Shown piece after piece: positions 1 through 64,000 of a stretch of 64,000 nt of DNA (position 1 is its first letter; the number at the start of each line of letters is the position of its first letter). Source of the stretch: Capsulimonadaceae bacterium (lineage in GTDB: Bacteria > Armatimonadota > Armatimonadia > Armatimonadales > Capsulimonadaceae); the NCBI GenBank assembly GCA_965215505.1, contig OZ244065.1, forward strand, positions 896,001 through 960,000, in the 5' to 3' direction. The position numbers and the translations under genes were made by a program. The notes beneath the pieces were generated by a model. It ran no database searches, had not been told where the DNA came from, and saw only the letters and a list, made by a program, of their open reading frames with translations.

Positions 1-160
1 ACATGGCGGGCGGGGCTTCCTAAAACGGCGAGGCAGGGGCCGGAAACTCTCTGTTCCTTGTTCCGTGTACCCACTGCTTTATACCATTAAACAGGCTGGA
101 TTATACCCCACGTTTGGTGTCCGCCGATACCGTTCGCCGAGCCGGGACGGGGCGGACTGA

Positions 161-190
161 TTGACAGCTTCTCCCGCGCCATGGTACTAT
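161..190 (+). promoter_or_regulatory. sigma70-type promoter of the ABC-F gene
   Basis: TTGACA (161-166), 18 nt spacer, TACTAT (185-190) with extended TG; upstream of the CDS at 332. Confidence 0.7.
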
Positions 191-211
191 GGCCCCGATA
201 ACCACACACCG

Positions 212-309
212 GGACGAGAGCCGCGACTTCCGACACGGGCGCGCTCGTCCTGCTTTCCACGGGTGCGCTTCGCGGCGCGTTCCTGAGCAGGACGGGCGCG
301 CTTTCGTCT
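212..309 (+). promoter_or_regulatory. putative attenuator in the 5' leader
   Basis: 16-bp stem 239-254/286-301 (one G-U) followed by TTTCGTCT; 212-218 GGACGAG can pair alternatively with 244-250. Confidence 0.5.
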
Positions 310-331
310 GGAAGCTGACGGAGGAACACCA

Positions 332-1948
332 ATGAGCCTGATACGATTGAACAATGTCACGATGAAATACGACGACCGGCTGGTCCTCCGCAGTGTCTTC
401 TTCAAGCTGCAAGAAGGCGAGCGCGTTGGCCTGATCGGCAAGAACGGCAGCGGCAAGACTACATTGCTGAAGCTGATCCTGGACCAGATCGAGCCGACGT
501 CAGGGGCAGTGGAGCGCGAGCCGGGGTTGAAGATCGGCTACTTCTCGCAGTTCTCCGCGCTCGACGGGGCGCTCTCGGTCCGGCAGGTCTTAGAGGACCT
601 GTTCGCCGACATCCGCGCCCTGGAGGACGACCTGAACCAGATCGCGACCGCCCTGGAAACCGTGGAAGAACCAGACGAGATGGAACGGCTTTTAGAGCGG
701 CAGGCGGCGGGGCTGGACGAAATGACGTTGCGGGACGGCTGGGAGTACGGGCGTCACATTGACACCGTGCTTTCCAAGCTGGGCTTCGTGGAGGAGTATC
801 GCGACCGCCCGATTGACCAGCTCTCGGGCGGCTGGCGCAACCGGGCCGCGCTCGCCAAGATTTTGCTGGAAGCGCCGGACATCCTGCTGCTGGATGAGCC
901 GACCAACTATTTGGACGTGGAAGGGCTGGCCTGGCTGGAGGGCTGGCTGAACGGGTTCCGGGGCGGGCTGCTGCTGATCTCGCACGACCGGCAGTTTTTG
1001 GACGGCGTCGTGACGCGCGTCGTCGAGTTGGAGAACTACCAGTTCCAGGAGTACGCGGGCAGTTTCACGGACTATGTCCGCGAGAAGCAGTTCCGGTTCA
1101 AAACTCTGGAACGCCAGTTCATGCACGAGGAGGAGCTGCTGACCTTCGAGGCCGAGGCGATCTCGGACCGGGACGAGGCGCGGCGCAACCCCAACCCGAG
1201 CCTCCAGCGCAAGCTGGCCGACCTGAAGAAGCGGCGCGAGCCGCGCCCGGTGGACACGGTCGTCTCGGCGATCTACCAGGGCATCCGCCTCCCCGACAAG
1301 ATGCTGGCCGTGGAAAACCTGGCGAAGTCCTACGGCGGCCCGGTCCTCTTCTCGGGCGTGTCGTTTGAAGTCCAGAAGGGCGAGCGGCTGGCAATCGTCG
1401 GCCCCAACGGCAGCGGCAAGTCCACCCTGCTGCGCCTGCTGACCCAGGAGGAAACGCCCGACGCGGGCGAGATCGTCTGGCCCGGCGGCACCTCCTTCGC
1501 CGACTTCAACCAGATCCTAGCCGAAGAGGACCCTAGCGACACGGTGACACACGCGGTCAACACGATGGGCGGGGCGGGCAGCCTCGCCTTCGGCGCGCAG
1601 CGCAAGCAGGTCAACAAGTTTCTGGGCCTGCTCCAGTTCTCCGAGATGGACCTGAGCCAGCGGATCGGGACACTGTCGGGCGGCCAGCGCGCCCGCGTCG
1701 CCCTGGCGAAGTGCCTGCTGTCGGGGGCACAGACATTGATCTTGGATGAGCCGACGAACCACCTGGACCTGACCAGCACGCAGGTCATGGAGCGCGCCCT
1801 GGTCAACTTCCCCGGCGCGGTCGTCGTGGTCAGCCACGACCGGTTCTTCCTGGACAAAGTGGCGACCCGGCTTCTCGTCTTCGGGCCGGGCGGGCGGACC
1901 TCGGAGTTCAACGGCAACTGGACGATGTGGCAGACGGCGGGGCAGTGA
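332..1948 (+). CDS. ABC-F family ATP-binding protein
   Basis: two ABC domains (GKNGSGKT, GPNGSGKS; LSGG; LLLDEPTN), no TM segments; GGAGGA RBS. Confidence 0.93.
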   Translation: MSLIRLNNVTMKYDDRLVLRSVFFKLQEGERVGLIGKNGSGKTTLLKLILDQIEPTSGAVEREPGLKIGYFSQFSALDGALSVRQVLEDLFADIRALEDDLNQIATALETVEEPDEMERLLERQAAGLDEMTLRDGWEYGRHIDTVLSKLGFVEEYRDRPIDQLSGGWRNRAALAKILLEAPDILLLDEPTNYLDVEGLAWLEGWLNGFRGGLLLISHDRQFLDGVVTRVVELENYQFQEYAGSFTDYVREKQFRFKTLERQFMHEEELLTFEAEAISDRDEARRNPNPSLQRKLADLKKRREPRPVDTVVSAIYQGIRLPDKMLAVENLAKSYGGPVLFSGVSFEVQKGERLAIVGPNGSGKSTLLRLLTQEETPDAGEIVWPGGTSFADFNQILAEEDPSDTVTHAVNTMGGAGSLAFGAQRKQVNKFLGLLQFSEMDLSQRIGTLSGGQRARVALAKCLLSGAQTLILDEPTNHLDLTSTQVMERALVNFPGAVVVVSHDRFFLDKVATRLLVFGPGGRTSEFNGNWTMWQTAGQ

Positions 1949-1952
1949 GGCT

Positions 1953-2996
1953 CTACCGCTTCACGGGATACCCCTGCCACAGCCATTCCAAAGCGCCGGG
2001 GAGGGTCTGCCGCGTCACCCGCCCATCCACATGCCCCGCCCCTTCGGCGTACACATACCGGTAATCATACCCTTTCGCCTTCAGAGCCGCCGCCATGCGC
2101 TGGTTCGCCAGCACCCAGTTGTGCAGCGAAGCCTCGTCCCGCGTTGAGCCGTTATCGTGTTCGCCGACTTCCAGCCAGACCCGCAGCGGCTTGCGGGCGC
2201 TCTGCCCGATCAGATGCTCGTGGTACTCCCACGCCCCGTGCGGCGAGGCGGGATTCGGCGGCGACTGCTGGTTGACGTAGGTGCCCGAGTAAGTCAGCAC
2301 GCGCCGGTACAGGTCCGGCCGGAACCAGGCCATCGTGAAGGCCGCCGCCCCGCCCGAGCTGCCGCCCATCGTCGCCCGGCCGTCGGGGTCCTTGGTAAAG
2401 GTAACCGAATAATCCCTAGTGATCCGGGGCAGCACCTCGGTTTCGACGAACCGAGCGTAGGCGTCCGAAACGGTGTCGTATTCCAGCCCACGCTCGCTCC
2501 CCTGGGCATCGCCCCCGCCCGAGTTGATGAAGACGGCGACCATGACGGGCAGGCGGCGCTGCTGAATGAGAGTGTCGAGGGCGCGCGTCACCACGTCCCG
2601 ATAGCCCAGGCCGTCCTGGACGACGAGGAATGGCGCCGGTGTGCCGGGGACGTACTGCGACGGGACGTAGACCGCCACCCGGCGCTGATACGGGACCGTG
2701 CCCGGCTGGTTCTTGGCGATGCCGGGGTAGATCTTGCTGTCGGCGGAGTCCATGGTGAACTCGTGGACCGCCCCGCGCGGCACATCGGGTGCCACCGTCA
2801 ACTCGGGCGCGTCGGCATACACCGGCCCGATGGTCAGCTCCGCCTGATCCGCCGCACCCCTGGCCCTGGCCTCAGCCGTGCGAGCGGGCGGCGTCTTGGC
2901 GCTGTCGGCGGACGCGCAGCTTGAAGCCAGCAGCATTGACGCCAGTGCGAGGGGGAGCAAGAAAACGGGGCCAGCCAACCTGTAGGCGTTCTGCAT
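1953..2996 (-). CDS. secreted esterase, alpha/beta hydrolase (enterochelin esterase-like)
   Basis: GGSSGG nucleophile motif, signal/lipoprotein-like N-terminus; start trimmed to MQNAY after an AGGAG RBS. Confidence 0.82.
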   Translation of the reverse strand: MQNAYRLAGPVFLLPLALASMLLASSCASADSAKTPPARTAEARARGAADQAELTIGPVYADAPELTVAPDVPRGAVHEFTMDSADSKIYPGIAKNQPGTVPYQRRVAVYVPSQYVPGTPAPFLVVQDGLGYRDVVTRALDTLIQQRRLPVMVAVFINSGGGDAQGSERGLEYDTVSDAYARFVETEVLPRITRDYSVTFTKDPDGRATMGGSSGGAAAFTMAWFRPDLYRRVLTYSGTYVNQQSPPNPASPHGAWEYHEHLIGQSARKPLRVWLEVGEHDNGSTRDEASLHNWVLANQRMAAALKAKGYDYRYVYAEGAGHVDGRVTRQTLPGALEWLWQGYPVKR

Positions 2997-3039
2997 GACT
3001 TTCTCCTTTGCACCCGCCGCCGGATGCGCCACAGACTGC

Positions 3040-3074
3040 AAAACCCCCGGCGCAGGATCTGCGCCGGGGGTTTT
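3040..3074. terminator. intrinsic terminator downstream of tRNA-Thr (bidirectional hairpin)
   Basis: AAAACCCCCGGCGCAG-GAT-CTGCGCCGGGGGTTTT perfect inverted repeat. Confidence 0.8.
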
Positions 3075-3093
3075 CACTCTTTGATATGCGAAC

Positions 3094-3165
3094 AGCCGAC
3101 ACGCGGATTCGAACCGCGGACCTGCTGTTTACGAAACAGCTGCTCTACCACTGAGCCATGTCGGC
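3094..3165 (-). tRNA. tRNA-Thr(CGU)
   Basis: cloverleaf GCCGACA...TGTCGGC T; anticodon arm GCTGT-TTCGTAA-ACAGC; GTTCGAATC T-loop; CCA not encoded. Confidence 0.95.
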
Positions 3166-3180
3166 GTGAGTTACGGGCGA

Positions 3181-3210
3181 ATTATACTGCAAACCGGGGG
3201 TGCCTGTCAA
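3181..3210 (-). promoter_or_regulatory. consensus sigma70 promoter of tRNA-Thr
   Basis: TTGACA-N18-TATAAT on the minus strand, 15 nt upstream of the tRNA. Confidence 0.85.
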
Positions 3211-3215
3211 GAGGG

Positions 3216-3929
3216 TCAGCCGACGATCTTGCGGAGCATGTCGGGGCTGTTGGTGATGATGCCATCCACTTTGCAGACGTGGCGCATCCGGCGCATGTCT
3301 TCCGAGAGGTCCACTGTCCAGGCGTAGACCAGTTTGTCGCGCCGGTGCAGGATGTCCACGAGTTCCGGGGTGAGAAGGCGGTGATGCCAGGTGACGGCCT
3401 CCGTATCCAGGCTCAGAAGCAGCGCGGGCGTGATCAGGTGTTTCTGGTCTATGTCGAGAGTCAGGCTGAGGGGGATGCGCGGGTCGAGGCTGCGGAGGAT
3501 GCGGCGGCTGACTTCGCCCGCGCCGGAGACCAGGAGCGACTCGCGGGGGAACCCGGAGTGCCGGATGGCGCGGGCGATGAGGGTTTCGGCCCCCGGCTCC
3601 TTGAAGTCCAGCATCAGGCCGACGCCCGCCTCGGCCGCAAGCGTAAACGTCTCGTCCAGGGTCGTCAGGGCCTCGCCCCACTCGCCGCCGTTCCGCCGCC
3701 ACTGCTGGAAGCTGCGGTCCCGAAGGGGAACCTCCTCACCGTCGAGCAGGTGTACGCTCTCATGGTCCAGGATGAGTACATCGTCGCGGGTGCGGCGCAC
3801 GTCCACCTCCAGCATCTGCGCGCCCGCCTCTACGGCCCGGCGCAGGGAGGCGAGCGTATTGCCGGGCGGGACCAGGTAGGGGGCACCGCGATGGGCAACG
3901 ATTGGGAAAGGACGCAGCTCAGAGGGCAT
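3216..3929 (-). CDS. glycerophosphodiester phosphodiesterase family protein
   Basis: AHRGA, EVDVRRTRD, WTVD, DGIITN motifs. Confidence 0.9.
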   Translation of the reverse strand: MPSELRPFPIVAHRGAPYLVPPGNTLASLRRAVEAGAQMLEVDVRRTRDDVLILDHESVHLLDGEEVPLRDRSFQQWRRNGGEWGEALTTLDETFTLAAEAGVGLMLDFKEPGAETLIARAIRHSGFPRESLLVSGAGEVSRRILRSLDPRIPLSLTLDIDQKHLITPALLLSLDTEAVTWHHRLLTPELVDILHRRDKLVYAWTVDLSEDMRRMRHVCKVDGIITNSPDMLRKIVG

Positions 3930-3966
3930 GGGACTACGCTATCATTCTGGGGGGCAGAAACAGTTA

Positions 3967-3989
3967 AAGGGAGAGCATAGCCCTCCCTT
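3967..3989 (-). terminator. putative terminator downstream of tRNA-Phe
   Basis: minus strand AAGGGAGGGC-TAT-GCTCTCCCTT followed by TAACTGTTT. Confidence 0.5.
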
Positions 3990-4043
3990 AGTTTACGTCA
4001 ATGAGTAACATCAACTTGTAATGTTGTTCATCTTGTGGTGATA

Positions 4044-4119
4044 TGGTGCCGCCTACCGGACTTGAACCAGTGACACCTCAATTTTCAGTCGAGTGCTCTA
4101 CCAACTGAGCTAAGGCGGC
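4044..4119 (-). tRNA. tRNA-Phe(GAA)
   Basis: 76-nt cloverleaf GCCGCCT...AGGCGGC ACCA; anticodon loop CTGAAAA. Confidence 0.95.
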
Positions 4120-4138
4120 ATTGCGATTAGACGGGCCT

Positions 4139-4167
4139 ATTATACCTGCGGCATCTTGAAAATGCAA
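4139..4167 (-). promoter_or_regulatory. sigma70 promoter of tRNA-Phe
   Basis: TTGCAT-N17-TATAAT on the minus strand; the -35 lies inside the inverted repeat GCATCTTG/CAAGATGC. Confidence 0.7.
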
Positions 4168-4195
4168 GATGCTGTCACACGGAAATGTGAGAAGA

Positions 4196-4226
4196 TGATG
4201 GGCGAGGCAGAATTTGAACCCGCGAC
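4196..4226 (-). pseudogene. 3' remnant of a canonical tRNA (probably Val)
   Basis: minus strand GTC-GCGGG-TTCAAAT-TCTGC-CTCGCCC-A-TCA = end of variable loop, T arm, acceptor 3' strand, A73 and degenerate CCA; no adjacent D or anticodon arm. Confidence 0.72.
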
Positions 4227-4246
4227 TATGATCGGAGAGCAACAAA

Positions 4247-4325
4247 TCGTCCCGACAAGACTCGAACTTGTGATGTGGTATGCCTCCGTGTAAAGGAGGT
4301 GGAATCGCCGCTATCCAACGGGACG
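4247..4325 (-). tRNA. atypical tRNA-Val(UAC)
   Basis: acceptor CGTCCCG/CGGGACG + A73; D arm GGA/TCC with A14, G18G19; anticodon arm CCTCC-TTTACAC-GGAGG; 11-nt variable region; T arm ACAAG-TTCGAGT-CTTGT. Confidence 0.85.
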
Positions 4326-4913
4326 GTAATCGTATTCTCTTCCGTTATAATACTGCCTGCGGGTTCGTCTCCCGTTCCCCTTGTTTCCTCCTTTGTAGGT
4401 TAATGTCTGAGCATCACAATTGCAACAGACAAGTCTCAGATTACACAGGGCGTTGTTGTCGGCGTGACCGTCAACATGATCAAGGACAAGAGGAATATCC
4501 TCGCCCATCCACTTGTCAAGGCTACAGATCGTACACTGCTTACCAGATGTTAAAGCCAGGTATTTCTTGCCACCATATTCGCTGGGCGCAACTCCTGTTG
4601 TCTCCATGCGAGCCAGATACTGGTCAGATTGGCACGCTCTGCTACAGAACTTGTCCCGGTTGGCTTTGAGCTTTCGACCACAGGAGCAGAAGGCAGACGG
4701 GATGCCATCCCGGCGGACGCCTTGATTATTAACTTTCGCCGCACAACTCGTTGAACAGAAAGTGTTGTTGCGCTTCGAGTAGTCCAAGAGTCGTTCGCAG
4801 TGGCGGCAGGTTCTCGGACTAGCTTGATGAATTGACAACCGAGTTTGATACTTCTGAGCGCAAGCCAGCTTTGCTTTCTCTACATCGATTCTTGCGGCCT
4901 CGGCTTTTGTCAT
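4311..4913 (-). CDS. HNH endonuclease with multiple CxxC/FCS zinc-binding motifs (homing endonuclease-like)
   Basis: CTIC...LVLDHVDGHADNNALCNLRLVCCNCD HNH signature; N-terminal CRHC, FCSTSC, FCSRAC; visibly more AT-rich than flanking genes. Confidence 0.88.
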   Translation of the reverse strand: MTKAEAARIDVEKAKLACAQKYQTRLSIHQASPRTCRHCERLLDYSKRNNTFCSTSCAAKVNNQGVRRDGIPSAFCSCGRKLKANRDKFCSRACQSDQYLARMETTGVAPSEYGGKKYLALTSGKQCTICSLDKWMGEDIPLVLDHVDGHADNNALCNLRLVCCNCDAQTLTYKGGNKGNGRRTRRQYYNGREYDYRPVG

Positions 4914-4944
4914 GTTCCCACGCCACTCGCTCTCTTAGTCGTGG

Positions 4945-4973
4945 AGTGTACCCCCAGACCGCTGATAAGTCAA
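4945..4973 (-). promoter_or_regulatory. sigma70 promoter driving the HNH/tRNA-Val unit
   Basis: TTGACT (4973-4968)-N17-TACACT (4950-4945). Confidence 0.75.
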
Positions 4974-5053
4974 GCGGGCCGTTCCCCTACGTTTGCGCCG
5001 GGAGACGTTCGGGTATTTTTGCGGCAGGACTGATACAGTCCGGGAGGGCATTT

Positions 5054-5323
5054 ATGAAGATCACATTCCAGGCCGCCGCGCTGTCGGCGGCACTCACGCT
5101 CGCGGCCAGCGTGCCATTCGCGGCCCCGGCCGCGGCGAAGACTACTCACCACAGCAAGCGCGCGACGCGGAGCCACGCGGCGACCAGCCATGGCACGACG
5201 ACCCGCAGCAGCGCGATGAGTAAGGGCAGCATGAAGTCGGGCACGACGGCGGCACCGACAAGAGGCATGGCGAACCCGGCCATGTCCACGGCCCCGGCGA
5301 CGAGCGGCGGCGACAAGCCATAA
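5054..5323 (+). CDS. small secreted basic low-complexity protein
   Basis: GGAGG RBS, Sec signal peptide ending in AxA, H/K/S/T/M-rich tail, followed by a terminator. Confidence 0.7.
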   Translation: MKITFQAAALSAALTLAASVPFAAPAAAKTTHHSKRATRSHAATSHGTTTRSSAMSKGSMKSGTTAAPTRGMANPAMSTAPATSGGDKP

Positions 5324-5339
5324 TCACACCCCGACGCGC

Positions 5340-5373
5340 AGCCGCCCCCCGCACACAGGGGGGCGGCTTTTTT
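5340..5373 (+). terminator. intrinsic terminator
   Basis: AGCCGCCCCCC...GGGGGGCGGCT hairpin with T-tract. Confidence 0.8.
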
Positions 5374-5376
5374 CCG

Positions 5377-5739
5377 TCAGGGCAGCCCTTCCGGCAGGAT
5401 CTCGAACTGGTTACCCCAGGGGTCGCGGACGGTGAAGCGGGGGTAGCCCATCGGGATGGAAGCGCCCTCGGTGGCATAGCCCATGCCGGAAAGGTGGGCG
5501 CGGGCGGCCTCCACGTCACTCGTCGCAAGAGCCGTGTGGCCCCCGCCGACGACGCCCTCCGGCGGCTGGCCGATGTGGAATTTCACCTGCCCGGCGGAGA
5601 ACCATAGCACGGAGACGTGGGCGAGCGAGGGCGGCGTCGGCACCTCGGTCAGCCCCAGCCCTTCCCCATAGAACCGGCGGACGTCGTCGGGCGAGGCACC
5701 GGGGGCCATCAGATAGATGTGATGCACGGCGAGTTTCAT
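5377..5739 (-). CDS. VOC/glyoxalase family protein
   Basis: HHIYL, FYGEGLGL, DPWGNQFE motifs; start trimmed to MKLAV. Confidence 0.85.
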   Translation of the reverse strand: MKLAVHHIYLMAPGASPDDVRRFYGEGLGLTEVPTPPSLAHVSVLWFSAGQVKFHIGQPPEGVVGGGHTALATSDVEAARAHLSGMGYATEGASIPMGYPRFTVRDPWGNQFEILPEGLP

Positions 5740-5744
5740 GATGA

Positions 5745-6386
5745 TCATTCCTTTCGGGCCACGACAAATACCCAGGACCCCAGGGCGTCGTCCCGCCGGC
5801 TGTAGTGCCGGTACTCGGTCAGGTCCAGCACCCGCCAGCCGCCGGCGGGGAAGTAGGCCAGCATCTCGTCGGCGGACGCGGCGAAGAAGCCGCCGATCTG
5901 CGCCCCCCACCCCGCCATGGCAGGACTGAAGACGCCGACCGCGCACAGGCCGCCCGGCTTCGTCGCGGCCTGCAACCGGGTGATGTGGGAGGGTGCCTCG
6001 TCCGGCGGCAGGAACTGGTAGACGTTGGCGGCGAGGGCGAGGTCGTAGGCTTCCGGGGTGTAGTCGAAGGCGCGGACATCCCCCAAGGCCAGGTCAACCC
6101 GGTCCGAGGGCACGTCGCGCCGGGCGAGCAGGGCGCGCGTCTTTTCCAGCCCGGCCGGGGCGACATCGCGGGCGACGACATGGAAACCGGCCTCGGCCAA
6201 AAAGGCCGTATCACGGCCTTCGCCGCTGCCAAGGTCCAGGGCGGTTGCGCCGATGGGGTCCCCGCCGAAGGCCCGGAAGCAGCGCAGGGCGGAGCGGGCG
6301 ATCAGGCTAGGCTCCTCGCCGAAGAAGTGTTCCGGGGACGACGCATAAACGGCATCCCAATCGCGCGGCGGCTGGAAGTCGGGCAT
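5745..6386 (-). CDS. class I SAM-dependent methyltransferase (TehB-like)
   Basis: ALDLGSGEGRD motif I; start trimmed to MPDFQ. Confidence 0.85.
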   Translation of the reverse strand: MPDFQPPRDWDAVYASSPEHFFGEEPSLIARSALRCFRAFGGDPIGATALDLGSGEGRDTAFLAEAGFHVVARDVAPAGLEKTRALLARRDVPSDRVDLALGDVRAFDYTPEAYDLALAANVYQFLPPDEAPSHITRLQAATKPGGLCAVGVFSPAMAGWGAQIGGFFAASADEMLAYFPAGGWRVLDLTEYRHYSRRDDALGSWVFVVARKE

Positions 6387-6437
6387 GACGCTTCTATTCG
6401 GCGGGTCGGGTACAATCCCCTGCGTGACCCGCTTATC

Positions 6438-7667
6438 ATGAACGAAGAGATCGCCCGTTTTCTGCTCGCCCCGGCGGGCCGCGCCCTGCTGGCCGAGGCC
6501 GACGCTCTGCTGACGGCGCGGGCCGAAACGCTGACCGCCCTGACGCGGCTGCGCCGGAGTGCCGCCCCGGACCTCGCGGTCGCGGCCTGGGACATGGCCG
6601 AGATGCGGCGGCGCGGGCAGGTCAAGTTCGGCCCACTCTCGGCGCAAATGTATTTCGTGCGCGAGGCCTTGGAACAGGCGTCGGGGCGCGGCACGGCGGA
6701 CTACCACGCGGCCAGGCTGGCGGCGTCGGGGGCGCAGGCCGTGGCGGACCTCGGCGGGGGAATCGGCGGCGACGCGCTGGCCTTCGCCCGCGCAGGGTTG
6801 ACCGTAACCCTGATCGAGCGCGACCCGGTCCGCGCCCTGTTCGCGGAGGAGAACGCCCGCGTCTGGGAGTTGGCGGGGCGCATCGCCGTCGTGCAGCAAG
6901 ACGTCACCGAGGCGGCGATTTCCGCCCAGGCGGCCTGGCTGGACCCGGCCCGACGCCGGGACAGCCGCCGCGTCTCGGACCCGGAGGATTACGCGCCCCC
7001 GCTGTCGTGGCTGACGGAGATGTCGGCGCGCGGCGTCGGCAGCATCGGCGTCAAGCTCTCGCCGGGCATTGACCACGCCCTGGCGGGCCGGTTCGGGGCG
7101 GAACTGGAGTTCCTGTCGGAAGGCGGCGAGTGCCGCGAGGCGCTGCTGTGGCTCGGCGGGGCAAGGTCGGGCGACGCCTTGCGGGCGACGGTGATCACGC
7201 CGCAGGGGCCGGTCAGCCTGTCGGGGCGTGAGGACACGCCGGGGCAGCCGGTCGCCGGCGGCGGCAAATACCTGTATGAGCCGGACCCGGCCGTCATCCG
7301 CGCGCACCTGGTCGGCACCCTGGCGCGTCAGCTTGACGCCGCCCCCACTGACCCGCAGATCGCGTATCTGCTCGGGGACCGACTCCGGCACACGCCGTTC
7401 GCCGACGCCTACGAAGTCCTGGACCGGTTCCCCTACGGCAACAAGCGGCTGCAAAGAGCCTTAACCGACCGCGACGTGGGCCGCGTCATCATCAAGAAGC
7501 GCGGCTTCCCGCAGGAGCCGGACGAGGTCCGCAAACAGCTTAAACTGCGCGGGTCGCAGGAGATGATCGTCGTTCTGGCCCGCATCGGCAAGGGGCACGA
7601 GGTCTTTCTTTGCCGCTTGGTGCAGGAAACCGGCCCCGCCCCGTCCAATGACAATCCCCGTGACTGA
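6438..7667 (+). CDS. SAM-dependent methyltransferase with THUMP-like C-terminal domain
   Basis: ALEQAS, VADLGGGIGGD, DPARR, VKLSPG, LYEPDPAVIRA motifs. Confidence 0.82.
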   Translation: MNEEIARFLLAPAGRALLAEADALLTARAETLTALTRLRRSAAPDLAVAAWDMAEMRRRGQVKFGPLSAQMYFVREALEQASGRGTADYHAARLAASGAQAVADLGGGIGGDALAFARAGLTVTLIERDPVRALFAEENARVWELAGRIAVVQQDVTEAAISAQAAWLDPARRRDSRRVSDPEDYAPPLSWLTEMSARGVGSIGVKLSPGIDHALAGRFGAELEFLSEGGECREALLWLGGARSGDALRATVITPQGPVSLSGREDTPGQPVAGGGKYLYEPDPAVIRAHLVGTLARQLDAAPTDPQIAYLLGDRLRHTPFADAYEVLDRFPYGNKRLQRALTDRDVGRVIIKKRGFPQEPDEVRKQLKLRGSQEMIVVLARIGKGHEVFLCRLVQETGPAPSNDNPRD

Positions 7668-9006
7668 CCGAAACGACGACCCCCAAGCCCTGTCCCGCGC
7701 GGACAAACGCCTCAACTTCGCCGCCTGCCTCATTGACGCCGTCGGCTGGCCGCTGGGTGCCGCCCTGTTCTCCCAGACCACCATCCTCCCGCTCTTCCTG
7801 CGTCAACTGGGGGCCAGCAACACCGCCGTCGGCTGCCTGCCCGCGCTCTACAACCTGCTGGTCTTCCTGCCCGGCCTGCTCGTGGTCGGACACATCAGCC
7901 GCCTGACACGCGCGCGGGGCTACCTGTTTCTGATCGCGCTGGTGGAGCGGTTCGCCCTGCTCGCCCTGGTCCCGCTGACGCTGCTGTGGGGGCGGACGCA
8001 TCCCGGCTGGCTCATCGGGGCGCTGTTCCTGATTATCTCGGCCCACGCGGGCGCGATGGGATTAAACCAGCCCGCCTACTGGGTCGTCGTCGGCAAGTGC
8101 GTCCCGCCCGCCTGGCGCGGGCGGCTGTTCGGGTACGCGGGCGGCATCGCGGGCGTGCTGGGGCTGGGCATGGACGGCCTGCTGCGGCGGCTGCTGGCCG
8201 GGCCGGACGGCGGCTTCCCGCACGGCTACGCCGTCGGCTTCGGGATCGGCTTCCTGTTCATGACGGTCAGCGTCCTGCCGCTCGGCATCATCCGCGAGCC
8301 GCCGAGTCAGCCGCGCGCCGCCGATGACCCGCACACCGGCCACTACGGGCGGGACAGCCTGCGCGTCCTGCGAACGGACGGAAGCTTCCGGCGCTTCCTC
8401 TACGGCCAGGTCGCGCTGACATTGGCCGCACTGGCGACCCCGTTTTACGTCCTCTATGCCGAGCATCACCTCCACGCCGGGGCGATCTCGGTGGCGGGCT
8501 ACACGGCCTCGCTCGTCCTGGTCGCCTCCTTCGGGAGCCTGGGCTGGGGGGCGTGGAGCGACCGGGCGGGCAACAAGGTCGTCCTGCTGGCGGCCTGCGC
8601 CTGTGCGGCCCTCGCCGCCGCCGCCGCCCTGTTTGCGCCCTCCGCCCTGCTGTTCTACGGCGTCTTCGTCCTGCTGGCCTTGGGGACGGCGGGGATGAAC
8701 ATCGCCGGCAACAACATCGTGATGGAGTACGCCGGGTCGCCGCGCGAGATCCCCCTGTATACGGGCATCTACAACGCCGTCACCTCCCTGCCCCGCGCCG
8801 CCGCGCCCCTGCTCGGCGGCCTGATCGCCGACCACATGGGCGGTTATGAAACCCTGTTCCTCCTCTCCGCCGTCTTGGCCGCCGCCGCCCTGGTGCTGAC
8901 GGGCCGAGCGGCTGATCCGCGTCATGGCGAGCCACCCGCCCCCAGTTCGGGGGGAGACGGCGGCGGCGAATTCCCGGCGCATTACCTGGCGGGGGCTGAG
9001 GCGTGA
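7648..9006 (+). CDS. MFS transporter
   Basis: about 12 hydrophobic segments; RGRLFG and WGAWSDRAGNK loop motifs. Confidence 0.85.
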   Translation: MTIPVTDRNDDPQALSRADKRLNFAACLIDAVGWPLGAALFSQTTILPLFLRQLGASNTAVGCLPALYNLLVFLPGLLVVGHISRLTRARGYLFLIALVERFALLALVPLTLLWGRTHPGWLIGALFLIISAHAGAMGLNQPAYWVVVGKCVPPAWRGRLFGYAGGIAGVLGLGMDGLLRRLLAGPDGGFPHGYAVGFGIGFLFMTVSVLPLGIIREPPSQPRAADDPHTGHYGRDSLRVLRTDGSFRRFLYGQVALTLAALATPFYVLYAEHHLHAGAISVAGYTASLVLVASFGSLGWGAWSDRAGNKVVLLAACACAALAAAAALFAPSALLFYGVFVLLALGTAGMNIAGNNIVMEYAGSPREIPLYTGIYNAVTSLPRAAAPLLGGLIADHMGGYETLFLLSAVLAAAALVLTGRAADPRHGEPPAPSSGGDGGGEFPAHYLAGAEA

Positions 9007-9196
9007 GGTTTCGGCCCGGCCCGTCCACTAAACCATCAGCCTCGACTAATCGCTCGAACTAGAGATGCTGCGAACACCGCTGCCTGACCGCCCGGCGTTT
9101 GCCTTCGCCTGGAGTCGGCAGGCCGCCGACTTCGCCCATCTTAAGCGCGTCTACGCCGCCAGCGGCATTCTCAGATGAAAAAACCGAGGGGAAGCC

Positions 9197-9490
9197 ATGC
9201 GCGACATGCCCACAATCGAGTGGCAGTTTGAGTTCCCACCCGAGGTGCAGGCCGAGCGCGAGATCGTCTTGAGGGCCTATGATCGGGCGATGAACGAGCG
9301 CACCCCAGAGGCAATCCGGGAGGCGGGGGCGCTGGCATGGGCCTGGGTGACTCGTCACCCGGAAGACTATGCCGTCTGGGACGCGGGGGAACCCATCGCG
9401 ATGCTGGCCGAGGCCATGGGCATCCACGGTTCCGATCCGCAAGCATGTCCGCCGACGCGCGCTCTCGCAGGTACGCTTGCCGCTCGGTGA
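9197..9490 (+). CDS. hypothetical protein
   Basis: GAGGGG RBS, plausible composition, downstream hairpin with T-run near 9521-9553. Confidence 0.5.
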   Translation: MRDMPTIEWQFEFPPEVQAEREIVLRAYDRAMNERTPEAIREAGALAWAWVTRHPEDYAVWDAGEPIAMLAEAMGIHGSDPQACPPTRALAGTLAAR

Positions 9491-9593
9491 TTGTTTCGGA
9501 TGGTTTTCGACAGATGCACAGGCAGGAACGGATCGCTCCGTCCTTGTCTTTTTGCTCGCCGTTTCGTTGAGGGCACAGGTATAATTGCTGCCT

Positions 9594-12500
9594 ATGCTGC
9601 TATACAACGACACCGCGAAACACTTCCGATCACTCCTCGCCATTCTCCTCCTCACGCTATCCATCACCGGCGTCGGCTGGGCGCGGCCCGTCATCGTGCC
9701 GGACCGTCCAACCATGACCCTCGACGACCTGGGGCTGTATGAGGTCGGCTATGCCCTGCGCGGCAGGCCGGAAGTGCGCCTGCCGGTCGGCTGGACGAGC
9801 GGGCTGGACGGCCCCACCGGGGCGGCCTGCCAGTCGGCTGGAATCCAGAACGGGCGGGAGGCATGGCTGCTCCACGTCCCCTGGCGCGGCCAAACGGGCG
9901 TCACGTTCCAGGAGTTTACCCTGCTGCTGCCGCGTGCCCCGAGGATCGTCCTGAGCGGGGCGACGGCCCTGCGCGCCGACGCCGTGGGCAAGTCGGACGG
10001 CGGCACGTTCCGCGTCTATGTGGACGGCGCGAAGCGGCTGGACGTGAACCGGGCGGACGAGAGGTGGCAGCCGTTCGCCATTGACCTGACGGCATCGGCG
10101 GGGAAGACGGTCACGCTGCGGTTCGAAACCGACCCCGGCCCGCGCGACGATGCGAGCTTCGACTTCGCGCTCTGGGGCGGGCGTCAGGTGGTCCTGACGG
10201 GGTTCCGGCCCCTAGCGCAAACGCATCCCGCCCCGCCGCCGCTGGACCTGCGGCGGCTGACCTCACGGCAGAGCGGGAGTGTCGCGCCGCCCTCCGGGTT
10301 TGTGGGCGGGACGGGCGTACAGGTCACGGCGGCAGAAGCCGTGCTGCGCTACAAGGGCGCGGATGGGACTCTGGCTTATCACTGGAAGCCTAAAGGAGAC
10401 GGTTTGCTCGGCGGCCTGACGCTGCGGGCGGCCATGACGGGTGACGCGCCGGTCACGCTGCCGCTGGCAGGGCAGGCAGGCTTGGACTGGACGGGCGCGG
10501 CAGCTTTGGCGGGTACTCGCCTGACGCCCCTGCCGGGCGGGAATGGAGCGACGCTGACGCGGACCTACCTCATCGCGGGGCAGACGGCGACGGTGACGGT
10601 GGCGGGCCGGATGCGGGGGAAGAGCCTCGTCTTTGACATCGCCTGTGACAAGCCGCTCCTGGGCGGCCTGCGCGGCGGCGACTGGGGGCCGACAATGCGG
10701 CGGCGGCAGGTCGCCCTCCCCTACTACTCCAACGCGGTCTGGTTTTTGGAGCGCGAGAACCTGTTTGCCGGGGTGTTCCTTGACTGGACTGCTTCGCAGG
10801 CGTCTTCCCAGAACGGGACGCGCGCCGCCTACGACGCGCGCACTGACGGCACACGGAACCTGCTGCATGAGAGGCTGGTATACACGGCGGCCTGGCACCT
10901 GGCCGAGACGCTGCCGAACATCCCCAACCCGCCCTCGCCGTTCCGCACCGACCTTGCGGGCCGCGTCATGCTGGACATCTGGGGCGGCAGTTTCGCGACC
11001 GTTCAGGAGCGCCTGCACACGCTGGCCGAGTGCGGCTTCGGGCCGGGGACGGCGATCCTCCACGACTGGCAGCGCGACGGCTACGACAACGGCCTGCCGG
11101 CCCACGTCCCCGCCAACCCGAAGCTCGGAGGCGACCCAGCCATGGCGGCGCTCGTCAGCGGAGGGCAGGCGGACGGCATCGAGATGGCGCTGCACGAGAA
11201 CTATGTAGATTACTATCCGGACTTCGAGGGGTTCACCGACGCCGACATCGCCCGCGCCTCGGACGGCTCGCGCGTCCGCGCCTGGTACAACCCCGGCACG
11301 AGGATACAGTCGTTCGCCGTCAAGCCGGCGCGCATCCTGCCGCTGGCAATGACGCAGGGGCCGGAAGTGGTCGGGCGTTATGGGAGTACGGCCTGCTACC
11401 TTGACGTGCATTCCGCCGTGCCGCCCTGGTTCCATGTGGACGCTGAGGCGGGGCAGGCTGGAGCGGGGGAGTTTGAAGCCGTCTGGGACGCGCATCAAGG
11501 GCTGTGGGCCTACGAGCGCGGCCTGCACCACGGCCCGGTCTTCGGCGAGGGCAACAACCACTGGTACTGGAGCGGGCTGCTCGACGGCGTGGAAGCGCAA
11601 TTCGGGCAGGGATGGCGCGACGGGGCGGGGACGAGTGCGCCGCTGCTGGTAGACTTCGACCTGCTCAAAATCCACCCGTTGCAGCTCAATCACGGCATGG
11701 GCTATTACGAGCGCTGGTGGGCGCACGGGCCGGACGCGCGGCGCGGGCTGCTGAGTCTGCTGGACCAGTACCGGATGCAGGAAGTGGCCTACGGGCATCA
11801 GGGCTTCTTAGGCGGCGAGGCGTGGCATGACCCGGCCCTCTCCTGGCTGGAACCTCACCTGATGCGGCCCCTGACGGCGCGCACGGCACTCGCCGGCCCC
11901 GTCGCCATTGACTATCTCAATGGCGGGCGGTGGCTGGACACGACGGCGGCGGCCAAGGCGGACGATCCCGCCGCCTGGTCCCGCGTCCGGGTCCGGTACG
12001 GCAACGGCCTGACGGTGTGGGCGAACGGAGGCGACATTCCCCTCCGCTTAGGCTCCGTTACCCTGCCGCCGAACGGCTGGCTGGCCTTGGGCGCGGGCCT
12101 GACCGCCGGGACCACGCTGCGCGCAGGCATCGTCTCCGACATGGCCGAGACGGCGGGCAGCGTGTTCGTCAACGCCCGCCCCGCCGACGACTGGGACACG
12201 CCCGGCACGACGCGCCTGCACCCGACGGTGGCGGAGTTCGTCCCCACCGGCCCGCGCTCGTTCCGCGCCACCTACCATTGGAGAGTCGGGCAGACTCCGG
12301 CCGCCGATTACGGCTGCTTCGTCCACTTCGTTCAGCCGTCCCTCCAGGACGGCGGGGAGGGCATCCGGTTCCAGCAGGACCACGCCCTGGCCCCGCCGAC
12401 TTCGCGGTGGAAGCCGGGCAAGACGGTCACGGACGGCCCGTGGGACGTTACCGTCCCCGCCGATGCCGCGCCGGGCGACTACCCGTGGACAGTCGGCCTG

Positions 12501-12881
12501 TTCGCGCCCGGCGGCGGGCGGCTGACCTTGCAGGGCACGTCAGACGCCCACAGCCGCATCGTGTTGGGCACACTGCACGTCGCGGCGACGGGGCTGACGT
12601 TCACCCCTACCCAGCCCGACGCGGGCCGCACTACGGCCCCGGTCAACCACGACAATCGTGTGCTGGACTTTGGCAGCGTCCGCACCAACGGCAGCGTCTT
12701 CCTCCGCCGGGAGGGAGGCGACTGGACCCTGCGGCCCTTCCCGCGCGACCGCCCGTTCACGGTCAGCCTTTCCGCCGCCCGGCTCGGACACCCCTCCTCA
12801 GCCACCGTCGTCGGCGGCTGGTGGCATCTGCCCCTGACCGGCGCGGCGGTGTACCGCTGGCCCGCTCTCGGAGGCAAATAG
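9594..12881 (+). CDS. large secreted modular protein, putative glycoside hydrolase (DUF5696/GH101-GH129-like barrel plus accessory beta domains)
   Basis: signal peptide; NPCBM-like segment (DGGTFRVYVDG...LRFETDPGP); central GYDNGLP, LHENYVDYYP, YLDVHSA, GEG motifs. Confidence 0.55.
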   Translation: MLLYNDTAKHFRSLLAILLLTLSITGVGWARPVIVPDRPTMTLDDLGLYEVGYALRGRPEVRLPVGWTSGLDGPTGAACQSAGIQNGREAWLLHVPWRGQTGVTFQEFTLLLPRAPRIVLSGATALRADAVGKSDGGTFRVYVDGAKRLDVNRADERWQPFAIDLTASAGKTVTLRFETDPGPRDDASFDFALWGGRQVVLTGFRPLAQTHPAPPPLDLRRLTSRQSGSVAPPSGFVGGTGVQVTAAEAVLRYKGADGTLAYHWKPKGDGLLGGLTLRAAMTGDAPVTLPLAGQAGLDWTGAAALAGTRLTPLPGGNGATLTRTYLIAGQTATVTVAGRMRGKSLVFDIACDKPLLGGLRGGDWGPTMRRRQVALPYYSNAVWFLERENLFAGVFLDWTASQASSQNGTRAAYDARTDGTRNLLHERLVYTAAWHLAETLPNIPNPPSPFRTDLAGRVMLDIWGGSFATVQERLHTLAECGFGPGTAILHDWQRDGYDNGLPAHVPANPKLGGDPAMAALVSGGQADGIEMALHENYVDYYPDFEGFTDADIARASDGSRVRAWYNPGTRIQSFAVKPARILPLAMTQGPEVVGRYGSTACYLDVHSAVPPWFHVDAEAGQAGAGEFEAVWDAHQGLWAYERGLHHGPVFGEGNNHWYWSGLLDGVEAQFGQGWRDGAGTSAPLLVDFDLLKIHPLQLNHGMGYYERWWAHGPDARRGLLSLLDQYRMQEVAYGHQGFLGGEAWHDPALSWLEPHLMRPLTARTALAGPVAIDYLNGGRWLDTTAAAKADDPAAWSRVRVRYGNGLTVWANGGDIPLRLGSVTLPPNGWLALGAGLTAGTTLRAGIVSDMAETAGSVFVNARPADDWDTPGTTRLHPTVAEFVPTGPRSFRATYHWRVGQTPAADYGCFVHFVQPSLQDGGEGIRFQQDHALAPPTSRWKPGKTVTDGPWDVTVPADAAPGDYPWTVGLFAPGGGRLTLQGTSDAHSRIVLGTLHVAATGLTFTPTQPDAGRTTAPVNHDNRVLDFGSVRTNGSVFLRREGGDWTLRPFPRDRPFTVSLSAARLGHPSSATVVGGWWHLPLTGAAVYRWPALGGK

Positions 12882-12886
12882 CACCG

Positions 12887-14350
12887 ATGTCTGCGCCCCA
12901 AGCTGTCCAGCACATCACGATTGACCCCACCCCGCTTTACGCGCTGTCCCCCTACCTCTATATGCAGTTCATGGAGCCGCTGGGTGCGACGGACGGGTCG
13001 GTCGAGGCGGCCTGGAACCATCAGGCCGCCGCCTGGCGGCCCGACGTGGTGGAGGTGACGCGCTCGCTCGCGCCCGGCCTGATCCGCTGGGGCGGGTGCC
13101 TGAGTTCTTACTACCGCTGGGAGGAGGGCGTCGGGCCGCGCGACGAGCGGAGGCCGATGCACAACCTGCTCTGGGGCGGCATCGAGTCGAGCCAGATCGG
13201 GACGGGCGAGTTCGTGGACTTCTGCCGCCACGTCGGCGCGGAGGGATTTTTCTGCGTCAACTTCGAGTCGGACGGCCGCAAAGGCTGGGCCGACCCGCGC
13301 GTCGGCGGGCCGCGCTCGGCGGGGCCAGAGGAAGCGGCGCGGTGGGTCCGCTACTGCAACGACCCCGACGACGCCCTGCGCCGCAGCCACGGCGTCGAGC
13401 ATCCCTACGGCCTGCGTCTCTGGCAGATCGGCAACGAGACGTCTTACGACCCGGCCGGTTACGACCTGGAAACGGCGGCGGCGCGCACGGTCGCCTTTGC
13501 CCAGGCCATGCGCCGGGCCGACCCAAACGTCCGGCTGATCGGCTGGGGCGACAGCGGCTGGGCGGCGCGCATGATCGAGGCGGCGGGCGAGCATCTGGAC
13601 TACATCGCCTTCCACCACATATTCCATCCCTCGCCGGGCGACCCCATCCTGGACGGCACGAACTACCGCCGCGACCCCGACCGCGCCTGGGCTGCGCTGA
13701 TGAACGCGCACACGATGCACCGGCAAAAAGTGAAGGCGATGCGCGCCGAGGTGGAAGGGACGGGGATGCCGCTGGCCCTGACGGAGTGCCACTTCGACAT
13801 CCCCGGCCGTGACCGGGGCGATGTGCTGTCCTCCTGGGCGGCGGGCGTCGCCTATGCGCGGATGCTCAACGTCCACGAGCGCCATGGGGACGTGCTGAAG
13901 ATCGCGACGCTGTCCGACTTCTGCGGCACACGCTGGCAGGTCAACTCGGTGATGATCCCGACGCCGGGCGGCCGGGCCTACCTGATGCCCGTCGCCCACG
14001 TCATGCGGCTCTACCGCACCCACGGCGGCGAGCAGGCCGTCGCCGTCCGCGACTGCCCCTCCGACCTGGACGTCACGGCGAGCCGCACCGGCGACCGCCT
14101 CTTTGTCCATGTGGTCAACACGCGCCGAGATCGGTCCGTCACGGTTCGCCTGGACGTTGCAGGCTTCACCGCCCACGGCGGACGCTGCTTCGAGATCGCC
14201 GCCGACCCCGAAACCGAGGTCCTGCAAAGCTGCCCCGATGTCCTTCAGATCAGCGAGAAGCCGCCGGACGGGGACGTCTGGACGTTTCCTGCCGCTTCGG
14301 TGTCTGCCGTCGAGATTGACCTGCTCCCGTCACACCGCCCTCAGCCATAA
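12887..14350 (+). CDS. alpha-L-arabinofuranosidase (GH51)
   Basis: QFMEPLG, IRWGG, WQIGNE acid/base, ALTE nucleophile region; start trimmed to MSAPQ. Confidence 0.85.
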   Translation: MSAPQAVQHITIDPTPLYALSPYLYMQFMEPLGATDGSVEAAWNHQAAAWRPDVVEVTRSLAPGLIRWGGCLSSYYRWEEGVGPRDERRPMHNLLWGGIESSQIGTGEFVDFCRHVGAEGFFCVNFESDGRKGWADPRVGGPRSAGPEEAARWVRYCNDPDDALRRSHGVEHPYGLRLWQIGNETSYDPAGYDLETAAARTVAFAQAMRRADPNVRLIGWGDSGWAARMIEAAGEHLDYIAFHHIFHPSPGDPILDGTNYRRDPDRAWAALMNAHTMHRQKVKAMRAEVEGTGMPLALTECHFDIPGRDRGDVLSSWAAGVAYARMLNVHERHGDVLKIATLSDFCGTRWQVNSVMIPTPGGRAYLMPVAHVMRLYRTHGGEQAVAVRDCPSDLDVTASRTGDRLFVHVVNTRRDRSVTVRLDVAGFTAHGGRCFEIAADPETEVLQSCPDVLQISEKPPDGDVWTFPAASVSAVEIDLLPSHRPQP

Positions 14351-14364
14351 GGTTTCCGTGCAAA

Positions 14365-15042
14365 ATGCCGCCTGCCACACCCCAGCTTCAACTCGAAACC
14401 CTGTTCGTTCTGGACGGCCGCGGGCGGCTCGTCTCGACCCGTGAGCCGCAGCCATCCCCCAGCCCTGCGTTCATGCTCATCCGCGGTGCGACGAGTCTTG
14501 CCTGGGCGGTTCGGGCCGATGTCCCCGATGATTTGGCCGAAGAACTCGGCGCTCTCGCGCGGCAGGAGCCTCCTTCGCTTCTGTGGGAGCCGCCGCTCTA
14601 CGCCGAGCGTTACCTGGCCGTGCTGCCTGGCCGCGTCAGTCACGGGCCGGCGTTCGAGTTCCCCGAGTCGGTTGACGCCCCCGCCGACGTGGTGAGCGTC
14701 CGCGATGAGGCGTTGCTGCAACATCACTTCTCAGGCTGGGTGGCGGGCGAGGTCGAGGCCGGCCGTTCCCCGGTCGTGGCGGTGTCCGTGGAAGGCCACC
14801 CGGTGAGCGTCTGCTGCTGTGCGCGCCGGTCGGACGTGGCGGCCGAGGCCGGCCTTGAAACGGCGACGGCTTTCCGCGGCCTCGGTCATGCGCCCCGCGT
14901 GACGGCGGCCTGGGCCGTGGCCGTGCGGGCTTCGGGCCGCACGCCTTTGTACAGCACCAGCATGAACAACGGGCCGTCGCTGGCGGTCGCACGGAAGCTC
15001 GGGCTGAGGACCTATGCGACGGATTGGAGTATTTTAGCTTGA
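14365..15042 (+). CDS. GNAT family acetyltransferase
   Basis: ETATAFRGLGHA, YSTSMNNGPSLAVARKLG acetyl-CoA motifs. Confidence 0.8.
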   Translation: MPPATPQLQLETLFVLDGRGRLVSTREPQPSPSPAFMLIRGATSLAWAVRADVPDDLAEELGALARQEPPSLLWEPPLYAERYLAVLPGRVSHGPAFEFPESVDAPADVVSVRDEALLQHHFSGWVAGEVEAGRSPVVAVSVEGHPVSVCCCARRSDVAAEAGLETATAFRGLGHAPRVTAAWAVAVRASGRTPLYSTSMNNGPSLAVARKLGLRTYATDWSILA

Positions 15043-15098
15043 CAGGTGTTACGCAGCGGCTGTCGCGAGTGAGTCGAAACGCAGACAAGGACGAGTGA

Positions 15099-15264
15099 GG
15101 ACGAGTGATTGAAATCACTCGCTGACGCAGGATTTGTCCAGGGGACAAGCCGGAGAAAAGGGGACAGGTCGGAAGGGCTGGAAGCAAGAGTACTCTCTTG
15201 TGTTCTTGGTTCTTCTGTCCCCTGGACAGGTCCGGCGGCAGCGAGTGATTTCAATCACTCGTCC
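15099..15264. repeat. REPIN-like element (inverted pair of palindromic units)
   Basis: perfect 26-bp IR 15099-15124/15239-15264 plus inner 13-bp IR 15135-15147/15216-15228, between convergent genes. Confidence 0.8.
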
Positions 15265-15270
15265 GGCGGG

Positions 15271-16173
15271 TCACCATGCCAAGCCGCCCACAGTCTCAAA
15301 GAAGTGCCGGAAGAACGCCGCTGGGTTGCTCTCGCGGGCGAGCCACACCGGCCCCGCGTCATGGTCCACCCAACGGGTCGTTCCCTGAGTTTCGGTGTCG
15401 CTAAGGTCCACCTGCACCCGCCCCGGCGTCACGCGGCAGAGCGACGGCTCGAAGGCGAACGCCGCCGTCAGGGGGTCATGGAACGTGATGCCGCCGTACC
15501 GGTCGTAGGACTCCGCCGCCATCGCATTCACCAGCTCGAACGGGCCGCCCAGCGCGGAGAACCGGCGGCGACAGTCGGCGGCGTGCCGGTAGCATGGCGA
15601 GGTCACGTCTATGCCGACCGCCGTCAGGCGCGGCACGGGCGACTGGAAGACAAGGGAGGCCGCGTGCGGGTCGCCGAGGATGTTGCCTTCCGGGCCGCCG
15701 CCTTCCGCTCCGCCGTAGCGGCCCCCCATGAGGATCAGGTGGCGCAGCAGGGGGGCCGCCTCCGGGTCAAGCAAGAACAGCCGGGCGATGTTTGTCAGAG
15801 GCCCGATGGCGATCAGTGTGACCTCGTGGGGGTGCGCGCGGATCGTCTCGCGCAGGAACGCGGCCGCCGTGTCCTCAGGCCGGAAGACGCGGTGCGGCCA
15901 CGTCCCATCCAGCACACCTGCCTGCGGGGCCAGCGGCTGACGGCTTCCAACCCGTAGGGAGGCGGGGGCACCGACATGGATGGGGACGTCCGCCCGGCCC
16001 GCCGCGTGGCAGAGGGCGTCGGCAAGGGCGGCGCGCTTCTCCGACTCCCCCGTCACCGTGGTAACTCCCAGCAGGGCACAGCGCGGCTGGCGCAGCAGGT
16101 ACAGGAGCGCCAGGGCGTCGTCCACGTCGGAGCCGATGTCGGTGTCAAGGAGAACGGGGATGCTCTCCATCAT
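15271..16173 (-). CDS. nucleoside hydrolase (inosine-uridine preferring family)
   Basis: LDTDIGSDVDD, IGPLTN, HDP motifs; ATGA overlap with the upstream gene. Confidence 0.9.
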   Translation of the reverse strand: MMESIPVLLDTDIGSDVDDALALLYLLRQPRCALLGVTTVTGESEKRAALADALCHAAGRADVPIHVGAPASLRVGSRQPLAPQAGVLDGTWPHRVFRPEDTAAAFLRETIRAHPHEVTLIAIGPLTNIARLFLLDPEAAPLLRHLILMGGRYGGAEGGGPEGNILGDPHAASLVFQSPVPRLTAVGIDVTSPCYRHAADCRRRFSALGGPFELVNAMAAESYDRYGGITFHDPLTAAFAFEPSLCRVTPGRVQVDLSDTETQGTTRWVDHDAGPVWLARESNPAAFFRHFFETVGGLAW

Positions 16174-18173
16174 ATCGGCGCGACGCGGTAGGTCTGCACG
16201 CCGGAGAGGCAGCCGTACAGCGCCCAGAGCGCGCCCGCCACATAGTCGCCTAGTATCAGCCCGATGAAGAACGGCAGCGCCTGACGGTACAGCCGCAGGC
16301 CGCCGTAGCGCAGGATCAGCCACTTCACGAGCCAGCCGACGAACAGCGGGCACCACAGCCATTCCAGCGTGAAGGTGCCGGCCAGGATGTACCCGACCGG
16401 GTGGAACGGCCACCAGAGGAAGCGCGTTCGGGCGGCCACCAGCAGCCCCGTCACGCACGCACCCACGGCCACGGCCCAGACGCGCCCGTGGTCGGCGGGC
16501 GCGCGCTCGCCCGTCCAGCCGTCCAGTATCCGCCAGGGGGTGCTGCCCATGGAGGTGCGCCAGTCGTTGACGTGCGCCGTCGCCGCCCCGTAGTGGTAGT
16601 AGCAGGTGAGGATGGCCAGCCACGAGGCCAGCGCCCCGACGACGGTCGCCAGCCCGATCGCTCCGGTGAGGTGCCGCAGGTTCAGACGCGCCTCGGTCCC
16701 GATCTTCAGCGCCTCTAGCTGTGCGGGCATGACCGTGCAGCGGTAGTCCAGGTCCAGCCACTGCATCTGGGTCAGCCCGACCAGCCCGCGCGAGGAGAAG
16801 GCGACGGTGCCCGCACCCGCGATCAAAAGCTGGTGGGGCGTCATGTCCGGCCCGAACGCCCAGGGCAGGCCCGCCTCGGCCCGAATGCGGGCGTAAGCGA
16901 TCACGACCAGCAGGTACAGCGCGAGGAAGGCGAGGGAGGCCCACCAGGGCAGCCCGAGCGCGATCCCGAAGGCGGCCAGCGCGGCAAGGCCGAGGCCCAG
17001 CCCGAGGAGGGCGGCCCGGTAAGGGAGCGGCTCGTCGCGGTCGTCCCCGCGCCCCGGCCCGGACGCCGTCCGCCAGACCTGACGCCAGTAGCCGCCCAGG
17101 CCGAGCAGGGTGAAAGCCCCCAGGCCGAGGAAGCCGCCCAGTCCCTGTTCCCCGAAGTACGGGAACTGCGAGAACCCCCCGCCCGCCCCCGCCTGGTGCA
17201 GCCCCCAGCTCGCCGTCAGGACGGACTCGATCTTGCGGAACAGGTAAAAGAACCAGCAGGAGCAGGAGACGTCCAGCGGCAGGAAATAGGCCAGCCCGAT
17301 GACCAGGGGATAGAAGCCGAGGTCCAGCTCGCCGACGGCGTTCCAGGGCGGGGCGGCGAAGAGGCCCGACCCGCCGAGCTTGAGGGCCGGGTCGCTGGGC
17401 TTGAGCGGGATGAACGGGACGTTGGGCATTAGGAAGCCGGCGGCGGCGAGGTTTTCCAGCACGGAAGCCGCGCCGAAGCCTATCCAGAAGACCCGGCTTC
17501 GGAGCAGGGCGCGGCGGCTGTCTTCGCGGATCAGGGCCAGGGGCAGGACGACGATGGGGAAGGTCAGCCGCTCGTGATCCACCCACCGGCGGCGCAGCAG
17601 CGCGCCCAGGCAGAAAGTGACCAGCAGCAGGACCAGCACGAAACCGCTCCAGACGAGTATGGGTGACAGCCAGCCGCGCAGGTGCGGGCCGGTGAACAGG
17701 GTGGACTGACCGGCGTAGAAGTCCGGCAGGGCGGCGGGGTCGGGAAAGGCCCAGCGCGGCAGCAGGAAGTGGTAGTTCTGCGCCCAGCGGTTTTGCAGGT
17801 CGGCGAATTGGAAGACGTTCCCCAGGCCCATGCACAGGAACTGTGTCATGCCGACCCCGCTGATGCCGATGGAAACGGCCTGCATGACGTAGACGGTGAG
17901 CATCTCGGATGCCGTCAGCGCCCGGCGCGGCAGGAACCGGCGCAGCAGGGCATTCCCCGCCAGCAGGACCAGCAGCACGAAGACGATGCCGATGCTCAGT
18001 GACAGCACCGCGAGTTCCGTGGACTGGGCGACGACGTCCGAGTAGACGTTCCAGAAACACAGCACGGGGACCAGCAGAGCGCCGAGCGCGAGGGCGCGCG
18101 GGGTCAGGCCGGCGGGACTCGGCGGGGGCGTCTCCGAAACCGACTCGGCGGGTTTTTGCAGCGGGACAGTCAT
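16170..18173 (-). CDS. polytopic membrane protein, DUF6785-like (OPT-related)
   Basis: many TM helices; RRWVDHERLTFPI, RIRAEAG, WWPFHPVGY, RYGGLRLY, PFFIGLILG motifs. Confidence 0.72.
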   Translation of the reverse strand: MTVPLQKPAESVSETPPPSPAGLTPRALALGALLVPVLCFWNVYSDVVAQSTELAVLSLSIGIVFVLLVLLAGNALLRRFLPRRALTASEMLTVYVMQAVSIGISGVGMTQFLCMGLGNVFQFADLQNRWAQNYHFLLPRWAFPDPAALPDFYAGQSTLFTGPHLRGWLSPILVWSGFVLVLLLVTFCLGALLRRRWVDHERLTFPIVVLPLALIREDSRRALLRSRVFWIGFGAASVLENLAAAGFLMPNVPFIPLKPSDPALKLGGSGLFAAPPWNAVGELDLGFYPLVIGLAYFLPLDVSCSCWFFYLFRKIESVLTASWGLHQAGAGGGFSQFPYFGEQGLGGFLGLGAFTLLGLGGYWRQVWRTASGPGRGDDRDEPLPYRAALLGLGLGLAALAAFGIALGLPWWASLAFLALYLLVVIAYARIRAEAGLPWAFGPDMTPHQLLIAGAGTVAFSSRGLVGLTQMQWLDLDYRCTVMPAQLEALKIGTEARLNLRHLTGAIGLATVVGALASWLAILTCYYHYGAATAHVNDWRTSMGSTPWRILDGWTGERAPADHGRVWAVAVGACVTGLLVAARTRFLWWPFHPVGYILAGTFTLEWLWCPLFVGWLVKWLILRYGGLRLYRQALPFFIGLILGDYVAGALWALYGCLSGVQTYRVAPI

Positions 18174-18372
18174 GGTGGCAAGGCTGAGAGCGTCGCCGTC
18201 AGATGACTCGTGAGTCACAGCGGCCGGCGGGCACGTCCGCTTACTGTTCGCCGCCTTCGCCCCCGAATCCTCTGAGGCGGGTGCCTTCTCCGGGCAGCGG
18301 TATGACAAGAAAAACCGGCGTTCCCGGCGACCAAGTGGCCGATCCGGCGGGACCGGCGGCTATAATAGAGGC

Positions 18373-19242
18373 ATGACGCTTGAACTCCCCGTGCCGCCTG
18401 ACTTCTCGTTCTCGGAGACTCTGAACGCCCACGGCTGGCGGCGGCTGGCCCCGTTCGCCTGGGACGAGGGCGCGCAGACGCTAGAGCATGTCGGGGAGAC
18501 GGGCGGCGGGGCGGTCGTCCGGCTCCGCCTGCATGAAGCCGAAGGAATAATCAAGGTGGACGGCGACACGGGCGCGCACGAAGACGAGATCACGCGCCGC
18601 GTCCGCCGGATGCTCCAACTAGACCTGCCCTTGGACGCCTTCCACACCTACTGCCGGTCGCGCCCCGAACTCGCGCACATCGCCGACCGCCGCCGGGGCC
18701 GGATGCTCCGCTCCCCCACCCTCTTCGAAGACACCTTAAAGGTAGTCGCGACGGTGAACACGACCTGGGCGCAGACCATCGCCATGACGGCCCGCCTGGT
18801 GGAACACTTCGGGGCGGCTCTGCCTTCTAACCCCGCGCGCCATGCCTTCCCCACCCCGCAGCGCCTCGCTGCCGTGCCCTTTGATGAGTTCGCCGCAAAA
18901 GCCCGCATGGGCTACCGGAACGCCTATGTGCATTCGCTGGCGGTCAGCATCGCCGAAGGTTGGTTCGACCTGGAAGGCTTACAGGACGCGAACCTTGCCG
19001 CAGACGACCTCCGCAAGCGGCTTCTGGCGCTCCCCGGCATCGGCCCTTATGGGGCGGCCTGCCTGATGCTCTACCTCGGCAAGCCGGAACACGTCAACGC
19101 CGACTCGGTGGCCCGCGCCTCGCTCTCCCAGGAACTCGGGCGCGCTGTCACCGACAAAGAAGTGCTGGCCTTCTTCGAGGCGCACGGCGAGTGGCGCGGG
19201 CTGGTCTACAACTTTTACCCCTGGAAAGAGCGCGATGTCTAA
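18373..19242 (+). CDS. HhH-GPD DNA glycosylase (AlkA/Ogg-like)
   Basis: FPTPQRL and LLALPGIGPY helix-hairpin-helix. Confidence 0.85.
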   Translation: MTLELPVPPDFSFSETLNAHGWRRLAPFAWDEGAQTLEHVGETGGGAVVRLRLHEAEGIIKVDGDTGAHEDEITRRVRRMLQLDLPLDAFHTYCRSRPELAHIADRRRGRMLRSPTLFEDTLKVVATVNTTWAQTIAMTARLVEHFGAALPSNPARHAFPTPQRLAAVPFDEFAAKARMGYRNAYVHSLAVSIAEGWFDLEGLQDANLAADDLRKRLLALPGIGPYGAACLMLYLGKPEHVNADSVARASLSQELGRAVTDKEVLAFFEAHGEWRGLVYNFYPWKERDV

Positions 19243-20077
19243 AGTGATGGCGGAAACGACCGCCGATGAAGCGGCGAAGAACGCACTCCGAACGCGCCGC
19301 GCCGAGCGCGAGTCGCTGCTGGGCCGCATCACGCGGACGCTGGAGGACGACGACCGGATCGCCGCTGCCTGGCTGTTCGGCTCGATGGGGTGCGGGGAGG
19401 CCGACGACCTGAGCGACCTCGACCTGCGCGTCATCGTTGCCGATGAACATATTGAGGCTGTCTGTGCTGACCGGCGGGCCTATACCGCACAAGTCGGCGA
19501 GGCGGTGCTTTTCGCGGAGGCACCGCAGAACCGGCCCGCCGGGGGCGCATTCCTGCTGACCCTTTACGCGGGCGAGTTCGGCCCGCAGGAAGTAGACTGG
19601 ACCTGGCAGCCGCTGTCCGGGGCATGCCTGTGGCCCGATACGCGCGTTCTGCTCAACCGCGCAGGGCTGACGCTGGGGGAGATGCCGTGGGGCTACCAGC
19701 CGCGCCCCGCGCAGACTGCTTTGGAAGAGGCGGTGCAGCGCGTCACCAACTTCTGGGCCATGCTGCTCATCATCGCCAAGTACGCCGCCCGGACGCCCGG
19801 TGAAGACACGATGGGGCTGGTCGGGATGTCGGTCCAGCCGCTTCGGGAGGTCGCTGAGTACCTCGGCCTGACGCCCCACTACACCATGGACAACCTGCCG
19901 CCGCACGGGCGGCCGGCGGAAAAGATGCGCCTGCTGCGCGACCTCGCGGGGCAGATGGAGGCGCTGATGCCCCCAATCGAGGCGCGGGGCGGCACCGTCC
20001 CGTGGGTCGCCGTGCCGCACGCACACCGCTTCCTGGACATGGTGGAGGCGACGATGAAAGTATCCCAGCATGAGTAA
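19235..20077 (+). CDS. nucleotidyltransferase domain protein (aminoglycoside adenylyltransferase-like fold)
   Basis: WLFGSMG...DDLSDLD pol-beta motif. Confidence 0.78.
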   Translation: MSKVMAETTADEAAKNALRTRRAERESLLGRITRTLEDDDRIAAAWLFGSMGCGEADDLSDLDLRVIVADEHIEAVCADRRAYTAQVGEAVLFAEAPQNRPAGGAFLLTLYAGEFGPQEVDWTWQPLSGACLWPDTRVLLNRAGLTLGEMPWGYQPRPAQTALEEAVQRVTNFWAMLLIIAKYAARTPGEDTMGLVGMSVQPLREVAEYLGLTPHYTMDNLPPHGRPAEKMRLLRDLAGQMEALMPPIEARGGTVPWVAVPHAHRFLDMVEATMKVSQHE

Positions 20078-20609
20078 GCTGCTCGACTGCGTCAACGACG
20101 ACCTGACGGCCTGGCTGCACCGGCAGCACGTCTTCTTCGTCGCCACCGCGCCCCTGTCTGCCGGGGGCCATGTAAACTGCTCGCCCAAGGGCGGCGACTG
20201 CTTCCGGGTCCTGAACCCGATGCAGGCGGCCTATCTGGACTTCACCGGCAGTGGGGCGGAGACGGCGGCGCATCTGCGGGAGAACGGGCGCATCGTCCTG
20301 ATGTTCTGTGCCTTCGAGGGCAGGCCGAACATCGTGCGCCTGCACGGGCACGGGGAGGTGCTGACGGCGGACTCGCCGGAGTTCGAGGCGCTGGCATCCG
20401 CGTTCCCGTCGAACCCCGGTGCCCGCGCTCTGGTGCGTGTCAGCGTCACGCGCGTCTCCACCTCCTGCGGGCTTGCGGTCCCCTTCATGGAGTTCGAGTC
20501 GGACCGCGACACGCTCGATCAGTGGTCCGCCGCCAAAGGCCCCGAAGGGCTGGCCGAATACCGGCAGGCGAAGAACGCGCGGAGCATTGACGGCCTGCCT
20601 GCCCTGTGA
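20070..20609 (+). CDS. pyridoxamine 5'-phosphate oxidase family FMN-binding protein
   Basis: FFVATAP, VNCSPKG, DFTGSGAET, MFCAFEG, SCG motifs. Confidence 0.88.
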   Translation: MSKLLDCVNDDLTAWLHRQHVFFVATAPLSAGGHVNCSPKGGDCFRVLNPMQAAYLDFTGSGAETAAHLRENGRIVLMFCAFEGRPNIVRLHGHGEVLTADSPEFEALASAFPSNPGARALVRVSVTRVSTSCGLAVPFMEFESDRDTLDQWSAAKGPEGLAEYRQAKNARSIDGLPAL

Positions 20610-20618
20610 GATTCGACG

Positions 20619-21467
20619 ATGAAACTGGCGATTAACTACTCGCCCCAGGCGGAGGCGCTTGCGGCACAGGGGGCCATTGATTTCGACCGATTCAAGTGCC
20701 CCCCATCCTGGGACCCAGTCGTGCCCGCGCATGCACCGGACCTGCATGCGCGGGCGCGGGCCGTGCGCCCGGTCTACCTACACTTCCCGCTCAATGCCGG
20801 GGACGGCAGCCTGCGGACGACCGACTGGGGGCGAATCGAGGCGGCCCTGGCGCAGACGGACACGCCGTTCGTCAACGTGCATCTCCAGGCACTCGCCCAG
20901 GACTTCCCCGACATGCCCGCCGACACGACCGACCCGGCCCACGGCCGGCGCATCACGGACGCTCTCGTCCGGGATGTCGGCCTCGCCGCCGAACGGCTCG
21001 GGCCGGAACGAGTCATCGTGGAGAACATCGTGTATTCGGGTGCGGGCGGCAAGGTCCTCCTCCCGTGCGTTGACCCGACCGTCATCGGCGAGGTGGTCAG
21101 CCGGACGGGATGCGGGCTGCTGCTGGACACCGCCCACGCGCGCCTGACAGCAGCCGCGCTGGGGCAGGACGTTCGGAACTATGTCGCGCAACTGCCGGTC
21201 GGAAGGTTGCGAGAGCTTCACGTCACCGGCGCACGGCCCGAGGCGGAACGGGGGCGGGACAGCATGCCGATGGGGGCGGAAGATTGGGCGCTCGCCGAGT
21301 GGGCGATGGGCCGCATCGGTGAGGGCGCGTGGGGCCGGCCCTGGGCAGTCGCGTATGAGTACGGCGGCGTCGGCCCCATCTTCGCAAGCCGAAGCGAGGC
21401 CGCCGTGATCGCCGAACAACTGCCCCGCCTAGCGGGGCTGATCGCCGCCGCTAGTCCGCCAGGCTGA
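20619..21467 (+). CDS. DUF692-like multinuclear iron TIM-barrel protein
   Basis: VNVHL, IVEN, GLLLDTAHA, RELHVTG, YEY motif order. Confidence 0.7.
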   Translation: MKLAINYSPQAEALAAQGAIDFDRFKCPPSWDPVVPAHAPDLHARARAVRPVYLHFPLNAGDGSLRTTDWGRIEAALAQTDTPFVNVHLQALAQDFPDMPADTTDPAHGRRITDALVRDVGLAAERLGPERVIVENIVYSGAGGKVLLPCVDPTVIGEVVSRTGCGLLLDTAHARLTAAALGQDVRNYVAQLPVGRLRELHVTGARPEAERGRDSMPMGAEDWALAEWAMGRIGEGAWGRPWAVAYEYGGVGPIFASRSEAAVIAEQLPRLAGLIAAASPPG

Positions 21468-23163
21468 CGGCGAAGAGCTTCACGTTCTCGTTGTCCGGCA
21501 GGGTGAGGCTCTTTACTGTCTTCGTGCCGTCCACCTTGAACCCGTAGCCGTAGACGTAGAAGGAGCGCGGGTCTTTCGCGCCGCGCGCCGTCAGGCGGTA
21601 GGGCGTCTTGACCGCCCGGACCTCGCCGGGGAAGCCGCTCGGCAGGAACCAGTCGCTCATGTTCTGGACCAGGGCCCCCGCCGTACCGTCGGTGTAGGTC
21701 ACGGTGAAGGTCTGGGCCATCTGGCTGCCTTCCACGGCGGACCCCAGCAGCCAGAGGGAGGCGTGAGAGCCGGTCGGCAGGGGGATGACCTGGCCGTGGC
21801 AGGCGATCAGGTCGGGTGCATCGGCCCTGCCTAGAGTGAACTGGACGCCTTTCAGCGTCTGGGTCGCGCCTAGCGATGCGGCGGGGTAGCCGTTCCCCTC
21901 CCCGTCAACCCCGCCCGTTTCCGGCGCGGCCGTGCCGCCGCTGAAGATGCCCGCCGTGCCAAAGAACGCGGAGAGGTCCACCGGGACGCTGCTGCCGGGC
22001 GTGACCTCGGGCGAGAGCCGGGGCCGGTCCGCCGCCGCCACAGGCGGGGCCAGAACGCCCTTCGGGTCCGCCTCATAGGCCGCGAGGAACTCCGACCAGA
22101 GGGTGTCCACGTCCTTGCCGCAGTACGACTTGAACATGGAGGTATTGTAGGTCCCGAAGCGGACCGCCTGACTGAGCTTCGTGACCAGCCTGCTGTCATA
22201 GTGCAGCTCGCAGTAGGCGAGGAAGGCGGCCGTGGTCCGGTAGGAGTCGTGGTAGGTGGACTTCTGGGGGTTGATCCGGTAGGTGAAATGCTCCGGCTCG
22301 AACCGGACCCAGCGGATGTAGTCGGCGATGCCCTCCACGAGCCAGACCGGGTTATAGGCCGAATACGCCTGGATGACGTGCGCGGTTTCGTGGACGGTCA
22401 GCCCGGTGTCTTCGGGGTGCGCGCGGCACCAGGCCGAGTTGACCTCCATGACGCCCCCGCCGGTGGCGGCGACCCCGGTGACGCCCGACCCCGTCCGGTA
22501 GACGACGTTGACGGCGTTCGGCGGGATGAACTTGTCGGAGTAGAGCAGCGCCTCGGTGTCCGGCCAGAACTGCTCCATCTGGGTTTCCGCCTGGAGCGCC
22601 CAGGCTTTCAGGTCGTGCGCCTGGGAGATGTCGTAGAAGCCCCGGCCCGGTCCCAGGACGACATGGGATACCTTCACGGGCGACTGGATCGTGATCTCGC
22701 GCACGGCGAGGTTGGGGACGCCCTGGCCGTGCTTCAGGCGGATACGCAGGGCGACGACCCGCGAGCCGCCCAGGGCGGCGTCCGCGACGCCGGTCGCGCC
22801 GAAGTCTGCCGCCTTGCGGTAATAGTTTCCGTCGGGGGATGTCTCCACAAACCCGTTCGTCAGGAGGTCCTGACCCTCGGCGTCGCCCGTCGTGACGTGG
22901 ATGGACTGCACAGGGATGGGGCGCGAGAGGAGGACCAGGAAGTCGTCCCCGTCGCTCATGCCGTGGTCCGACTGGAAGTAAGTTCCAACATCCCCGTCCA
23001 TTGCCATTTCGGGCCGGTGGGCGGCCGTGGAAGGCATCGTGCTGTAGACGAGGGCCTTCACCGGAGCCGGGGATGTCTGGGCGGCGGTCGCCCACCCGCC
23101 GCCGGTCAGGGCGGTCAGCAGAAAAGAGACGGAAAGCAGGCGGCGCAGCGATGTTTGGTCCAT
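21451..23163 (-). CDS. secreted basic-secretory-protein (BSP) family metallopeptidase with F5/8-like N-domain
   Basis: signal peptide; HETAH zinc motif; WLVEGIADYIR; start trimmed to MDQTS. Confidence 0.82.
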   Translation of the reverse strand: MDQTSLRRLLSVSFLLTALTGGGWATAAQTSPAPVKALVYSTMPSTAAHRPEMAMDGDVGTYFQSDHGMSDGDDFLVLLSRPIPVQSIHVTTGDAEGQDLLTNGFVETSPDGNYYRKAADFGATGVADAALGGSRVVALRIRLKHGQGVPNLAVREITIQSPVKVSHVVLGPGRGFYDISQAHDLKAWALQAETQMEQFWPDTEALLYSDKFIPPNAVNVVYRTGSGVTGVAATGGGVMEVNSAWCRAHPEDTGLTVHETAHVIQAYSAYNPVWLVEGIADYIRWVRFEPEHFTYRINPQKSTYHDSYRTTAAFLAYCELHYDSRLVTKLSQAVRFGTYNTSMFKSYCGKDVDTLWSEFLAAYEADPKGVLAPPVAAADRPRLSPEVTPGSSVPVDLSAFFGTAGIFSGGTAAPETGGVDGEGNGYPAASLGATQTLKGVQFTLGRADAPDLIACHGQVIPLPTGSHASLWLLGSAVEGSQMAQTFTVTYTDGTAGALVQNMSDWFLPSGFPGEVRAVKTPYRLTARGAKDPRSFYVYGYGFKVDGTKTVKSLTLPDNENVKLFAVSLAD

Positions 23164-23284
23164 GACCCCTATTATAGCACGGTTGTCAGTGCGGTCGTCA
23201 CCAGGAAGCAGGCGCGTTTTTGCGGGGGCGGCCTCGGGTACATAGTCGGACGTAGCCAAACAACGCCGACGAGGGAGAAAGATC

Positions 23285-23482
23285 ATGCAGAGCAGCACGG
23301 CACCGGACGAGCAGACCGAGGACACAGGGGCGGGCGAGTCCGCCCACACGGGCGCGAACGCGGCTTCCAGCCAGGCAGACGCGACGGCGTCCATGGAACC
23401 CGCCGAGGTGCCGGAGGGCGAGGCCGGCGGCGCAGGCGAGTCCACGCTGACGGACGATGAGGCTGTCCCCAGCCCGTCATAA
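23285..23482 (+). CDS. small acidic, probably disordered protein
   Basis: GGGAGA RBS; 65 aa E/D/A/S-rich; fills the gap between genes. Confidence 0.45.
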   Translation: MQSSTAPDEQTEDTGAGESAHTGANAASSQADATASMEPAEVPEGEAGGAGESTLTDDEAVPSPS

Positions 23483-23490
23483 TCTCCGTG

Positions 23491-23514
23491 GGGGCGAACA
23501 CGGAGGTTCGCCCC
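23491..23514. repeat. GTAG-type REP-like palindrome
   Basis: GGGGCGAAC-ACGGAG-GTTCGCCCC between convergent genes. Confidence 0.55.
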
Positions 23515-23535
23515 TCTTGTCCCCGCTTTCCCTCC

Positions 23536-24942
23536 TCAGTTCCCCTCCATCCCCACCGCCCCCGACTGGTAGATGCGCGTCAGGGCGTCCTTCGTGACCT
23601 TCTTCGGGCCGAGGTCGCCGGTCCAGGAGACGAAGTAGGACGGGCGGACGCCGTAGCGGTACATCTTCTCTACGTCCGGCACGCCCCCGAATTCCGTCAA
23701 GGCCAGCAGCTTCCGGCCGCCGTATTCTTTCGTCAGGGTGTCCCAGGTGGCGCTGAGTGGGTCGGTAACGTCGGACGGGTAGGCGTCTATGCCCACCACG
23801 TCCACCACGTCGTCGCCGGGATACCAGTCCGGGCTGAGGCCCGAGCAGTCCACCCAGATCAGGTTGTGCAGGTGGTGGACCTTCGTCAGCCGGTCGTGCA
23901 TCAGCCGCCAGAGCTGCTTGAACGGGCCGGGTCCCTTCGCCCCCCACCAGAACCAGCCTCCCTCGGCTTCGTGCAGCGGACGCCACAACACCGTGACGTG
24001 GGCGTCCGAGAGTCGCTGGAGCTGGGCGGCGATGACATCCATGTCGCGCAGGAGCAGGGCGTATTCGGGCGACTTCGGATCGGCCAGCGCCTTCTGGACG
24101 TCGAACGTCGTCGCGTTGGTGTAGAAGCCCCGATACCAGCGGGCGTCCACGGCTTTGCCCTGGGCGTCCGTCAGCATCGTGTCAAGCAGGCCCGTCGGGG
24201 CGTTCCAGTGCCAGGAGGCCGTGACGATCTGGCCGGCTTTGGCCTGCGCCAGCATCCGGCCCGTCGCCACCGGCTTCGAGCCGTGGGCGACGCGCGACGG
24301 CGAATACTCGATGAAGTCATCCCCGTAGATCGCCGGGGTCCTTCCCGTGACCGTGCGGATGTAGGCGCTGTCCGCGTTCTCGTACTGCCCCGAAAGTGTC
24401 TTCACCCCGTAGAGGCCGACCAGGCGGCGCATCAGGGCGCGCGTCCCCGCCGAGGCGTCCGGGTCGGACAGGGTGAAGGGCGGCTTCACCGGCGGGGGGG
24501 GCGGCGGCGCGGGTACGAGGTCCAGGGAATTGATGTCGTAGTACCCCCACCCCCGCTCGACGGCCAGTGTGTTCGGCCCCGATGTCAGTTCCACCTTCCC
24601 CACCGACTGCGTTGCGAAGGCGTTCCCGGTCTTGGGCAGCATCCCGGAGAGCCTGGCCCCGTTCACGACCAGATCAAAACCCTTCTCCCCCGACGGCGCG
24701 CTGTAGCGGAGGCTGACGGTGTAAATGCCGGGCTTGGCGTCCGGCAGCGTGAAGACGATCTTCGCGCCCGACGGCGCAAAATCCCCCACATACCCCTTGC
24801 CCGTGTAGCCGGGGATGGCCGTGGCGAGGGTGACGCCCACGAGCTGCGCGTCCGCCGCCTCCAGGTGGATCGGCTTGGGTGGGGCGGCCAGTGCCGGCAT
24901 CGAGGTCAGCAGCACGAGCATCACAAATAACAAACGTGACAT
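23536..24942 (-). CDS. GH26 beta-mannanase with N-terminal CBM35-like module
   Basis: WHW, WRPLHEAEGGWFWWG, YPGDDVVD, ALTE; Pro linker; signal peptide. Confidence 0.9.
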   Translation of the reverse strand: MSRLLFVMLVLLTSMPALAAPPKPIHLEAADAQLVGVTLATAIPGYTGKGYVGDFAPSGAKIVFTLPDAKPGIYTVSLRYSAPSGEKGFDLVVNGARLSGMLPKTGNAFATQSVGKVELTSGPNTLAVERGWGYYDINSLDLVPAPPPPPPVKPPFTLSDPDASAGTRALMRRLVGLYGVKTLSGQYENADSAYIRTVTGRTPAIYGDDFIEYSPSRVAHGSKPVATGRMLAQAKAGQIVTASWHWNAPTGLLDTMLTDAQGKAVDARWYRGFYTNATTFDVQKALADPKSPEYALLLRDMDVIAAQLQRLSDAHVTVLWRPLHEAEGGWFWWGAKGPGPFKQLWRLMHDRLTKVHHLHNLIWVDCSGLSPDWYPGDDVVDVVGIDAYPSDVTDPLSATWDTLTKEYGGRKLLALTEFGGVPDVEKMYRYGVRPSYFVSWTGDLGPKKVTKDALTRIYQSGAVGMEGN

Positions 24943-24955
24943 CCTGTTCCTTTCT

Positions 24956-25876
24956 TCATTCCGGGCGGGCATCTTTACCCGGCCAGTCCCAGCGCCGGAG
25001 GTCATCGCTCCAAGCGATGCCGATGCAGGCATAAGTGTCAAACACGGTCCGCTCATCCTCCGGTCCGCTGCCGTGGAAAAACAGGACATACTTCCCGATT
25101 CCTTTGTCATGCCGCAGGTCCACGGCGAATCCTGCCGTCAGCCGCCCCTGCGCCCAGGGCCATCCCGCCTGGCCCAGCGTCAGCAGGCCGTCGTCCCGCC
25201 ATGTCCGCAGGTCGGCGGACCGTTTGAGGCCGATCCCGTTGTCGGGCGAATGGAGCATGACGTATTCGTCCCCTGCCACCAGGATGCAGACATTCTCCCC
25301 GGCCGCGGCCCGGCCCGTGTAGGTCCAGCGCGTCAGGTCATGGGAGTATGCCATGCCGACCCCGTCCTGCTTGAAGAAACACCACCACTTTCCCGGCTCA
25401 TCCTTGTCCTCGAAGAGATACGGGTCAATCATTCGCCCCATCTGCGCGCGCGGAACCTCCGGCCCTTTGACGCGCAGCATCTCCGGCTCCGTCCACGTCT
25501 CCAGATCCATGCTCCGCATCAGCCACAGCCGCGCGTCCCCGGTCCCATACTTTTCCCCATTTGGCCGGGGATAGGTCTGGAGGCACAGGACCCACTGATT
25601 CTCAAAACGGACGACGCTGCCGGGACTGCCGAAGTTCAGGCCGCGATCCGCCGGCGTCAGCGCCTTGGGTGGAGACCAATGCCGGAGGTCGCGGCTCCGG
25701 CTCGTCCCGAGGAACGAGTACACGCCGCCGTCGGGCATCGTCCTCATCAGCGTGAAGAACAGATGCCAGACGCCGTCGTGGTAGACGGCAGCCGGGTCGC
25801 GGTAAGCCGTCACCGCATCGCCCCGCAGGAGGGTCGGTGAGACCAAGGCGCTCAGAACATCGGAGTCGGGAGTCAA
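24956..25876 (-). CDS. five-bladed beta-propeller glycoside hydrolase (GH32/GH43-like)
   Basis: RDP, IDP and repeated SxDLxxW boxes. Confidence 0.7.
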   Translation of the reverse strand: MTPDSDVLSALVSPTLLRGDAVTAYRDPAAVYHDGVWHLFFTLMRTMPDGGVYSFLGTSRSRDLRHWSPPKALTPADRGLNFGSPGSVVRFENQWVLCLQTYPRPNGEKYGTGDARLWLMRSMDLETWTEPEMLRVKGPEVPRAQMGRMIDPYLFEDKDEPGKWWCFFKQDGVGMAYSHDLTRWTYTGRAAAGENVCILVAGDEYVMLHSPDNGIGLKRSADLRTWRDDGLLTLGQAGWPWAQGRLTAGFAVDLRHDKGIGKYVLFFHGSGPEDERTVFDTYACIGIAWSDDLRRWDWPGKDARPE

Positions 25877-26589
25877 GGCGATGGCCCCCGCATGGGAGGC
25901 GGCGGCCAGACGCTCCCGTCGTGCGGCACGGGAACGGTCCCATACGCAGGAACGACTGGCCGCGCGTAAGTTTCTTGGTAGGCGCGGATGCGCGCCGTCA
26001 GCTCATCCACGGTGATCGGCAGATAGACCTGCGGGATGTTGATCGGCGCGACAAAGACGCCCAGCAGTTTGTAAAGTGGGATGCAGAAGGCGTTGACTTG
26101 CAGCATCCAGGAGCGGCCCGCGCCCAACCTCCGGCAGAGGGCACTCGTGTTCTTCGGGACGATGCCGACGTAGCGGTACATGAAGTTGTAGGGGCGGACC
26201 TCCTCGATCTCGTCCCAGCGGATCAGGCCGACATGGGTCGCCATCGTATCCACCGCGATCCCCTCAGAGCTAAGGACGACGATGGGCTTCTTCTGCTTCT
26301 TGTGGGACCGCGCCGCGATAACATACAGGAAGACGCATTCAGCCACCAGGAACCAGGGAAACCAGGAGATGCGTGCTGCCGTTGCGGACACCCGAGGAGG
26401 CGCAATATGCTGTCCAGGCAGGACCGGCGGAGGGGGCGTGAACTGATGGGCCAGAGCGCCGAAATAGAGGAACGACAGTAGCACGAGCGGCACCATGATG
26501 AAGAGCATCCGCTTGTTGAGGCCCGTGAGCGACTTCTTCGTGTCGGCGTAAAGCACATAATCTTCGGGGGGCATGATGTCCACACTCAT
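25873..26589 (-). CDS. STM3941-like membrane protein
   Basis: two TM helices followed by LSSEGI...GLIRWDEI; C-terminal VWPPPP. Confidence 0.6.
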   Translation of the reverse strand: MSVDIMPPEDYVLYADTKKSLTGLNKRMLFIMVPLVLLSFLYFGALAHQFTPPPPVLPGQHIAPPRVSATAARISWFPWFLVAECVFLYVIAARSHKKQKKPIVVLSSEGIAVDTMATHVGLIRWDEIEEVRPYNFMYRYVGIVPKNTSALCRRLGAGRSWMLQVNAFCIPLYKLLGVFVAPINIPQVYLPITVDELTARIRAYQETYARPVVPAYGTVPVPHDGSVWPPPPMRGPSP

Positions 26590-26616
26590 CGGGTAATTCT
26601 TCTGGGAGACTGAAGC

Positions 26617-26973
26617 TTACTCCGTAGAGGTAAAAACTTCTTCCTGCGTGCCTGCTTCAGTGAGCGATTCGACAACTCCGTATGAAGCCGAGCGGCGTTT
26701 GGTTTCGCGCCGCCAGAACTCGTGAACCTCATCCGGGATGTTGACAGTTTTGGCGTCAGCGATCAGTTCGACCTCCCAAGGATTGAACATCATGCCGGTG
26801 CCTGTGCCGTCAGCCCTGTAGAAATCAGCCTCATAGCAGTAGCAAGGCCAGGGGCCGCTCGCACACCAAACATAGCCTGCATCGCCCGCCTTCAACTCAT
26901 CATCAGGATGATCGCCCAACAGCCTCACCATGTCTCCGACTTGAAAATCCAAGTCGAGCTTTTCAGTCGCCAT
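26617..26973 (-). CDS. DUF4926-like protein
   Basis: DMVRLLGDHP...LKAGDAGYV...YEADF pattern. Confidence 0.6.
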   Translation of the reverse strand: MATEKLDLDFQVGDMVRLLGDHPDDELKAGDAGYVWCASGPWPCYCYEADFYRADGTGTGMMFNPWEVELIADAKTVNIPDEVHEFWRRETKRRSASYGVVESLTEAGTQEEVFTSTE

Positions 26974-27006
26974 AGAACACCCTTTCAGCCAGCGGAACGC
27001 GCAAGA

Positions 27007-27076
27007 AGGGTGGAGTCAAGTTCCGCCCCTGCATATGCCATATTCGGCATGTAGGGGTAGGGCTTGCCCCTACCCT
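27007..27076. repeat. inverted pair of GTAG-type REP-like units
   Basis: GTAGGGGTAGGGCTTGCCCCTACCCT (27051-27076) and a degenerate inverted copy at 27007-27032. Confidence 0.55.
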
Positions 27077-27096
27077 CTCTTCCTGCTCCGCGCCCC

Positions 27097-27813
27097 TCAC
27101 AGGTCAGGGATCTGCCAGTCTATCTCGGGCTTGCCCCAGCCGCGCAGGGCGGCGTTGATCTGCGAGAACGGCTTGCTGCCGAAAAAGCCGTTGCGGGCGG
27201 ACAGCGGCGAGGGGTGCGCGGACTGGACGACGAGGTGGCGCGTGGCGTCAATCAGTGGCAGCTTCTTCTGGGCGTAGCCGCCCCACAGGACGAAGACGAC
27301 CGGGTCGGGGCGGGCGGAAACGTGGCGGATGACGCTGTCCGTGAAGGTCTCCCAGCCTTTGCCTTTGTGCGAGTTGGCCGTGTGGGCGCGCACCGTCAGC
27401 ACCGCATTCAGCATCAGGACTCCCTGCGCGGCCCACGGCACGAGGTAGCCGTTGTTCGGGATGCGGCAGCCCTGATCGTCCCGCAGCTCTTTGTAGATGT
27501 TGACCAGCGAGGGCGGCGTCTCGACGCCGGGGCGGACCGAGAAGCACAGGCCGTGCGCCTGACCCGGCCCGTGGTATGGGTCCTGGCCCAGCAGGAAGAC
27601 GCGGATGTCATCGAAGGGGGCAAGCTGGAAGGCCGAATACACGTCCTCGGCGGGCGGGTAGACGGCGTGGCGGGCGCGCTCATCGGCGACGAACTCTTGC
27701 AGCTTGGGCCAGTACGGCTTGTCGAATTCGCCGGAAAGCGCGGCAAGCCACGAGGCGGGCAGCGGCGGGGGCGGGACGGGGTCAACCGAGTCGAACAGGG
27801 AAGATTGTGCCAT
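27097..27813 (-). CDS. ung: uracil-DNA glycosylase (family 1)
   Basis: GQDPYH, PPSLVNI, LLN-like MLN, HPSPLS motifs. Confidence 0.96.
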   Translation of the reverse strand: MAQSSLFDSVDPVPPPPLPASWLAALSGEFDKPYWPKLQEFVADERARHAVYPPAEDVYSAFQLAPFDDIRVFLLGQDPYHGPGQAHGLCFSVRPGVETPPSLVNIYKELRDDQGCRIPNNGYLVPWAAQGVLMLNAVLTVRAHTANSHKGKGWETFTDSVIRHVSARPDPVVFVLWGGYAQKKLPLIDATRHLVVQSAHPSPLSARNGFFGSKPFSQINAALRGWGKPEIDWQIPDL

Positions 27814-27874
27814 ACCAGATTGTACCCGGCGGCAGGGGAATCCCGTTCCCCCGGCGAACTAAGCGGGCAAGGAG

Positions 27875-29803
27875 ATGGCGCAAATGACGGCGGAAAAGTT
27901 TGAAGCACAGGTGCGACGGCTGGAGCGGTACGCGAAGGAGTCGCCGTCGGCCTATCGGGCGCATGTCGGGCTGCTGGCGGCGCTCGGCTACGGTTACATC
28001 TTCGCCGTCGTCCTGCTGCTGCTGGGGATGATCGCCCTGCTGATCGGGATGATCGGCGGCATCGCGTACTACGCTTCCCGCAGCGGCAGTTTCGCCGCGC
28101 TCAACGCCATGAAGATACTCGTCCCCCTGGGCGTCGGGCTGCTGTCGCTGATCGGCATGATCTTCCGCTCCTTCCTGGTGAGCTTCCCGGAGCCGGACGG
28201 CATCCCCATCGAGCGCGCCCAGGCCCCCCGGCTGTTCGCGGCGCTGGACGAGATCTGCCGGACGCTGGAAGCGCCCCGCTTCGACCATGTACTGGTGCAA
28301 GACGAGTTCAACGCCTCCGTCTTCCAGCGCCCCCGGTTCGGCCTGCTGGGGGGCCACACCAACTACCTGATGCTGGGGCTGCCGCTGATGGAGGCCGTCC
28401 CGGCTGCCTCGTTCCGCGCCGTCCTCGCCCACGAGATCGGCCACCTCTCGCGCAGCCACAATCGCTTCAGCGGCTGGGTCTACCGCGTCCGCGCGACCTG
28501 GGACCAGATGCTGCGGTCCTTGGTCCAGCAGCGGCACGGCGGCCTTTCTCTGTTCCTGCCCTTCTTCCGCTGGTATTCTCCCTATTTCGCGGCCTACTCG
28601 TTCGTCCTGCGCCGCGAGAACGAGTATGTCGCGGACCGCTGCGCCGCCCAGGTGTGCGGCCCGGAGGGGGCGGCCCAGATGCTGGTCCTGAGCGAGCTGA
28701 AAGGGCGCTGCTACGGCCAGGAGTTCGGGAGGAGCCTGCTGAAGCAGGCTCGCACCCAGCCCAGCGTCCGGAGCGACCTGTACAGCAGCCTGAAGGCCAG
28801 CCTGTTGCAGCCGTCCGAACACGAGATGCAGTGGTACGAGGACGCTTTGGAGGAGCGGACTGGGCTTGGCGACACGCACCCGAGCCTGACCGACCGGCTG
28901 GCCGCCCTGGGGTTCCGCATGGTCCCCGGTGGCCCGCTCGACCTCCCGAAGCCGCCCCTGCCGCTGCCGCCGCCGGTGAGGGAAACCGCCGCCGACACCT
29001 ACCTCGGCCCGCTGCGCGACCGGATCATGCCGAAGTTCAATGCCGCCCGGCGTCAGGAGATCGCGGGGGCCTGGGTCCAGCAGAACCAGCAGGCCCGCCT
29101 CCAGGAGCAGAAGCTGGAAGACCTGGAAGCGCGGACCGTCCAGGGCCGGCTGACGCTGGCGGAGGCCTGAGAGCGGGCGCTGCTCTTCGCCCAGGTACAT
29201 GGGGAGGCGGAGGCCCTGCCGGTCATCCACGAGTACCTGCGCGCGCAGCCGGACAACGCCGAGGCCAACTTCGTCTTCGGCAAGATGCTCCTGGATCGCA
29301 AAGACGCGCGCGGCATCCCCTACCTCAAAAAAGCCATGGAACTCACCCCGGCCTCCGTCGGCGCGGCCTGCGAAGCGATCTACTGGTTCCTGCGCGGCCA
29401 GGGCAGGCCCGCCGAGGCCGTCTCCTACCGGGAGCGCGCACTCAAACACCAGCGCGAGTGGGAGGCGGGCCATGCCGAGCGCGAGACCGTGGAACCAACC
29501 GACCGGTTCATCTACCACGGGCTGTCCCAGGAAGAGCTGACACGGTTCCGCGAACAGCTCGCGCGCTTCGAGGCCGTCGGCAAGGCTTACCTCGTCCGCA
29601 AGCAGGTCAAGTACCTGCCGGACAAGCCGCTGTACATACTGGGAATCGTCCCCGCCGGGTCGCGGGACTCCGACCTCGCCTCATGGCTGGGTTCCAAGCT
29701 CCAGCTCCCCGGTGAAACCATCCTGATCGTCCTCACCGGGAACATGCAGAAAATGGAACGGCCGCTGGCACAGCTCGCGTCGGCCCGCATTCTCAGCCGG
29801 TGA
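27875..29803 (+). pseudogene. M48 family membrane metalloprotease with TPR-like tail, interrupted by an in-frame TGA at 29168-29170
   Basis: HEIGH, EYVADR, DTHPSL motifs; the frame stays open after the stop into ORF 29285-29803. Confidence 0.75.
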
Positions 29804-29807
29804 ACGG

Positions 29808-31049
29808 CTACCCGTCCGACGTGAACTCCGCCCCGCGCGCTTCTTTGCCCAGGGCCGTCACCAGGGCGACGGCCAGCAGGACCACAAGAATGACCGTGGA
29901 CAGGCCCAAAGCATAGTCGGGGTGCTTGACGCCGCCGTGCCCCTCGGCGATCTTCGTCTGGATGTTGGCGTTCGCGGCGGCAAACAGGTTGCCGAGTTGA
30001 TACGCGAATCCGGTGAAGGTCCCGCGGAAGGCAGTAGGCGCAAGCTCGGTCAGGTGGGCGGGGATGACGCCCCACGCCCCCTGGACGCAGAACTGCATCA
30101 GGAACGCACCGACGCCGAGCAGGATCGGGGAATGCGAAAAGGCCCACAAGGGGATGACCGGCAGGCCGAGCAGGGCGAAGACGACGATGGCCCGGCGCCG
30201 CCCGATCCGCTGCGACAGGGTGCCGACGACGATGCCGCCGATCAGCGCCCCGAGGTTGTAGACGATCACGATGTTGCTGACGGTGCGGTCGTCGAACTTG
30301 CGCTGCACCTGGAGGAACTTCGGGTAAAGGTCCTGCGTCCCGTGCGACATGAAAGTGAAGGCGGTCATCAGCAGGACGAGGTACACGAACAGGCCGCCGT
30401 GCTGCCGCAACGCCTGGCCCCAATCAATGCGCTCGCGCGTGGGCCGCTCCCGCTCCCAGACGGGCGACTCCTTGACCTTGGACCGGATGAACAGCGACAG
30501 CAGGGCGGGGGCCGCGCCGATGAAGAACATCCAGCGCCAGCCCAGATGCGGCACGACGAGCGGGTACAGAACCGCCCCCAGCAGGTAACCCACCGGGTAG
30601 CCCTGCTGCAAGATGCCGGACAGCAGCCCGCGCGACGCGGCGGGCGTACTTTCCAGTGCGAGCGACGCCCCCAGCCCCCATTCGCCGCCCATCGCCACGC
30701 CGAACAGGGCGCGCAGGATTAGGAACGCCGTCAAAGTCGGTGCGAAGCCCGAGGCGAGTTCCAGGACGGAGTAGAGGATGACGTCTATCATCAGCGGGAT
30801 GCGCCGCCCATACCGGTCCGCCATCGCCCCGAACAGGAACGCCCCGATGGGGCGGCAGGCCAGAGTCGCGAACAGGATGGACGCGCCCTGCTGCGGGGAG
30901 GCGTGGAACTCCTTCTCGATGTCTTTGAGGACGAAGACGACCACGAAGAAGTCGAAGGCGTCCAGGGTCCAGCCGAGATAGGCCGCGAGAAAGGCGTTCC
31001 TTTGGTCCGTCGTCAGCGCCCGTAACTGTGCCAAAATCCCTATGTTCAT
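29808..31049 (-). CDS. MFS carboxylate transporter (SHS/JEN-like)
   Basis: GWTLDAFDFF, ADRYGRR, MGGEWG, SHGTQDLYP, YQLGN motifs. Confidence 0.9.
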   Translation of the reverse strand: MNIGILAQLRALTTDQRNAFLAAYLGWTLDAFDFFVVVFVLKDIEKEFHASPQQGASILFATLACRPIGAFLFGAMADRYGRRIPLMIDVILYSVLELASGFAPTLTAFLILRALFGVAMGGEWGLGASLALESTPAASRGLLSGILQQGYPVGYLLGAVLYPLVVPHLGWRWMFFIGAAPALLSLFIRSKVKESPVWERERPTRERIDWGQALRQHGGLFVYLVLLMTAFTFMSHGTQDLYPKFLQVQRKFDDRTVSNIVIVYNLGALIGGIVVGTLSQRIGRRRAIVVFALLGLPVIPLWAFSHSPILLGVGAFLMQFCVQGAWGVIPAHLTELAPTAFRGTFTGFAYQLGNLFAAANANIQTKIAEGHGGVKHPDYALGLSTVILVVLLAVALVTALGKEARGAEFTSDG

Positions 31050-31097
31050 GGCTTTCTGGTTCCTTTCGCCTGCCTGATTTGCTGGGTATAATCGCGC

Positions 31098-31751
31098 ATG
31101 GACTTCCCTGCCAGCTACGGCACTCTCGTCGGGGGCGGTTTCTTCGCCTGGATCTTCGTGGCGCTGGCCTTCGCCTCCGCCGGGCTGCGGGAGGGAGGTC
31201 TGGTTTGCCGGGAAACGCCCACAGGAAGAGTCTACAGCGCGCACCCCTGCGGGCGGATATTTGCCGCCATGATGGGCCTTCTTTTCACCGTCTACGCACC
31301 GCTGATGTATGGGTTTATGTTCCTGGAACCGGCCCAGAATCAGGCCTCCATGTCAGGCGGAGACTGGTTCCCGTTCGCACTCCTGGTCTGCATGAACGTC
31401 GCGATGGGAGTTCTCATGTTCTGGCTTGCCGGACCGAACGATTTTTTCATAGATTTAGATCGGCGCACTTATCGGCATACTCACGGCTGGGCGTTTCACC
31501 AGAAAGTGGTGACCGGGATGCTGGACGATGAGATCGCAGGCGTCTTTGTTCGGTGCGTCTCCATGAACAGCCGCTATGACGTTGGCCTCATCTGGAAGCG
31601 GGGGCAGAGGTGGAAGCGGCTGGTCATGTTCAACCGCTCCGGCCGCGCCGACCGGTGTGCGGAGGAAACGGCGGCGGCACTGGGGCTGCCGCTGGTCGCG
31701 CCGCCGTCTTATCTGAAGTCTTCCAGAGACGTCCGCAACGGCCTCGGCTGA
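31098..31751 (+). CDS. hypothetical membrane protein (paralog A)
   Basis: three TM segments; shares its C-terminal domain with 31768-32430. Confidence 0.7.
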   Translation: MDFPASYGTLVGGGFFAWIFVALAFASAGLREGGLVCRETPTGRVYSAHPCGRIFAAMMGLLFTVYAPLMYGFMFLEPAQNQASMSGGDWFPFALLVCMNVAMGVLMFWLAGPNDFFIDLDRRTYRHTHGWAFHQKVVTGMLDDEIAGVFVRCVSMNSRYDVGLIWKRGQRWKRLVMFNRSGRADRCAEETAAALGLPLVAPPSYLKSSRDVRNGLG

Positions 31752-31767
31752 GTGGGTATAATCCCAC

Positions 31768-32430
31768 ATGAGCGTTCCCGTCACCGGCGAGCAGGTCGTG
31801 GGCATCGGCTTCTTCGCCTTTGTCGTGCTGGGCGTGATCTTTGCTTTCATAGACAACCGACGGGAACGGGATGAACGCAACAAGCCTCTCCCGCCTCTCC
31901 CAAGAGAAACAGCCTTTCGTAAGCCGCGGGGCGTCCGGCTTTTCATGGCGCTGCTTGCGGCCTTCATCATCACCGGCTACCCGCTCCTGTACGCAGTGGG
32001 CGCTTTTGATGTGAGAGGCCATCGCCCGCATTTTACCGCTGAAACCTGGACACTCTTCGGGATTGTGGAAATCATTGGCATTGCCACCGGACTGCCACTG
32101 CTGTATCTCTCCGGCCCGAACGAGTTCTTCCTGGACGTGGAGCGGCGTACCTACCGCCATGTCTACGGCTGGCCTTTCCGCCCCCAGGTGCGAGAAGGCT
32201 CCTGGGAAGAGATGGCCGGTGTTTATGTCCGGTTCATACGGATGACAAATAACGAGCAGTACATCGTAGGCATTGCCTGGAAATGTCCCCGGAGTCACAG
32301 TCCCGTGCTGGGAGCGTTCAGCCGACCCAGGCAAGCCGACCGGTGGGCGGAAGGGGTGGCGGCGACTTTAGACTTACCCCTGGTTGAACCGCCGCCCTCA
32401 CGCAAGCAATCAACAATGGGCCGCTGCTGA
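31768..32430 (+). CDS. hypothetical membrane protein (paralog B)
   Basis: three TM segments; GPNEFFLDVERRTYRH matches GPNDFFIDLDRRTYRH of paralog A. Confidence 0.7.
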   Translation: MSVPVTGEQVVGIGFFAFVVLGVIFAFIDNRRERDERNKPLPPLPRETAFRKPRGVRLFMALLAAFIITGYPLLYAVGAFDVRGHRPHFTAETWTLFGIVEIIGIATGLPLLYLSGPNEFFLDVERRTYRHVYGWPFRPQVREGSWEEMAGVYVRFIRMTNNEQYIVGIAWKCPRSHSPVLGAFSRPRQADRWAEGVAATLDLPLVEPPPSRKQSTMGRC

Positions 32431-32480
32431 GTCCCGTGAGACAGGCGGACACGCCCGGCGGTGTGCTACAATGTACCAAC

Positions 32481-33821
32481 ATGGACTTATTTGATGACGG
32501 CGACGCGCCCGCCCCGGTGGCCGCGCCCAACACGCCGCTTGCGGCCCGGATGCGGCCCACGACGCTGGAAGAGTTCGTCGGCCAGGCGCGCATCCTCGGA
32601 CCCGACAGCCTGCTGCGGCGGGCCATCGAGGAGGACGCCCTGACCTCGTTGATCTTCTTCGGGCCGCCCGGCGTCGGCAAAAGCACGCTGGCCGGCATCG
32701 TCGCCCAGCGGACCTCGTCGCACTTCGAGAACTTCAGCGCCGTGACGCAGGGCATCCCCGACCTGCGGAAAGTGATCGAGGCCGCCGCCCTGCGCCGGCG
32801 GATGTACGGCAAAAAGACCGTGCTGTTCATTGACGAGATCCACCGCTTCAACAAGGCCCAGCAGGACGCCCTGCTGCCGCACGTCGAGAACGGCACGGTG
32901 GTTCTGATCGGCGCGACGACCGAGAACCCCTACTTTGAAGTCAACGCGCCCCTGCTGTCCCGCGCCCGCGTCTTCACCTTCGAGTCGCTGTCCGACGAGC
33001 AGCTAGGCGCACTGCTCGACCGCGCCGTGTCCGACCCCGAGCGCGGCCTGGGGAGCCTCAAAGTCGTGCTGGAACCGGACGCCCGCACCCACCTGATCGA
33101 CAAGGCCAACGGCGACGCGCGGACAGCACTGAACGCCCTGGAACTGGCCGCGACCACGACCCGGCCCGAGTCGCGCAAGGCGGACGCCGTGCGCCGCGTC
33201 ACGCGCGCCATCGCCGAGGAGGCGTTGCAGCACCGCGCGCTGACCTATGACAAGACGGGCGATACGCACTATGATACCATCTCGGCCTTCATTAAGTCTA
33301 TCCGTGGCAGCGACCCGGACGCGGGGCTGTACTACCTCGCGCGGATGCTGACGGCGGGCGAGGACGCCCGCTTCATCGCCCGCCGCCTGGTCATCCTGGC
33401 TTCGGAAGACGTCGGCAACGCCGACCCGATGGGCCTCTTAGTCGCGAACGCCGCTGCCCACGCCGTCGAGTATGTGGGCCTGCCCGAAGCGCAGCTTAAT
33501 CTGGCACAGGCCGTGACGTACCTCGCCGCCGCGCCCAAGTCTAAAGCCTCCTACATCGGCCTGAAGCGCGCCCAGGCGGACGTGGAGGCCGAGCGCGCCA
33601 GCCCGGTCCCCAAGCCCATGCGCGACTCCCGAAGCGGCACGGGCCGGGTGGCCCAGGGCGACACGCCGTACCTCAACCCGCACGACTACCCCGGCGGCTA
33701 TGTGGCGCAGGAGTATCTGCCGGAAGGCGTCCAGACGCAGCCGTACTATGAGCCGACGGAGAACGGCGCGGAGGCGGAGATCAAGGCACGGATGGCGATA
33801 AGGAGAGGAGCGAGTGGTTGA
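32481..33821 (+). CDS. rarA: replication-associated recombination protein A (AAA+ ATPase)
   Basis: PLAARMRP, GPPGVGKS, DEIHRFNKAQQD, SAFIKSIRGSDPD, ASEDVG. Confidence 0.95.
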   Translation: MDLFDDGDAPAPVAAPNTPLAARMRPTTLEEFVGQARILGPDSLLRRAIEEDALTSLIFFGPPGVGKSTLAGIVAQRTSSHFENFSAVTQGIPDLRKVIEAAALRRRMYGKKTVLFIDEIHRFNKAQQDALLPHVENGTVVLIGATTENPYFEVNAPLLSRARVFTFESLSDEQLGALLDRAVSDPERGLGSLKVVLEPDARTHLIDKANGDARTALNALELAATTTRPESRKADAVRRVTRAIAEEALQHRALTYDKTGDTHYDTISAFIKSIRGSDPDAGLYYLARMLTAGEDARFIARRLVILASEDVGNADPMGLLVANAAAHAVEYVGLPEAQLNLAQAVTYLAAAPKSKASYIGLKRAQADVEAERASPVPKPMRDSRSGTGRVAQGDTPYLNPHDYPGGYVAQEYLPEGVQTQPYYEPTENGAEAEIKARMAIRRGASG

Positions 33822-33938
33822 AAACCACTCGCTCGGTCAGGCGTCCTTCGGACGGCAGGAGGCCCTTCCTTCACCCGGCAGGAGGCCCTTCCTTCACCCG
33901 AAGGGTGCTTCTCCTAGCGAGCGGTTTTCAACCACTCG
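33811..33938. repeat. REPIN-like element with internal 23-bp tandem duplication
   Basis: 23-bp IR 33811-33833/33916-33938 (1 mismatch); GGCAGGAGGCCCTTCCTTCACCC twice at 33854-33899. Confidence 0.8.
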
Positions 33939-33958
33939 TCTCTCCGGGTCATAATGCC

Positions 33959-34651
33959 ATGAACGAAAACATCCAGAACGAACAGGTTTCCTACTACCGC
34001 GCCCGCGCCGGCGAGTACGACGAGTGGTTCCGGCGCGACGGGCGCTATGACCGGGGGCCGGAGGCGAACGCGCGCTGGACCGAGGAGATCGGCCAGGTGG
34101 CGGACGCTCTGACGGCCTTCAACCCGAGCGGTGACGTGCTGGAACTGGCGGCGGGCACGGGCTGGTGGACGGAGCGGCTGGCGCAGCATGCGGCCAAGGT
34201 GACGGCGGTGGATGCCGCGCCGGAGACGCTGGCGGTCAACCGGGGGAAGATGGGCGACAAGCCCGTCCGCTACATTGAGGCCGACCTGTTCGAGTGGCAG
34301 CCGGACCGGCGGTATGATGTCGTCTTCTTTAGCTTCTGGCTTTCCCATGTGCCGCCCGAGGGGTTTGATGCTTTTTGGGGAATGGTACGGGCCTGCCTCA
34401 AACCGGGTGGCCGCGTGTTCTTCCTCGATTCGCGTTATGAAGAGACTTCGACGGCCGCCGACCACCGGCTGGAGGGGGAGGACGCCACGACGGTTTTGCG
34501 GCGGCTCAAAGACGGGCGCGAGTTCCGGGTCGTCAAGGTTTTCTACCGTCCTGACGAGCTGGCCGCGCGGCTGGCCGCTTTGGGCTGGGCCGTAGACGTG
34601 CGGACAACGGCGAACTACTTCATTTACGGGGCGGGCACTGTCGCGCGATGA
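33959..34651 (+). CDS. class I SAM-dependent methyltransferase
   Basis: YYRARAGEYD, VLELAAGTGWWT, FWLSHVP; start trimmed to MNENI. Confidence 0.88.
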   Translation: MNENIQNEQVSYYRARAGEYDEWFRRDGRYDRGPEANARWTEEIGQVADALTAFNPSGDVLELAAGTGWWTERLAQHAAKVTAVDAAPETLAVNRGKMGDKPVRYIEADLFEWQPDRRYDVVFFSFWLSHVPPEGFDAFWGMVRACLKPGGRVFFLDSRYEETSTAADHRLEGEDATTVLRRLKDGREFRVVKVFYRPDELAARLAALGWAVDVRTTANYFIYGAGTVAR

Positions 34652-35544
34652 TCCGTTTCCTTCTGAACTTCATCGCGCTGCTGGCCGTCTACTGCTGGTG
34701 GGTGGAACCGGCGCGGCTGTGCGTTACGGAATACGCCGTCTCCGACCCCGACCGGCCCCTGGCGAACCCCGTCCGGGTCTTGATGCTGACGGACTGGCAC
34801 TTAGGCCGGTGGACGCGGCCCCGCGTCCTGCGGTCCAAGATCAAGCGACTGCTGCGGCGGCACCGGCGGAAGCCGTTCGACCTGCTGCTGCTGGGCGGCG
34901 ACTTCATTGACGACGACGCCCGCCACCTGCCCCTGCTGGCCGAGACGGTGCGGGCGCTGCGCGGGTTCCACGTCCCCATGATCGCCGTGCTGGGCAACCA
35001 CGACCACACCAGCTTCGCGGGGGACGTGACGCCGCTGGTGGAATGCCTGCGGGCGCGGGGCGTCACCGTCCTGAGGAACCGGGCGGCGGCGGTACAGGTC
35101 GGCGGCCAGCGGCTCCTGATCGTCGGGCTGGAAGACTTGCAGGAGGCATCGGACTACTACGATGCCGACGCTTACCAGACGCCGGAAGAGTACCGGCAGG
35201 CGGCGGGCGGCCTGGACTGGTACGCGCGGTTCGACGGTTTGGAGCCGCACACGCCGCGCCTGCTGCTGGCACACAACCCGGACGCCGTCTGGATGCCGGG
35301 GCGCAGGCCGCTGGCGACATTGGCGGGCCACACGCACGGCGGCCAGATGATGCCGCTGGATTGGGTGAGCCGCCCGTTCCACCGGACTCTGGACCGGCAC
35401 CTGCCGCCCGGCAGCGCGGTCACCTGGGCGGGCCGGCGGCTGATAAACGGCCGGACGCTGATCGTGAGCCGGGGCGTGGAGGGGGCCGCCCTGCCCCTGC
35501 GCCTGGGGCGCGCGCCCGAGGCGGTCGTCATCACTTTATCCTAA
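34648..35544 (+). CDS. calcineurin-like metallophosphoesterase
   Basis: DWH, GGDFID, GNHD, AHNP, GHTHGGQ motifs. Confidence 0.9.
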   Translation: MIRFLLNFIALLAVYCWWVEPARLCVTEYAVSDPDRPLANPVRVLMLTDWHLGRWTRPRVLRSKIKRLLRRHRRKPFDLLLLGGDFIDDDARHLPLLAETVRALRGFHVPMIAVLGNHDHTSFAGDVTPLVECLRARGVTVLRNRAAAVQVGGQRLLIVGLEDLQEASDYYDADAYQTPEEYRQAAGGLDWYARFDGLEPHTPRLLLAHNPDAVWMPGRRPLATLAGHTHGGQMMPLDWVSRPFHRTLDRHLPPGSAVTWAGRRLINGRTLIVSRGVEGAALPLRLGRAPEAVVITLS

Positions 35545-35565
35545 ACCTATCGTAACAGACTCACA

Positions 35566-35594
35566 TTGACGCCCGCCCGCATTTTGTGGATAAT
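35566..35594 (+). promoter_or_regulatory. sigma70-type promoter
   Basis: TTGACG-N17-GATAAT upstream of the dipeptidase gene. Confidence 0.6.
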
Positions 35595-35651
35595 GGGGGG
35601 GCATATCCGTTCGTTTCAACTTCTTTTCAGCATCGCACAGAAAGCAGCCGC

Positions 35652-37076
35652 GTGGACAACTTTATCCAGATAGATCAGCAGGTTTCGGAGTGGGTTGAGG
35701 CGCACCGGCAGGAGATCGTCGAGACGACGCAGGCCCTGCTGCGTATTCCGAGCGTCGAGGGACCCGCCGCTGCGGGTGCGCCGTTCGGGGCCGAAACCCG
35801 GCAGGCTTTGGATTACGCCCTAAGCGTCGGCGAAAGGTACGGGCTGACGCCGAAAAGCCTGGATGGCTACGCGGCACACGCCGAGTGGACCGCGCCGGGT
35901 GTCGCCGCCGACGCGCCCATCGTCGGCGCGCTGGCCCATGTGGACGTGGTCCCCGCCGGGTCAGGGTGGTCCCACCCGCCGTTCGGGGCCGAGATTGACA
36001 ACGGCAAGATCTATGCGCGCGGCGCGACGGACGACAAAGGCCCCGCGATGGCCGCCCTTTGGGCGCTGCTCGCCGTCAAGGAGTGCGCGGTGCCGCTGAC
36101 GCGCCGCATCCGCCTTATCCTGGGCGCGAACGAGGAGAGCGGCTTTAAATGTGTCAAGCACTACTTCGCGCATGAAGAAATGCCCGTCACGGGCTTCACC
36201 CCGGACGCCATGTTCCCGATGGTCTACGCCGAAAAAGGCATCGCCAACGCCGTCCTGACCCGCCCCGCGCCGCCGGAGGGCGGCCATATCCATCTGGCCT
36301 CCTTGAGCGGCGGGCAGCGCCCGAACATGGTGCCGGACACCGCCGAGGCCGTCCTGAGAAACCCGTCCCCGCGCGCGGCCGTCGTCGCCCGCCTGAACGC
36401 CGTCGTCGGCATCACGACGGAGGATCTGGAGGATGGCGGCCTGCGCGTCACCGCCAAGGGCGTCTCGGCCCACGGCAGCACGCCGGAGAACGGCGTCAAC
36501 GCCGTCGCCGTCCTGTGCGACGCGCTGCTGCTGCTGGACCACCAGGAAGACCAGAGGCAGGTCGTCCAGCACGTCCAGGCCTGGGCGAGCGACACCACGG
36601 GCGGGACCCTGGGCATCGCGGGCCGGGACGACATCGCCGGGCCGCTGACCTCGAACCTCGGCGTGGCCTCGCTGGAAGACGGCAAGGCGTCGCTGACCTT
36701 CAACGTCCGCTACCCGGTCACCTGGAACTCCGACACGCTGCGAGGGTGTTTGGAGAGCGGGATAAATGGGACCGGGTGGACGATAGAAGCGCTGTCCGAT
36801 CAACCTCCCTTGTATGTGCCTTTAGATGATCCCCTGGTGGCGACACTGCTCCAGGTCTACCGGGACGAAACCGGCGACCAGACCGCGCCGCTGACCATGG
36901 GCGGTGGGACCTACGCCCGCTCCATGGCGAAGGGAATCGCCTTCGGGCCTGGCTTCCCCGACGCCGACCCGTCCGACGGCGGCGCGCACGAGAAGGACGA
37001 GTGCTGGCCCATCGAGCATCTGATCCGGGCCACCAAGATCTACGCCCGCGCTTTGGCGCGTCTGGCGAGCGAGTAG
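35652..37076 (+). CDS. M20 family dipeptidase (PepV-like)
   Basis: AHVDVVP, RGATDDKGP, NEES, EKG, GGGTYAR, AH motifs; GTG start assumed. Confidence 0.88.
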   Translation: MDNFIQIDQQVSEWVEAHRQEIVETTQALLRIPSVEGPAAAGAPFGAETRQALDYALSVGERYGLTPKSLDGYAAHAEWTAPGVAADAPIVGALAHVDVVPAGSGWSHPPFGAEIDNGKIYARGATDDKGPAMAALWALLAVKECAVPLTRRIRLILGANEESGFKCVKHYFAHEEMPVTGFTPDAMFPMVYAEKGIANAVLTRPAPPEGGHIHLASLSGGQRPNMVPDTAEAVLRNPSPRAAVVARLNAVVGITTEDLEDGGLRVTAKGVSAHGSTPENGVNAVAVLCDALLLLDHQEDQRQVVQHVQAWASDTTGGTLGIAGRDDIAGPLTSNLGVASLEDGKASLTFNVRYPVTWNSDTLRGCLESGINGTGWTIEALSDQPPLYVPLDDPLVATLLQVYRDETGDQTAPLTMGGGTYARSMAKGIAFGPGFPDADPSDGGAHEKDECWPIEHLIRATKIYARALARLASE

Positions 37077-37088
37077 AGTTTCCACACC

Positions 37089-38189
37089 ATGCCTAGCACC
37101 AAGCAGACCGTCGTCGTCGCCATGAGTGGGGGAGTGGACTCGTCCGTGGCCGCCGGCCTCCTCCAGCGGCAGGGGTACGACGTCGTCGGCGTCACCATGC
37201 AGATCTGGCAGGAGAGCGCGACCGAAACTAAGGGCGTCGGCTGCTGCTCCCTGGGCGCGGTCGAGGACGCCCGCCGGGTCGCCGCGAAGCTGGACATCCC
37301 CCACTACGTTTTGAACTTCCGGGAGTTCTTCGCCGAGAAGGTGATCGAGAACTTCGTGGACGAGTACAAGCGCGGGCGCACCCCCAACCCCTGCGTCAAC
37401 TGCAACCGGTACGTCAAGTTCGACGCCCTGCTCGCCAAGGCGCGCGCCCTGGGCGCGGAATGGCTGGCGACCGGGCACTACGCCCGCGTCCAGTTCGACG
37501 AGGACGCGCGCCGCTGGACCCTGCGCCGCGCGCTGGACGGGGACAAGGACCAGACCTATGCGCTGTACCACTTCACGCAGGAAGAACTCGCCCACACCCT
37601 GATGCCGCTGGGCCTGGTCACGAACAAGGCCGAGACGCGCGCCGTCGCCGCCGAGCTGGGGCTTGCCGTCCATGACAAGCCGGACTCGCAGGAGATCTGC
37701 TTCGTCCAGGGCGGCTCCTACACGGACTTCCTGGCCCAGACCGCGCCCGAGACGGTGCAGGGCGGCGACATCGTGGACACCGGCGGGCGGCGGCGCGGGC
37801 GGCACGACGGCATCGCGTTTTATACCATCGGTCAGCGCCGCCGGGTGAACGTCGGCTCCCCCATTCCCCTCTACGTCGTGGACATCAATGCCGAGACGAA
37901 CACCATCGTGGTCGGCGGCAACGAGGACCTGATGGCGGACGGATTGGTCGCCGATGACGTAAACTGGGTGGGAATTTCAGGCGTGCAGGAATCACGGCCC
38001 GTGATGGTGAAAATACGCTATAATATGCAGCCTGTGCCTGCCGTCGTACAAAACGGCGTGGACAAGGGCGCGATTGTCGTCCGGTTCGACACGCCGCAGC
38101 GGGCGGTGACGCCGGGCCAGTCGCTGGTCATGTACGACCTTGCCGGCGACTCGGTGCTGGGCGGCGCGACCATCCAGCGCCGCCTTTGA
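37089..38189 (+). CDS. mnmA: tRNA 2-thiouridine(34) synthase
   Basis: AMSGGVDSSV, TPNPCVNCN, ATGHY, KDQTY, DSQEICF, YTIGQR, VTPGQ. Confidence 0.96.
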   Translation: MPSTKQTVVVAMSGGVDSSVAAGLLQRQGYDVVGVTMQIWQESATETKGVGCCSLGAVEDARRVAAKLDIPHYVLNFREFFAEKVIENFVDEYKRGRTPNPCVNCNRYVKFDALLAKARALGAEWLATGHYARVQFDEDARRWTLRRALDGDKDQTYALYHFTQEELAHTLMPLGLVTNKAETRAVAAELGLAVHDKPDSQEICFVQGGSYTDFLAQTAPETVQGGDIVDTGGRRRGRHDGIAFYTIGQRRRVNVGSPIPLYVVDINAETNTIVVGGNEDLMADGLVADDVNWVGISGVQESRPVMVKIRYNMQPVPAVVQNGVDKGAIVVRFDTPQRAVTPGQSLVMYDLAGDSVLGGATIQRRL

Positions 38190-38210
38190 GGGGAGCGACT
38201 TCATCCCGCC

Positions 38211-38456
38211 ATGCCCGACCAGAACCAACAGGACCGTGACCAGAAGAACAGCATCGGCCTTTTGATCCTCGCGGGCATCGGTGCCGGGGCGTTGACGGGG
38301 GCGCTGCTCGGCCTCCAGGCGATCCGCCGGCCGCGCGTCCCGGACCGCGACGAGATCGGTGAAACCGTGGATGATCTGAAGCGCCGGGCGGAGCAGATCC
38401 TGACCGAGCTGTCACAGACCTCCATCGTCCCCCCCGAGACGCCGTGCCCGCGCTGA
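38211..38456 (+). CDS. small membrane-anchored protein (YtxH-like)
   Basis: Gly/Ala-rich TM helix followed by a charged helix. Confidence 0.55.
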   Translation: MPDQNQQDRDQKNSIGLLILAGIGAGALTGALLGLQAIRRPRVPDRDEIGETVDDLKRRAEQILTELSQTSIVPPETPCPR

Positions 38457-38516
38457 CTGTCGGGACGCCGTGGCCGCAAGAATTTGATGCAAGAATTTGC
38501 CAAAGGAGATCGTAAT

Positions 38517-38870
38517 TTGAACCTCACGATGAACAGCCGCAACCCCGACGAGACGACCTGCGTCCTCGACATCGAGGGCGAGGTGGACGTCTACACCTCG
38601 CCGCAGCTCAAGCAGGACCTGGTACACCTCGCCGAGAACGGAACCAAGCGCGTCATCATCAACCTGTCCAAAGTCGAGTACCTGGACAGCACAGGCCTGG
38701 GCGTCCTGATCGGCGGACTGAAGCGTCTGCGCGAGTCGGGCGGCAACCTCGCCCTAGTTGGGCCGGGGATGCGTATCCAGCGCATCTTCGAGATCACCGG
38801 CCTGAACAAGATCTTCGACATCTACGCGACCGAGGACGAAGCCGCCGCCAGAGAAGGGGTGGCTTTATGA
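38517..38870 (+). CDS. rsbV: anti-sigma factor antagonist (STAS domain)
   Basis: GEVDVYTSP, YLDSTGLG phospho-Ser motif, FEITGL; AAGGAG RBS before TTG. Confidence 0.88.
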   Translation: MNLTMNSRNPDETTCVLDIEGEVDVYTSPQLKQDLVHLAENGTKRVIINLSKVEYLDSTGLGVLIGGLKRLRESGGNLALVGPGMRIQRIFEITGLNKIFDIYATEDEAAAREGVAL

Positions 38871-39292
38871 GCGACTCACAGGCCGAGACGGTCCAGCTCA
38901 TCATCCCCTGCCGCCCGGAATACGTCGGCGTCGCGCGCCTCGCCGTACTAGGAATCGCCAGCCGCATGCCCTTCTCCTATGACGAAGTGGAGGACGTCCG
39001 GCTGGCCGTCGGCGAAGCCTGCACCCACGCCGTCGAGCGGGCGGGGGTCGGGGCCGCCACCATCCGCATCGTCAGCACCGTCTCCGCTCAGGCCTTGCGG
39101 ATCGAGATCGCCGACGACATCGCCGAGGCGGACGTCGCGGCCCCCTCCGAGGAAGCAAAGCTTCTGGAGGAGGCGGGCGTGGACCAGGAGGGCTTGGGCG
39201 CACTGCTGATGGAGATCCTGGTGGACAAAGTGGACATTCAGGCCACGGCCAGCGGCACGCGCGTCGTGCTGACCAAATACGCCCCCGAGTAG
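38867..39292 (+). CDS. rsbW: anti-sigma factor Ser/Thr kinase
   Basis: EYVGVARLA, DVRLAVGEACT, EGLG; located between rsbV and the sigma gene. Confidence 0.85.
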   Translation: MSDSQAETVQLIIPCRPEYVGVARLAVLGIASRMPFSYDEVEDVRLAVGEACTHAVERAGVGAATIRIVSTVSAQALRIEIADDIAEADVAAPSEEAKLLEEAGVDQEGLGALLMEILVDKVDIQATASGTRVVLTKYAPE

Positions 39293-39326
39293 TGACGACC
39301 GAAATAGAACGGCGCTCTGAAGTAGA

Positions 39327-40106
39327 ATGACTGTCATGACACAGAAAAAGGCGACGGACTGGACCCAGGACGATGCCGAAACCTTGTTTGCGCGGTACGC
39401 CCGGAGCCGGGATCCGCAGATGCGCGACCGGTTGGTCGTGATGCACCAAAATCTGGTCCGCTACCTGGCGGGCAAGTTCGTCAACCGCGGCGAGCCGCTC
39501 GAGGACTTGATCCAGGTCGGCACCATCGGCCTGATCAACGCCATTGATCGGTTCGACTCGGGGCGCGGCACCAAGTTTTCGACCTACGCCACGCCGACCA
39601 TCGTCGGCGAGATACGGCGCTACTTCCGGGACAAGGCGTGGAGCCTGAAGGTGCCGCGCCGTTTGCAGGAGCTGAACCAGACCGCTTCCAAGGCGCAGGA
39701 ATACCTCAGCTCCAAGCTGGGCCGGCCGCCGACGATCCAGGAGGTCGCCCAGCGAATCGGGGCGACCGAGGAAGAGACGCTGGAAGCCATCGAGCTTGGC
39801 AACGCCTACGACACGGTTTCCCTGGACAGCAAGATGATGCACGACTCGGACAGCGCGCCCCTGTCGCTCGCCGAGTTCGTCGGGGCCGAGGACGAGTCCC
39901 TGCAAAGCCTGGGCACCTACGGCGACCTAGACCACGCCCTGGAGTCGCTGGAGCCGCGCGAGCGCGCCATCATCATCCACCGCTTCTTCAAGGACATGTC
40001 CCAGGCCGAGGTCGCGAAGCAGCTCAACATCTCGCAGATGCACGTTTCACGCCTGCAAAACCGCGCCCTGACCCAGCTCAAACGGCTGATGGTCAGCGAG
40101 GGCTGA
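39327..40106 (+). CDS. SigB/SigF/SigG family RNA polymerase sigma factor
   Basis: EDLIQVGTIGL, FSTYATPTIVGEIRRYFRD, SQMHVSRL. Confidence 0.92.
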   Translation: MTVMTQKKATDWTQDDAETLFARYARSRDPQMRDRLVVMHQNLVRYLAGKFVNRGEPLEDLIQVGTIGLINAIDRFDSGRGTKFSTYATPTIVGEIRRYFRDKAWSLKVPRRLQELNQTASKAQEYLSSKLGRPPTIQEVAQRIGATEEETLEAIELGNAYDTVSLDSKMMHDSDSAPLSLAEFVGAEDESLQSLGTYGDLDHALESLEPRERAIIIHRFFKDMSQAEVAKQLNISQMHVSRLQNRALTQLKRLMVSEG

Positions 40107-40119
40107 AAGGTGCGACCGG

Positions 40120-41691
40120 ATGCCGACGCCCGACGCCCCCGATATTCAGGCACTCCTCGCTGACGCCGGCATCCGGCTCCACCTCAACCTATCAGTCCCG
40201 GCCCTGGTCGGAGAGTCGCTCCGGCGCGCGAGGCGGTCCTTTCCTCCACCGGCGCACTCAAGGCGACAACAGGGAGGTACACGGGCCGCTCGCCCAGAGA
40301 CAAGTTCCTGGTTGACGACGGGACGCACGGCCGGGTGGATTGGGGCAAGATGAACCAGCCCCTTTCCCCCGGCAAGTTCGACGCCCTGGCGCGCGAAATG
40401 GCGTCCTTCGCGGCGGGCCGGGAGTTGTTCGTCTTCGACGGCTTCGGCGGAGCCGGCCCGGCGTACCGCCTGCCGATCCGCATCATCACGCAGTACGCCT
40501 GGCACTCCCTCTTCGCCCGCCAGCTCTTCGTCCGCCCCAGCCCGGCGGAGATGGCGGACTTCGAGCCGCAGTTCACCCTGCTGGACCTCCCCGATCTCCA
40601 CGCCGATGCGGCCCGCTACGGCGTCAACTCCGAAACCGTGATCGCGCTGGACCTGACGCGCCGCCGAGGGCTGATCGTCGGCACGCAGTACGCCGGGGAG
40701 ATCAAAAAGAGCGTCTTCACCGTCCTGAGCTACCTGCTGCCCGAGCAGGGCGTGTTCCCGATGCACTGCTCGGCCAATGTCGGGCCGGACGGCCAGCCGG
40801 CCCTCTTCTTCGGCCTGTCCGGGACCGGCAAGACGACGCTGTCCGCTGACCCCGAGCGGCGGCTGATCGGCGACGACGAACACGGCTGGTCGGACACCAA
40901 CGTCTTCAACTTCGGGGGGATGCTACGCGAAATGCGTCCGCCTGAGCCGGACCGGGGAGCCGGAAATCTGGGACGCCATCCGGTTCGGGACCGTCCTGGA
41001 GAACGTCGTACTGGACCCGGCCACGGGCGAAGCGGACTACGACGACATCACGCTTACCGAGAACACCCGCGCCGCCTATCCGCTGACCTACATCCCGAAC
41101 ACGCTGATGCGGGGCGTCGGCGGCCACCCGAAGACGATCCTGTTCCTGACCGCCGACGCCTTCGGCATCCTGCCCCCGATCTCGCGGCTGACGCGCGACC
41201 AGGCGATGTACCACTTCCTGAGCGGCTACACCAGCAAGCTGGCCGGGACGGAGCGCGGCGTGACGACGCCCGAGCCGAACTTCTCCGCCTGTTTCGGTGC
41301 CCCGTTCTGGCCCCTCCCGCCGCTGGAATACGCCGCCATGCTGGGGAAAAGGCTGGACGAACACGGCGCGACCTGCTACCTGATCAACACAGGCTGGAGC
41401 GGCGGGCCGTATGGCGTCGGGCACCGCATGGACCTGGCACGGACGCGGGCGATGGTCCAAGCCGCCCTCGGTGGCAAGCTGGAGGAAGCCCCTACCGTCG
41501 TGGACCCGGTCTTCGGCCTGCACATCCCCCTGCACGTTGAAGGCGTCCCCGACGAAGTCCTTCAGCCACATGCGACCTGGGCCGCCGGCCCGGAGTATGA
41601 TGCCGCCGCCCTGGCCGCCCGGTTCCACGCCAACTTCGCGCGCTTCCCCCAGGTGAGCGAGGCCGTGAAGGCGGCGGGGCCGCAGGCATAA
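40120..41691 (+). pseudogene. pckA: phosphoenolpyruvate carboxykinase (ATP), two frameshifts
   Basis: [50 protein letters not shown] spread over three segments; shifts near 40227 and 40914-40920. Confidence 0.85.
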
Positions 41692-41692
41692 A

Positions 41693-41830
41693 AAAGGCGA
41701 ACGGAGAGAGGAAGGGCGGACGGAGAGAGGAAGGGCGGACGGGGAGAGGAAGGGCGAACGGGGAGGCAGGCCGGACAAGAAGGGCAGGCCGGACAAGAAG
41801 GGCAGGCCTGCCCTTCTTGTCCGGCCTGCC
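41693..41830. repeat. short tandem repeats plus perfect 48-bp palindrome
   Basis: about 3.8 copies of 19-bp AAGGGCGGACGGAGAGAGG, then 18-bp GGCAGGCCGGACAAGAAG twice; 41783-41830 is a loopless palindrome. Confidence 0.85.
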
Positions 41831-41839
41831 CCCCCCAGC

Positions 41840-42706
41840 CTAACCTTCCGCTTCCAGCCAGGCCCGCCACGTTCGCGCGGCGACGAACCCCAGATGCTCG
41901 CGGGGGGGCGTCAGGTCATAAAAGGTATTCCCCGTCAGCCTTTCCAAGTCCCCCACCAAGTCCGGCAGGTGTCGCTCCGTCAGATCGCGCACCGTCGCGT
42001 TGACCCGCAGATCATCGGCCATCGTGTAGAAGACGTGGTGGCCGGTCAGTTCCGACTCCAGGGCGAGGCGGAAAGCGATAGCTTGGTCATGGACATCAAT
42101 GTAACCCCAGAGGGAGGACTCGCGCTCCTCACCCTTGTTATCTAATGTGCGCCGCAGCCAGCCATGTGTTTTCGCCCGTTCCAGGTCCCAGACGGCGGGG
42201 GGGCGCAGGACGATTGTCGTCATCCCGGTCAGCCGCGTCATCGCCGCCGCGCTCTCCTCATTCATCAGCTTGGACAGGCCGTAACTGTCCTGCGGGCGGC
42301 GCGGGTGGGCGGCGTCTATCGGCAGATAATCCGGCAGGCAGGGGTGCTTGGGGAAAGAGAAGCCCAGGGCACCGACGCTTGAGGTCAGGACGACGCGCGG
42401 GATGTCATGGGCGGCCGCCGCTTCCAGGATGTTCTGCGTCCCGATGACGTTCAGCCTCAGCACTTCATCGGGCGGCAGGGACGGGCCGGGGATCGCCCCG
42501 ATGTGAGCTACCGCATCACACCCACACGCCGCATTCAGCATCGCCAGCGCGTCGGTCAGGTCGGCATAGATGGCTTCCGATGCGTGGCGCACCTCGGCGG
42601 GCATCGGGCGGCGATCCAGCGCCTTCACCGCGTGCCCGTATTTAGCCAATTCCAGGACGGTCTTCGAGCCGATCTTGCCCGCCGCCCCCGTTACGAGTAT
42701 TCGCAA
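41840..42706 (-). CDS. NAD-dependent epimerase/dehydratase
   Basis: VTGAAGKIG, TSS, YGLSK motifs. Confidence 0.9.
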   Translation of the reverse strand: MRILVTGAAGKIGSKTVLELAKYGHAVKALDRRPMPAEVRHASEAIYADLTDALAMLNAACGCDAVAHIGAIPGPSLPPDEVLRLNVIGTQNILEAAAAHDIPRVVLTSSVGALGFSFPKHPCLPDYLPIDAAHPRRPQDSYGLSKLMNEESAAAMTRLTGMTTIVLRPPAVWDLERAKTHGWLRRTLDNKGEERESSLWGYIDVHDQAIAFRLALESELTGHHVFYTMADDLRVNATVRDLTERHLPDLVGDLERLTGNTFYDLTPPREHLGFVAARTWRAWLEAEG

Positions 42707-42737
42707 TGCCTTGACTTCTTTCTAGTGTCCAAATCGC

Positions 42738-43922
42738 TCAGGCGAACAGCATCCGGATGAGCCGCGTCCCGTCTTCCACGAATGTCGTCGCCTCCTCCAC
42801 CGCCCGCTCGTCGAACGGGAAGTGGGAGGCCGTGTGCGCCTTGGCCGAGTCGTACAGCAGGAACGGCACCGGCCCGGCCTCGTGAGTCCGCAGGGAGATC
42901 GGCGTCTTGTGGTCCGGCACGATCACCAGCCGGTAGTTGTCTCGCCCCGCCATCCCCTCGCGCAGAGTCCCCAGCAGTTTCCGGTCGGTGTCCTCGATGG
43001 CCTGCATCTTGTGGTCCAGGTTGCCCTCGTGCCCCGACTCGTCCGGCGACTCGACGTGGATGTAGATAAAGTCCAGCGTGTCCAGGGCCGTCAGGGCGTA
43101 GTTCGCCTTCGCCACATAGTCCGTGTCGATGTAGCCCGTCGCGCCGGGCACGTCGATGACCCGCAGGCCCGTGGCCCGGCCCAGGCCGCGCACCACATCT
43201 ACGGCCGTGATGACGCCACCGACCTTGCCGTGAGTCTGGAGGAAGTTCGGCAGGCTCGGCGCGTACCCCTGGCCCCAGAGCCAGATCATGTTGCCGGGAG
43301 GCTTACCCTCCTCGCGCCGCTTGACGTTGATCGGGTGACCATCCAGCAGTTCCAAAGAGTCGTACATGAGCTGACGCAGCCGCTCCGCCCCCGTGCCCTC
43401 CGGCCAGTACCCTGCCAGGGGTTTGCCCACGAAGTCGTGCGGCGGGATCGTCAGCAGGTCTATGGAGCCGCCCTGCTCGGCCATGATGTGCCGGTACTGG
43501 ACGCCGGGGAAGAACCGCCGCTTGCTGCCGCCCAGCTTCTTGTCGATCAGCTCGATCAGGGGCCGCGCCTCCTCGGTCGTGATGTGCCCCGCCGAGTTGT
43601 CCAGCATACTGGTCCCGTCGGACGTGACCAGGGAGCAGCGGTAGGCCACGTCCCCGGCGTCCATGGGCACGCCCATCGCAACGGCCTCGATCGGGCCGCG
43701 CCCGGTGTAATACTTGCGCGGGTCGTACCCCAACAAATCCATGTTCGCCACGTCGCTGCCGGGGTACATCCCGTCCGGCACGGTCAGGACGCTGCCGACC
43801 AGCGACCTTTCCGCCAGCGCGTCGAAGTTCGGCGTCTTAGCGGCCTGCATGGGCGTCTGCCCGTCGAGTTCAGCCATCGGCAGGTCCGCCATGCCGTCGG
43901 GAATCAGCATGATGTATTTCAT
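42738..43922 (-). CDS. apgM: cofactor-independent phosphoglycerate mutase, ApgM type (proposed homoserine kinase subgroup)
   Basis: DGMAD, PGSDVA, GRGPIEA, HVESPDESGH, PDHKTP, H motifs. Confidence 0.88.
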   Translation of the reverse strand: MKYIMLIPDGMADLPMAELDGQTPMQAAKTPNFDALAERSLVGSVLTVPDGMYPGSDVANMDLLGYDPRKYYTGRGPIEAVAMGVPMDAGDVAYRCSLVTSDGTSMLDNSAGHITTEEARPLIELIDKKLGGSKRRFFPGVQYRHIMAEQGGSIDLLTIPPHDFVGKPLAGYWPEGTGAERLRQLMYDSLELLDGHPINVKRREEGKPPGNMIWLWGQGYAPSLPNFLQTHGKVGGVITAVDVVRGLGRATGLRVIDVPGATGYIDTDYVAKANYALTALDTLDFIYIHVESPDESGHEGNLDHKMQAIEDTDRKLLGTLREGMAGRDNYRLVIVPDHKTPISLRTHEAGPVPFLLYDSAKAHTASHFPFDERAVEEATTFVEDGTRLIRMLFA

Positions 43923-43937
43923 AGGGCCAAAACCATC

Positions 43938-44498
43938 CTATTCAATCTCCGGCACTCGCGGAGCCGGGGGCCAAACGCCTTCCACTTGCTCATAAAATGG
44001 TTCTACGACGGTGACCTTCCGCCGCTCGGTCGCGATTCGATACCAGAGAAATCCGGTGAGCAGCCAGAGGAACGCATTAAAGCCCACCAAGAAGACTTTG
44101 AAGCCGAACGGCGCTGACATGAGGGGGAACGTGTATATCGTTCCCGCGCTCATAATCAGCACCATGAGCGTCATCAACGAAGTCACCACAATCGAGGCGG
44201 CGGGATGTACACGAATTAGTTGGGAGGAGACTTGTGGCTGAACGGTCACTATAACGCCAGATTTGACCAGCCGATATTGCTTCCAGGACATGGGCAGCGA
44301 TACTGCCGAAACCACAGCCCCAACACAAAGAAAAGTTGGCGGGGTACAGCCCCCATGAAAGAGCAGGTATATTCCAGAACCAGACAAAAGCAAGACAGAG
44401 CAGGCCCGACGGATGAGCGCACCCTTCGCCCGACGGAGTGTAAGCCGTTCACCTTGTGGTTGAGGCGAGGCTTCTACTCTGCTCTCCTCGCTCATCAC
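43938..44498 (-). CDS. hypothetical 4-TM membrane protein
   Basis: four hydrophobic segments, AT-richer, overlaps the purC stop; C-terminal GVWPPAP. Confidence 0.65.
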   Translation of the reverse strand: MMSEESRVEASPQPQGERLTLRRAKGALIRRACSVLLLSGSGIYLLFHGGCTPPTFLCVGAVVSAVSLPMSWKQYRLVKSGVIVTVQPQVSSQLIRVHPAASIVVTSLMTLMVLIMSAGTIYTFPLMSAPFGFKVFLVGFNAFLWLLTGFLWYRIATERRKVTVVEPFYEQVEGVWPPAPRVPEIE

Positions 44499-45427
44499 GG
44501 CAACTCCTCACCCGTGAGCCGCTGGTATGCCTCCCGGTACTTCGCCGCCGTCTTCTCCACGATCTCGGCGGGCAGTTCGGGGCCGGGGGCCGTCTTGTCC
44601 CAATCCAGCGTCTCCAGGTAGTCGCGGACGAACTGCTTGTCGAAGGAGGCTTGGGACTTGCCGGGCTTGTACTTTGACGCCTCCCAGAAGCGAGAAGAGT
44701 CCGGCGTCAGGGCCTCGTCTATTAAAATAAGCTTGCCGTCAAGGTGCCCGAACTCGAACTTGGTATCGGCGATAATCAGGTCGCGCTCGGCGGCATAGGC
44801 GCGGGCGAAAGCGTAGAGGGCAAGGCTCTCGTCGGCGAGTTCCTGTGTCGTCTCCGCGCCGACCGCCTCGGCGGCCTGGGCGGCGGAGATGTTCATGTCG
44901 TGGCCCGACGCGGCTTTGGTGGCGGGCGTGAACAGCGGGGCGGGCAACTGCTCGCCCTGCCGCAGACCGATGGGAACGGGGATGTCGTAGAGCCGGACCT
45001 CGCCGCCGTGGCCGAACAAGGTCTGATAGTCCTTCCAGGCGGAGCCGTCGAGGTAGCCGCGCACCACGCATTCCAGCGGCAGGGCGGCGCACTTGCGGAC
45101 GAGTTGGGAGCGGCCTTCGAGCATTGAAACCAGGTCGGCGGTCACGTTCACGCCGGCGTCATGCAGGCGGGCACCGATAGAGTCCATGTCGGAGGTGAGG
45201 AAGTGATTGGGGACGATGTGCGCCGTCTTCTCGAACCAGAACTGAGACAGGGCAGTCAGGACGCGGCCCTTGTCCGGGATGCCCGTCGGCAGGATGACGT
45301 CAAAGGCGGAGATTCGGTCGGTGGCGACGATCAGCAGCGAGTCGCCGAGGTCGTACACGTCGCGCACCTTGCCGGTGATGAACTTCGGCAGTCCGGGAAT
45401 CTCGGTCTGGAGGATGGGCTGGTTCAT
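44495..45427 (-). CDS. purC: SAICAR synthase
   Basis: GKVRDVY, DRISAFD, ECVVRGY, ADTKFEFG, TPDSSRFW, DKQ. Confidence 0.96.
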   Translation of the reverse strand: MNQPILQTEIPGLPKFITGKVRDVYDLGDSLLIVATDRISAFDVILPTGIPDKGRVLTALSQFWFEKTAHIVPNHFLTSDMDSIGARLHDAGVNVTADLVSMLEGRSQLVRKCAALPLECVVRGYLDGSAWKDYQTLFGHGGEVRLYDIPVPIGLRQGEQLPAPLFTPATKAASGHDMNISAAQAAEAVGAETTQELADESLALYAFARAYAAERDLIIADTKFEFGHLDGKLILIDEALTPDSSRFWEASKYKPGKSQASFDKQFVRDYLETLDWDKTAPGPELPAEIVEKTAAKYREAYQRLTGEELP

Positions 45428-45435
45428 GGATGATC

Positions 45436-45911
45436 CTACGGGATGACTTTCCCTAAGATTTGATGGAGGCTGATCGGCCCGATGTGCCGGCTGTCATCGG
45501 ACTCGGGCAGGTTGTCGCCCAGGACATAGATCGTGCGCTCGGGCGACGGCACCGGGACCCGGCCGGACGCGATGCCCTCAAAATACGGGCCGAACAGCAG
45601 AGAAAACGGCACCCGCCGGTGGCCGTTGATGGTGACCCAGTCCCCCGCAGGCGGGGCGGGGTGCCAGACCGGGCGGATGAAGGCGATGCGCTTGATCAGC
45701 TCGTCCCCGTTCGTGTCCCGGAAGATAATGACGTCCCCCGGTCCCAGCTTTGACCGGGGCGCGCTCGTCCAGACCAGGACCGTCTCGCCGTTCTCATAGG
45801 TCGGCGACATGGACGGACCCGTGATGCGCCCCTGCCGCAGATTGAAGCGCAGCAGCAGGGCCAATGCGAGCAGGACGCCGATGGCGAACCAGGTCTGTTT
45901 CCGCAGGCGCG

Positions 45912-45915
<4 letters not shown>
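45436..45915 (-). CDS. S26 family signal peptidase-like protein
   Basis: GPSMSPT, IKRI, LGDN...SDDSR motifs. Confidence 0.85.
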
Positions 45916-46973
<1,058 letters not shown>

Positions 46974-46994
46974 AGGTACTTCCAAAGGGTAGGA

Positions 46995-47176
46995 CCCCCA
47001 CCCGGCTCGTTCCTCGCCACCCTGCCCTTGACCCCGCTGCGGAGGCTCTGCGACCAGGGGCCGCAAGCGGGAGAGGGTTCAGAAAGCCGATAGGCGCAAC
47101 GGGTGCCTTCTCCCTGATTCCTCACCCCTCTCCCGCTTGCGGGGGCAGGGGTCGGCGTCCGCGCCGGGGGTGGGGG
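46995..47176. repeat. inverted pair of CCCTCTCCCGCAAGCGGGAGAGGG-type palindromic repeats
   Basis: 17-bp IR 47061-47077/47126-47142 and outer CCCCCACCC/GGGTGGGGG. Confidence 0.6.
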
Positions 47177-47186
47177 TTCCTCTCCC

Positions 47187-47792
47187 CTACCCCCACGTCT
47201 TCGGCAGGTGCAGGGTCTCGCCGTTGAGCGAGATGTAGTCTTCCGGCCCGACGCTCGCCAGCAGGTCGGCGGCCAGCGGGTCGAAGCCGCCGCCCTCGGT
47301 GACGAATTCGTCGCGCAGGGTGACGCCGACGATCTGGGCGGCCACGAACTCGCATTTGCTGGGCGGCAGCGGCATGATGCCCGAGACGCGGCATTCGATA
47401 CTGGCCGGGCTTTCGCCGATTCGCATGCAGTCCACGGTCCCGGCGGGCAGAGCCGTCAGCCCCAGCCGCGCGAAGTCATCTTCCTTATCGGTCCCCTCGG
47501 CGGATTTGTTCATAATGTCCGCCAGGAACCGGGGGACGAGGTTGATGACGAACACCTGCGTCGCCTTGATGTTGGCGAGTGTATGCTTGTCTCCCCCGTC
47601 CCGCTGGCTGAACGACAGCCCCAGCATGGGAGGGTAGCTCGCCAGCCCGGCGTAGGAGTTGTACGGCGCGATGTTCGGCACGCCCTGCGTGTCAACTGTG
47701 GAGATGAGGGCGATGGGCCGCGGGGCGATGAGCGTAGCCCAAATCTTCCCGTTCAGTTCGCGCGGGATGTCTTCGGCGATGTAGTGCATCAA
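47187..47792 (-). CDS. flavin reductase family protein
   Basis: APRPIALIST, NIAPY, KHTLANI, ESPASIEC. Confidence 0.87.
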   Translation of the reverse strand: MMHYIAEDIPRELNGKIWATLIAPRPIALISTVDTQGVPNIAPYNSYAGLASYPPMLGLSFSQRDGGDKHTLANIKATQVFVINLVPRFLADIMNKSAEGTDKEDDFARLGLTALPAGTVDCMRIGESPASIECRVSGIMPLPPSKCEFVAAQIVGVTLRDEFVTEGGGFDPLAADLLASVGPEDYISLNGETLHLPKTWG

Positions 47793-47813
47793 GTCCTGCT
47801 TCTAATCGTTGCG

Positions 47814-48071
47814 TCAGAGTTCATAGGTTCGCGAGGTCTTCCACTCAGAGGGGTTCGGGGGTGAGTCATCGAACTCAATAGTCACCGACTCATCGGGCTT
47901 GTTCTTGACAAGCTTGACGGGCCTGCCGGCCTTATCATAGACCCCGAACACTTCCGTCTGTCCGTCACTGTATAACAGATCAAAGGCATCTTCAGCATCC
48001 TGCAAGCACTCCAAAGTCATCGCGGTACTTCTGTTAAGAGGGATGTGACAAGGGAATTCCGGTTGCATCAC
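47814..48071 (-). CDS. hypothetical small protein
   Basis: fills the operon gap, overlaps the hom stop, AT-richer. Confidence 0.45.
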   Translation of the reverse strand: MMQPEFPCHIPLNRSTAMTLECLQDAEDAFDLLYSDGQTEVFGVYDKAGRPVKLVKNKPDESVTIEFDDSPPNPSEWKTSRTYEL

Positions 48072-49360
48072 TCCTCCACCCGTATCCAGTTCTCGATGGC
48101 GGAGACGATGTGCAGGCGGCGGATGACGTCCAGGGACGAGCGCAGGTTGGCCTCTAAGGTCTGGTGCGTGATCCAGACGATCTCGGCGTCGCCGCCGGGC
48201 AGGGCGCGCTGGACGACGCTCTCGATGCTGACGTTGAAGTCGCCGAAGACGGAGGCCAGGCTTGCCAGGACTTTTGGGCGGTCGTGGGCGATCAGGCGGA
48301 TGTAGTACTTGGTCCGTAGGCGCTCGATCGGCAGGGTGGGCTTCTGGTCGTAGCAGGTGCAGCCGATCCGGCCCGTCGCATTCCGGCGGATGTTGCGGGC
48401 GATCTCGACGATGTCGCCGACGACCGCGCTGCCCGTCGGCAGGGCGCCCGCGCCGCGCCCGTAGAACATGACGTCGCCGACGGCGTTGCCGCGCAGGTAG
48501 ATGGCGTTGTTGACGTCGCTCACCGAGGCCAGAGGGTGGGCATGGGGCAGCAGGACGGGGTGGACACGCACTTGCAGGGCGTCCCCAAGATCCTGGCCGA
48601 TGCCGACGATCTTGATGACGTAGCCCAAATCACGGGCGACCTCGATGTCGCGCTTGCTGATCTTCGTGATGCCTTCCACATAGATCTGCTCAGGAAGGAC
48701 GCGCGACGTGAAGGCGATGGATGAGAGGATGGCGGTCTTGTACTGGGCGTCGTAGCCCTCGACATCGTTGGTCGGGTCGGCCTCGGCGTAGCCGTGCGCC
48801 TGGGCTTCGGCCAGCACGTCGGCGAAGTCGGCGTCTTCGGCGGTCATCTTGGACAGGATATAGTTGGTCGTGCCGTTGACGATGCCCATGACCTGTGAGA
48901 ACTGGTTGCCGGCCAAGGCCTGTTTGAGCGGCTGGATGATGGGGATGCCGCCGCCCACGCTGCCCTCGAAGTTGAAGTCGAGGTCTCGGCTTTCAGCCTC
49001 GTGCAGCAGGTCGTGGCCGGCCTTCGCCATCATCTCCTTGTTTGCGGTGACGATGTTTTTGCCGCTGCGGATCGCCCGCAGGACGAGGTCATGGGCAGGC
49101 ATGACGCCGCCGATCAGCTCGCAGACGATGTCTATCTCGGGGTCGTCGGTGACATCCTCAGCCCGGCTGGTCAGCAGGCTCGGGTCCACGACCACATCCC
49201 GCGCCTTGCCGACGTCACGGACGGCGATCTTCCTGATCACGATGGGCAGGCCGACCTTGCGGGCGATGGTGTCGGCGTTCTCGGTCAGGACGCGGACGGT
49301 GCCTCCGCCGACGACGCCCAGGCCGAGGATGCCGATGTTGATCTGCTTTCTATCGGTCAT
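48068..49360 (-). CDS. hom: homoserine dehydrogenase with ACT domain
   Basis: GLGVVG, VTANK, GGGIP, NGTTNYIL, GYAEADPT, GAG...PT. Confidence 0.96.
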   Translation of the reverse strand: MTDRKQINIGILGLGVVGGGTVRVLTENADTIARKVGLPIVIRKIAVRDVGKARDVVVDPSLLTSRAEDVTDDPEIDIVCELIGGVMPAHDLVLRAIRSGKNIVTANKEMMAKAGHDLLHEAESRDLDFNFEGSVGGGIPIIQPLKQALAGNQFSQVMGIVNGTTNYILSKMTAEDADFADVLAEAQAHGYAEADPTNDVEGYDAQYKTAILSSIAFTSRVLPEQIYVEGITKISKRDIEVARDLGYVIKIVGIGQDLGDALQVRVHPVLLPHAHPLASVSDVNNAIYLRGNAVGDVMFYGRGAGALPTGSAVVGDIVEIARNIRRNATGRIGCTCYDQKPTLPIERLRTKYYIRLIAHDRPKVLASLASVFGDFNVSIESVVQRALPGGDAEIVWITHQTLEANLRSSLDVIRRLHIVSAIENWIRVEE

Positions 49361-49884
49361 TGCGGCTCCACGAAGATCAAAGGCTGGCCCTGCTGGACCA
49401 GCTTGCCGCTCTCGACGGGGGTTTCGGTGACACGACCCGACACTTCGGATGGCACCTCGCTGTAGACCTTCATCGCCTCGATCAGCCCGATGGGCTGGCC
49501 GACGCGGACGAAGTCGCCGACGCTGACGAACGGCGGGTCTTCGGGCGAGGGCGAGCGATAGAAGACGCCGACCATCGGCGACTCGAGGGCCACCGCCGTC
49601 GCCGCGCGGGCGGGCGGGGCGGCGGGCGCGATGACGGCGGTTTCCGAGTAGGCGGGCGTCTGGGCTGGCGATAGAACATGGGGGTGCGCCTGCACCGCCG
49701 TCACGACCTGCGGGGCGAGCGGGGCGGCCTCAAACGCCGCTTTGACCGTCAGGGTCAAGTCCCCCTCGGCCACGGTCAGCTCGGACAGCCCGTTTTCGGC
49801 CACGAGTCGCGCCAAGTGCCGCAGCGCCTCGGCCGTGTCCACTTCTGAACTTCCCATCTCTTGAATGTCGGTTTCCTGGGTCAC
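49357..49884 (-). CDS. accB: biotin carboxyl carrier protein
   Basis: SPMVGVFYR and EAMK biotinylation motif; Ala/Pro linker. Confidence 0.9.
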   Translation of the reverse strand: MTQETDIQEMGSSEVDTAEALRHLARLVAENGLSELTVAEGDLTLTVKAAFEAAPLAPQVVTAVQAHPHVLSPAQTPAYSETAVIAPAAPPARAATAVALESPMVGVFYRSPSPEDPPFVSVGDFVRVGQPIGLIEAMKVYSEVPSEVSGRVTETPVESGKLVQQGQPLIFVEPQ

Positions 49885-49972
49885 ACGAAGCTCCTATGCC
49901 ATTGTAGCACTTTGGGAGGGGGGGAAGTCAACCGGCAGGAATCCGGCGGCCCCGCGCCGAACAACAAAGACC

Positions 49973-51040
49973 ATGAGCCTTGAAGACCTGAGACAGAAGA
50001 TAGACGCCGTGGACGCCCAGCTCGTCACCCTGCTCAACGAGCGCGCCGCCATCTCGCTGCAAGTGGGCGAGCAGAAGGTGGCGGACAAGAGCGCGCGCTA
50101 CTTCGCGCCCGAGCGGGAGCGGGACCAGTTCCTGCGCCTGGCCGCGCTGCACGGCGGGGGCGCGCTGCCCAAGGAGGCCTTGTTCGCGATCTTCCGGGAG
50201 ATCATCTCGGCCTCCATCGCCCTCCAGAAGCCCATGACGGTCGCCTTCTGGGGACCGCAGGGGACATTCACCGAGATGGCGGCCTTGCAGCGGTTCGGAT
50301 CGTCCGCGCTCTACCACGACTGCCGCTCCATCCCCGAGGTCTTCGGCGAGGTGGAGCGGGACCGGGCCGACTACGGCGTCGTGCCGGTCGAGAACTCCAC
50401 CGACGGCGTCGTGACCTACACCCTGGACATGTTCCACGAAACGACCCTGAAGGTCTGTGCCGAGATCTTCGTCGGCATCGTCCAGAACCTCCTCACCCAT
50501 GCTAAGTCTCTGGACCAGATCCAAAGGCTCTATTCCGCCCCCATCGTCATTGCCCAGTGCCGCCGCTGGCTGGACACCCACCTGCCCCATGTCGAGACGA
50601 TCGAGGTCCAGCCGACCTCCAAGGCCGCCGAGCGCGCCGCCGCCGACCCGCAGGGCGCGGCCATCGCCCCGCGCCGGGCCGCCGAGGTCTATGCCATCCC
50701 CATGCTGCACGAAAGCATCCAGGACAGCCCGCACAACCGGACGCGCTTCCTGGTCATCGGCCGCAACGAGCCGCCGCCGACGGGCCGGGACAAGACCAGC
50801 GCCCTGTTCGCCGTCAAGAACGAGCCGGGGTCTTTGGGCCGCGCCCTGCGGGCTTTCGAGGCGCACAACGTCAACCTGACCATGATCGCCTCGCGCCCCG
50901 CCAAGAACGCCGCCTGGGAGTACGTCCAGTTCGCAGACTTCCAGGGGCACGAGAACGATGAGCCGGTCAAGCGCGCCCTGGAAGACCTGCGGCAGCAGTC
51001 CATCTATGTCAACGTGCTGGGGTCCTATCCGGAGGGATGA
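49973..51040 (+). CDS. pheA: chorismate mutase/prephenate dehydratase
   Basis: LRQKID, PVENSTDG, NRTRF, ACT domain; start trimmed to MSLED. Confidence 0.93.
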   Translation: MSLEDLRQKIDAVDAQLVTLLNERAAISLQVGEQKVADKSARYFAPERERDQFLRLAALHGGGALPKEALFAIFREIISASIALQKPMTVAFWGPQGTFTEMAALQRFGSSALYHDCRSIPEVFGEVERDRADYGVVPVENSTDGVVTYTLDMFHETTLKVCAEIFVGIVQNLLTHAKSLDQIQRLYSAPIVIAQCRRWLDTHLPHVETIEVQPTSKAAERAAADPQGAAIAPRRAAEVYAIPMLHESIQDSPHNRTRFLVIGRNEPPPTGRDKTSALFAVKNEPGSLGRALRAFEAHNVNLTMIASRPAKNAAWEYVQFADFQGHENDEPVKRALEDLRQQSIYVNVLGSYPEG

Positions 51041-51454
51041 ATGGCCGAGAGTTTGCTGGCTAAGAGCGTGCTGTCCGTTCTCGAACTGAACCACGTCGCT
51101 CTGCATGTACGCGACCTTGGTGCGTCTGTCCGCTTCTACGGTGAGGTCCTGGGCCTGCCCCCTTTGGCGCGTCCTGGGTTCGACTTCGGGGGGGCGTGGT
51201 TCTCGCTCGGCGCGCAAGAGCTGCATTTGGTTGAGGAGACGCAGGATCAAAGTCAAGGGCGGGCCTCCTTCCACATCGCATTCCTCGTGGAAGACGCGGC
51301 GGCCTGCGCCGAGGCGCTGCGCGGGCGCGGCGTGACCGACATGCTCGGCCCCGCCCTGCGCCCGGACGGCGCGACCCAAATATTTTTCAGCGACCCGGAC
51401 GGCTACCTGCTGGAGATGACTTCTAAGCCTCGGGGAATCGGCGGCACACCATGA
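51041..51454 (+). CDS. VOC/glyoxalase family protein
   Basis: LNHVAL, FYGEVLG, DPDGYLLE. Confidence 0.85.
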   Translation: MAESLLAKSVLSVLELNHVALHVRDLGASVRFYGEVLGLPPLARPGFDFGGAWFSLGAQELHLVEETQDQSQGRASFHIAFLVEDAAACAEALRGRGVTDMLGPALRPDGATQIFFSDPDGYLLEMTSKPRGIGGTP

Positions 51455-51912
51455 ACACGGTCAGCCTTATCGAGCGCGCGATGACGGACGCCGAGTTCGC
51501 CCGGATGAACGCGGGGTTCGATGAACACACGCGGGAGCAGGGCAACCCGCTTGAAACATCCGAAAGGCACGGCTTCGTCGCCCTGGACGGGGGCAAGTTC
51601 ATCGGCTGTTCGAGCGGGCTTGTCTACAAAATGGGCGAAGGTTACAACGGCTGGTTCTACTTGACTGACCTATTCGTTGAGAAGCCCTACCGGGGGCGGG
51701 GCCTCGGGAGAACACTACTGCAAAGGCTGGAAGACAAGGTGGCGGCGCTGGGCGTCACAAACTTCTGGACGTTCACGGCGGGCTACGAGGCACCGGGGTT
51801 TTACAAGAAACAGGGCTACACGGTCCTCTTCGAGCAGGCGAGTTGGTACACCTCCGGGCACAGCCGCGTTGCCCTCAGTAAGACGACGGCTAAAACTGGA
51901 GAACCGCGGTAG
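51451..51912 (+). CDS. GNAT family acetyltransferase
   Basis: VEKPYRGRGLG, APGFYKKQGY. Confidence 0.85.
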   Translation: MNTVSLIERAMTDAEFARMNAGFDEHTREQGNPLETSERHGFVALDGGKFIGCSSGLVYKMGEGYNGWFYLTDLFVEKPYRGRGLGRTLLQRLEDKVAALGVTNFWTFTAGYEAPGFYKKQGYTVLFEQASWYTSGHSRVALSKTTAKTGEPR

Positions 51913-51921
51913 GAGGAAACG

Positions 51922-52761
51922 ATGCGTCTTGGAGGCCCCGTTTTTGGAGACACATCCACGCCCCAGGCGTGGGTCGCGGCCCTGCGCGCGGCAGGCTACT
52001 CCGCCGCGACCTGCCCCCTGGACAGCGCGGCGGACGCGGCCACGATCCGCGCCTATGCGGACGCGGCGGCTGAGGCGGACATCGTGATCGCCGAGGTCGG
52101 CGCGTGGAGCAATCCCCTGTCGCCCGATGAGGCGGAGCGCGCGGCGGCACTCGCCCGCTGCAAGAAGCAGCTCGCGCTGGCCGATGCCATTGGGGCGCGG
52201 TGCTGCGTCAACATCGCCGGGTCGCGCGGGGCGCAGTGGGACGGCCCCCACCCCGACAACTTGACCGAGGCGACGTTTGACCTGATTGTCGGGACGGTGC
52301 AGGGGATCATTGACGCCGTCAAGCCCGACCGCGCCTGCTATGCGTTGGAAACGATGCCGTGGATGTACCCCGACTCACCCGACAGCTACCTGCGGATGCT
52401 GAAGGCGGTTGACCGACCACAACTCGCCGTGCATCTGGACCCGGTCAACATGATCTCCAGCCCGGAGCGGTTCTTCCGAAACGGCGATTTCCTGCGCGAG
52501 TGCTTTGCCAAGCTCGGGCCATACATCAAGACCTGCCACGGCAAGGACATCACGCTTGGCGGGCGTCTGACGGTGCATCTGGACGAGGTACGGCCCGGCC
52601 TGGGCGGGCTGGACTACCGCACGTTCCTGATGGAACTGGACAAGCTGCCCGCTGGCACGCCGCTCCTGCTCGAACACCTGCCGTCGGAGGAAGAATACGC
52701 GCAAGCCGCGCGCCACGTTCGGTCGGTGGCGGAAGAGCTAGGAGTTTCGCTTGATCGTTGA
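51922..52761 (+). CDS. sugar phosphate isomerase/epimerase (xylose isomerase-like TIM barrel)
   Basis: ALETMP, HLDPVN, CHGKD, LLEH metal ligands. Confidence 0.85.
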   Translation: MRLGGPVFGDTSTPQAWVAALRAAGYSAATCPLDSAADAATIRAYADAAAEADIVIAEVGAWSNPLSPDEAERAAALARCKKQLALADAIGARCCVNIAGSRGAQWDGPHPDNLTEATFDLIVGTVQGIIDAVKPDRACYALETMPWMYPDSPDSYLRMLKAVDRPQLAVHLDPVNMISSPERFFRNGDFLRECFAKLGPYIKTCHGKDITLGGRLTVHLDEVRPGLGGLDYRTFLMELDKLPAGTPLLLEHLPSEEEYAQAARHVRSVAEELGVSLDR

Positions 52762-52810
52762 AACAGCGGCGCACGGGAACCCGCATTCCGCCCCGCGCGT
52801 TTGAGACGGT

Positions 52811-53698
52811 ATGCGCTTTACAAAGATGCAGGGCGTCGGCAACGACTTCGTTGTCGTGGATGGGGGCGAGCTGCCGCCCCATATTTCGCTCCCTTCGCTG
52901 GCGGTCCAGACCTGTGACCGGAAGTTCGGTATCGGGGCCGACGGCCTGTTGGTCGTGTCGCGGGATGCGCCGGGCCTGGCCCTTCGGATGCGGATGTTCA
53001 ACCCGGACGGCTCCGAAGACATGTGTGGGAACGGGCTGCGCTGCGTCTCACTCTGGGCCTTGCGGGCGGGCTGGCTTGATGGGCGAACGGAGTTCACCGT
53101 CGCCGTCAAAGGGGGCACCCGCGCTGTTCGGCTGCTGGAACTGGCCGAAACCGGGCGCACGGCGACATTGGGCGTGGATATGGGTATCCCACGTTTCCCC
53201 GGATGGAAGCCAAGCCCAGACGCCGATCTTTATACGACGGGAATGCGCGTGATCGGCTACCCGCTGGTGATTGAGGGCGAGACTTATCACATCACCGTTG
53301 TCAACACGGGCAGTACGCACACCGTCATCTTCGGCGTCGTGCCGCCGGACGAGGCGACGTTTCAGCGCGTTTCGCCCCTCATCGAGAACCACCCCCTGTT
53401 CCCGGAGCGGACCAGCGTTCTGTGGGCCACCCCGCAAGGCGACAGCGCCATCACGGTCCGCATCTGGGAGCGCGGCGCGGGTGAGACGCTGGGCTGCGGC
53501 ACGGGGGCGTGCGCGGTCGGCGTCGCGGCGCAGCTCTACGAGACTGTGGGCATGGGCGCGGTGAACCGGGCGGTGGACGTTATTTCCAAAGGCGGAACCT
53601 TACGAATCACCTGGCCGGGCGAGGGTGCCCCCATGGACATGACCGGACCCGCACAGATCGTGTATGATGGAGACTTCGCCCTTGACCCCGCCGCCTGA
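52811..53698 (+). CDS. dapF: diaminopimelate epimerase
   Basis: GNDF, GIGADG, NPDGS..MCGNG, ERGAGETLGCGTG. Confidence 0.93.
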   Translation: MRFTKMQGVGNDFVVVDGGELPPHISLPSLAVQTCDRKFGIGADGLLVVSRDAPGLALRMRMFNPDGSEDMCGNGLRCVSLWALRAGWLDGRTEFTVAVKGGTRAVRLLELAETGRTATLGVDMGIPRFPGWKPSPDADLYTTGMRVIGYPLVIEGETYHITVVNTGSTHTVIFGVVPPDEATFQRVSPLIENHPLFPERTSVLWATPQGDSAITVRIWERGAGETLGCGTGACAVGVAAQLYETVGMGAVNRAVDVISKGGTLRITWPGEGAPMDMTGPAQIVYDGDFALDPAA

Positions 53699-54491
53699 AA
53701 CTTTCCCCCAACTCCGTTCCAAACCGACCTTCGACAAGCGTTTCGACCTGCGCTCCTTCGGCGAGCCGCTGAGGGCTTTGCGCGCCGTGCCCATCCGGGA
53801 CGCGGGCGAGCCGCTGGTAGACCTGCGCGAGTTCTGCCCCCACGTCATCCTGCGGCCCGGCTGCCTCCCTTTCCTGCGCGAAACCGTGGCGAACATGGTG
53901 AACGAGGTCCAGGCGCGGATGCCCGAGGGCCACACGCTGGCCGTCGGGACCGCCCTGCGGACCCTGGACATGCAGCGAGGCATCCGGGAGGGCTTTACCA
54001 AAGACATGACCGAGAAGCACCCGGACTGGTCCAAGGCGACGATGGCCCGGATGCTCAACCGTATGGTCGCCCCGCCCGACGATCCCTCCCCTCCCCCGCA
54101 CACGACGGGCGGTGCGCTAGACGTGGGGGTTCGCGGCCCGGACGGCGAGGGCCTGGACTTCACCTCGCCCATTGAAGGCTGGGATTCGGCACCGACCTAC
54201 TACCACAAGCTGTCCGAGCAGGCCCGCGCCAACCGCCTGATGCTGATCGGGGCGATGGAGGGCGTCGGCCTGACCAACTACGTCGGCGAGTGGTGGCACT
54301 GGAGCTACGGCGACCAGGGCTGGGCCTTGCGCGTCGGCAGCCCCGTGGCCTACTACGGTGCGGTGGAGGTGGAGGACGCCGAGAACCAGCGCATCCCCCA
54401 GCCGCCGAAAGAGGAAGAAGCCCTGGAAGAAGCAGAGGCGGCCCCGGACGAGGCCGAAGCCGCATCGGGAGTGGCGGCAGCCTCCCAATAG
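53667..54491 (+). CDS. D-Ala-D-Ala dipeptidase family (M15D, VanX-like)
   Basis: PPHTTGGALDV and EWWHWSYGD zinc motifs. Confidence 0.85.
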   Translation: METSPLTPPPETFPQLRSKPTFDKRFDLRSFGEPLRALRAVPIRDAGEPLVDLREFCPHVILRPGCLPFLRETVANMVNEVQARMPEGHTLAVGTALRTLDMQRGIREGFTKDMTEKHPDWSKATMARMLNRMVAPPDDPSPPPHTTGGALDVGVRGPDGEGLDFTSPIEGWDSAPTYYHKLSEQARANRLMLIGAMEGVGLTNYVGEWWHWSYGDQGWALRVGSPVAYYGAVEVEDAENQRIPQPPKEEEALEEAEAAPDEAEAASGVAAASQ

Positions 54492-54520
54492 CCGTGGGCG
54501 AACCCCATGGGTGGCATGGG

Positions 54521-55633
54521 CTACTGAAGCAATGCGGCGACCTCGCGGGCGATCTGGCGCTCCTCGTCCGTCGGGATCATCCAGGCCGAAACCGGGCCAT
54601 CAGCCACGCTGATCCGCGCCGCCTCGCCGCCCGTAGAAGCGGCGTTCAGGCCATCGTCAAGCGTCAGGCCCAGGAAGTCCAGACCCCGGCAGATGCGGGC
54701 GCGCATCCCCGCCCCGCGCTCGCCGATGCCGCCGGTGAAGGCGACGGCGTCCAGGCCGCCCAGGGCGGCGGCATACGCGCCCAAATATTTGCGGACGCGG
54801 TACGCGAAGATCTCCAATGCCATGTCGGCCAGTTTATCCCCCTCCCCAGCCGCCTGCTCCAAGTCGCGCACGTCACTCCGGCCAGCGAGTCCTTTAAGGC
54901 CGCTGCTGTGGTTCAGCAGGTCGTCAAGCTGCTCGGGCGTCATGCCCTGGGTCCGCAGCAGGTACAGCAGCAGGCCGGGGTCCACGTCGCCCGAGCGAGT
55001 CCCCATCACGAGGCCCTCCAGAGGCGTCAGGCCCATGCTGGTGTCCACGCTCGCCCCGTCCCGCAGGGCACACACGCTGGCCCCGCTGCCGAGGTGGCAG
55101 GTGACAAGCCTCGTCTCCGCCGCCTCGCGGCCCAGGCATTCCAGCAGCCGCCCGGAGACGTAGCGATGGGAAATGCCGTGGAAGCCATAGCGGCGCAGGC
55201 CCAGCCGGTCGGCGAGTTCGGCGGGCAGCGCGTACCGCCAGGCGACTTCGGGCAGGGTGCGGTGGAAGGCGGTGTCGAAGACAGCAACGCTGGGCGCGTT
55301 AGGCAGAAGGCGCAGCGCGGCTTCGATCAAGGCCACTTCGGTCGGGTTGTGCAGGGGGTCCAGCTCTTCCAGGACGTGAAGGCCCTGGATGACCTCCGGG
55401 GTGACTCGCGTCGGCTCGAAAAAGCGCGCGCCGCCCTGCACGACCCGGTGGCCGACGGCGTCGATGCCGAACGGTCGGCACTGCTCGATGGCCTTCCCAG
55501 CGGCGTCCGGCAGGGCGCTCGGGTCCAGGCGCTCGACGGAGCCTTCGGTCAAGTCGGTTTCAACGCCCGGCGTAATCTGGAACAGCCGGAACTTGAGGCT
55601 GGAGCTGCCGACGTTCAGGGCGAGTATGTTCAT
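54521..55633 (-). CDS. ackA: acetate/propionate kinase
   Basis: NVGSSSLK, GHRVV, PLHN, FDTAFH, YGFHG, HLGSGAS, FTGGIGE, TDEE. Confidence 0.95.
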   Translation of the reverse strand: MNILALNVGSSSLKFRLFQITPGVETDLTEGSVERLDPSALPDAAGKAIEQCRPFGIDAVGHRVVQGGARFFEPTRVTPEVIQGLHVLEELDPLHNPTEVALIEAALRLLPNAPSVAVFDTAFHRTLPEVAWRYALPAELADRLGLRRYGFHGISHRYVSGRLLECLGREAAETRLVTCHLGSGASVCALRDGASVDTSMGLTPLEGLVMGTRSGDVDPGLLLYLLRTQGMTPEQLDDLLNHSSGLKGLAGRSDVRDLEQAAGEGDKLADMALEIFAYRVRKYLGAYAAALGGLDAVAFTGGIGERGAGMRARICRGLDFLGLTLDDGLNAASTGGEAARISVADGPVSAWMIPTDEERQIAREVAALLQ

Positions 55634-55644
55634 GGCACCTTGCC

Positions 55645-58116
55645 TCAGTTGTCGTCCTCGGTCTTCGGCGCGTGGGTCGCCGCCGCCTCGTGCGTCCAGG
55701 TCCAGTCGCGCACCTCGGGCATGTCATCCCCGTGTTCGCGGACATACAGGTGGTGTTCAGTCAGCTTGTCCCGGAGCATCTGCTTGAGGTACGCGGCCCG
55801 GTATCCCAAAGACGGCACGCGGTCTATCACATCGGTGGCGAGGTGGAAGCGGTCCAGGTCGTTCAGGACCACCATGTCGAACGGCGTCGTCGTCGTGCCA
55901 TTTTCTTTATAGCCCCGGACGTGGAAGTTGTCGTGGTTGGTGCGCCGGTAGGTAAGCCGGTGGATGAGGTACGGGTAGCCGTGGTAGGCGAAGATGACCG
56001 GCTTGTCCGGCGTGAAGATGGAGTCGAAGTCCCCGTCGTTCAGCCCGTGCGGGTGTTCCGAATGCGGCAGCAGGGTCATCACGTCCACGACGTTGACCAC
56101 GCGGACCTTCAGGTCGGGCAGGTGCCGGCGCAGGATGTCCACGGCGGCTAATGTCTCCAGAGTCGGCACGTCCCCGGCGCAGGCCATGACGACGTCCGGC
56201 TCCTGGCCCTGGTCATTGCTCGCCCAGTCCCAGATGCCGACGCCCGCCGTGCAGTGCTTGACCGCCGCATCCATGTCCAGGAACTGGAGGGAGGGCTGCT
56301 TGCCGGCCACGATGACGTTGACATAGTCCCGCGACCGCAGGCAGTGGTCGGCGACGGACAGCAGGCAGTTGGCATCCGGCGGCAGGTAGACGCGGACGAT
56401 CTCCGGCTTCTTGTTCATGACGACGTCAATGAAGCCGGGATCCTGGTGCGAGAACCCGTTGTGGTCCTGCCGCCAGACGTGCGAGGTCAGCAGATAGTTG
56501 AGCGAGGCGATGGGCCGCCGCCAGGACAGCTTGTTGCTGGTTTCCAGCCACTTGGCGTGCTGGCCGAACATCGAGTCAATGATGTGGATGAACGCCTCGT
56601 AGCAGGAGAAGAACCCGTGCCGCCCGGTGAGAAGATACCCCTCCAGCCAGCCCTCGATGGTGTGTTCACTCAGCATCTCCATCACGCGCCCGCCCTGGGC
56701 CAGGTGGTCGTCATAGGGGAAAGTCTCGGCCTCCCAGGCGCGGCCCGTTACTTCCAGCACGGCGTTCAGCCGGTTAGAGTTGTTCTCGTCGGGGGCCAGC
56801 ACGCGGAAGTTCGCGTTGTCGCTGTTCTGCTGCATCACGTCCCGCAGGAAGACGCCCAATACCCGCGTCGCCTCGCCCATCGCGGTGCCCGGCTTTTCGA
56901 CGGAGACGGCATAGTCGCGGAAGTCGGGCAGGTGCAGGTCTTTCAGGAGCAGCCCGCCGTTCGCGTGCGGGTTCGCGCCCATCCGCCGCGTCCCCTCGGG
57001 CGCGAGGGCGGCCAGTTCGGGGAGCAGCCTGCCACCGGCATCGAACAGCTCTTCGGGCTTGTAGCTCCGCATCCACTCTTCCAACAAGGCCAGATGCTCG
57101 GGCGTATCCACCTTCTCGATGGGCACCTGATGCGAGCGCCAGAAGCCCTCCGTCTTCTTGCCGTCCACCTCCTTCGGCCCGGTCCAGCCCTTGGGCGAGC
57201 GCAGGACGATCATCGGCCAGGCGGGGCGGCTCAGGTCGCCGCCTTCCCTCGCGCTAGTCTGGATCGCCTTGATCTCGGCCAGCACGGTGTCCATGGTCTG
57301 CGCCATGCGCTGGTGCATCTTCTCGGGGTCATCGCCGACGACAAAATGCGGCTTGTAGCCGTAGCCGACCAGCAGGCTCTCTAACTCGCTCTGCGGGATG
57401 CGCGCCAAAATGGTGGGATTGGCGATCTTGTAGCCGTTCAGGTGCAGGATCGGCAGGACCGCGCCATCGCGCTTCGGGTCCAGAAACTTGTTGGAGTGCC
57501 AGCTCGTCGCCAGCGGCCCCGTCTCGGCCTCGCCGTCGCCGATGACGCAGCAGACGAGGAGGTCCGGGTTGTCAAACGCCGCGCCGTAGGCGTGGGACAG
57601 CGAATACCCAAGCTCGCCCCCCTCATGGATCGAGCCGGGCGTCTGCGGCGCGGCGTGGGAGGGGATGCCGCCGGGGAACGAGAACTGCTTGAACAGCCGC
57701 TTCATCCCCGCCTCGTCCTGGGAGATGTCCGAGTAGATCTCACTGTAGGTGCCTTCGAGGTAGGTATTGGCGACCATGCCCGGCCCGCCATGCCCCGGCC
57801 CGGCGACATAGATGACGTTCAGGTCGTCCCGCTTGATGACCCGGTTGAAGTGGGCGTAGACGAAGTTCAGGCCCGGCGTCGTCCCCCAGTGTCCCAGCAG
57901 GCGCGGCTTGACGTGCTCGTGCTTCAGCGGCTCCTTCAGCAGCGGGTTGTCCAGGAGATAGATCTGCCCGATGGACAGATAGTTGGCCGCGCTCCAGTAG
58001 GCGTTCGTCTTCCGCAATTCGTCCGCGCTGAGTGGCCCCGGCTGGAACTCGTGCGCCTCGGTGTCTTCCTCCCGGAAGTTGTGAGCGTCAGTGGGGGCGG
58101 GTGCGGTCATCGTCAT
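55645..58116 (-). CDS. xfp: xylulose-5-phosphate/fructose-6-phosphate phosphoketolase
   Basis: [44 protein letters not shown]. Confidence 0.96.
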
Positions 58117-58240
58117 GGGTTTCTTCTCTTTCCCCGTCCAGTCGGGCGGGCAGGAACATACACAGATAGTACCCAGAGAGGGGCGGGACGAATGTTAAGG
58201 TTTTGTTAAGATTGCGGTGCCATGCTACGAGCGGTTCGGG

Positions 58241-59341
58241 TTATAGTGGAGTCAACAGCAGACCATGGACGACGCTGTCCTCTTCCCCTCCACCCTTCTC
58301 CCCTTCACAGGCGATCTGCCCGCAGTCGTTGATATCCACCGCCACCGCGATGTGCCATCCCGATGTTGAGTCAATGAGTCCGTTCAAGTCGTGCATTTTG
58401 CCGTCTTGCCAGAGGAACCCATAGATGGGGCCATCCTCGATATCTAACTCCCCCACGATTTGACCGAGGGCGTTGATAGCCAGCGGTCTGCTTTCCTGCG
58501 TCTCAGATATTCCGTCAAGGTTGATCATCGTGCCATTTTCCCACAGAAAGCCGTGAACAGGATTGTGGTCCTCCCGCTCCTGGTCGTCGGTCGCGGAAAC
58601 GCCGACGACCTGACCTGCCACATTGATGGCGTAAGGGATGCTATAACCGCCCAGTGTTCCCAATACGGTCATCCGCCCGTTCTGCCAGAGCCAGGCGTGG
58701 CTCGCATGGTTCCCGTCCGGGCTGTCCGCTGTTCCCACGATCTGCCCCACGTCATTGAGAGCATACGCTTGGAACTTGCCGCCATCGCGGGCCATGAGGT
58801 CCGTCAATCCCCCGTCGCTCCAGAGAAACGACTTGCGCGTCCTGCGGGGCGGGTGGTCGGGCTGGTCCTGGTGGAACGTATCGCTCCACCCGATGATGTC
58901 GCCTTTGTTGTTGATTGCTCTGAGAAAAACCTGCCCCGCGTCAGGATGCAGGAAAAACTCGGCCCGGCCGTCCCTCATCAAGAAGGGCAGAAGAGGCGCA
59001 CTCCCCTTGTTACCACGTCTCATGCCCCCTGGGCCAACGGAGAGGGCTTGCAGACCGTCCCCATCGCTGTCGGCCTTGCTGTGGTTTCCAATCAACTGGT
59101 AAGCCTGGCCCATGATCTGGCCCTGATCATTGATGTCCCTGGCAACGCTCGCCAAACCCTTGATTGGCATGGACAGTGCGGAGAGCCTACCATCCTGCCA
59201 AAGACAGGCGGCCCACAGGAAGCCGCTGCCGCCGTAGCCTCCCATGCCGACGACGTGACCATGGTTGTTGAGGGCATGGGCTTTGCTCATCGTGCCGCCG
59301 GGGAGTGTTCCTAAATCAATGACTCTGAAAACGGGGTTCAT
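58241..59341 (-). CDS. HAF-repeat (extracellular repeat) protein
   Basis: repeated DLGTL..S.A.AIN..GQ.VG...HAFLW-like units; start trimmed to MNPVF. Confidence 0.82.
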   Translation of the reverse strand: MNPVFRVIDLGTLPGGTMSKAHALNNHGHVVGMGGYGGSGFLWAACLWQDGRLSALSMPIKGLASVARDINDQGQIMGQAYQLIGNHSKADSDGDGLQALSVGPGGMRRGNKGSAPLLPFLMRDGRAEFFLHPDAGQVFLRAINNKGDIIGWSDTFHQDQPDHPPRRTRKSFLWSDGGLTDLMARDGGKFQAYALNDVGQIVGTADSPDGNHASHAWLWQNGRMTVLGTLGGYSIPYAINVAGQVVGVSATDDQEREDHNPVHGFLWENGTMINLDGISETQESRPLAINALGQIVGELDIEDGPIYGFLWQDGKMHDLNGLIDSTSGWHIAVAVDINDCGQIACEGEKGGGEEDSVVHGLLLTPL

Positions 59342-59367
59342 AAGGTGTGATAATACCACGTCCCCCC

Positions 59368-61908
59368 TCATACCGCCGAGTGACGGTAAAAGATCGTCTT
59401 GGCCGTCTCAGACACAACGATGTAGAAGACCATGATGCCCGCAAGCACCGGTAGGAACACCAGGGGCAGCGGGACAAACCCGAACGGACGCGCCAGCGGT
59501 GTGTAGGGCAGCAGCAAGGTGACGGCGACGATGGCGAGGGTCGCCAGCAGGAGCGGGGTGCTGGGGCGGCTCAGGTAGAACCGCTTCCGGGTGCGGATGA
59601 CCAGCACGATCAGCGAAGCAGTCACGACGCTCTCCACGAACCAGCCCGTGCGGAACTGGGCGGTGGTGGCGTGCAGAAGCCAGACCAGGACGGCGAAGGT
59701 GAGGTAGTCGCAGACGGAGCTGACCAGGCCGAAGACGAGCATGAACCGGCGGATGAACTTGATGTTCCAGCGGCGCGGGCGCGTCACCGCTTCGGGGTCA
59801 ACGCTGTCGGTGGCGATGGTCATCTCGGGGAAGTCGGTCATCAGGTTCGTCAGCAGGACCTGCTTGGGCAGGAGGGGCAGGAACGGGAGGAACAGGGACG
59901 CGCCCGCCATGCTGAACATGTTGCCGAAGTTCGCGCTCGTCGCCATGAAGACGTATTTGAGCGTGTTGGCGAAGGTGACCCGCCCCTCGCGGACGCCGCA
60001 GGCCAGCACGTCCAGGTTCTTCTCCAGCAGGACGATGTCGGCGGCTTCCTTGGCGACATCCACGGCGTTCGCCACCGAGATGCCCACGTCGGCGGCGTGG
60101 AGGGCGGAGGCGTCATTGATGCCGTCCCCCATGTAGCCGACGACATGGCCCGCGCGCTTCAGGGCCAGGATGATCCGCTCCTTCTGGTTCGGCTCCACCT
60201 CGGCGAACACATCTACACTGGGCGCGCGCTGGGTCAGCGCCTCCGTGCTCATGCGGCGCAGGTCGCCGCCGGTGACGATCTGCGGGTCGGTCATCCCGGC
60301 CTGTTTGCTGACGGTGGCGGCGACGAGGGCATTGTCGCCGGTAATCAGCTTGAGCGAGACGCCCAGGGCGCGCAGGGCTTGGAGCGAGGCGACGATGCCG
60401 TCCTGGAGCGGGTCGAACAGGGTCAGGAAGCCCAGAAACGTCATGTCGGCCTCGTGGCCCTTGCCGATAGTGGTTTCCGTCCCCGCATCGCGGTAGGCGA
60501 TGCCCAGCGTCCGGTAGCCTGCCCCGCTGAACGCGGCGTACTGCGCCTGGATCTGCGTCCGCAGGGGTCCGAGCGGGGCGGCCTTGCCGTCCGCCGTTTC
60601 CGCCGTTTGACAGACTTCCAGTACGTTCGCCAGCGCGCCTTTGGTCACCATCAGGTGCGTGTCGCCGCTTGCGACCAGCACGCTCAGGCGCTTGCGGACG
60701 AAGTCGTAAGGCTCCTCATCGAGTTTTGTGTAGCCGGACACGTCGAGCGGCTTGAAGGCGACGACCGCCTCGTCAATCGGGTTGGCGTAGCCGCTCTGGA
60801 ACTTCGCGTTCAGGAAGGCGTACAGCAAAACCTTGGCGCTGTCGTCGCCGCAGACATCCACCGCCGAGTGCAGGTGGACGGTGCCCTCGGTCAGAGTCCC
60901 GGTCTTGTCAGTACACAACACGTCCATGCTGCCGAAGTTCTCGATGGCGGCCAGCCGCTTGACGATGACCTTTTCCAATGCCATGCGCTTCGCGCCGTGG
61001 GCGAGGTTGATGCTGATGATGGCGGGCAATAGCTGCGGGGTCAGCCCGACGGCCAGCGCGAGCGAGAATAGCAGCGACTCCAGCACGGGCCGGTGGAAGT
61101 AGACGTTGGCCGCGAAGATGCCCAGCACGAGCAGAAATGTCACCTCCATCAGTAGGTAGCCGAAGTGCCGGATGCCCGACTCGAACTCGGTCTCGGGCGG
61201 CTTGCGGGTGAGGGTCTGCGAGACCTTGCCGAACTCGGTGGCGCGGCCCGTCAGCACCGCCAGGGCCTTCGCCGCGCCGCTGACCACGCTGGTGCCCAGG
61301 AACACGCTGTTGGTGCGCCTGGCGAGCGGCGTGTCGGCGGGCAGTATCGTGGGGGCTTTCTCGACCGGGAACGTCTCGCCCGTGAGGGCGGCCTCGTTGA
61401 CGAACAGGTCCTTGGACTCCACGAGCAGGCAGTCGGCGGGGACGATGTCGCCCGCACGGAGCAGGACGATGTCGCCGGGCACGACTTGGTCCGTGTGAAC
61501 GTCCGTGGGTTTGCCGTCGCGCTCACAGGTCGCCTTGATCTGCACCACGGCTAGCAGCTTCTGCACGGCGTCGGCGGCCCCACGCTCTTGCCAGAAGCCG
61601 AGAAGCCCGCTGACCAAGACAATCAGCAGGATAATCACGGCGTCGGTCGTGTCGTGGAGGAACAGCGACAGCAGGGCGGCGAAGATCAGGATGAGGATGA
61701 TGGGGCTTTTGAACTGGGACAGCAGCAGGAGCAGCATCTTCCAGAGCGGGTGCGGCTTCGCCATGCCGGGCTGACCCGCGAGACGGCCCGACGCTTCGGC
61801 CTGAGTCAAGCCTTGCGCGGTGGTTTTGAGGCGGGCGAGTAGGTCCGCCGGGGGGACGCCCCAGAAAGCGGGCGGGTCAGGGCTTGCGGGCGTCGGTTTT
61901 GTTTGCAT
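59368..61908 (-). CDS. mgtA: magnesium-translocating P-type ATPase
   Basis: LTGE, AVGLTP, DKTGTLT, KGA, TGDN, GDGINDA, SANFGN; start trimmed to MQTKP. Confidence 0.92.
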   Translation of the reverse strand: MQTKPTPASPDPPAFWGVPPADLLARLKTTAQGLTQAEASGRLAGQPGMAKPHPLWKMLLLLLSQFKSPIILILIFAALLSLFLHDTTDAVIILLIVLVSGLLGFWQERGAADAVQKLLAVVQIKATCERDGKPTDVHTDQVVPGDIVLLRAGDIVPADCLLVESKDLFVNEAALTGETFPVEKAPTILPADTPLARRTNSVFLGTSVVSGAAKALAVLTGRATEFGKVSQTLTRKPPETEFESGIRHFGYLLMEVTFLLVLGIFAANVYFHRPVLESLLFSLALAVGLTPQLLPAIISINLAHGAKRMALEKVIVKRLAAIENFGSMDVLCTDKTGTLTEGTVHLHSAVDVCGDDSAKVLLYAFLNAKFQSGYANPIDEAVVAFKPLDVSGYTKLDEEPYDFVRKRLSVLVASGDTHLMVTKGALANVLEVCQTAETADGKAAPLGPLRTQIQAQYAAFSGAGYRTLGIAYRDAGTETTIGKGHEADMTFLGFLTLFDPLQDGIVASLQALRALGVSLKLITGDNALVAATVSKQAGMTDPQIVTGGDLRRMSTEALTQRAPSVDVFAEVEPNQKERIILALKRAGHVVGYMGDGINDASALHAADVGISVANAVDVAKEAADIVLLEKNLDVLACGVREGRVTFANTLKYVFMATSANFGNMFSMAGASLFLPFLPLLPKQVLLTNLMTDFPEMTIATDSVDPEAVTRPRRWNIKFIRRFMLVFGLVSSVCDYLTFAVLVWLLHATTAQFRTGWFVESVVTASLIVLVIRTRKRFYLSRPSTPLLLATLAIVAVTLLLPYTPLARPFGFVPLPLVFLPVLAGIMVFYIVVSETAKTIFYRHSAV

Positions 61909-61921
61909 AAGGCGGTCACGT

Positions 61922-62090
61922 CCACGGGGCTGAACCCCCGTGCTTCGGTAAAGCAACTCCCCGAGGGTAAGGGCGGAGGAGTAGGGGCGCGGCGAGTCGC
62001 GCCCTCCATCCCCGCGCTCGGCCTGCTCTGTGTCTTCGCCCGCGAAGGCGGGGGCTTGCACTTCTGAAGCACGGGGGTTCAGCCCCGTGG
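61922..62090. repeat. REPIN-like element with nested GTAG-type REP
   Basis: perfect 25-bp IR 61922-61946/62066-62090; internal GTAGGGGCGCGGCGAGTCGCGCCCT at 61981-62005. Confidence 0.8.
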
Positions 62091-62103
62091 GCAGGCCCCA
62101 AGA

Positions 62104-63234
62104 TCACGCCAAAACCTCCTCGACTGGACGGCGCAGGGAGTGCGGCAGCGCGTCCGCGTACCCGAACCGCAGCAGCAGTTGCGGCTGCGCCGTACCCAGC
62201 CCCAAGTAGCTCTGGAACTGGGAACGCAGTCGGGGGACCTCGGCGGGCTGGTTGAGGAACGCCACCTGAATGCCCGACGCCGTCAGGGTCAGCGCCAGCC
62301 TTTCATACAGTCGCCCCGTCTCGATCCAGTGGCGCTTGTCGTCTGAGGCGGCAGCGATGACGATGAGGCCCGACGAGCTGCGGGCCTTTCGCGCGGACGT
62401 GTCGGCCTGCGACCCCGCGCTGGCGGCCGTCAGGAACCGCTTGCCCAGCCAGCGCGGGACGTCCGGGTTTCCGGTGCAGCGCGTGTACAGCCCGTCCAGG
62501 CTGTGGAGCGCTTCGGGCTTGTTGAACCGCATCCAGGAGACGAGTTCGGCGACGAAGGCCGGGTCGCCGAACTGACGCTGATCGCCCGCCCTGATGTACT
62601 CGATGATCGCCTCTTTGTGGCCCGAGTCCGTGAAGATCAGCGTAGAGATGCCCGCGCCGGACGTGACGGCCTCCATCTTCTTTGTCTCGGCGGGCGGGAC
62701 GGGACGCCCATCGTACAGGGACCGATTGTTCTGCCGGTGCGGGATGGCTTCAAGGAGCGTCACGGGGCCGTGGGCAGCCGACCTCGACAGTTGGAGGGCG
62801 ATGTGGTCTGCGTCCAGGCCGGGATAAGTCACATCTGCTCCGTATCCGGCGGCACCAGCAGCAATGACCAGATTCTCCAGGGCGCATCCAAGGCTGATCC
62901 AGAGTTCACGGTCCTGCGGGTCCACGGCGGGCAGACGCCGGGAGTAGTCGGGCGAGATGCGGACCGTGTCCCCCCGAACGGCGAAAAGCCACGGCTGGGT
63001 GTTGTGCCCGCTCGGTGCCAGGGTGGCATAGCGGACCAGCTCACGCATCTGTGCCGGCACGGCGGCCCCGGACCGGAACGGAGTATCCCAGGTCTGCCGC
63101 GCCTGCGCCTCGTAATCCTGCCAGGGGGCATACGTCACAAGCGCCTCGCCCAACACGGCGGCCGTTCCCGTGGCGGCGAGCGCAAGGAACCGGCGGCGGC
63201 TGAGTTTCCGGCGCGGGGGCGGGATCGTATTCAT
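62104..63234 (-). CDS. Acg family FMN-binding nitroreductase-like protein with Tat signal
   Basis: SRRRFL Tat motif; LAPSGHNTQPW; ISLGCALENL; LLRFGY. Confidence 0.88.
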   Translation of the reverse strand: MNTIPPPRRKLSRRRFLALAATGTAAVLGEALVTYAPWQDYEAQARQTWDTPFRSGAAVPAQMRELVRYATLAPSGHNTQPWLFAVRGDTVRISPDYSRRLPAVDPQDRELWISLGCALENLVIAAGAAGYGADVTYPGLDADHIALQLSRSAAHGPVTLLEAIPHRQNNRSLYDGRPVPPAETKKMEAVTSGAGISTLIFTDSGHKEAIIEYIRAGDQRQFGDPAFVAELVSWMRFNKPEALHSLDGLYTRCTGNPDVPRWLGKRFLTAASAGSQADTSARKARSSSGLIVIAAASDDKRHWIETGRLYERLALTLTASGIQVAFLNQPAEVPRLRSQFQSYLGLGTAQPQLLLRFGYADALPHSLRRPVEEVLA

Positions 63235-63246
63235 GTCGCCCTCCCG

Positions 63247-63516
63247 TTAGCGCGACTTCTGCCGGGACTGCTTGTTCTCCCAGGCCTGCAAGGCGGCCGT
63301 GTGCGCCGCTTCCGCTTCCTCCATCCGCGCACGGCTGAGGGCAAGCACGTCCGGGGACGCCCCGCCGTTCAGCGCGGCCTCTTCCTTCTTCTGCGCGTAT
63401 TGCGCGCGCCGACCGGCTGCCGTTTGCTGAAGGACAGCCAGCCGCTCGACCTCCGCCCTGGTTTTCGTGTCCTGGGCGGACAGCCGCCGCCAGAGGAGGG
63501 TGAAATAGTTTCCCAT
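63247..63516 (-). CDS. hypothetical small helical protein
   Basis: fills the gap between cydB and acg; start uncertain. Confidence 0.45.
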   Translation of the reverse strand: MGNYFTLLWRRLSAQDTKTRAEVERLAVLQQTAAGRRAQYAQKKEEAALNGGASPDVLALSRARMEEAEAAHTAALQAWENKQSRQKSR

Positions 63517-63572
63517 GAGAGTTGTCTTTCTAATGCCGGCAGAGTTTCTTGACTGCGGGACGCTTCCCTGCA

Positions 63573-64000
63573 TCAGTAGCCATGCTCGCCCTCACCCACA
63601 CGCACGGTCCCCCGGAAGACGCGGTGGATGTAGACGTTGTAGGCGATCACGATCCCCATCATCACCACGTTCACCGCCAAAGCCGTCTCCAAGGTGTGCC
63701 GGGCCGAAGCGGCGTTGAAGATCGAAAGCCCCTGCCCCGTCTGCCCCAAGGTCGGCAGCATCAGCGGGTATATCCCGGCACCCGCCGAACCCATCAGGGC
63801 CGCCAGGAAGGCCGCCCCCGCCACGACCGCCCGCCCGTCCTCGGCCCGCCGCAGGGACAGGAAGAGGGCGACAAGCGACGCCAAGGCCATCAAGGGCAGG
63901 ACCAGCAGGAAGGGGCGATGGGCGAAATTCGCGCCGATGTCGGGCCGCACCAAGAAGGCGAAGGCGGATGTGACGGCGGCCAGCACGGCGACCACGGGCA
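63573..64000 (-). CDS. cydB: cytochrome bd ubiquinol oxidase subunit II (3' part, truncated by window edge)
   Basis: YPLMLP...LSIFNAASARHTL...Y...HRVFRG...Y C-terminal pattern. Confidence 0.85.
   Translation of the reverse strand, partial: PVVAVLAAVTSAFAFLVRPDIGANFAHRPFLLVLPLMALASLVALFLSLRRAEDGRAVVAGAAFLAALMGSAGAGIYPLMLPTLGQTGQGLSIFNAASARHTLETALAVNVVMMGIVIAYNVYIHRVFRGTVRVGEGEHGY

Follow-up and report, generated by a model that had tools for sequence, protein, structure and literature searches.

A likely homing-endonuclease cassette with a substitute tRNA-Val(UAC) inside a native bacterial tRNA-Val(UAC) gene

How can a nuclease gene lie inside a single housekeeping tRNA gene, and which tRNA serves the bacterium once that gene has been split? 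The question is raised by a locus on the minus strand of a 64,000-nt stretch of Capsulimonadaceae DNA (hereafter the window), which belongs to a 6.18-Mb genome (G000). An initial annotation, made from sequence alone, had read the locus as an HNH nuclease ORF and an atypical tRNA-Val set between the two ends of one destroyed tRNA gene. We searched 40 relatives with the 3-kb region and then read their loci (relatives carry G0xx numbers); a further copy on a metagenome contig, L063, was retrieved with a 34-nt word of the cassette tRNA. Our conclusion is that the locus is likely a free-standing homing-endonuclease cassette, made up of the HNH gene and a foreign tRNA-Val(UAC), seated in the native gene. 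The data show the insertion, which gene was destroyed, that the host depends on the tRNA of the cassette, and a series of decay stages among carriers; cleavage of the intact allele is inferred, and there are no cleavage data.

A cassette in the anticodon loop of the native tRNA-Val(UAC) gene

Read along the minus strand, the locus begins with a tRNA-Val promoter at 4945..4973 (-35 TTGACT at 4973-4968, a 17-nt spacer, and -10 TACACT at 4950-4945), which is now placed to drive the cassette. It is followed by a 5' remnant of the native tRNA-Val(UAC), designated type A (4914..4932), which starts with GAGCGAGTGGCG (4932-4921), and by an HNH nuclease ORF of 200 aa (4311..4913, ATG to TAG), the stop codon of which lies inside the cassette tRNA. 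The cassette tRNA-Val(UAC), designated type D (4247..4325), was identified with ARAGORN and Rfam and has 79 nt, an 11-nt variable loop, and A73. A 12-nt spacer (4235..4246), common to L063 and G011, forms the right end of the cassette; in G067 this end is 37 nt long. Behind it lies the 3' remnant of the native gene (4196..4234), recognized by alignment to intact alleles. Outside the cassette are the tRNA-Phe promoter (TTGCAT-N17-TATAAT, 4139..4167), kept in all aligned relatives, and tRNA-Phe(GAA) (4044..4119, ARAGORN and Rfam), the conserved downstream neighbor that was used as a synteny anchor. The G+C content is ~50% over positions 3900-5000 against ~70% in the flanks. The assembly is not at fault: the cassette is covered from end to end by contigs from three other studies, which show four to five differences. 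The tRNA is free of these differences, and at one of them (4211, in the 3' remnant) the other strains still have the native base.

The promoter at 4973-4945 is sigma-70-like, and a consensus scan recovered it, with two sites in 1.5 kb against 0.8 expected, which is weak evidence alone. In relatives, the same block, of the form GCTTGACTT...GGTA(T/C)AAT, is found ahead of the cassette (G011, G022, and L063) as well as ahead of intact tRNA-Val (G012). The cassette lies behind the native tRNA-Val promoter, and relatives have kept this promoter.

The identity of the destroyed gene was established by comparison with alleles that lack the insert. The close relative G012 lacks the ~760 bp that separate the promoter from the 3' tRNA half in the window; an intact 75-nt tRNA-Val(UAC) takes their place. 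The first 12 letters of this tRNA matched the stub in the window at 11 of 12 positions, and its last 28 letters before CCA matched the 3' half at 27 of 28. The 3' half (4226-4196) is unique in the 6.18-Mb genome, and the match of the remnants to the tRNA-Val(UAC) of relatives is far beyond chance. Type A tRNA-Val(UAC) was 100% identical over 72-75 nt in six genomes, three from the same genus as the window (G012, G007, and G015) and three from two other genera of the family (G024, and G061 with G062), and was 90% identical in three genomes of the sister family. In relatives, the intact gene lies directly upstream of tRNA-Phe. Since type A is conserved in the genus, in two other genera, and in the sister family, it is the ancestral housekeeping tRNA-Val(UAC).

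The point of insertion is clearest in L063, the least decayed copy. There, the promoter is followed by type A positions 1-28 without change (28/28), and the HNH start codon lies two bases after position 28; behind the HNH ORF come the cassette tRNA, the 12-nt spacer, and type A positions 37-72 with two changes (34/36). In the window, the 5' remnant also spans positions 1-28 and reaches the ATG, with 11 nt lost between two copies of a short repeat and three substitutions, and it is now the leader of the HNH ORF. Of the 36 aligned letters of the 3' remnant (positions 37-72), 31 are kept; the piece runs from the 3' side of the anticodon stem through the variable loop and T arm to the 3' side of the acceptor stem and A73, and it ends in TCA, where the intact allele of G012 has CCA. 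The 3' remnant of G067 still holds the anticodon letters. The cassette (~690 bp) is therefore inserted in the anticodon loop of the single native tRNA-Val(UAC) gene, with the loss of ~8 nt.

These alignments bear on several claims of the initial annotation. All the elements that it had named on the minus strand held, as did its view that the flanks are the two ends of one tRNA gene (they match intact type A), its expectation of an intact GGGCGAG...CTCGCCCA(CCA) tRNA (also CTCGCCCACCA) with the anticodon UAC directly upstream of tRNA-Phe in relatives, and its claim that the cassette had captured the native tRNA-Val promoter, which relatives conserve. Two extents were corrected: the 5' stub, given as tRNA positions 1-12 (4932-4921), comprises positions 1-28 with a deletion (4932-4914), and the 3' half starts at 4234 instead of 4226. 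The claim that the middle of the tRNA had been replaced after position 12 failed; the event was an insertion in the anticodon loop with ~8 nt lost, not a replacement of positions 13-44.

Two other origins are conceivable for an insert at this place: an island once carried by an integrase into a tRNA att site, of which this would be the remnant, and a degenerate group I intron that encodes its own nuclease. Both kinds of element classically occupy tRNA anticodon loops, and group I introns in tRNA genes have been reviewed (PMC3984707). For an intron, an Rfam scan of positions 2900-5400 at E values up to 1 returned three tRNAs and matches at chance level, and splicing could not rebuild the tRNA since ~8 nt including the anticodon are missing. 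For an island, there is no integrase in or beside the insert, which holds the HNH ORF and the tRNA only; direct repeats at its ends are only 10-16 nt long, which is chance level; and the insert does not restore the host tRNA but leaves both halves non-functional. Both origins are all but excluded. The initial claim that the element needs neither splicing nor an integrase held, in that no intron family and no integrase were found at the insert.

The cassette tRNA and the nuclease family

The cassette tRNA scored 47.2 bits against the Rfam tRNA family (E 2e-8). It has a 7-nt anticodon loop with UAC and one U:U pair in the D stem, and its minimum free energy structure is a cloverleaf. Its anticodon stem is CCUCC/GGAGG, against GGACU/AGUCA in the native tRNA. 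Across the whole genome (6.18 Mb), ARAGORN called 63 tRNA genes plus a tmRNA; the sole tRNA-Val(UAC) among them is that of the cassette. Infernal returned 59 tRNA-like matches, with four extra or odd ones that are long tRNA-like RNAs, none of them Val(UAC). Both programs thus upheld the initial proposal that the genome has no tRNA-Val(UAC) besides the atypical one. Full-length alleles of type A or of two further types at the locus, B and C (described below), were not found in G000, G011, G022, and G067, where only remnants or other isoacceptors were found (positive controls, 100%).

By standard wobble rules, tRNA-Val(GAC) and tRNA-Val(CAC) cannot read GUA. In a heuristic gene set, this codon made up 2.6% of valine codons and was present in 1215 of 2070 long coding-like ORFs. 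The host is dependent on the cassette tRNA as its only reader of GUA, a conclusion that rests on the sequence and the wobble rules; expression of the tRNA and its charging by ValRS are inferred. The dependence that had initially been proposed therefore held, on the ground of the single tRNA-Val(UAC) in the genome. With no other tRNA to read GUA, the cell cannot do without the cassette tRNA after fixation of the cassette, and this tRNA was identical at 79 of 79 positions in all five carriers (G000, G011, G022, G067, and L063).

No source of the cassette tRNA was found in the collections searched. A 69-nt exact pattern had no match in viral contigs, the 79-nt query had none in a phage collection searched in distant mode, and the 740-nt cassette had none among plasmids. 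The 34-nt exact word of the tRNA occurred among genome contigs only in G011, G022, and G067, and in one metagenome contig; exact-word matching would miss diverged relatives of the cassette. None of 13 tRNA-Val genes near viral HNH homologs resembled the cassette tRNA (44-50 of 79 letters).

The HNH ORF (G+C 50.6%, GC3 53%) matched two families annotated as HNH endonuclease, PHROG 10822 (E 3.5e-16) and PHROG 14736 (E 2.2e-15). It matched Pfam HNH_3 at 14 bits, below the cut-off of 24.8, and had no NCBIfam match. The protein has two N-terminal Cys4 modules and a CxxC..DH..N..CxxC-D core, and C127, C130, H146, N158, C163, and C166 were invariant in 10 of 10 aligned sequences. The mean pLDDT of its AF2 model was 78.5. 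The best Foldseek matches of the model were HNH enzymes (PacI at E 0.039, the Cas9 HNH domain, Cap5, and McrA), all weak, and none in the PDB reached E 0.001 or better; phmmer on PDB sequences returned only I-HmuI, again weakly (E 0.21).

Several points count against the homing reading here. The first is that structural and sequence matches to HNH proteins in the PDB are only weak. The second is the replacement of the last metal-binding His of the HNH motif by Asp167 in six of six Val-linked members, whereas His is kept in four Thr-linked relatives. Variants at this position occur in active enzymes. Asp167 lowers the certainty about activity, which is untested, and not that about membership in the HNH (beta-beta-alpha-Me) fold. 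The third is that the L063 copy, 82.7% identical to that of G000, is frame-shifted near its start by 1 nt around codon 5. The comparison of G000 and L063 gave a dN of 0.085 and a dS of 0.97 over 197 codons (dN/dS 0.088), and the nuclease is under purifying selection (dN/dS 0.09). Two further full-length proteins in a public collection, P0002 and P0003 (85% and 70% identity), share the C-terminal tail whose codons are the first 15 nt of the cassette tRNA.

Homologs of the nuclease are widespread in the order of the window (38 of 71 genomes), and many lie beside tRNA genes. At 30 chromosomal loci of the order, 17 had a tRNA on the same strand starting between 30 nt inside and 22 nt past the end of the ORF, seven had a tRNA just upstream, and six had none, which leaves a tRNA beside the HNH gene in 24 of 30. 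Partners included Thr(UGU), Gln(CUG), Gln(UUG), Ala(CGC), Leu(UAG), and Trp, and G000 itself has two further HNH-tRNA units, beside its two tRNA-Gln genes. In IMG/VR, a tRNA lay within 1.5 kb at 79 of 80 HNH loci, within 100 nt at 63, and directly downstream at 39, and all three GenBank phage matches inspected were located within or next to tRNA arrays. In other families of the phylum, outside the order, only three of 10 HNH loci had a tRNA within the fetched locus; the linkage is not general to every HNH homolog.

The initial expectation that HNH homologs would be followed by a tRNA thus held, with a tRNA directly downstream at 17 of 30 chromosomal and 39 of 80 viral loci. A second expectation, that split remnants of the same isoacceptor would bracket them, was borne out only in part, for the five carriers of this cassette. 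The other chromosomal HNH-tRNA units of the order (Thr, Gln, Ala, and Leu) had no split remnants; some stand before a native-type tRNA and some before a divergent one. Because these units are without remnants and often precede a native-looking tRNA, in-gene insertion is not the usual mode of the family, a point against the homing reading.

Carriers, alleles, and the history of the locus

Presence and absence were compared at the same site, which is intact in G012, G007, and G015 and holds the cassette in G000, G011, G022, L063, and G067. G000 has a whole HNH ORF between decayed remnants. In G011 and G067 the HNH ORF is internally deleted, with its start and its last 20-25 codons kept; in G022 both the HNH ORF and the 5' remnant are gone, and the cassette tRNA stands directly behind the promoter. 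Among carriers, divergence over the final 75 nt of the HNH ORF is 12-24%, while the tRNA is invariant. This decay series fits the classic invasion-fixation-decay cycle of homing endonuclease genes, except that the tRNA is retained.

Whether the cassette entered once or repeatedly was judged from the flanks and the remnants. In a tree of the upstream 900-nt flank, G012, which has the intact allele, was nested among carriers with support of 96/97; in the downstream 900-nt flank tree the group was supported at 97/97, and G012 was placed with G011 and G022 at 90/92. These flanks are ~900 nt each, support is moderate, and the branching orders disagree. Carriers were found in two genera. The remnants of L063 are identical to type A at 62 of 64 positions, whereas its cassette differs from that of G000 at about half of synonymous sites, so that the remnants are far less diverged than the synonymous sites of the cassette. 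Given the dN/dS ratio together with the tailed proteins, the nesting of G012, the occurrence in two genera, and the nearly unchanged remnants of L063, repeated insertion into intact type A genes is favored over one old event; recombination or ancestral polymorphism could mimic this pattern.

The main rival is that the locus is a passive relic. On this account, a phage-derived HNH-tRNA module entered once or twice by illegitimate recombination and was then passed on vertically and by homologous exchange, and the nuclease does not target the native gene. For it speak the frequency of HNH relatives in phage tRNA arrays, the foreign composition of the cassette, the restriction of the five known carriers to one family, the identical junctions in all carriers, as from one founding event, and the lack of remnants at the other HNH-tRNA units of the order. 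Against it, strong purifying selection over a dS of ~1 would not be expected for a passenger, a species with the intact allele falls among carriers in the two flank trees, and the L063 remnants have hardly changed although its cassette differs from that of G000 at most synonymous sites. We consider the passive relic unlikely, and a homing cassette remains the preferred reading.

The tRNA-Val(UAC) upstream of tRNA-Phe was then surveyed in 24 genomes of the genus. Type A was found in three genomes, type D (the cassette tRNA) in three, type B or B' in eight, and type C or C' in six; four had no tRNA-Val in the stretch read. Types A-D differ throughout their stems and have the anticodon loop UUUACAC in common, and the adjoining tRNA-Phe is nearly invariant. 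Type A remnants were not found beside type B or C alleles, even with up to seven or eight mismatches allowed. Type C' has an 18-nt stretch of the D arm in common with a phage tRNA-Val. As a separate observation, G014, G004, and G067 have an HNH ORF of another kind in the interval from tRNA-Val to tRNA-Phe.

This diversity marks the locus as a hot spot and leads to a further rival, selection at the RNA level. A tRNA-cutting toxin or defense nuclease would hit the native tRNA, the foreign tRNA would be a resistant substitute, and the HNH gene would be only a linked vehicle. In its favor are the four very different types at one locus, where tRNA-Phe hardly varies, and the match of type C' to a phage tRNA-Val. 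Phage tRNAs have been reported to evade tRNA-targeting defenses, and a defense that cleaves tRNA-Tyr has been mentioned (PMC13096335). The anticodon loop is the usual target of anticodon nucleases, however, and it is the same in types A-D; moreover, the native gene was destroyed by insertion and not merely supplemented, and no tRNA nuclease came to notice at the locus, without a dedicated search. We regard this explanation as very unlikely.

Proposed mechanism and comparison with known systems

In the homing mechanism that we propose, the nuclease would recognize native-gene DNA around the anticodon stem-loop and cut the intact allele. Repair from a cassette-bearing copy would then set the cassette between the two tRNA halves and split the target site, and the cassette tRNA would escape cutting because its stems differ from those of the native gene. 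The native promoter and the 5' remnant would drive a single transcript that holds the nuclease ORF and the tRNA, expression being inferred. The stop codon of the ORF lies 12-14 nt inside the tRNA, and excision of the tRNA would strip the stop from the message; we propose that nuclease output is low for this reason. After fixation, the nuclease gene would be free to decay, and the tRNA would be retained. Cutting of the intact allele is supported only indirectly, by the presence/absence pattern, the purifying selection, and the linkage of the family to tRNAs, and the initial proposal that the nuclease cuts the native gene and that the cassette tRNA resists cleavage remains an inference.

A bolder reading can be built on this mechanism. 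The locus may be a natural bacterial "home-and-rescue" drive, in which the nuclease cannot be lost because it has destroyed the sole tRNA-Val(UAC) and brought a cleavage-resistant replacement; repeated attacks by related, tRNA-linked HNH genes of phage origin would have made the four unrelated alleles, and the overlap of stop codon and tRNA would couple tRNA processing to nuclease shut-off. We see no more reason to adopt this reading than to reject it. If the nuclease does cut the intact allele, the locus would show that foreign tRNAs, probably derived from phages, can overwrite the housekeeping tRNA genes of free-living bacteria; the four unrelated forms of tRNA-Val(UAC) in one genus, otherwise puzzling, would have a concrete cause, and the enzyme would be a candidate site-specific nuclease with a known natural target of 30-40 bp.

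The closest parallel, named in the initial annotation and kept here, is SegB of phage T4, a free-standing GIY-YIG homing endonuclease in the T4 tRNA gene cluster (PMC2330249). Like the cassette, it is a free-standing nuclease gene among tRNA genes. SegB recognizes tRNA-gene DNA (the T-psi-C motif) and spreads together with neighboring tRNA genes by intronless homing, whereby tRNA markers of the recipient are lost. Unlike the HNH protein of the cassette, it has the GIY-YIG fold; it moves from phage to phage and lies between genes, not inside one, and it destroys no essential host gene and leaves no split remnants.

HNH genes are also known at tRNA arrays. The gene all8564 lies upstream of the cyanobacterial L-array (PMC8421152), and others occur in the tRNA clusters of mycobacteriophages (PMC6409571); such genes occur in linkage with tRNA operons, share their regulation, and have been proposed to spread tRNA genes horizontally. 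Those arrays are accessory sets of tRNAs on top of a full housekeeping set, whereas the cassette replaces a single housekeeping copy at its own locus. A group I intron with a homing site in the anticodon region of a bacterial tRNA has the same target region as the cassette. The intron restores its tRNA by self-splicing, whereas the cassette, in which no ribozyme was detected, comes with another, complete tRNA gene. Some integrative elements also insert into tRNA genes and bring a copy of the 3' part of the tRNA, by which tRNA function is kept. Such elements depend on an integrase and att repeats, and the tRNA they rebuild is the original one, whereas the cassette has neither integrase nor repeats and supplies an unrelated whole tRNA.

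The open-access literature that we searched contained no account of a homing endonuclease cassette taking the place of a tRNA gene in a chromosome. As far as that literature goes, what is new here is the insertion inside a cellular single-copy tRNA gene, without splicing, of an insert that contains a complete substitute tRNA. On the usual view, a homing endonuclease gene can avoid killing its host only if it resides in a splicing intron or intein or at an intergenic site. The locus shows a third way, insertion in an essential gene together with a working substitute.

The logic of the cassette matches that of the synthetic Cleave and Rescue (ClvR) elements (PMC6442612), in which a nuclease disrupts an essential gene and is tightly linked to a recoded, cleavage-resistant copy, so that carriers survive but become dependent on the element. 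Home-and-rescue drives share this ClvR-like logic. ClvR elements are built with engineered Cas9 in sexual animals and plants, whereas the cassette is a natural, protein-only element of a bacterial chromosome for which cleavage is inferred. If its nuclease does cut the intact allele, the cassette would be a natural counterpart of synthetic cleave-and-rescue drives.

HNH genes beside tRNA genes

In three relatives (loci L010, L011, and L056, from genomes G014, G004, and G067), a second, unrelated-looking HNH ORF was observed between tRNA-Val and tRNA-Phe. The stop codon of this ORF, which lies directly upstream of tRNA-Phe, abuts the tRNA gene; in G067, the ORF is disrupted by a short tandem duplication. 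A further HNH-like ORF was found downstream of tRNA-Phe (L063:1900-2300) in the metagenome contig carrying the least decayed copy of the cassette. The Val-Phe operon appears to be a hot spot for HNH-type genes.

The genome containing the window (G000) has two HNH-tRNA units beyond the cassette, both outside the window (G000:C1:3434288-3434901 and G000:C1:1169914-1170581). tRNA-Gln(CUG) starts 3 nt past the end of an HNH ORF, and a second HNH ORF is located ~40 nt downstream of tRNA-Gln(UUG); in both Gln-linked HNH proteins, the N-terminal part resembles a helix-turn-helix. Many species within the genus share the HNH-Gln(CUG) unit. Overlap is also seen in the Thr(UGU)-linked units of four other genomes (L014-L017, from G067, G066, G009, and G015), where the HNH ORF reaches its stop codon only 10-30 nt into the downstream tRNA. 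Because these units overlap as well, the ORF-tRNA overlap is a trait of the family and not an accident of the cassette locus.

Surroundings of the cassette and the native allele

A small ORF (window 5054-5323, plus strand) is divergent from the tRNA promoter, and its product has a signal-peptide-like start and a tail rich in Ser, Thr, and His. A strong terminator hairpin (5340-5368) is located downstream of this ORF.

In L063, the tRNA remnants (L063:960-989 and 1670-1705) are nearly intact (62/64), whereas the HNH gene differs from the G000 copy with a dS of ~1. This contrast may reflect either a recent insertion or constraint on the remnants, e.g., if they act as leader or processing signals. 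In the public sequencing run X3, a contig from a related organism diverges from the window at 4181, just upstream of the tRNA-Phe promoter, and beyond this point reads like a type-A tRNA-Val at its 3' end, CCA included. The same sample therefore contains an organism that carries the native allele, or at least this end of it.

tRNA-like RNAs and the tRNA set of G000

Infernal scored four RNAs of G000 outside the window as tRNA, with 39-44 bits (G000:C1:1685236-1685344, 1685447-1685566, 4778535-4778657, and about 1210560-1210700); ARAGORN detected them in intron mode only. These RNAs are 109-125 nt in length; their acceptor, D, and T arms are normal, but a structured insert of 40-50 nt takes the place of the anticodon arm. 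They form two pairs by shared motifs. tRNA-Leu(UAA) was absent from the ARAGORN list for the whole G000 genome. ARAGORN also placed six clustered tRNA genes, duplicates of housekeeping isoacceptors, at G000 2219562-2221409; this cluster is possibly an acquired array.

Type C alleles and viral tRNA-Val

An 18-nt stretch in the D arm is common to the type C' tRNA-Val(UAC) (L044, L046, and L048), which occurs in six species, and a tRNA-Val(UAC) on two viral contigs (L126 and L127). T-arm features of type C are shared with another viral tRNA-Val. Given the likeness to viral tRNA-Val(UAC), type C, too, may be a phage-derived replacement.

Follow-up and report, generated by a model that had tools for sequence, protein, structure and literature searches.

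A free-standing HNH homing endonuclease has probably broken a native tRNA-Val(UAC) gene in the chromosome of an Armatimonadota soil bacterium, and brought with it a spare tRNA-Val(UAC) that appears to work. The locus lies in the window analysed here, a stretch of 64,000 nucleotides from the complete 6.18-Mb, 66.5% GC chromosome of a genome designated G000. Three tRNA genes are called by ARAGORN in the window, including a 79-nt tRNA-Val(tac) at 4247-4325 on the minus strand. This gene, termed type C below, is flanked by the two halves of a different tRNA-Val(UAC) gene, termed type A, and shares a small inserted cassette with an ORF for an HNH nuclease. Identical copies of type C are found in four other lineages (the genomes G011, G022 and G067, and the metagenome contig L050), whereas the site is empty in a sister genome, G012.

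The cassette and the remnants of the native gene

The features of the locus all lie on the minus strand. The ancestral tRNA-Val gene had a sigma-70-like promoter, found by a consensus scan at 4945-4973 (TTGACT, 17 nt, TACACT), that relatives with an intact gene also have in front of it, as do L050 and G011 with their disrupted copies, and that now stands upstream of the whole cassette. Downstream of it, at 4916-4932, is a 5' remnant of type A that, when aligned to the corresponding piece of L050, consists of positions 1-12 and approximately 25-29, with an 11-nt internal deletion. The inserted cassette follows at 4234-4915 (682 bp, 50.9% GC), with boundaries defined by comparison to the intact gene in G012 (locus L004) and to L050. 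It opens with a leader of 2 nt, continues with the HNH ORF and the cargo tRNA, and ends in a 13-nt linker (4234-4246) that runs from the cargo tRNA to the 3' remnant and differs among copies. The 3' remnant of type A occupies 35 nt at 4199-4233, and contains the 3' strand of the anticodon stem, the variable loop, the T arm, the 3' strand of the acceptor stem and A73. The BLAST-supported part of this remnant (29 nt, 4199-4227) is 96.6% identical to positions 46-74 of type A (E 5e-9), and the genome-wide match is 96% (E 2.6e-6). The conserved downstream partner, tRNA-Phe(GAA) at 4044-4119, is outside the cassette and has its own promoter within 4120-4198.

In total, the cassette stands in for approximately 9 nt of type A (positions 30-38, the anticodon loop). 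Because the remnants are two halves of one gene, and because neither a ribozyme nor a recombinase is present, the cassette is an insertion in the anticodon stem-loop of type A that destroyed the native gene. The suggestion in a preliminary description of this region that type C is of foreign origin is supported by its composition and sequence, as the 51% GC cassette creates a low-GC island of about 50% around type C in the 66.5% GC chromosome, and type C is only 51% identical to the displaced native gene. The flanking remnants, which are the key to the nature of type C, were absent from that description.

Two other types of element were considered for this arrangement and rejected. In the case of a group I intron, the ribozyme core is lacking, with no match to Intron_gpI up to E 10 in 4150-5050 and none in the G000 genome; moreover, the host gene has lost about 9 nt, its anticodon among them, such that splicing could not restore it. 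In the case of an integrase-type island, the HNH ORF and the tRNA are the only genes in the 682 bp, with no recombinase, and the flanks are halves of a gene rather than repeats. Among sequencing runs, one RNA run gave coverage of tRNA-Phe only, as contigs, and three DNA runs represent near-identical strains.

The HNH endonuclease and its association with tRNA genes

The ORF adjacent to type C (4311-4913, minus strand; 200 aa) is upstream of the tRNA and overlaps its first 15 nt, with the stop codon positioned 15 nt inside the tRNA. In the predicted protein, two Cys-rich modules at the N terminus precede a C-terminal HNH core of the form CxxC...DH...N...CxxC-D, and the catalytic motif is shared with the homing endonuclease I-HmuI. 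The ORF matches two PHROG families of HNH endonucleases (3.5e-16 and 2.2e-15), and tblastn retrieves 142 phage records that are annotated as HNH or homing endonucleases; the neighbour of type C was thus correctly described as a nuclease. A comparison to Pfam gave nothing below E 0.01, with HNH_3 at E 0.04. In an alignment of 20 relatives, C127, H146, C163, N165 and C166 are invariant, and C130 and N158 nearly so. Residues 100-175, the core, are modelled by AF2 with pLDDT >90. A Foldseek search of the PDB gave no matches at E 0.001 or better, and its best neighbours, all of them HNH DNA nucleases, are weak ones at E of at least 0.12.

The catalytic His, the structural Asn and the Zn-binding CxxC pairs of HNH enzymes are all present in the ORF. 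The last metal-binding His (CxxC-H) is not, the residue being Asp167 in G000 and L050; among the 20 aligned relatives, 16 have His here and 2 have Arg. Active relatives such as I-HmuI can have Asp or Asn in this position, and thus Asp167 does not rule out activity. On the basis of sequence and structural model, the ORF encodes a member of the HNH nuclease family that is predicted to be active.

Matches to the HNH protein are present in 38 of 401 sampled Armatimonadota genomes, and the family is tied to tRNA genes. At 21 of the 30 loci that were fetched, a tRNA gene is found within 500 nt of the HNH match. At five others, the ORF lies in an intron of 670-790 nt that interrupts the anticodon loop of a tRNA-Leu or tRNA-Arg gene (ARAGORN -i); one of these introns reaches the Rfam threshold for Intron_gpI (51.3 bits). 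The HNH relatives are therefore beside or inside tRNA genes at 26 of 30 loci; the remaining four have no tRNA, one of them being truncated by a contig end. The closest relative, at 42% identity, is in G067, between a native promoter and a divergent, AT-rich tRNA-Thr(UGU), where the equivalent locus of G000 has a canonical tRNA-Thr. No close relative outside of the group was confirmed in 185,579 species genomes.

Similar associations are evident in phages, with HNH relatives located in the tRNA arrays of Streptomyces phage Jollison, GAP32, Atu_ph07 and two IMG/VR contigs. For instance, the HNH-relative CDS of Jollison overlaps the next tRNA by 15 nt, and one IMG/VR array with an HNH relative includes an 85-nt tRNA-Val(UAC) with a variable region of about 14 nt, beside a normal one. 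The phage-like origin that had been proposed for type C thus holds for the nuclease, with its PHROG HNH assignment and 142 phage records, several in tRNA arrays, but not for the tRNA, for which there were no matches in IMG/VR or in 50,697 phage records. Type C matched a single metagenome contig, a search of genome contigs matched only the MAGs G011, G022 and G067, where the copies are identical, and no relatives of type C below 100% identity were found in 71 genomes of the order.

Anatomy of the cargo tRNA

The assignment of type C as an atypical tRNA-Val(UAC) is upheld by the ARAGORN call, by a match to Rfam RF00005 and by its predicted fold. The match, which was the Infernal check called for by the preliminary description, spans the full model (1-71 of 71) at 47.2 bits, above the gathering threshold of 29 (E 1.3e-8), and the same score was obtained in a genome-wide Infernal search; the whole-window Rfam scan at the gathering threshold missed the gene, an outcome attributed to speed filters. 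It is the lowest Infernal score among the ordinary tRNAs of G000. The MFE structure is a cloverleaf of -25.4 kcal/mol (z -2.15), with 6 of 200 shuffled sequences folding as well. The acceptor stem is 7 perfect base pairs, beginning with C1-G72 and followed by A73, and the D stem has three pairs (G10-C25, G11-C24 and A12-U23) plus a U13/U22 mismatch. A 5-bp anticodon stem closes the loop TTTACAC, with the anticodon TAC (UAC) at 4290-4292 on the minus strand, and a 5-bp T stem closes the loop TTCGAGT.

Between the anticodon and T stems is the variable region, CATACCACATC, at 4272-4282 (minus strand). It is 11 nt in length, G-free, unpaired in the MFE and centroid structures, and invariant in all five copies, in agreement with the earlier reading of a long region with no clear stem. 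Class I tRNAs have a variable loop of 4-5 nt, and class II tRNAs have a long variable arm with a base-paired stem. Type C belongs to neither, having too many nucleotides for the one and no stem for the other, and an 11-nt unpaired variable region is unique to type C among the tRNAs of G000. In addition, type C lacks G46, and the 13-22 pair, the usual base-triple partner of G46, is U/U; the core of the tRNA must therefore be built differently from usual.

The other features listed in the preliminary description (C1-G72, the U-U in the D stem, A73 and the lack of an encoded CCA) can all be read in the sequence and the MFE fold, with TTT in place of CCA after A73. Two of these are ordinary for G000 tRNAs, as CCA-less genes are common in the genome (for example, tRNA-Thr at 3094-3165) and C1-G72 is also seen in its tRNA-Pro genes.

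Recognition of tRNA-Val by bacterial ValRS depends on an identity set composed of A35 and C36 of the anticodon and the discriminator A73. Type C has all three, and its anticodon loop is identical to those of types A, B, B' and D at the tRNA-Val(UAC) locus. Type C is a genuinely unusual tRNA that looks to be a working one, and it is predicted to be valylated and to decode GUA, with the 11-nt variable region likely tolerated rather than required.

Dependence of the cell on type C

ARAGORN makes 63 tRNA calls in G000 and Infernal 59, and type C is the only one of them with a UAC anticodon. The other valine tRNAs of the genome have GAC and CAC anticodons, and three long tRNA-like Infernal matches are not Val(UAC). 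The codon GUA is used at 2.0 per 1000 codons in 2407 long ORFs of high GC3, and, by the wobble rules, its use requires a UAC tRNA. As GUA is used, the G000 cell needs a UAC tRNA. In G011, G022 and G067, no full-length type A, B or D gene was found, a result that is not proof of absence as the MAGs are 91-95% complete. Type C therefore appears to do the job of the destroyed native gene.

The locus in related genomes

In relatives of G000, tRNA-Val(UAC) and tRNA-Phe(GAA) form a conserved tandem. Type A, a canonical tRNA of 72 nt, is the commonest old form of the valine gene; six genomes from three genera carry it at 100% identity, and a second family at 90%. In G012, an intact type A gene, with the same promoter before it and the same tRNA-Phe after it, represents the empty site. 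A maximum-likelihood tree of the nearby ABC-F protein from 28 genomes places G012, G000, G011 and G022 in one clade with support of 98/97, although the branching order within that clade is unsettled; the tree left out G007, G024, G062, G067 and others that had no clear orthologue among the fetched loci.

The filled site is best preserved in L050. There the promoter leads into positions 1-28 of type A, and an insert of about 682 nt separates this piece from the rest of the gene, which resumes at position 38 or 39, runs to its end and is followed by tRNA-Phe. The insert carries an HNH ORF that is intact, the same 79-nt tRNA as in G000, and a linker. By BLAST, the 5' piece matches type A at 28 of 28 positions (E 8e-11), and the 3' piece covers positions 38-74 at 94.6%. 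The order in G000 is similar, with the 11-nt deletion in the 5' piece, and type A remnants likewise flank the cassette in G011 and G067. Thus, the site is filled in five lineages with shared junctions and empty in G012, the presence/absence polymorphism that is a mark of free-standing homing endonuclease genes.

The life cycle of homing endonucleases also includes degeneration of copies after fixation, and decayed copies are present at this site. The HNH ORF is intact in G000 and L050, which share 82.7% amino-acid identity, but in G011 an internal deletion leaves only the first 24 and last ~12 codons, and in G067, which belongs to another genus, only the last 41 codons are left. In G022, the HNH gene is absent altogether, and the tRNA directly adjoins the native promoter.

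The ORFs of G000 and L050 differ at 96 of 543 nt, with dS of 0.99, dN of 0.077 and dN/dS of 0.079 (Nei-Gojobori, 181 codons), the dS value being near saturation. Over the same interval, type C differs at 0 of 79 positions (P ~5e-28 at the synonymous rate), and the probability that all 11 variable-loop sites would be unchanged is 0.45^11, or ~1.6e-4, for this one pair at that rate. All five copies of the tRNA have the same sequence, in contrast to the linker and remnants, which vary. As such a number of unchanged sites is improbable at the synonymous rate of the adjacent ORF, the identity of type C reflects constraint and not recent transfer, and the variable loop itself is constrained. The pattern indicates that both the HNH gene and the tRNA are under purifying selection. 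The preliminary description had argued for selection on the tRNA, a view strengthened by the lack of differences in five lineages, relative to 96 of 543 in the ORF, and by the status of type C as the sole UAC tRNA. The five copies, being identical, offer no covariation in the stems.

Within the genus, these data fit a single old insertion that was inherited vertically, with only G067 calling for a second event. A claim of ongoing homing would go beyond the data, as one old insertion would suffice within the genus.

Proposed mechanism and alternative explanations

In the mechanism favoured here, the cassette would be transcribed from the old tRNA promoter, and the HNH enzyme would cut intact type A in or near the anticodon stem-loop in genomes that lack the cassette. 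Repair of the break from a cassette-bearing copy would then copy in both the nuclease gene and the spare tRNA. The carrier would be immune to the enzyme because its own site is split, and because the spare is only ~51% identical to the target. The spare tRNA-Val(UAC) would supply GUA decoding, and, after fixation, the nuclease gene would be free to decay, as in G011, G067 and G022, whereas the spare would be indispensable and frozen by selection. The steps of cleavage and homing are suggested by the anatomy of the site and by the tie of the enzyme family to tRNA genes. Three points sit less easily with this mechanism: one old insertion would suffice within the genus, the last His of the HNH motif is Asp, and an intact HNH gene has persisted in two lineages under strong purifying selection long after fixation, unlike the prediction of a simple selfish life cycle.

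It is conceivable, albeit unlikely, that the cassette is instead a one-off recombination scar, whereby a piece of a phage or other mobile tRNA array, with its nuclease gene and tRNA-Val, was captured once by illegitimate recombination in the native gene and inherited vertically, the HNH enzyme being uninvolved and the tRNA gene not its target. A history of this type would be in keeping with Val(UAC) allele types that follow the ABC-F tree, with the three type C genomes in one clade, with the age of the two intact copies (dS 0.99), and with the lack of a close ORF relative outside the group in 185,579 species genomes. However, a scar does not readily account for G067, a genome of another genus that has the same cassette at the same site and shares its 3' junction, nor for the location of nuclease relatives in or beside tRNA genes at 26 of 30 loci, anticodon-loop introns included. 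The insertion removes exactly the anticodon loop, where the introns of relatives sit, and strong purifying selection on the nuclease gene also counts against a scar. The preliminary description suggested that the extra bases could confer resistance to the adjacent nuclease. In its strict form, with the 6 extra variable-loop bases being what makes the tRNA gene, or the tRNA, resistant, this proposal is improbable. Loop-based resistance is not needed, because type C differs from the presumed target along its full length (51% identity); the insertion, which probably marks the cut, lies in the anticodon stem-loop, away from the variable loop; and other spare tRNAs beside HNH relatives have normal loops. 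Yet the 11 nt are invariant in five lineages (1.6e-4 for one pair), and the IMG/VR array with an 85-nt tRNA-Val(UAC) and ~14-nt variable region is a parallel. The earlier interpretation of type C is partly supported, and incomplete.

Two further explanations are each very improbable. One holds that type C is a pseudo-tRNA or processing signal, with a fold that serves only to direct RNase P or RNase Z to the nuclease mRNA's 3' end and has no use in translation. The ORF stop codon is indeed inside the tRNA, the Infernal score of 47.2 bits is the lowest among ordinary G000 tRNAs, and the variable region, U13/U22 and C1-G72 are atypical. Against this, type C is the sole UAC tRNA in a complete genome with ~2 GUA per 1000 codons, the native gene is destroyed in every carrier, and in G022, where the nuclease is gone and the tRNA is directly behind the native promoter, type C is unchanged, including its anticodon loop. 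The other explanation, which merits no more credence, is a toxin-antidote system acting on RNA, in which the HNH protein would cleave type A tRNA, and the cassette tRNA would be an antidote that resists cleavage, so that the cell becomes addicted to the pair. No type A gene survives in carriers to produce the proposed target, the closest relatives of the protein by structure and by sequence are all DNA nucleases or homing endonucleases, and a target gene with an insertion is the trace expected of a homing enzyme that cuts DNA, even though tight linkage of a nuclease to a resistant-looking substitute, and retention of the nuclease gene by purifying selection after fixation, would suit an addictive pair.

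Implications

If the homing reading is correct, a selfish nuclease can enter an essential, intron-free RNA gene, with the host surviving by means of a complete substitute instead of a self-splicing intron. The cassette would then be fixed in a cellular chromosome with the spare as the only decoder, which would offer a definite route by which close relatives come to have wholly different tRNA genes, a replacement that is otherwise puzzling. Bacterial translation, it would seem, can live on a valine tRNA that is outside both structural classes, a possibility of relevance to ValRS recognition, to those tRNA-modifying enzymes that recognize position 46, and to orthogonal tRNA design. For annotation, such spare tRNAs score low, and the adjacent dead halves are easily mistaken for integration scars.

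A broader generalization has perhaps an even chance of being correct, namely that the cassette represents a natural 'cut gene, bring spare' drive on bacterial chromosomes, whereby HNH genes with recoded tRNAs destroy essential single-copy tRNA genes and leave the host dependent on a foreign, deviant tRNA. At the tRNA-Val(UAC) locus, five alleles that are 51-77% identical occur at one syntenic position in one genus, and HNH genes of at least three families crowd the locus. Repeated rounds of such a drive would explain both the divergent alleles and the crowding.

Comparison with known systems

Free-standing homing endonucleases among tRNA genes are already known. In the literature covered, which took in few subscription journals, no HNH cassette with a same-anticodon spare tRNA was found in a bacterial chromosomal tRNA gene. 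The Seg and Mob enzymes of phage T4 carry out a related 'intronless homing'. SegB, of the same phage, is a free-standing GIY-YIG homing endonuclease encoded in the T4 tRNA gene cluster; it cuts tRNA gene DNA of genomes that lack SegB, recognizing a T-psi-C stem-loop motif, and is inherited with the neighbouring tRNA genes at the expense of the recipient's markers (PMC2330249). As with SegB, the nuclease gene of the cassette is free-standing and tied to a tRNA gene, but the cassette enzyme is of the HNH type and is found on a bacterial chromosome, whereas SegB acts between co-infecting phages. In addition, SegB is not described as residing within a broken tRNA gene alongside a spare of the same anticodon, whereas the cassette spare is the cell's only such tRNA.

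Group I introns with homing endonuclease genes are present in the anticodon loops of bacterial tRNAs, tRNA-Leu(UAA) being one example (PMC3984707). The cassette is likewise in an anticodon loop, and relatives of its HNH enzyme are encoded in such introns in Armatimonadota, but the cassette has no ribozyme, and function would be restored by a second, complete tRNA gene and not by splicing. HNH genes also accompany horizontally transferred tRNA arrays (L-arrays) in cyanobacteria and others, where the HNH gene is conserved beside, and co-regulated with, the mobile tRNA genes, and its authors proposed a role in transfer (PMC8421152). As they are described there, L-arrays are long, accessory additions to a full native tRNA set; in the cassette, a single tRNA replaces the native gene, and the halves of that gene remain as scars.

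Integrase-borne islands and prophages also use tRNA genes as targets, leaving a displaced 3' piece of the tRNA beside the element, and the cassette resembles them in both respects. It differs in having no integrase and in being flanked by two different halves, with no duplicated att core; moreover, its working-looking tRNA is a different sequence (51%) and not a reconstituted copy. Mobile ORFs of fungal mitochondria, such as those of Allomyces atp6, offer a parallel in which a homing-type ORF brings a foreign substitute for the gene end that it displaces. In that case, only the 3' end of a protein gene is replaced, in frame, whereas the cassette supplies a complete and independent RNA gene.

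The logic of the cassette, a cutter together with a recoded rescue, is the same as that of ClvR, a synthetic drive in which a nuclease disrupts an essential gene and is linked to an uncleavable, recoded version of that gene (PMC6442612). ClvR is engineered from Cas9 and gRNAs, functions in diploid animals, kills non-carriers, and is placed at a locus distant from its target. If the homing reading is correct, the cassette would be a natural counterpart of such cleave-and-rescue drives, and one that is positioned within the target itself and would spread by gene conversion.

Possible allelic replacement at the tRNA-Val/tRNA-Phe locus

The region from the ancestral promoter to tRNA-Phe(GAA) (window 4044-4973) was compared with the tRNA-Val/tRNA-Phe locus of 23 congeners (L004-L012, L051-L064). 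Within this one genus, five strongly divergent tRNA-Val(UAC) alleles occupy a single syntenic site, with pairwise identities of only 51-77%. Type D is found in 12 genomes, while the ancestral canonical type A, types B and B', and type C, the 79-nt form with an 11-nt variable region found in the window (4247-4325, minus strand), are each found in three. On a maximum-likelihood tree of the ABC-F protein encoded nearby, alleles D, B and B' are each confined to one clade, and type A occurs in more than one place. Taken together, the divergence of the five alleles and their distribution on the tree suggest that the tRNA-Val(UAC) gene at this site has been replaced wholesale, and repeatedly.

Partial type D copies of tRNA-Val adjoin tRNA-Phe in three genomes (G003:C180:1946-1995, G018:C8:15700-15745 and G008:C1:882130-882171), and in some congeners the full tRNA-Val gene lies 2.8-5 kb from tRNA-Phe or on a different contig (G020 and G001). 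The partial copies and the distant full genes suggest that larger insertions have occurred at the same tRNA.

HNH families at the locus and beside other tRNA genes

At least three HNH families are present at the tRNA-Val/tRNA-Phe locus. At residue 167, the HNH protein of the window (4311-4913, minus strand) has Asp in place of the final metal-binding His of the CxxC-H motif, a substitution shared only with the metagenome contig L050 among 20 aligned relatives; His is found at this position in 16 of the 20, and Arg in two. A second family, with the motif CVDC...DHRD...CxxCHRRRT, looks unrelated to the HNH of the window and lies between type D tRNA-Val and tRNA-Phe in G003, G004, G014 and G021 (L054 1241-1600, L055 173-829, L056 919-1581 and L057 218-700). 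This family is apparently also carried, 3' of the Val remnant (L013), by G067, a cassette carrier of another genus. L050 has a third HNH-like ORF, located after tRNA-Phe (1885-2361).

Two further HNH ORFs in the complete genome, G000 (G000:C1:3434289-3434901 and G000:C1:1169914-1170582), belong to the same broad family as that of the window; both have a helix-turn-helix-like N-terminal part and adjoin tRNA genes. One is flanked by a promoter on one side and tRNA-Gln(CUG) on the other, an arrangement found in most congeners' best-match loci among the loci fetched; the other is directly downstream of tRNA-Gln(UUG).

In G067 (locus L021, G067:C16, 1498-2076), a promoter is followed by an HNH ORF, a divergent AT-rich tRNA-Thr(UGU) and tRNA-Tyr. 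The HNH ORF is 42% identical to that of the window, and the syntenic site in G000 holds a canonical tRNA-Thr(UGU) rather than a divergent AT-rich one. No tRNA-gene remnants are visible at L021, which is a second instance of a nuclease accompanied by a substitute tRNA.

Other tRNA features of the genome

An Rfam scan of the whole window (1-64000) at the gathering threshold missed the 47-bit type C tRNA, which smaller or laxer searches recovered. In G000, ARAGORN found no tRNA-Leu(UAA), and a tRNA-Ile with a UAU anticodon is present (G000:C1:5948263-5948339). Three tRNA-like Infernal matches of 109-123 nt (38.8-44.5 bits; G000:C1:1685236-1685344, 1685447-1685566 and 4778535-4778657), two of them in tandem, have anticodon-arm inserts of 28-49 nt, and were read by ARAGORN solely as intron-containing Ser/Arg. 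Six tRNA genes (Arg, Asn, Met, Gly, Phe, Lys) are tightly clustered at G000:C1:2219562-2221409, in what looks like a mobile array.

Relationship to tRNA introns and phage tRNA arrays

HNH relatives are also encoded within anticodon-loop introns of 670-790 nt in tRNA-Leu/Arg genes (L022, L023, L024, L028 and L030), with an Rfam group I intron match in L023 (1667-1874, 51.3 bits). They represent, within Armatimonadota, tRNA introns of the group I type that carry endonuclease genes.

Another HNH relative is contained in a 13-tRNA phage array (IMG/VR contigs L068/L069), where an 85-nt tRNA-Val(UAC) with a variable region of ~14 nt (823-907) sits beside a normal 75-nt tRNA-Val(UAC), and where tRNA-Trp and tRNA-Asp are over-long too. 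Class I tRNAs with long variable regions may be a recurrent feature of HNH-bearing phage tRNA arrays.
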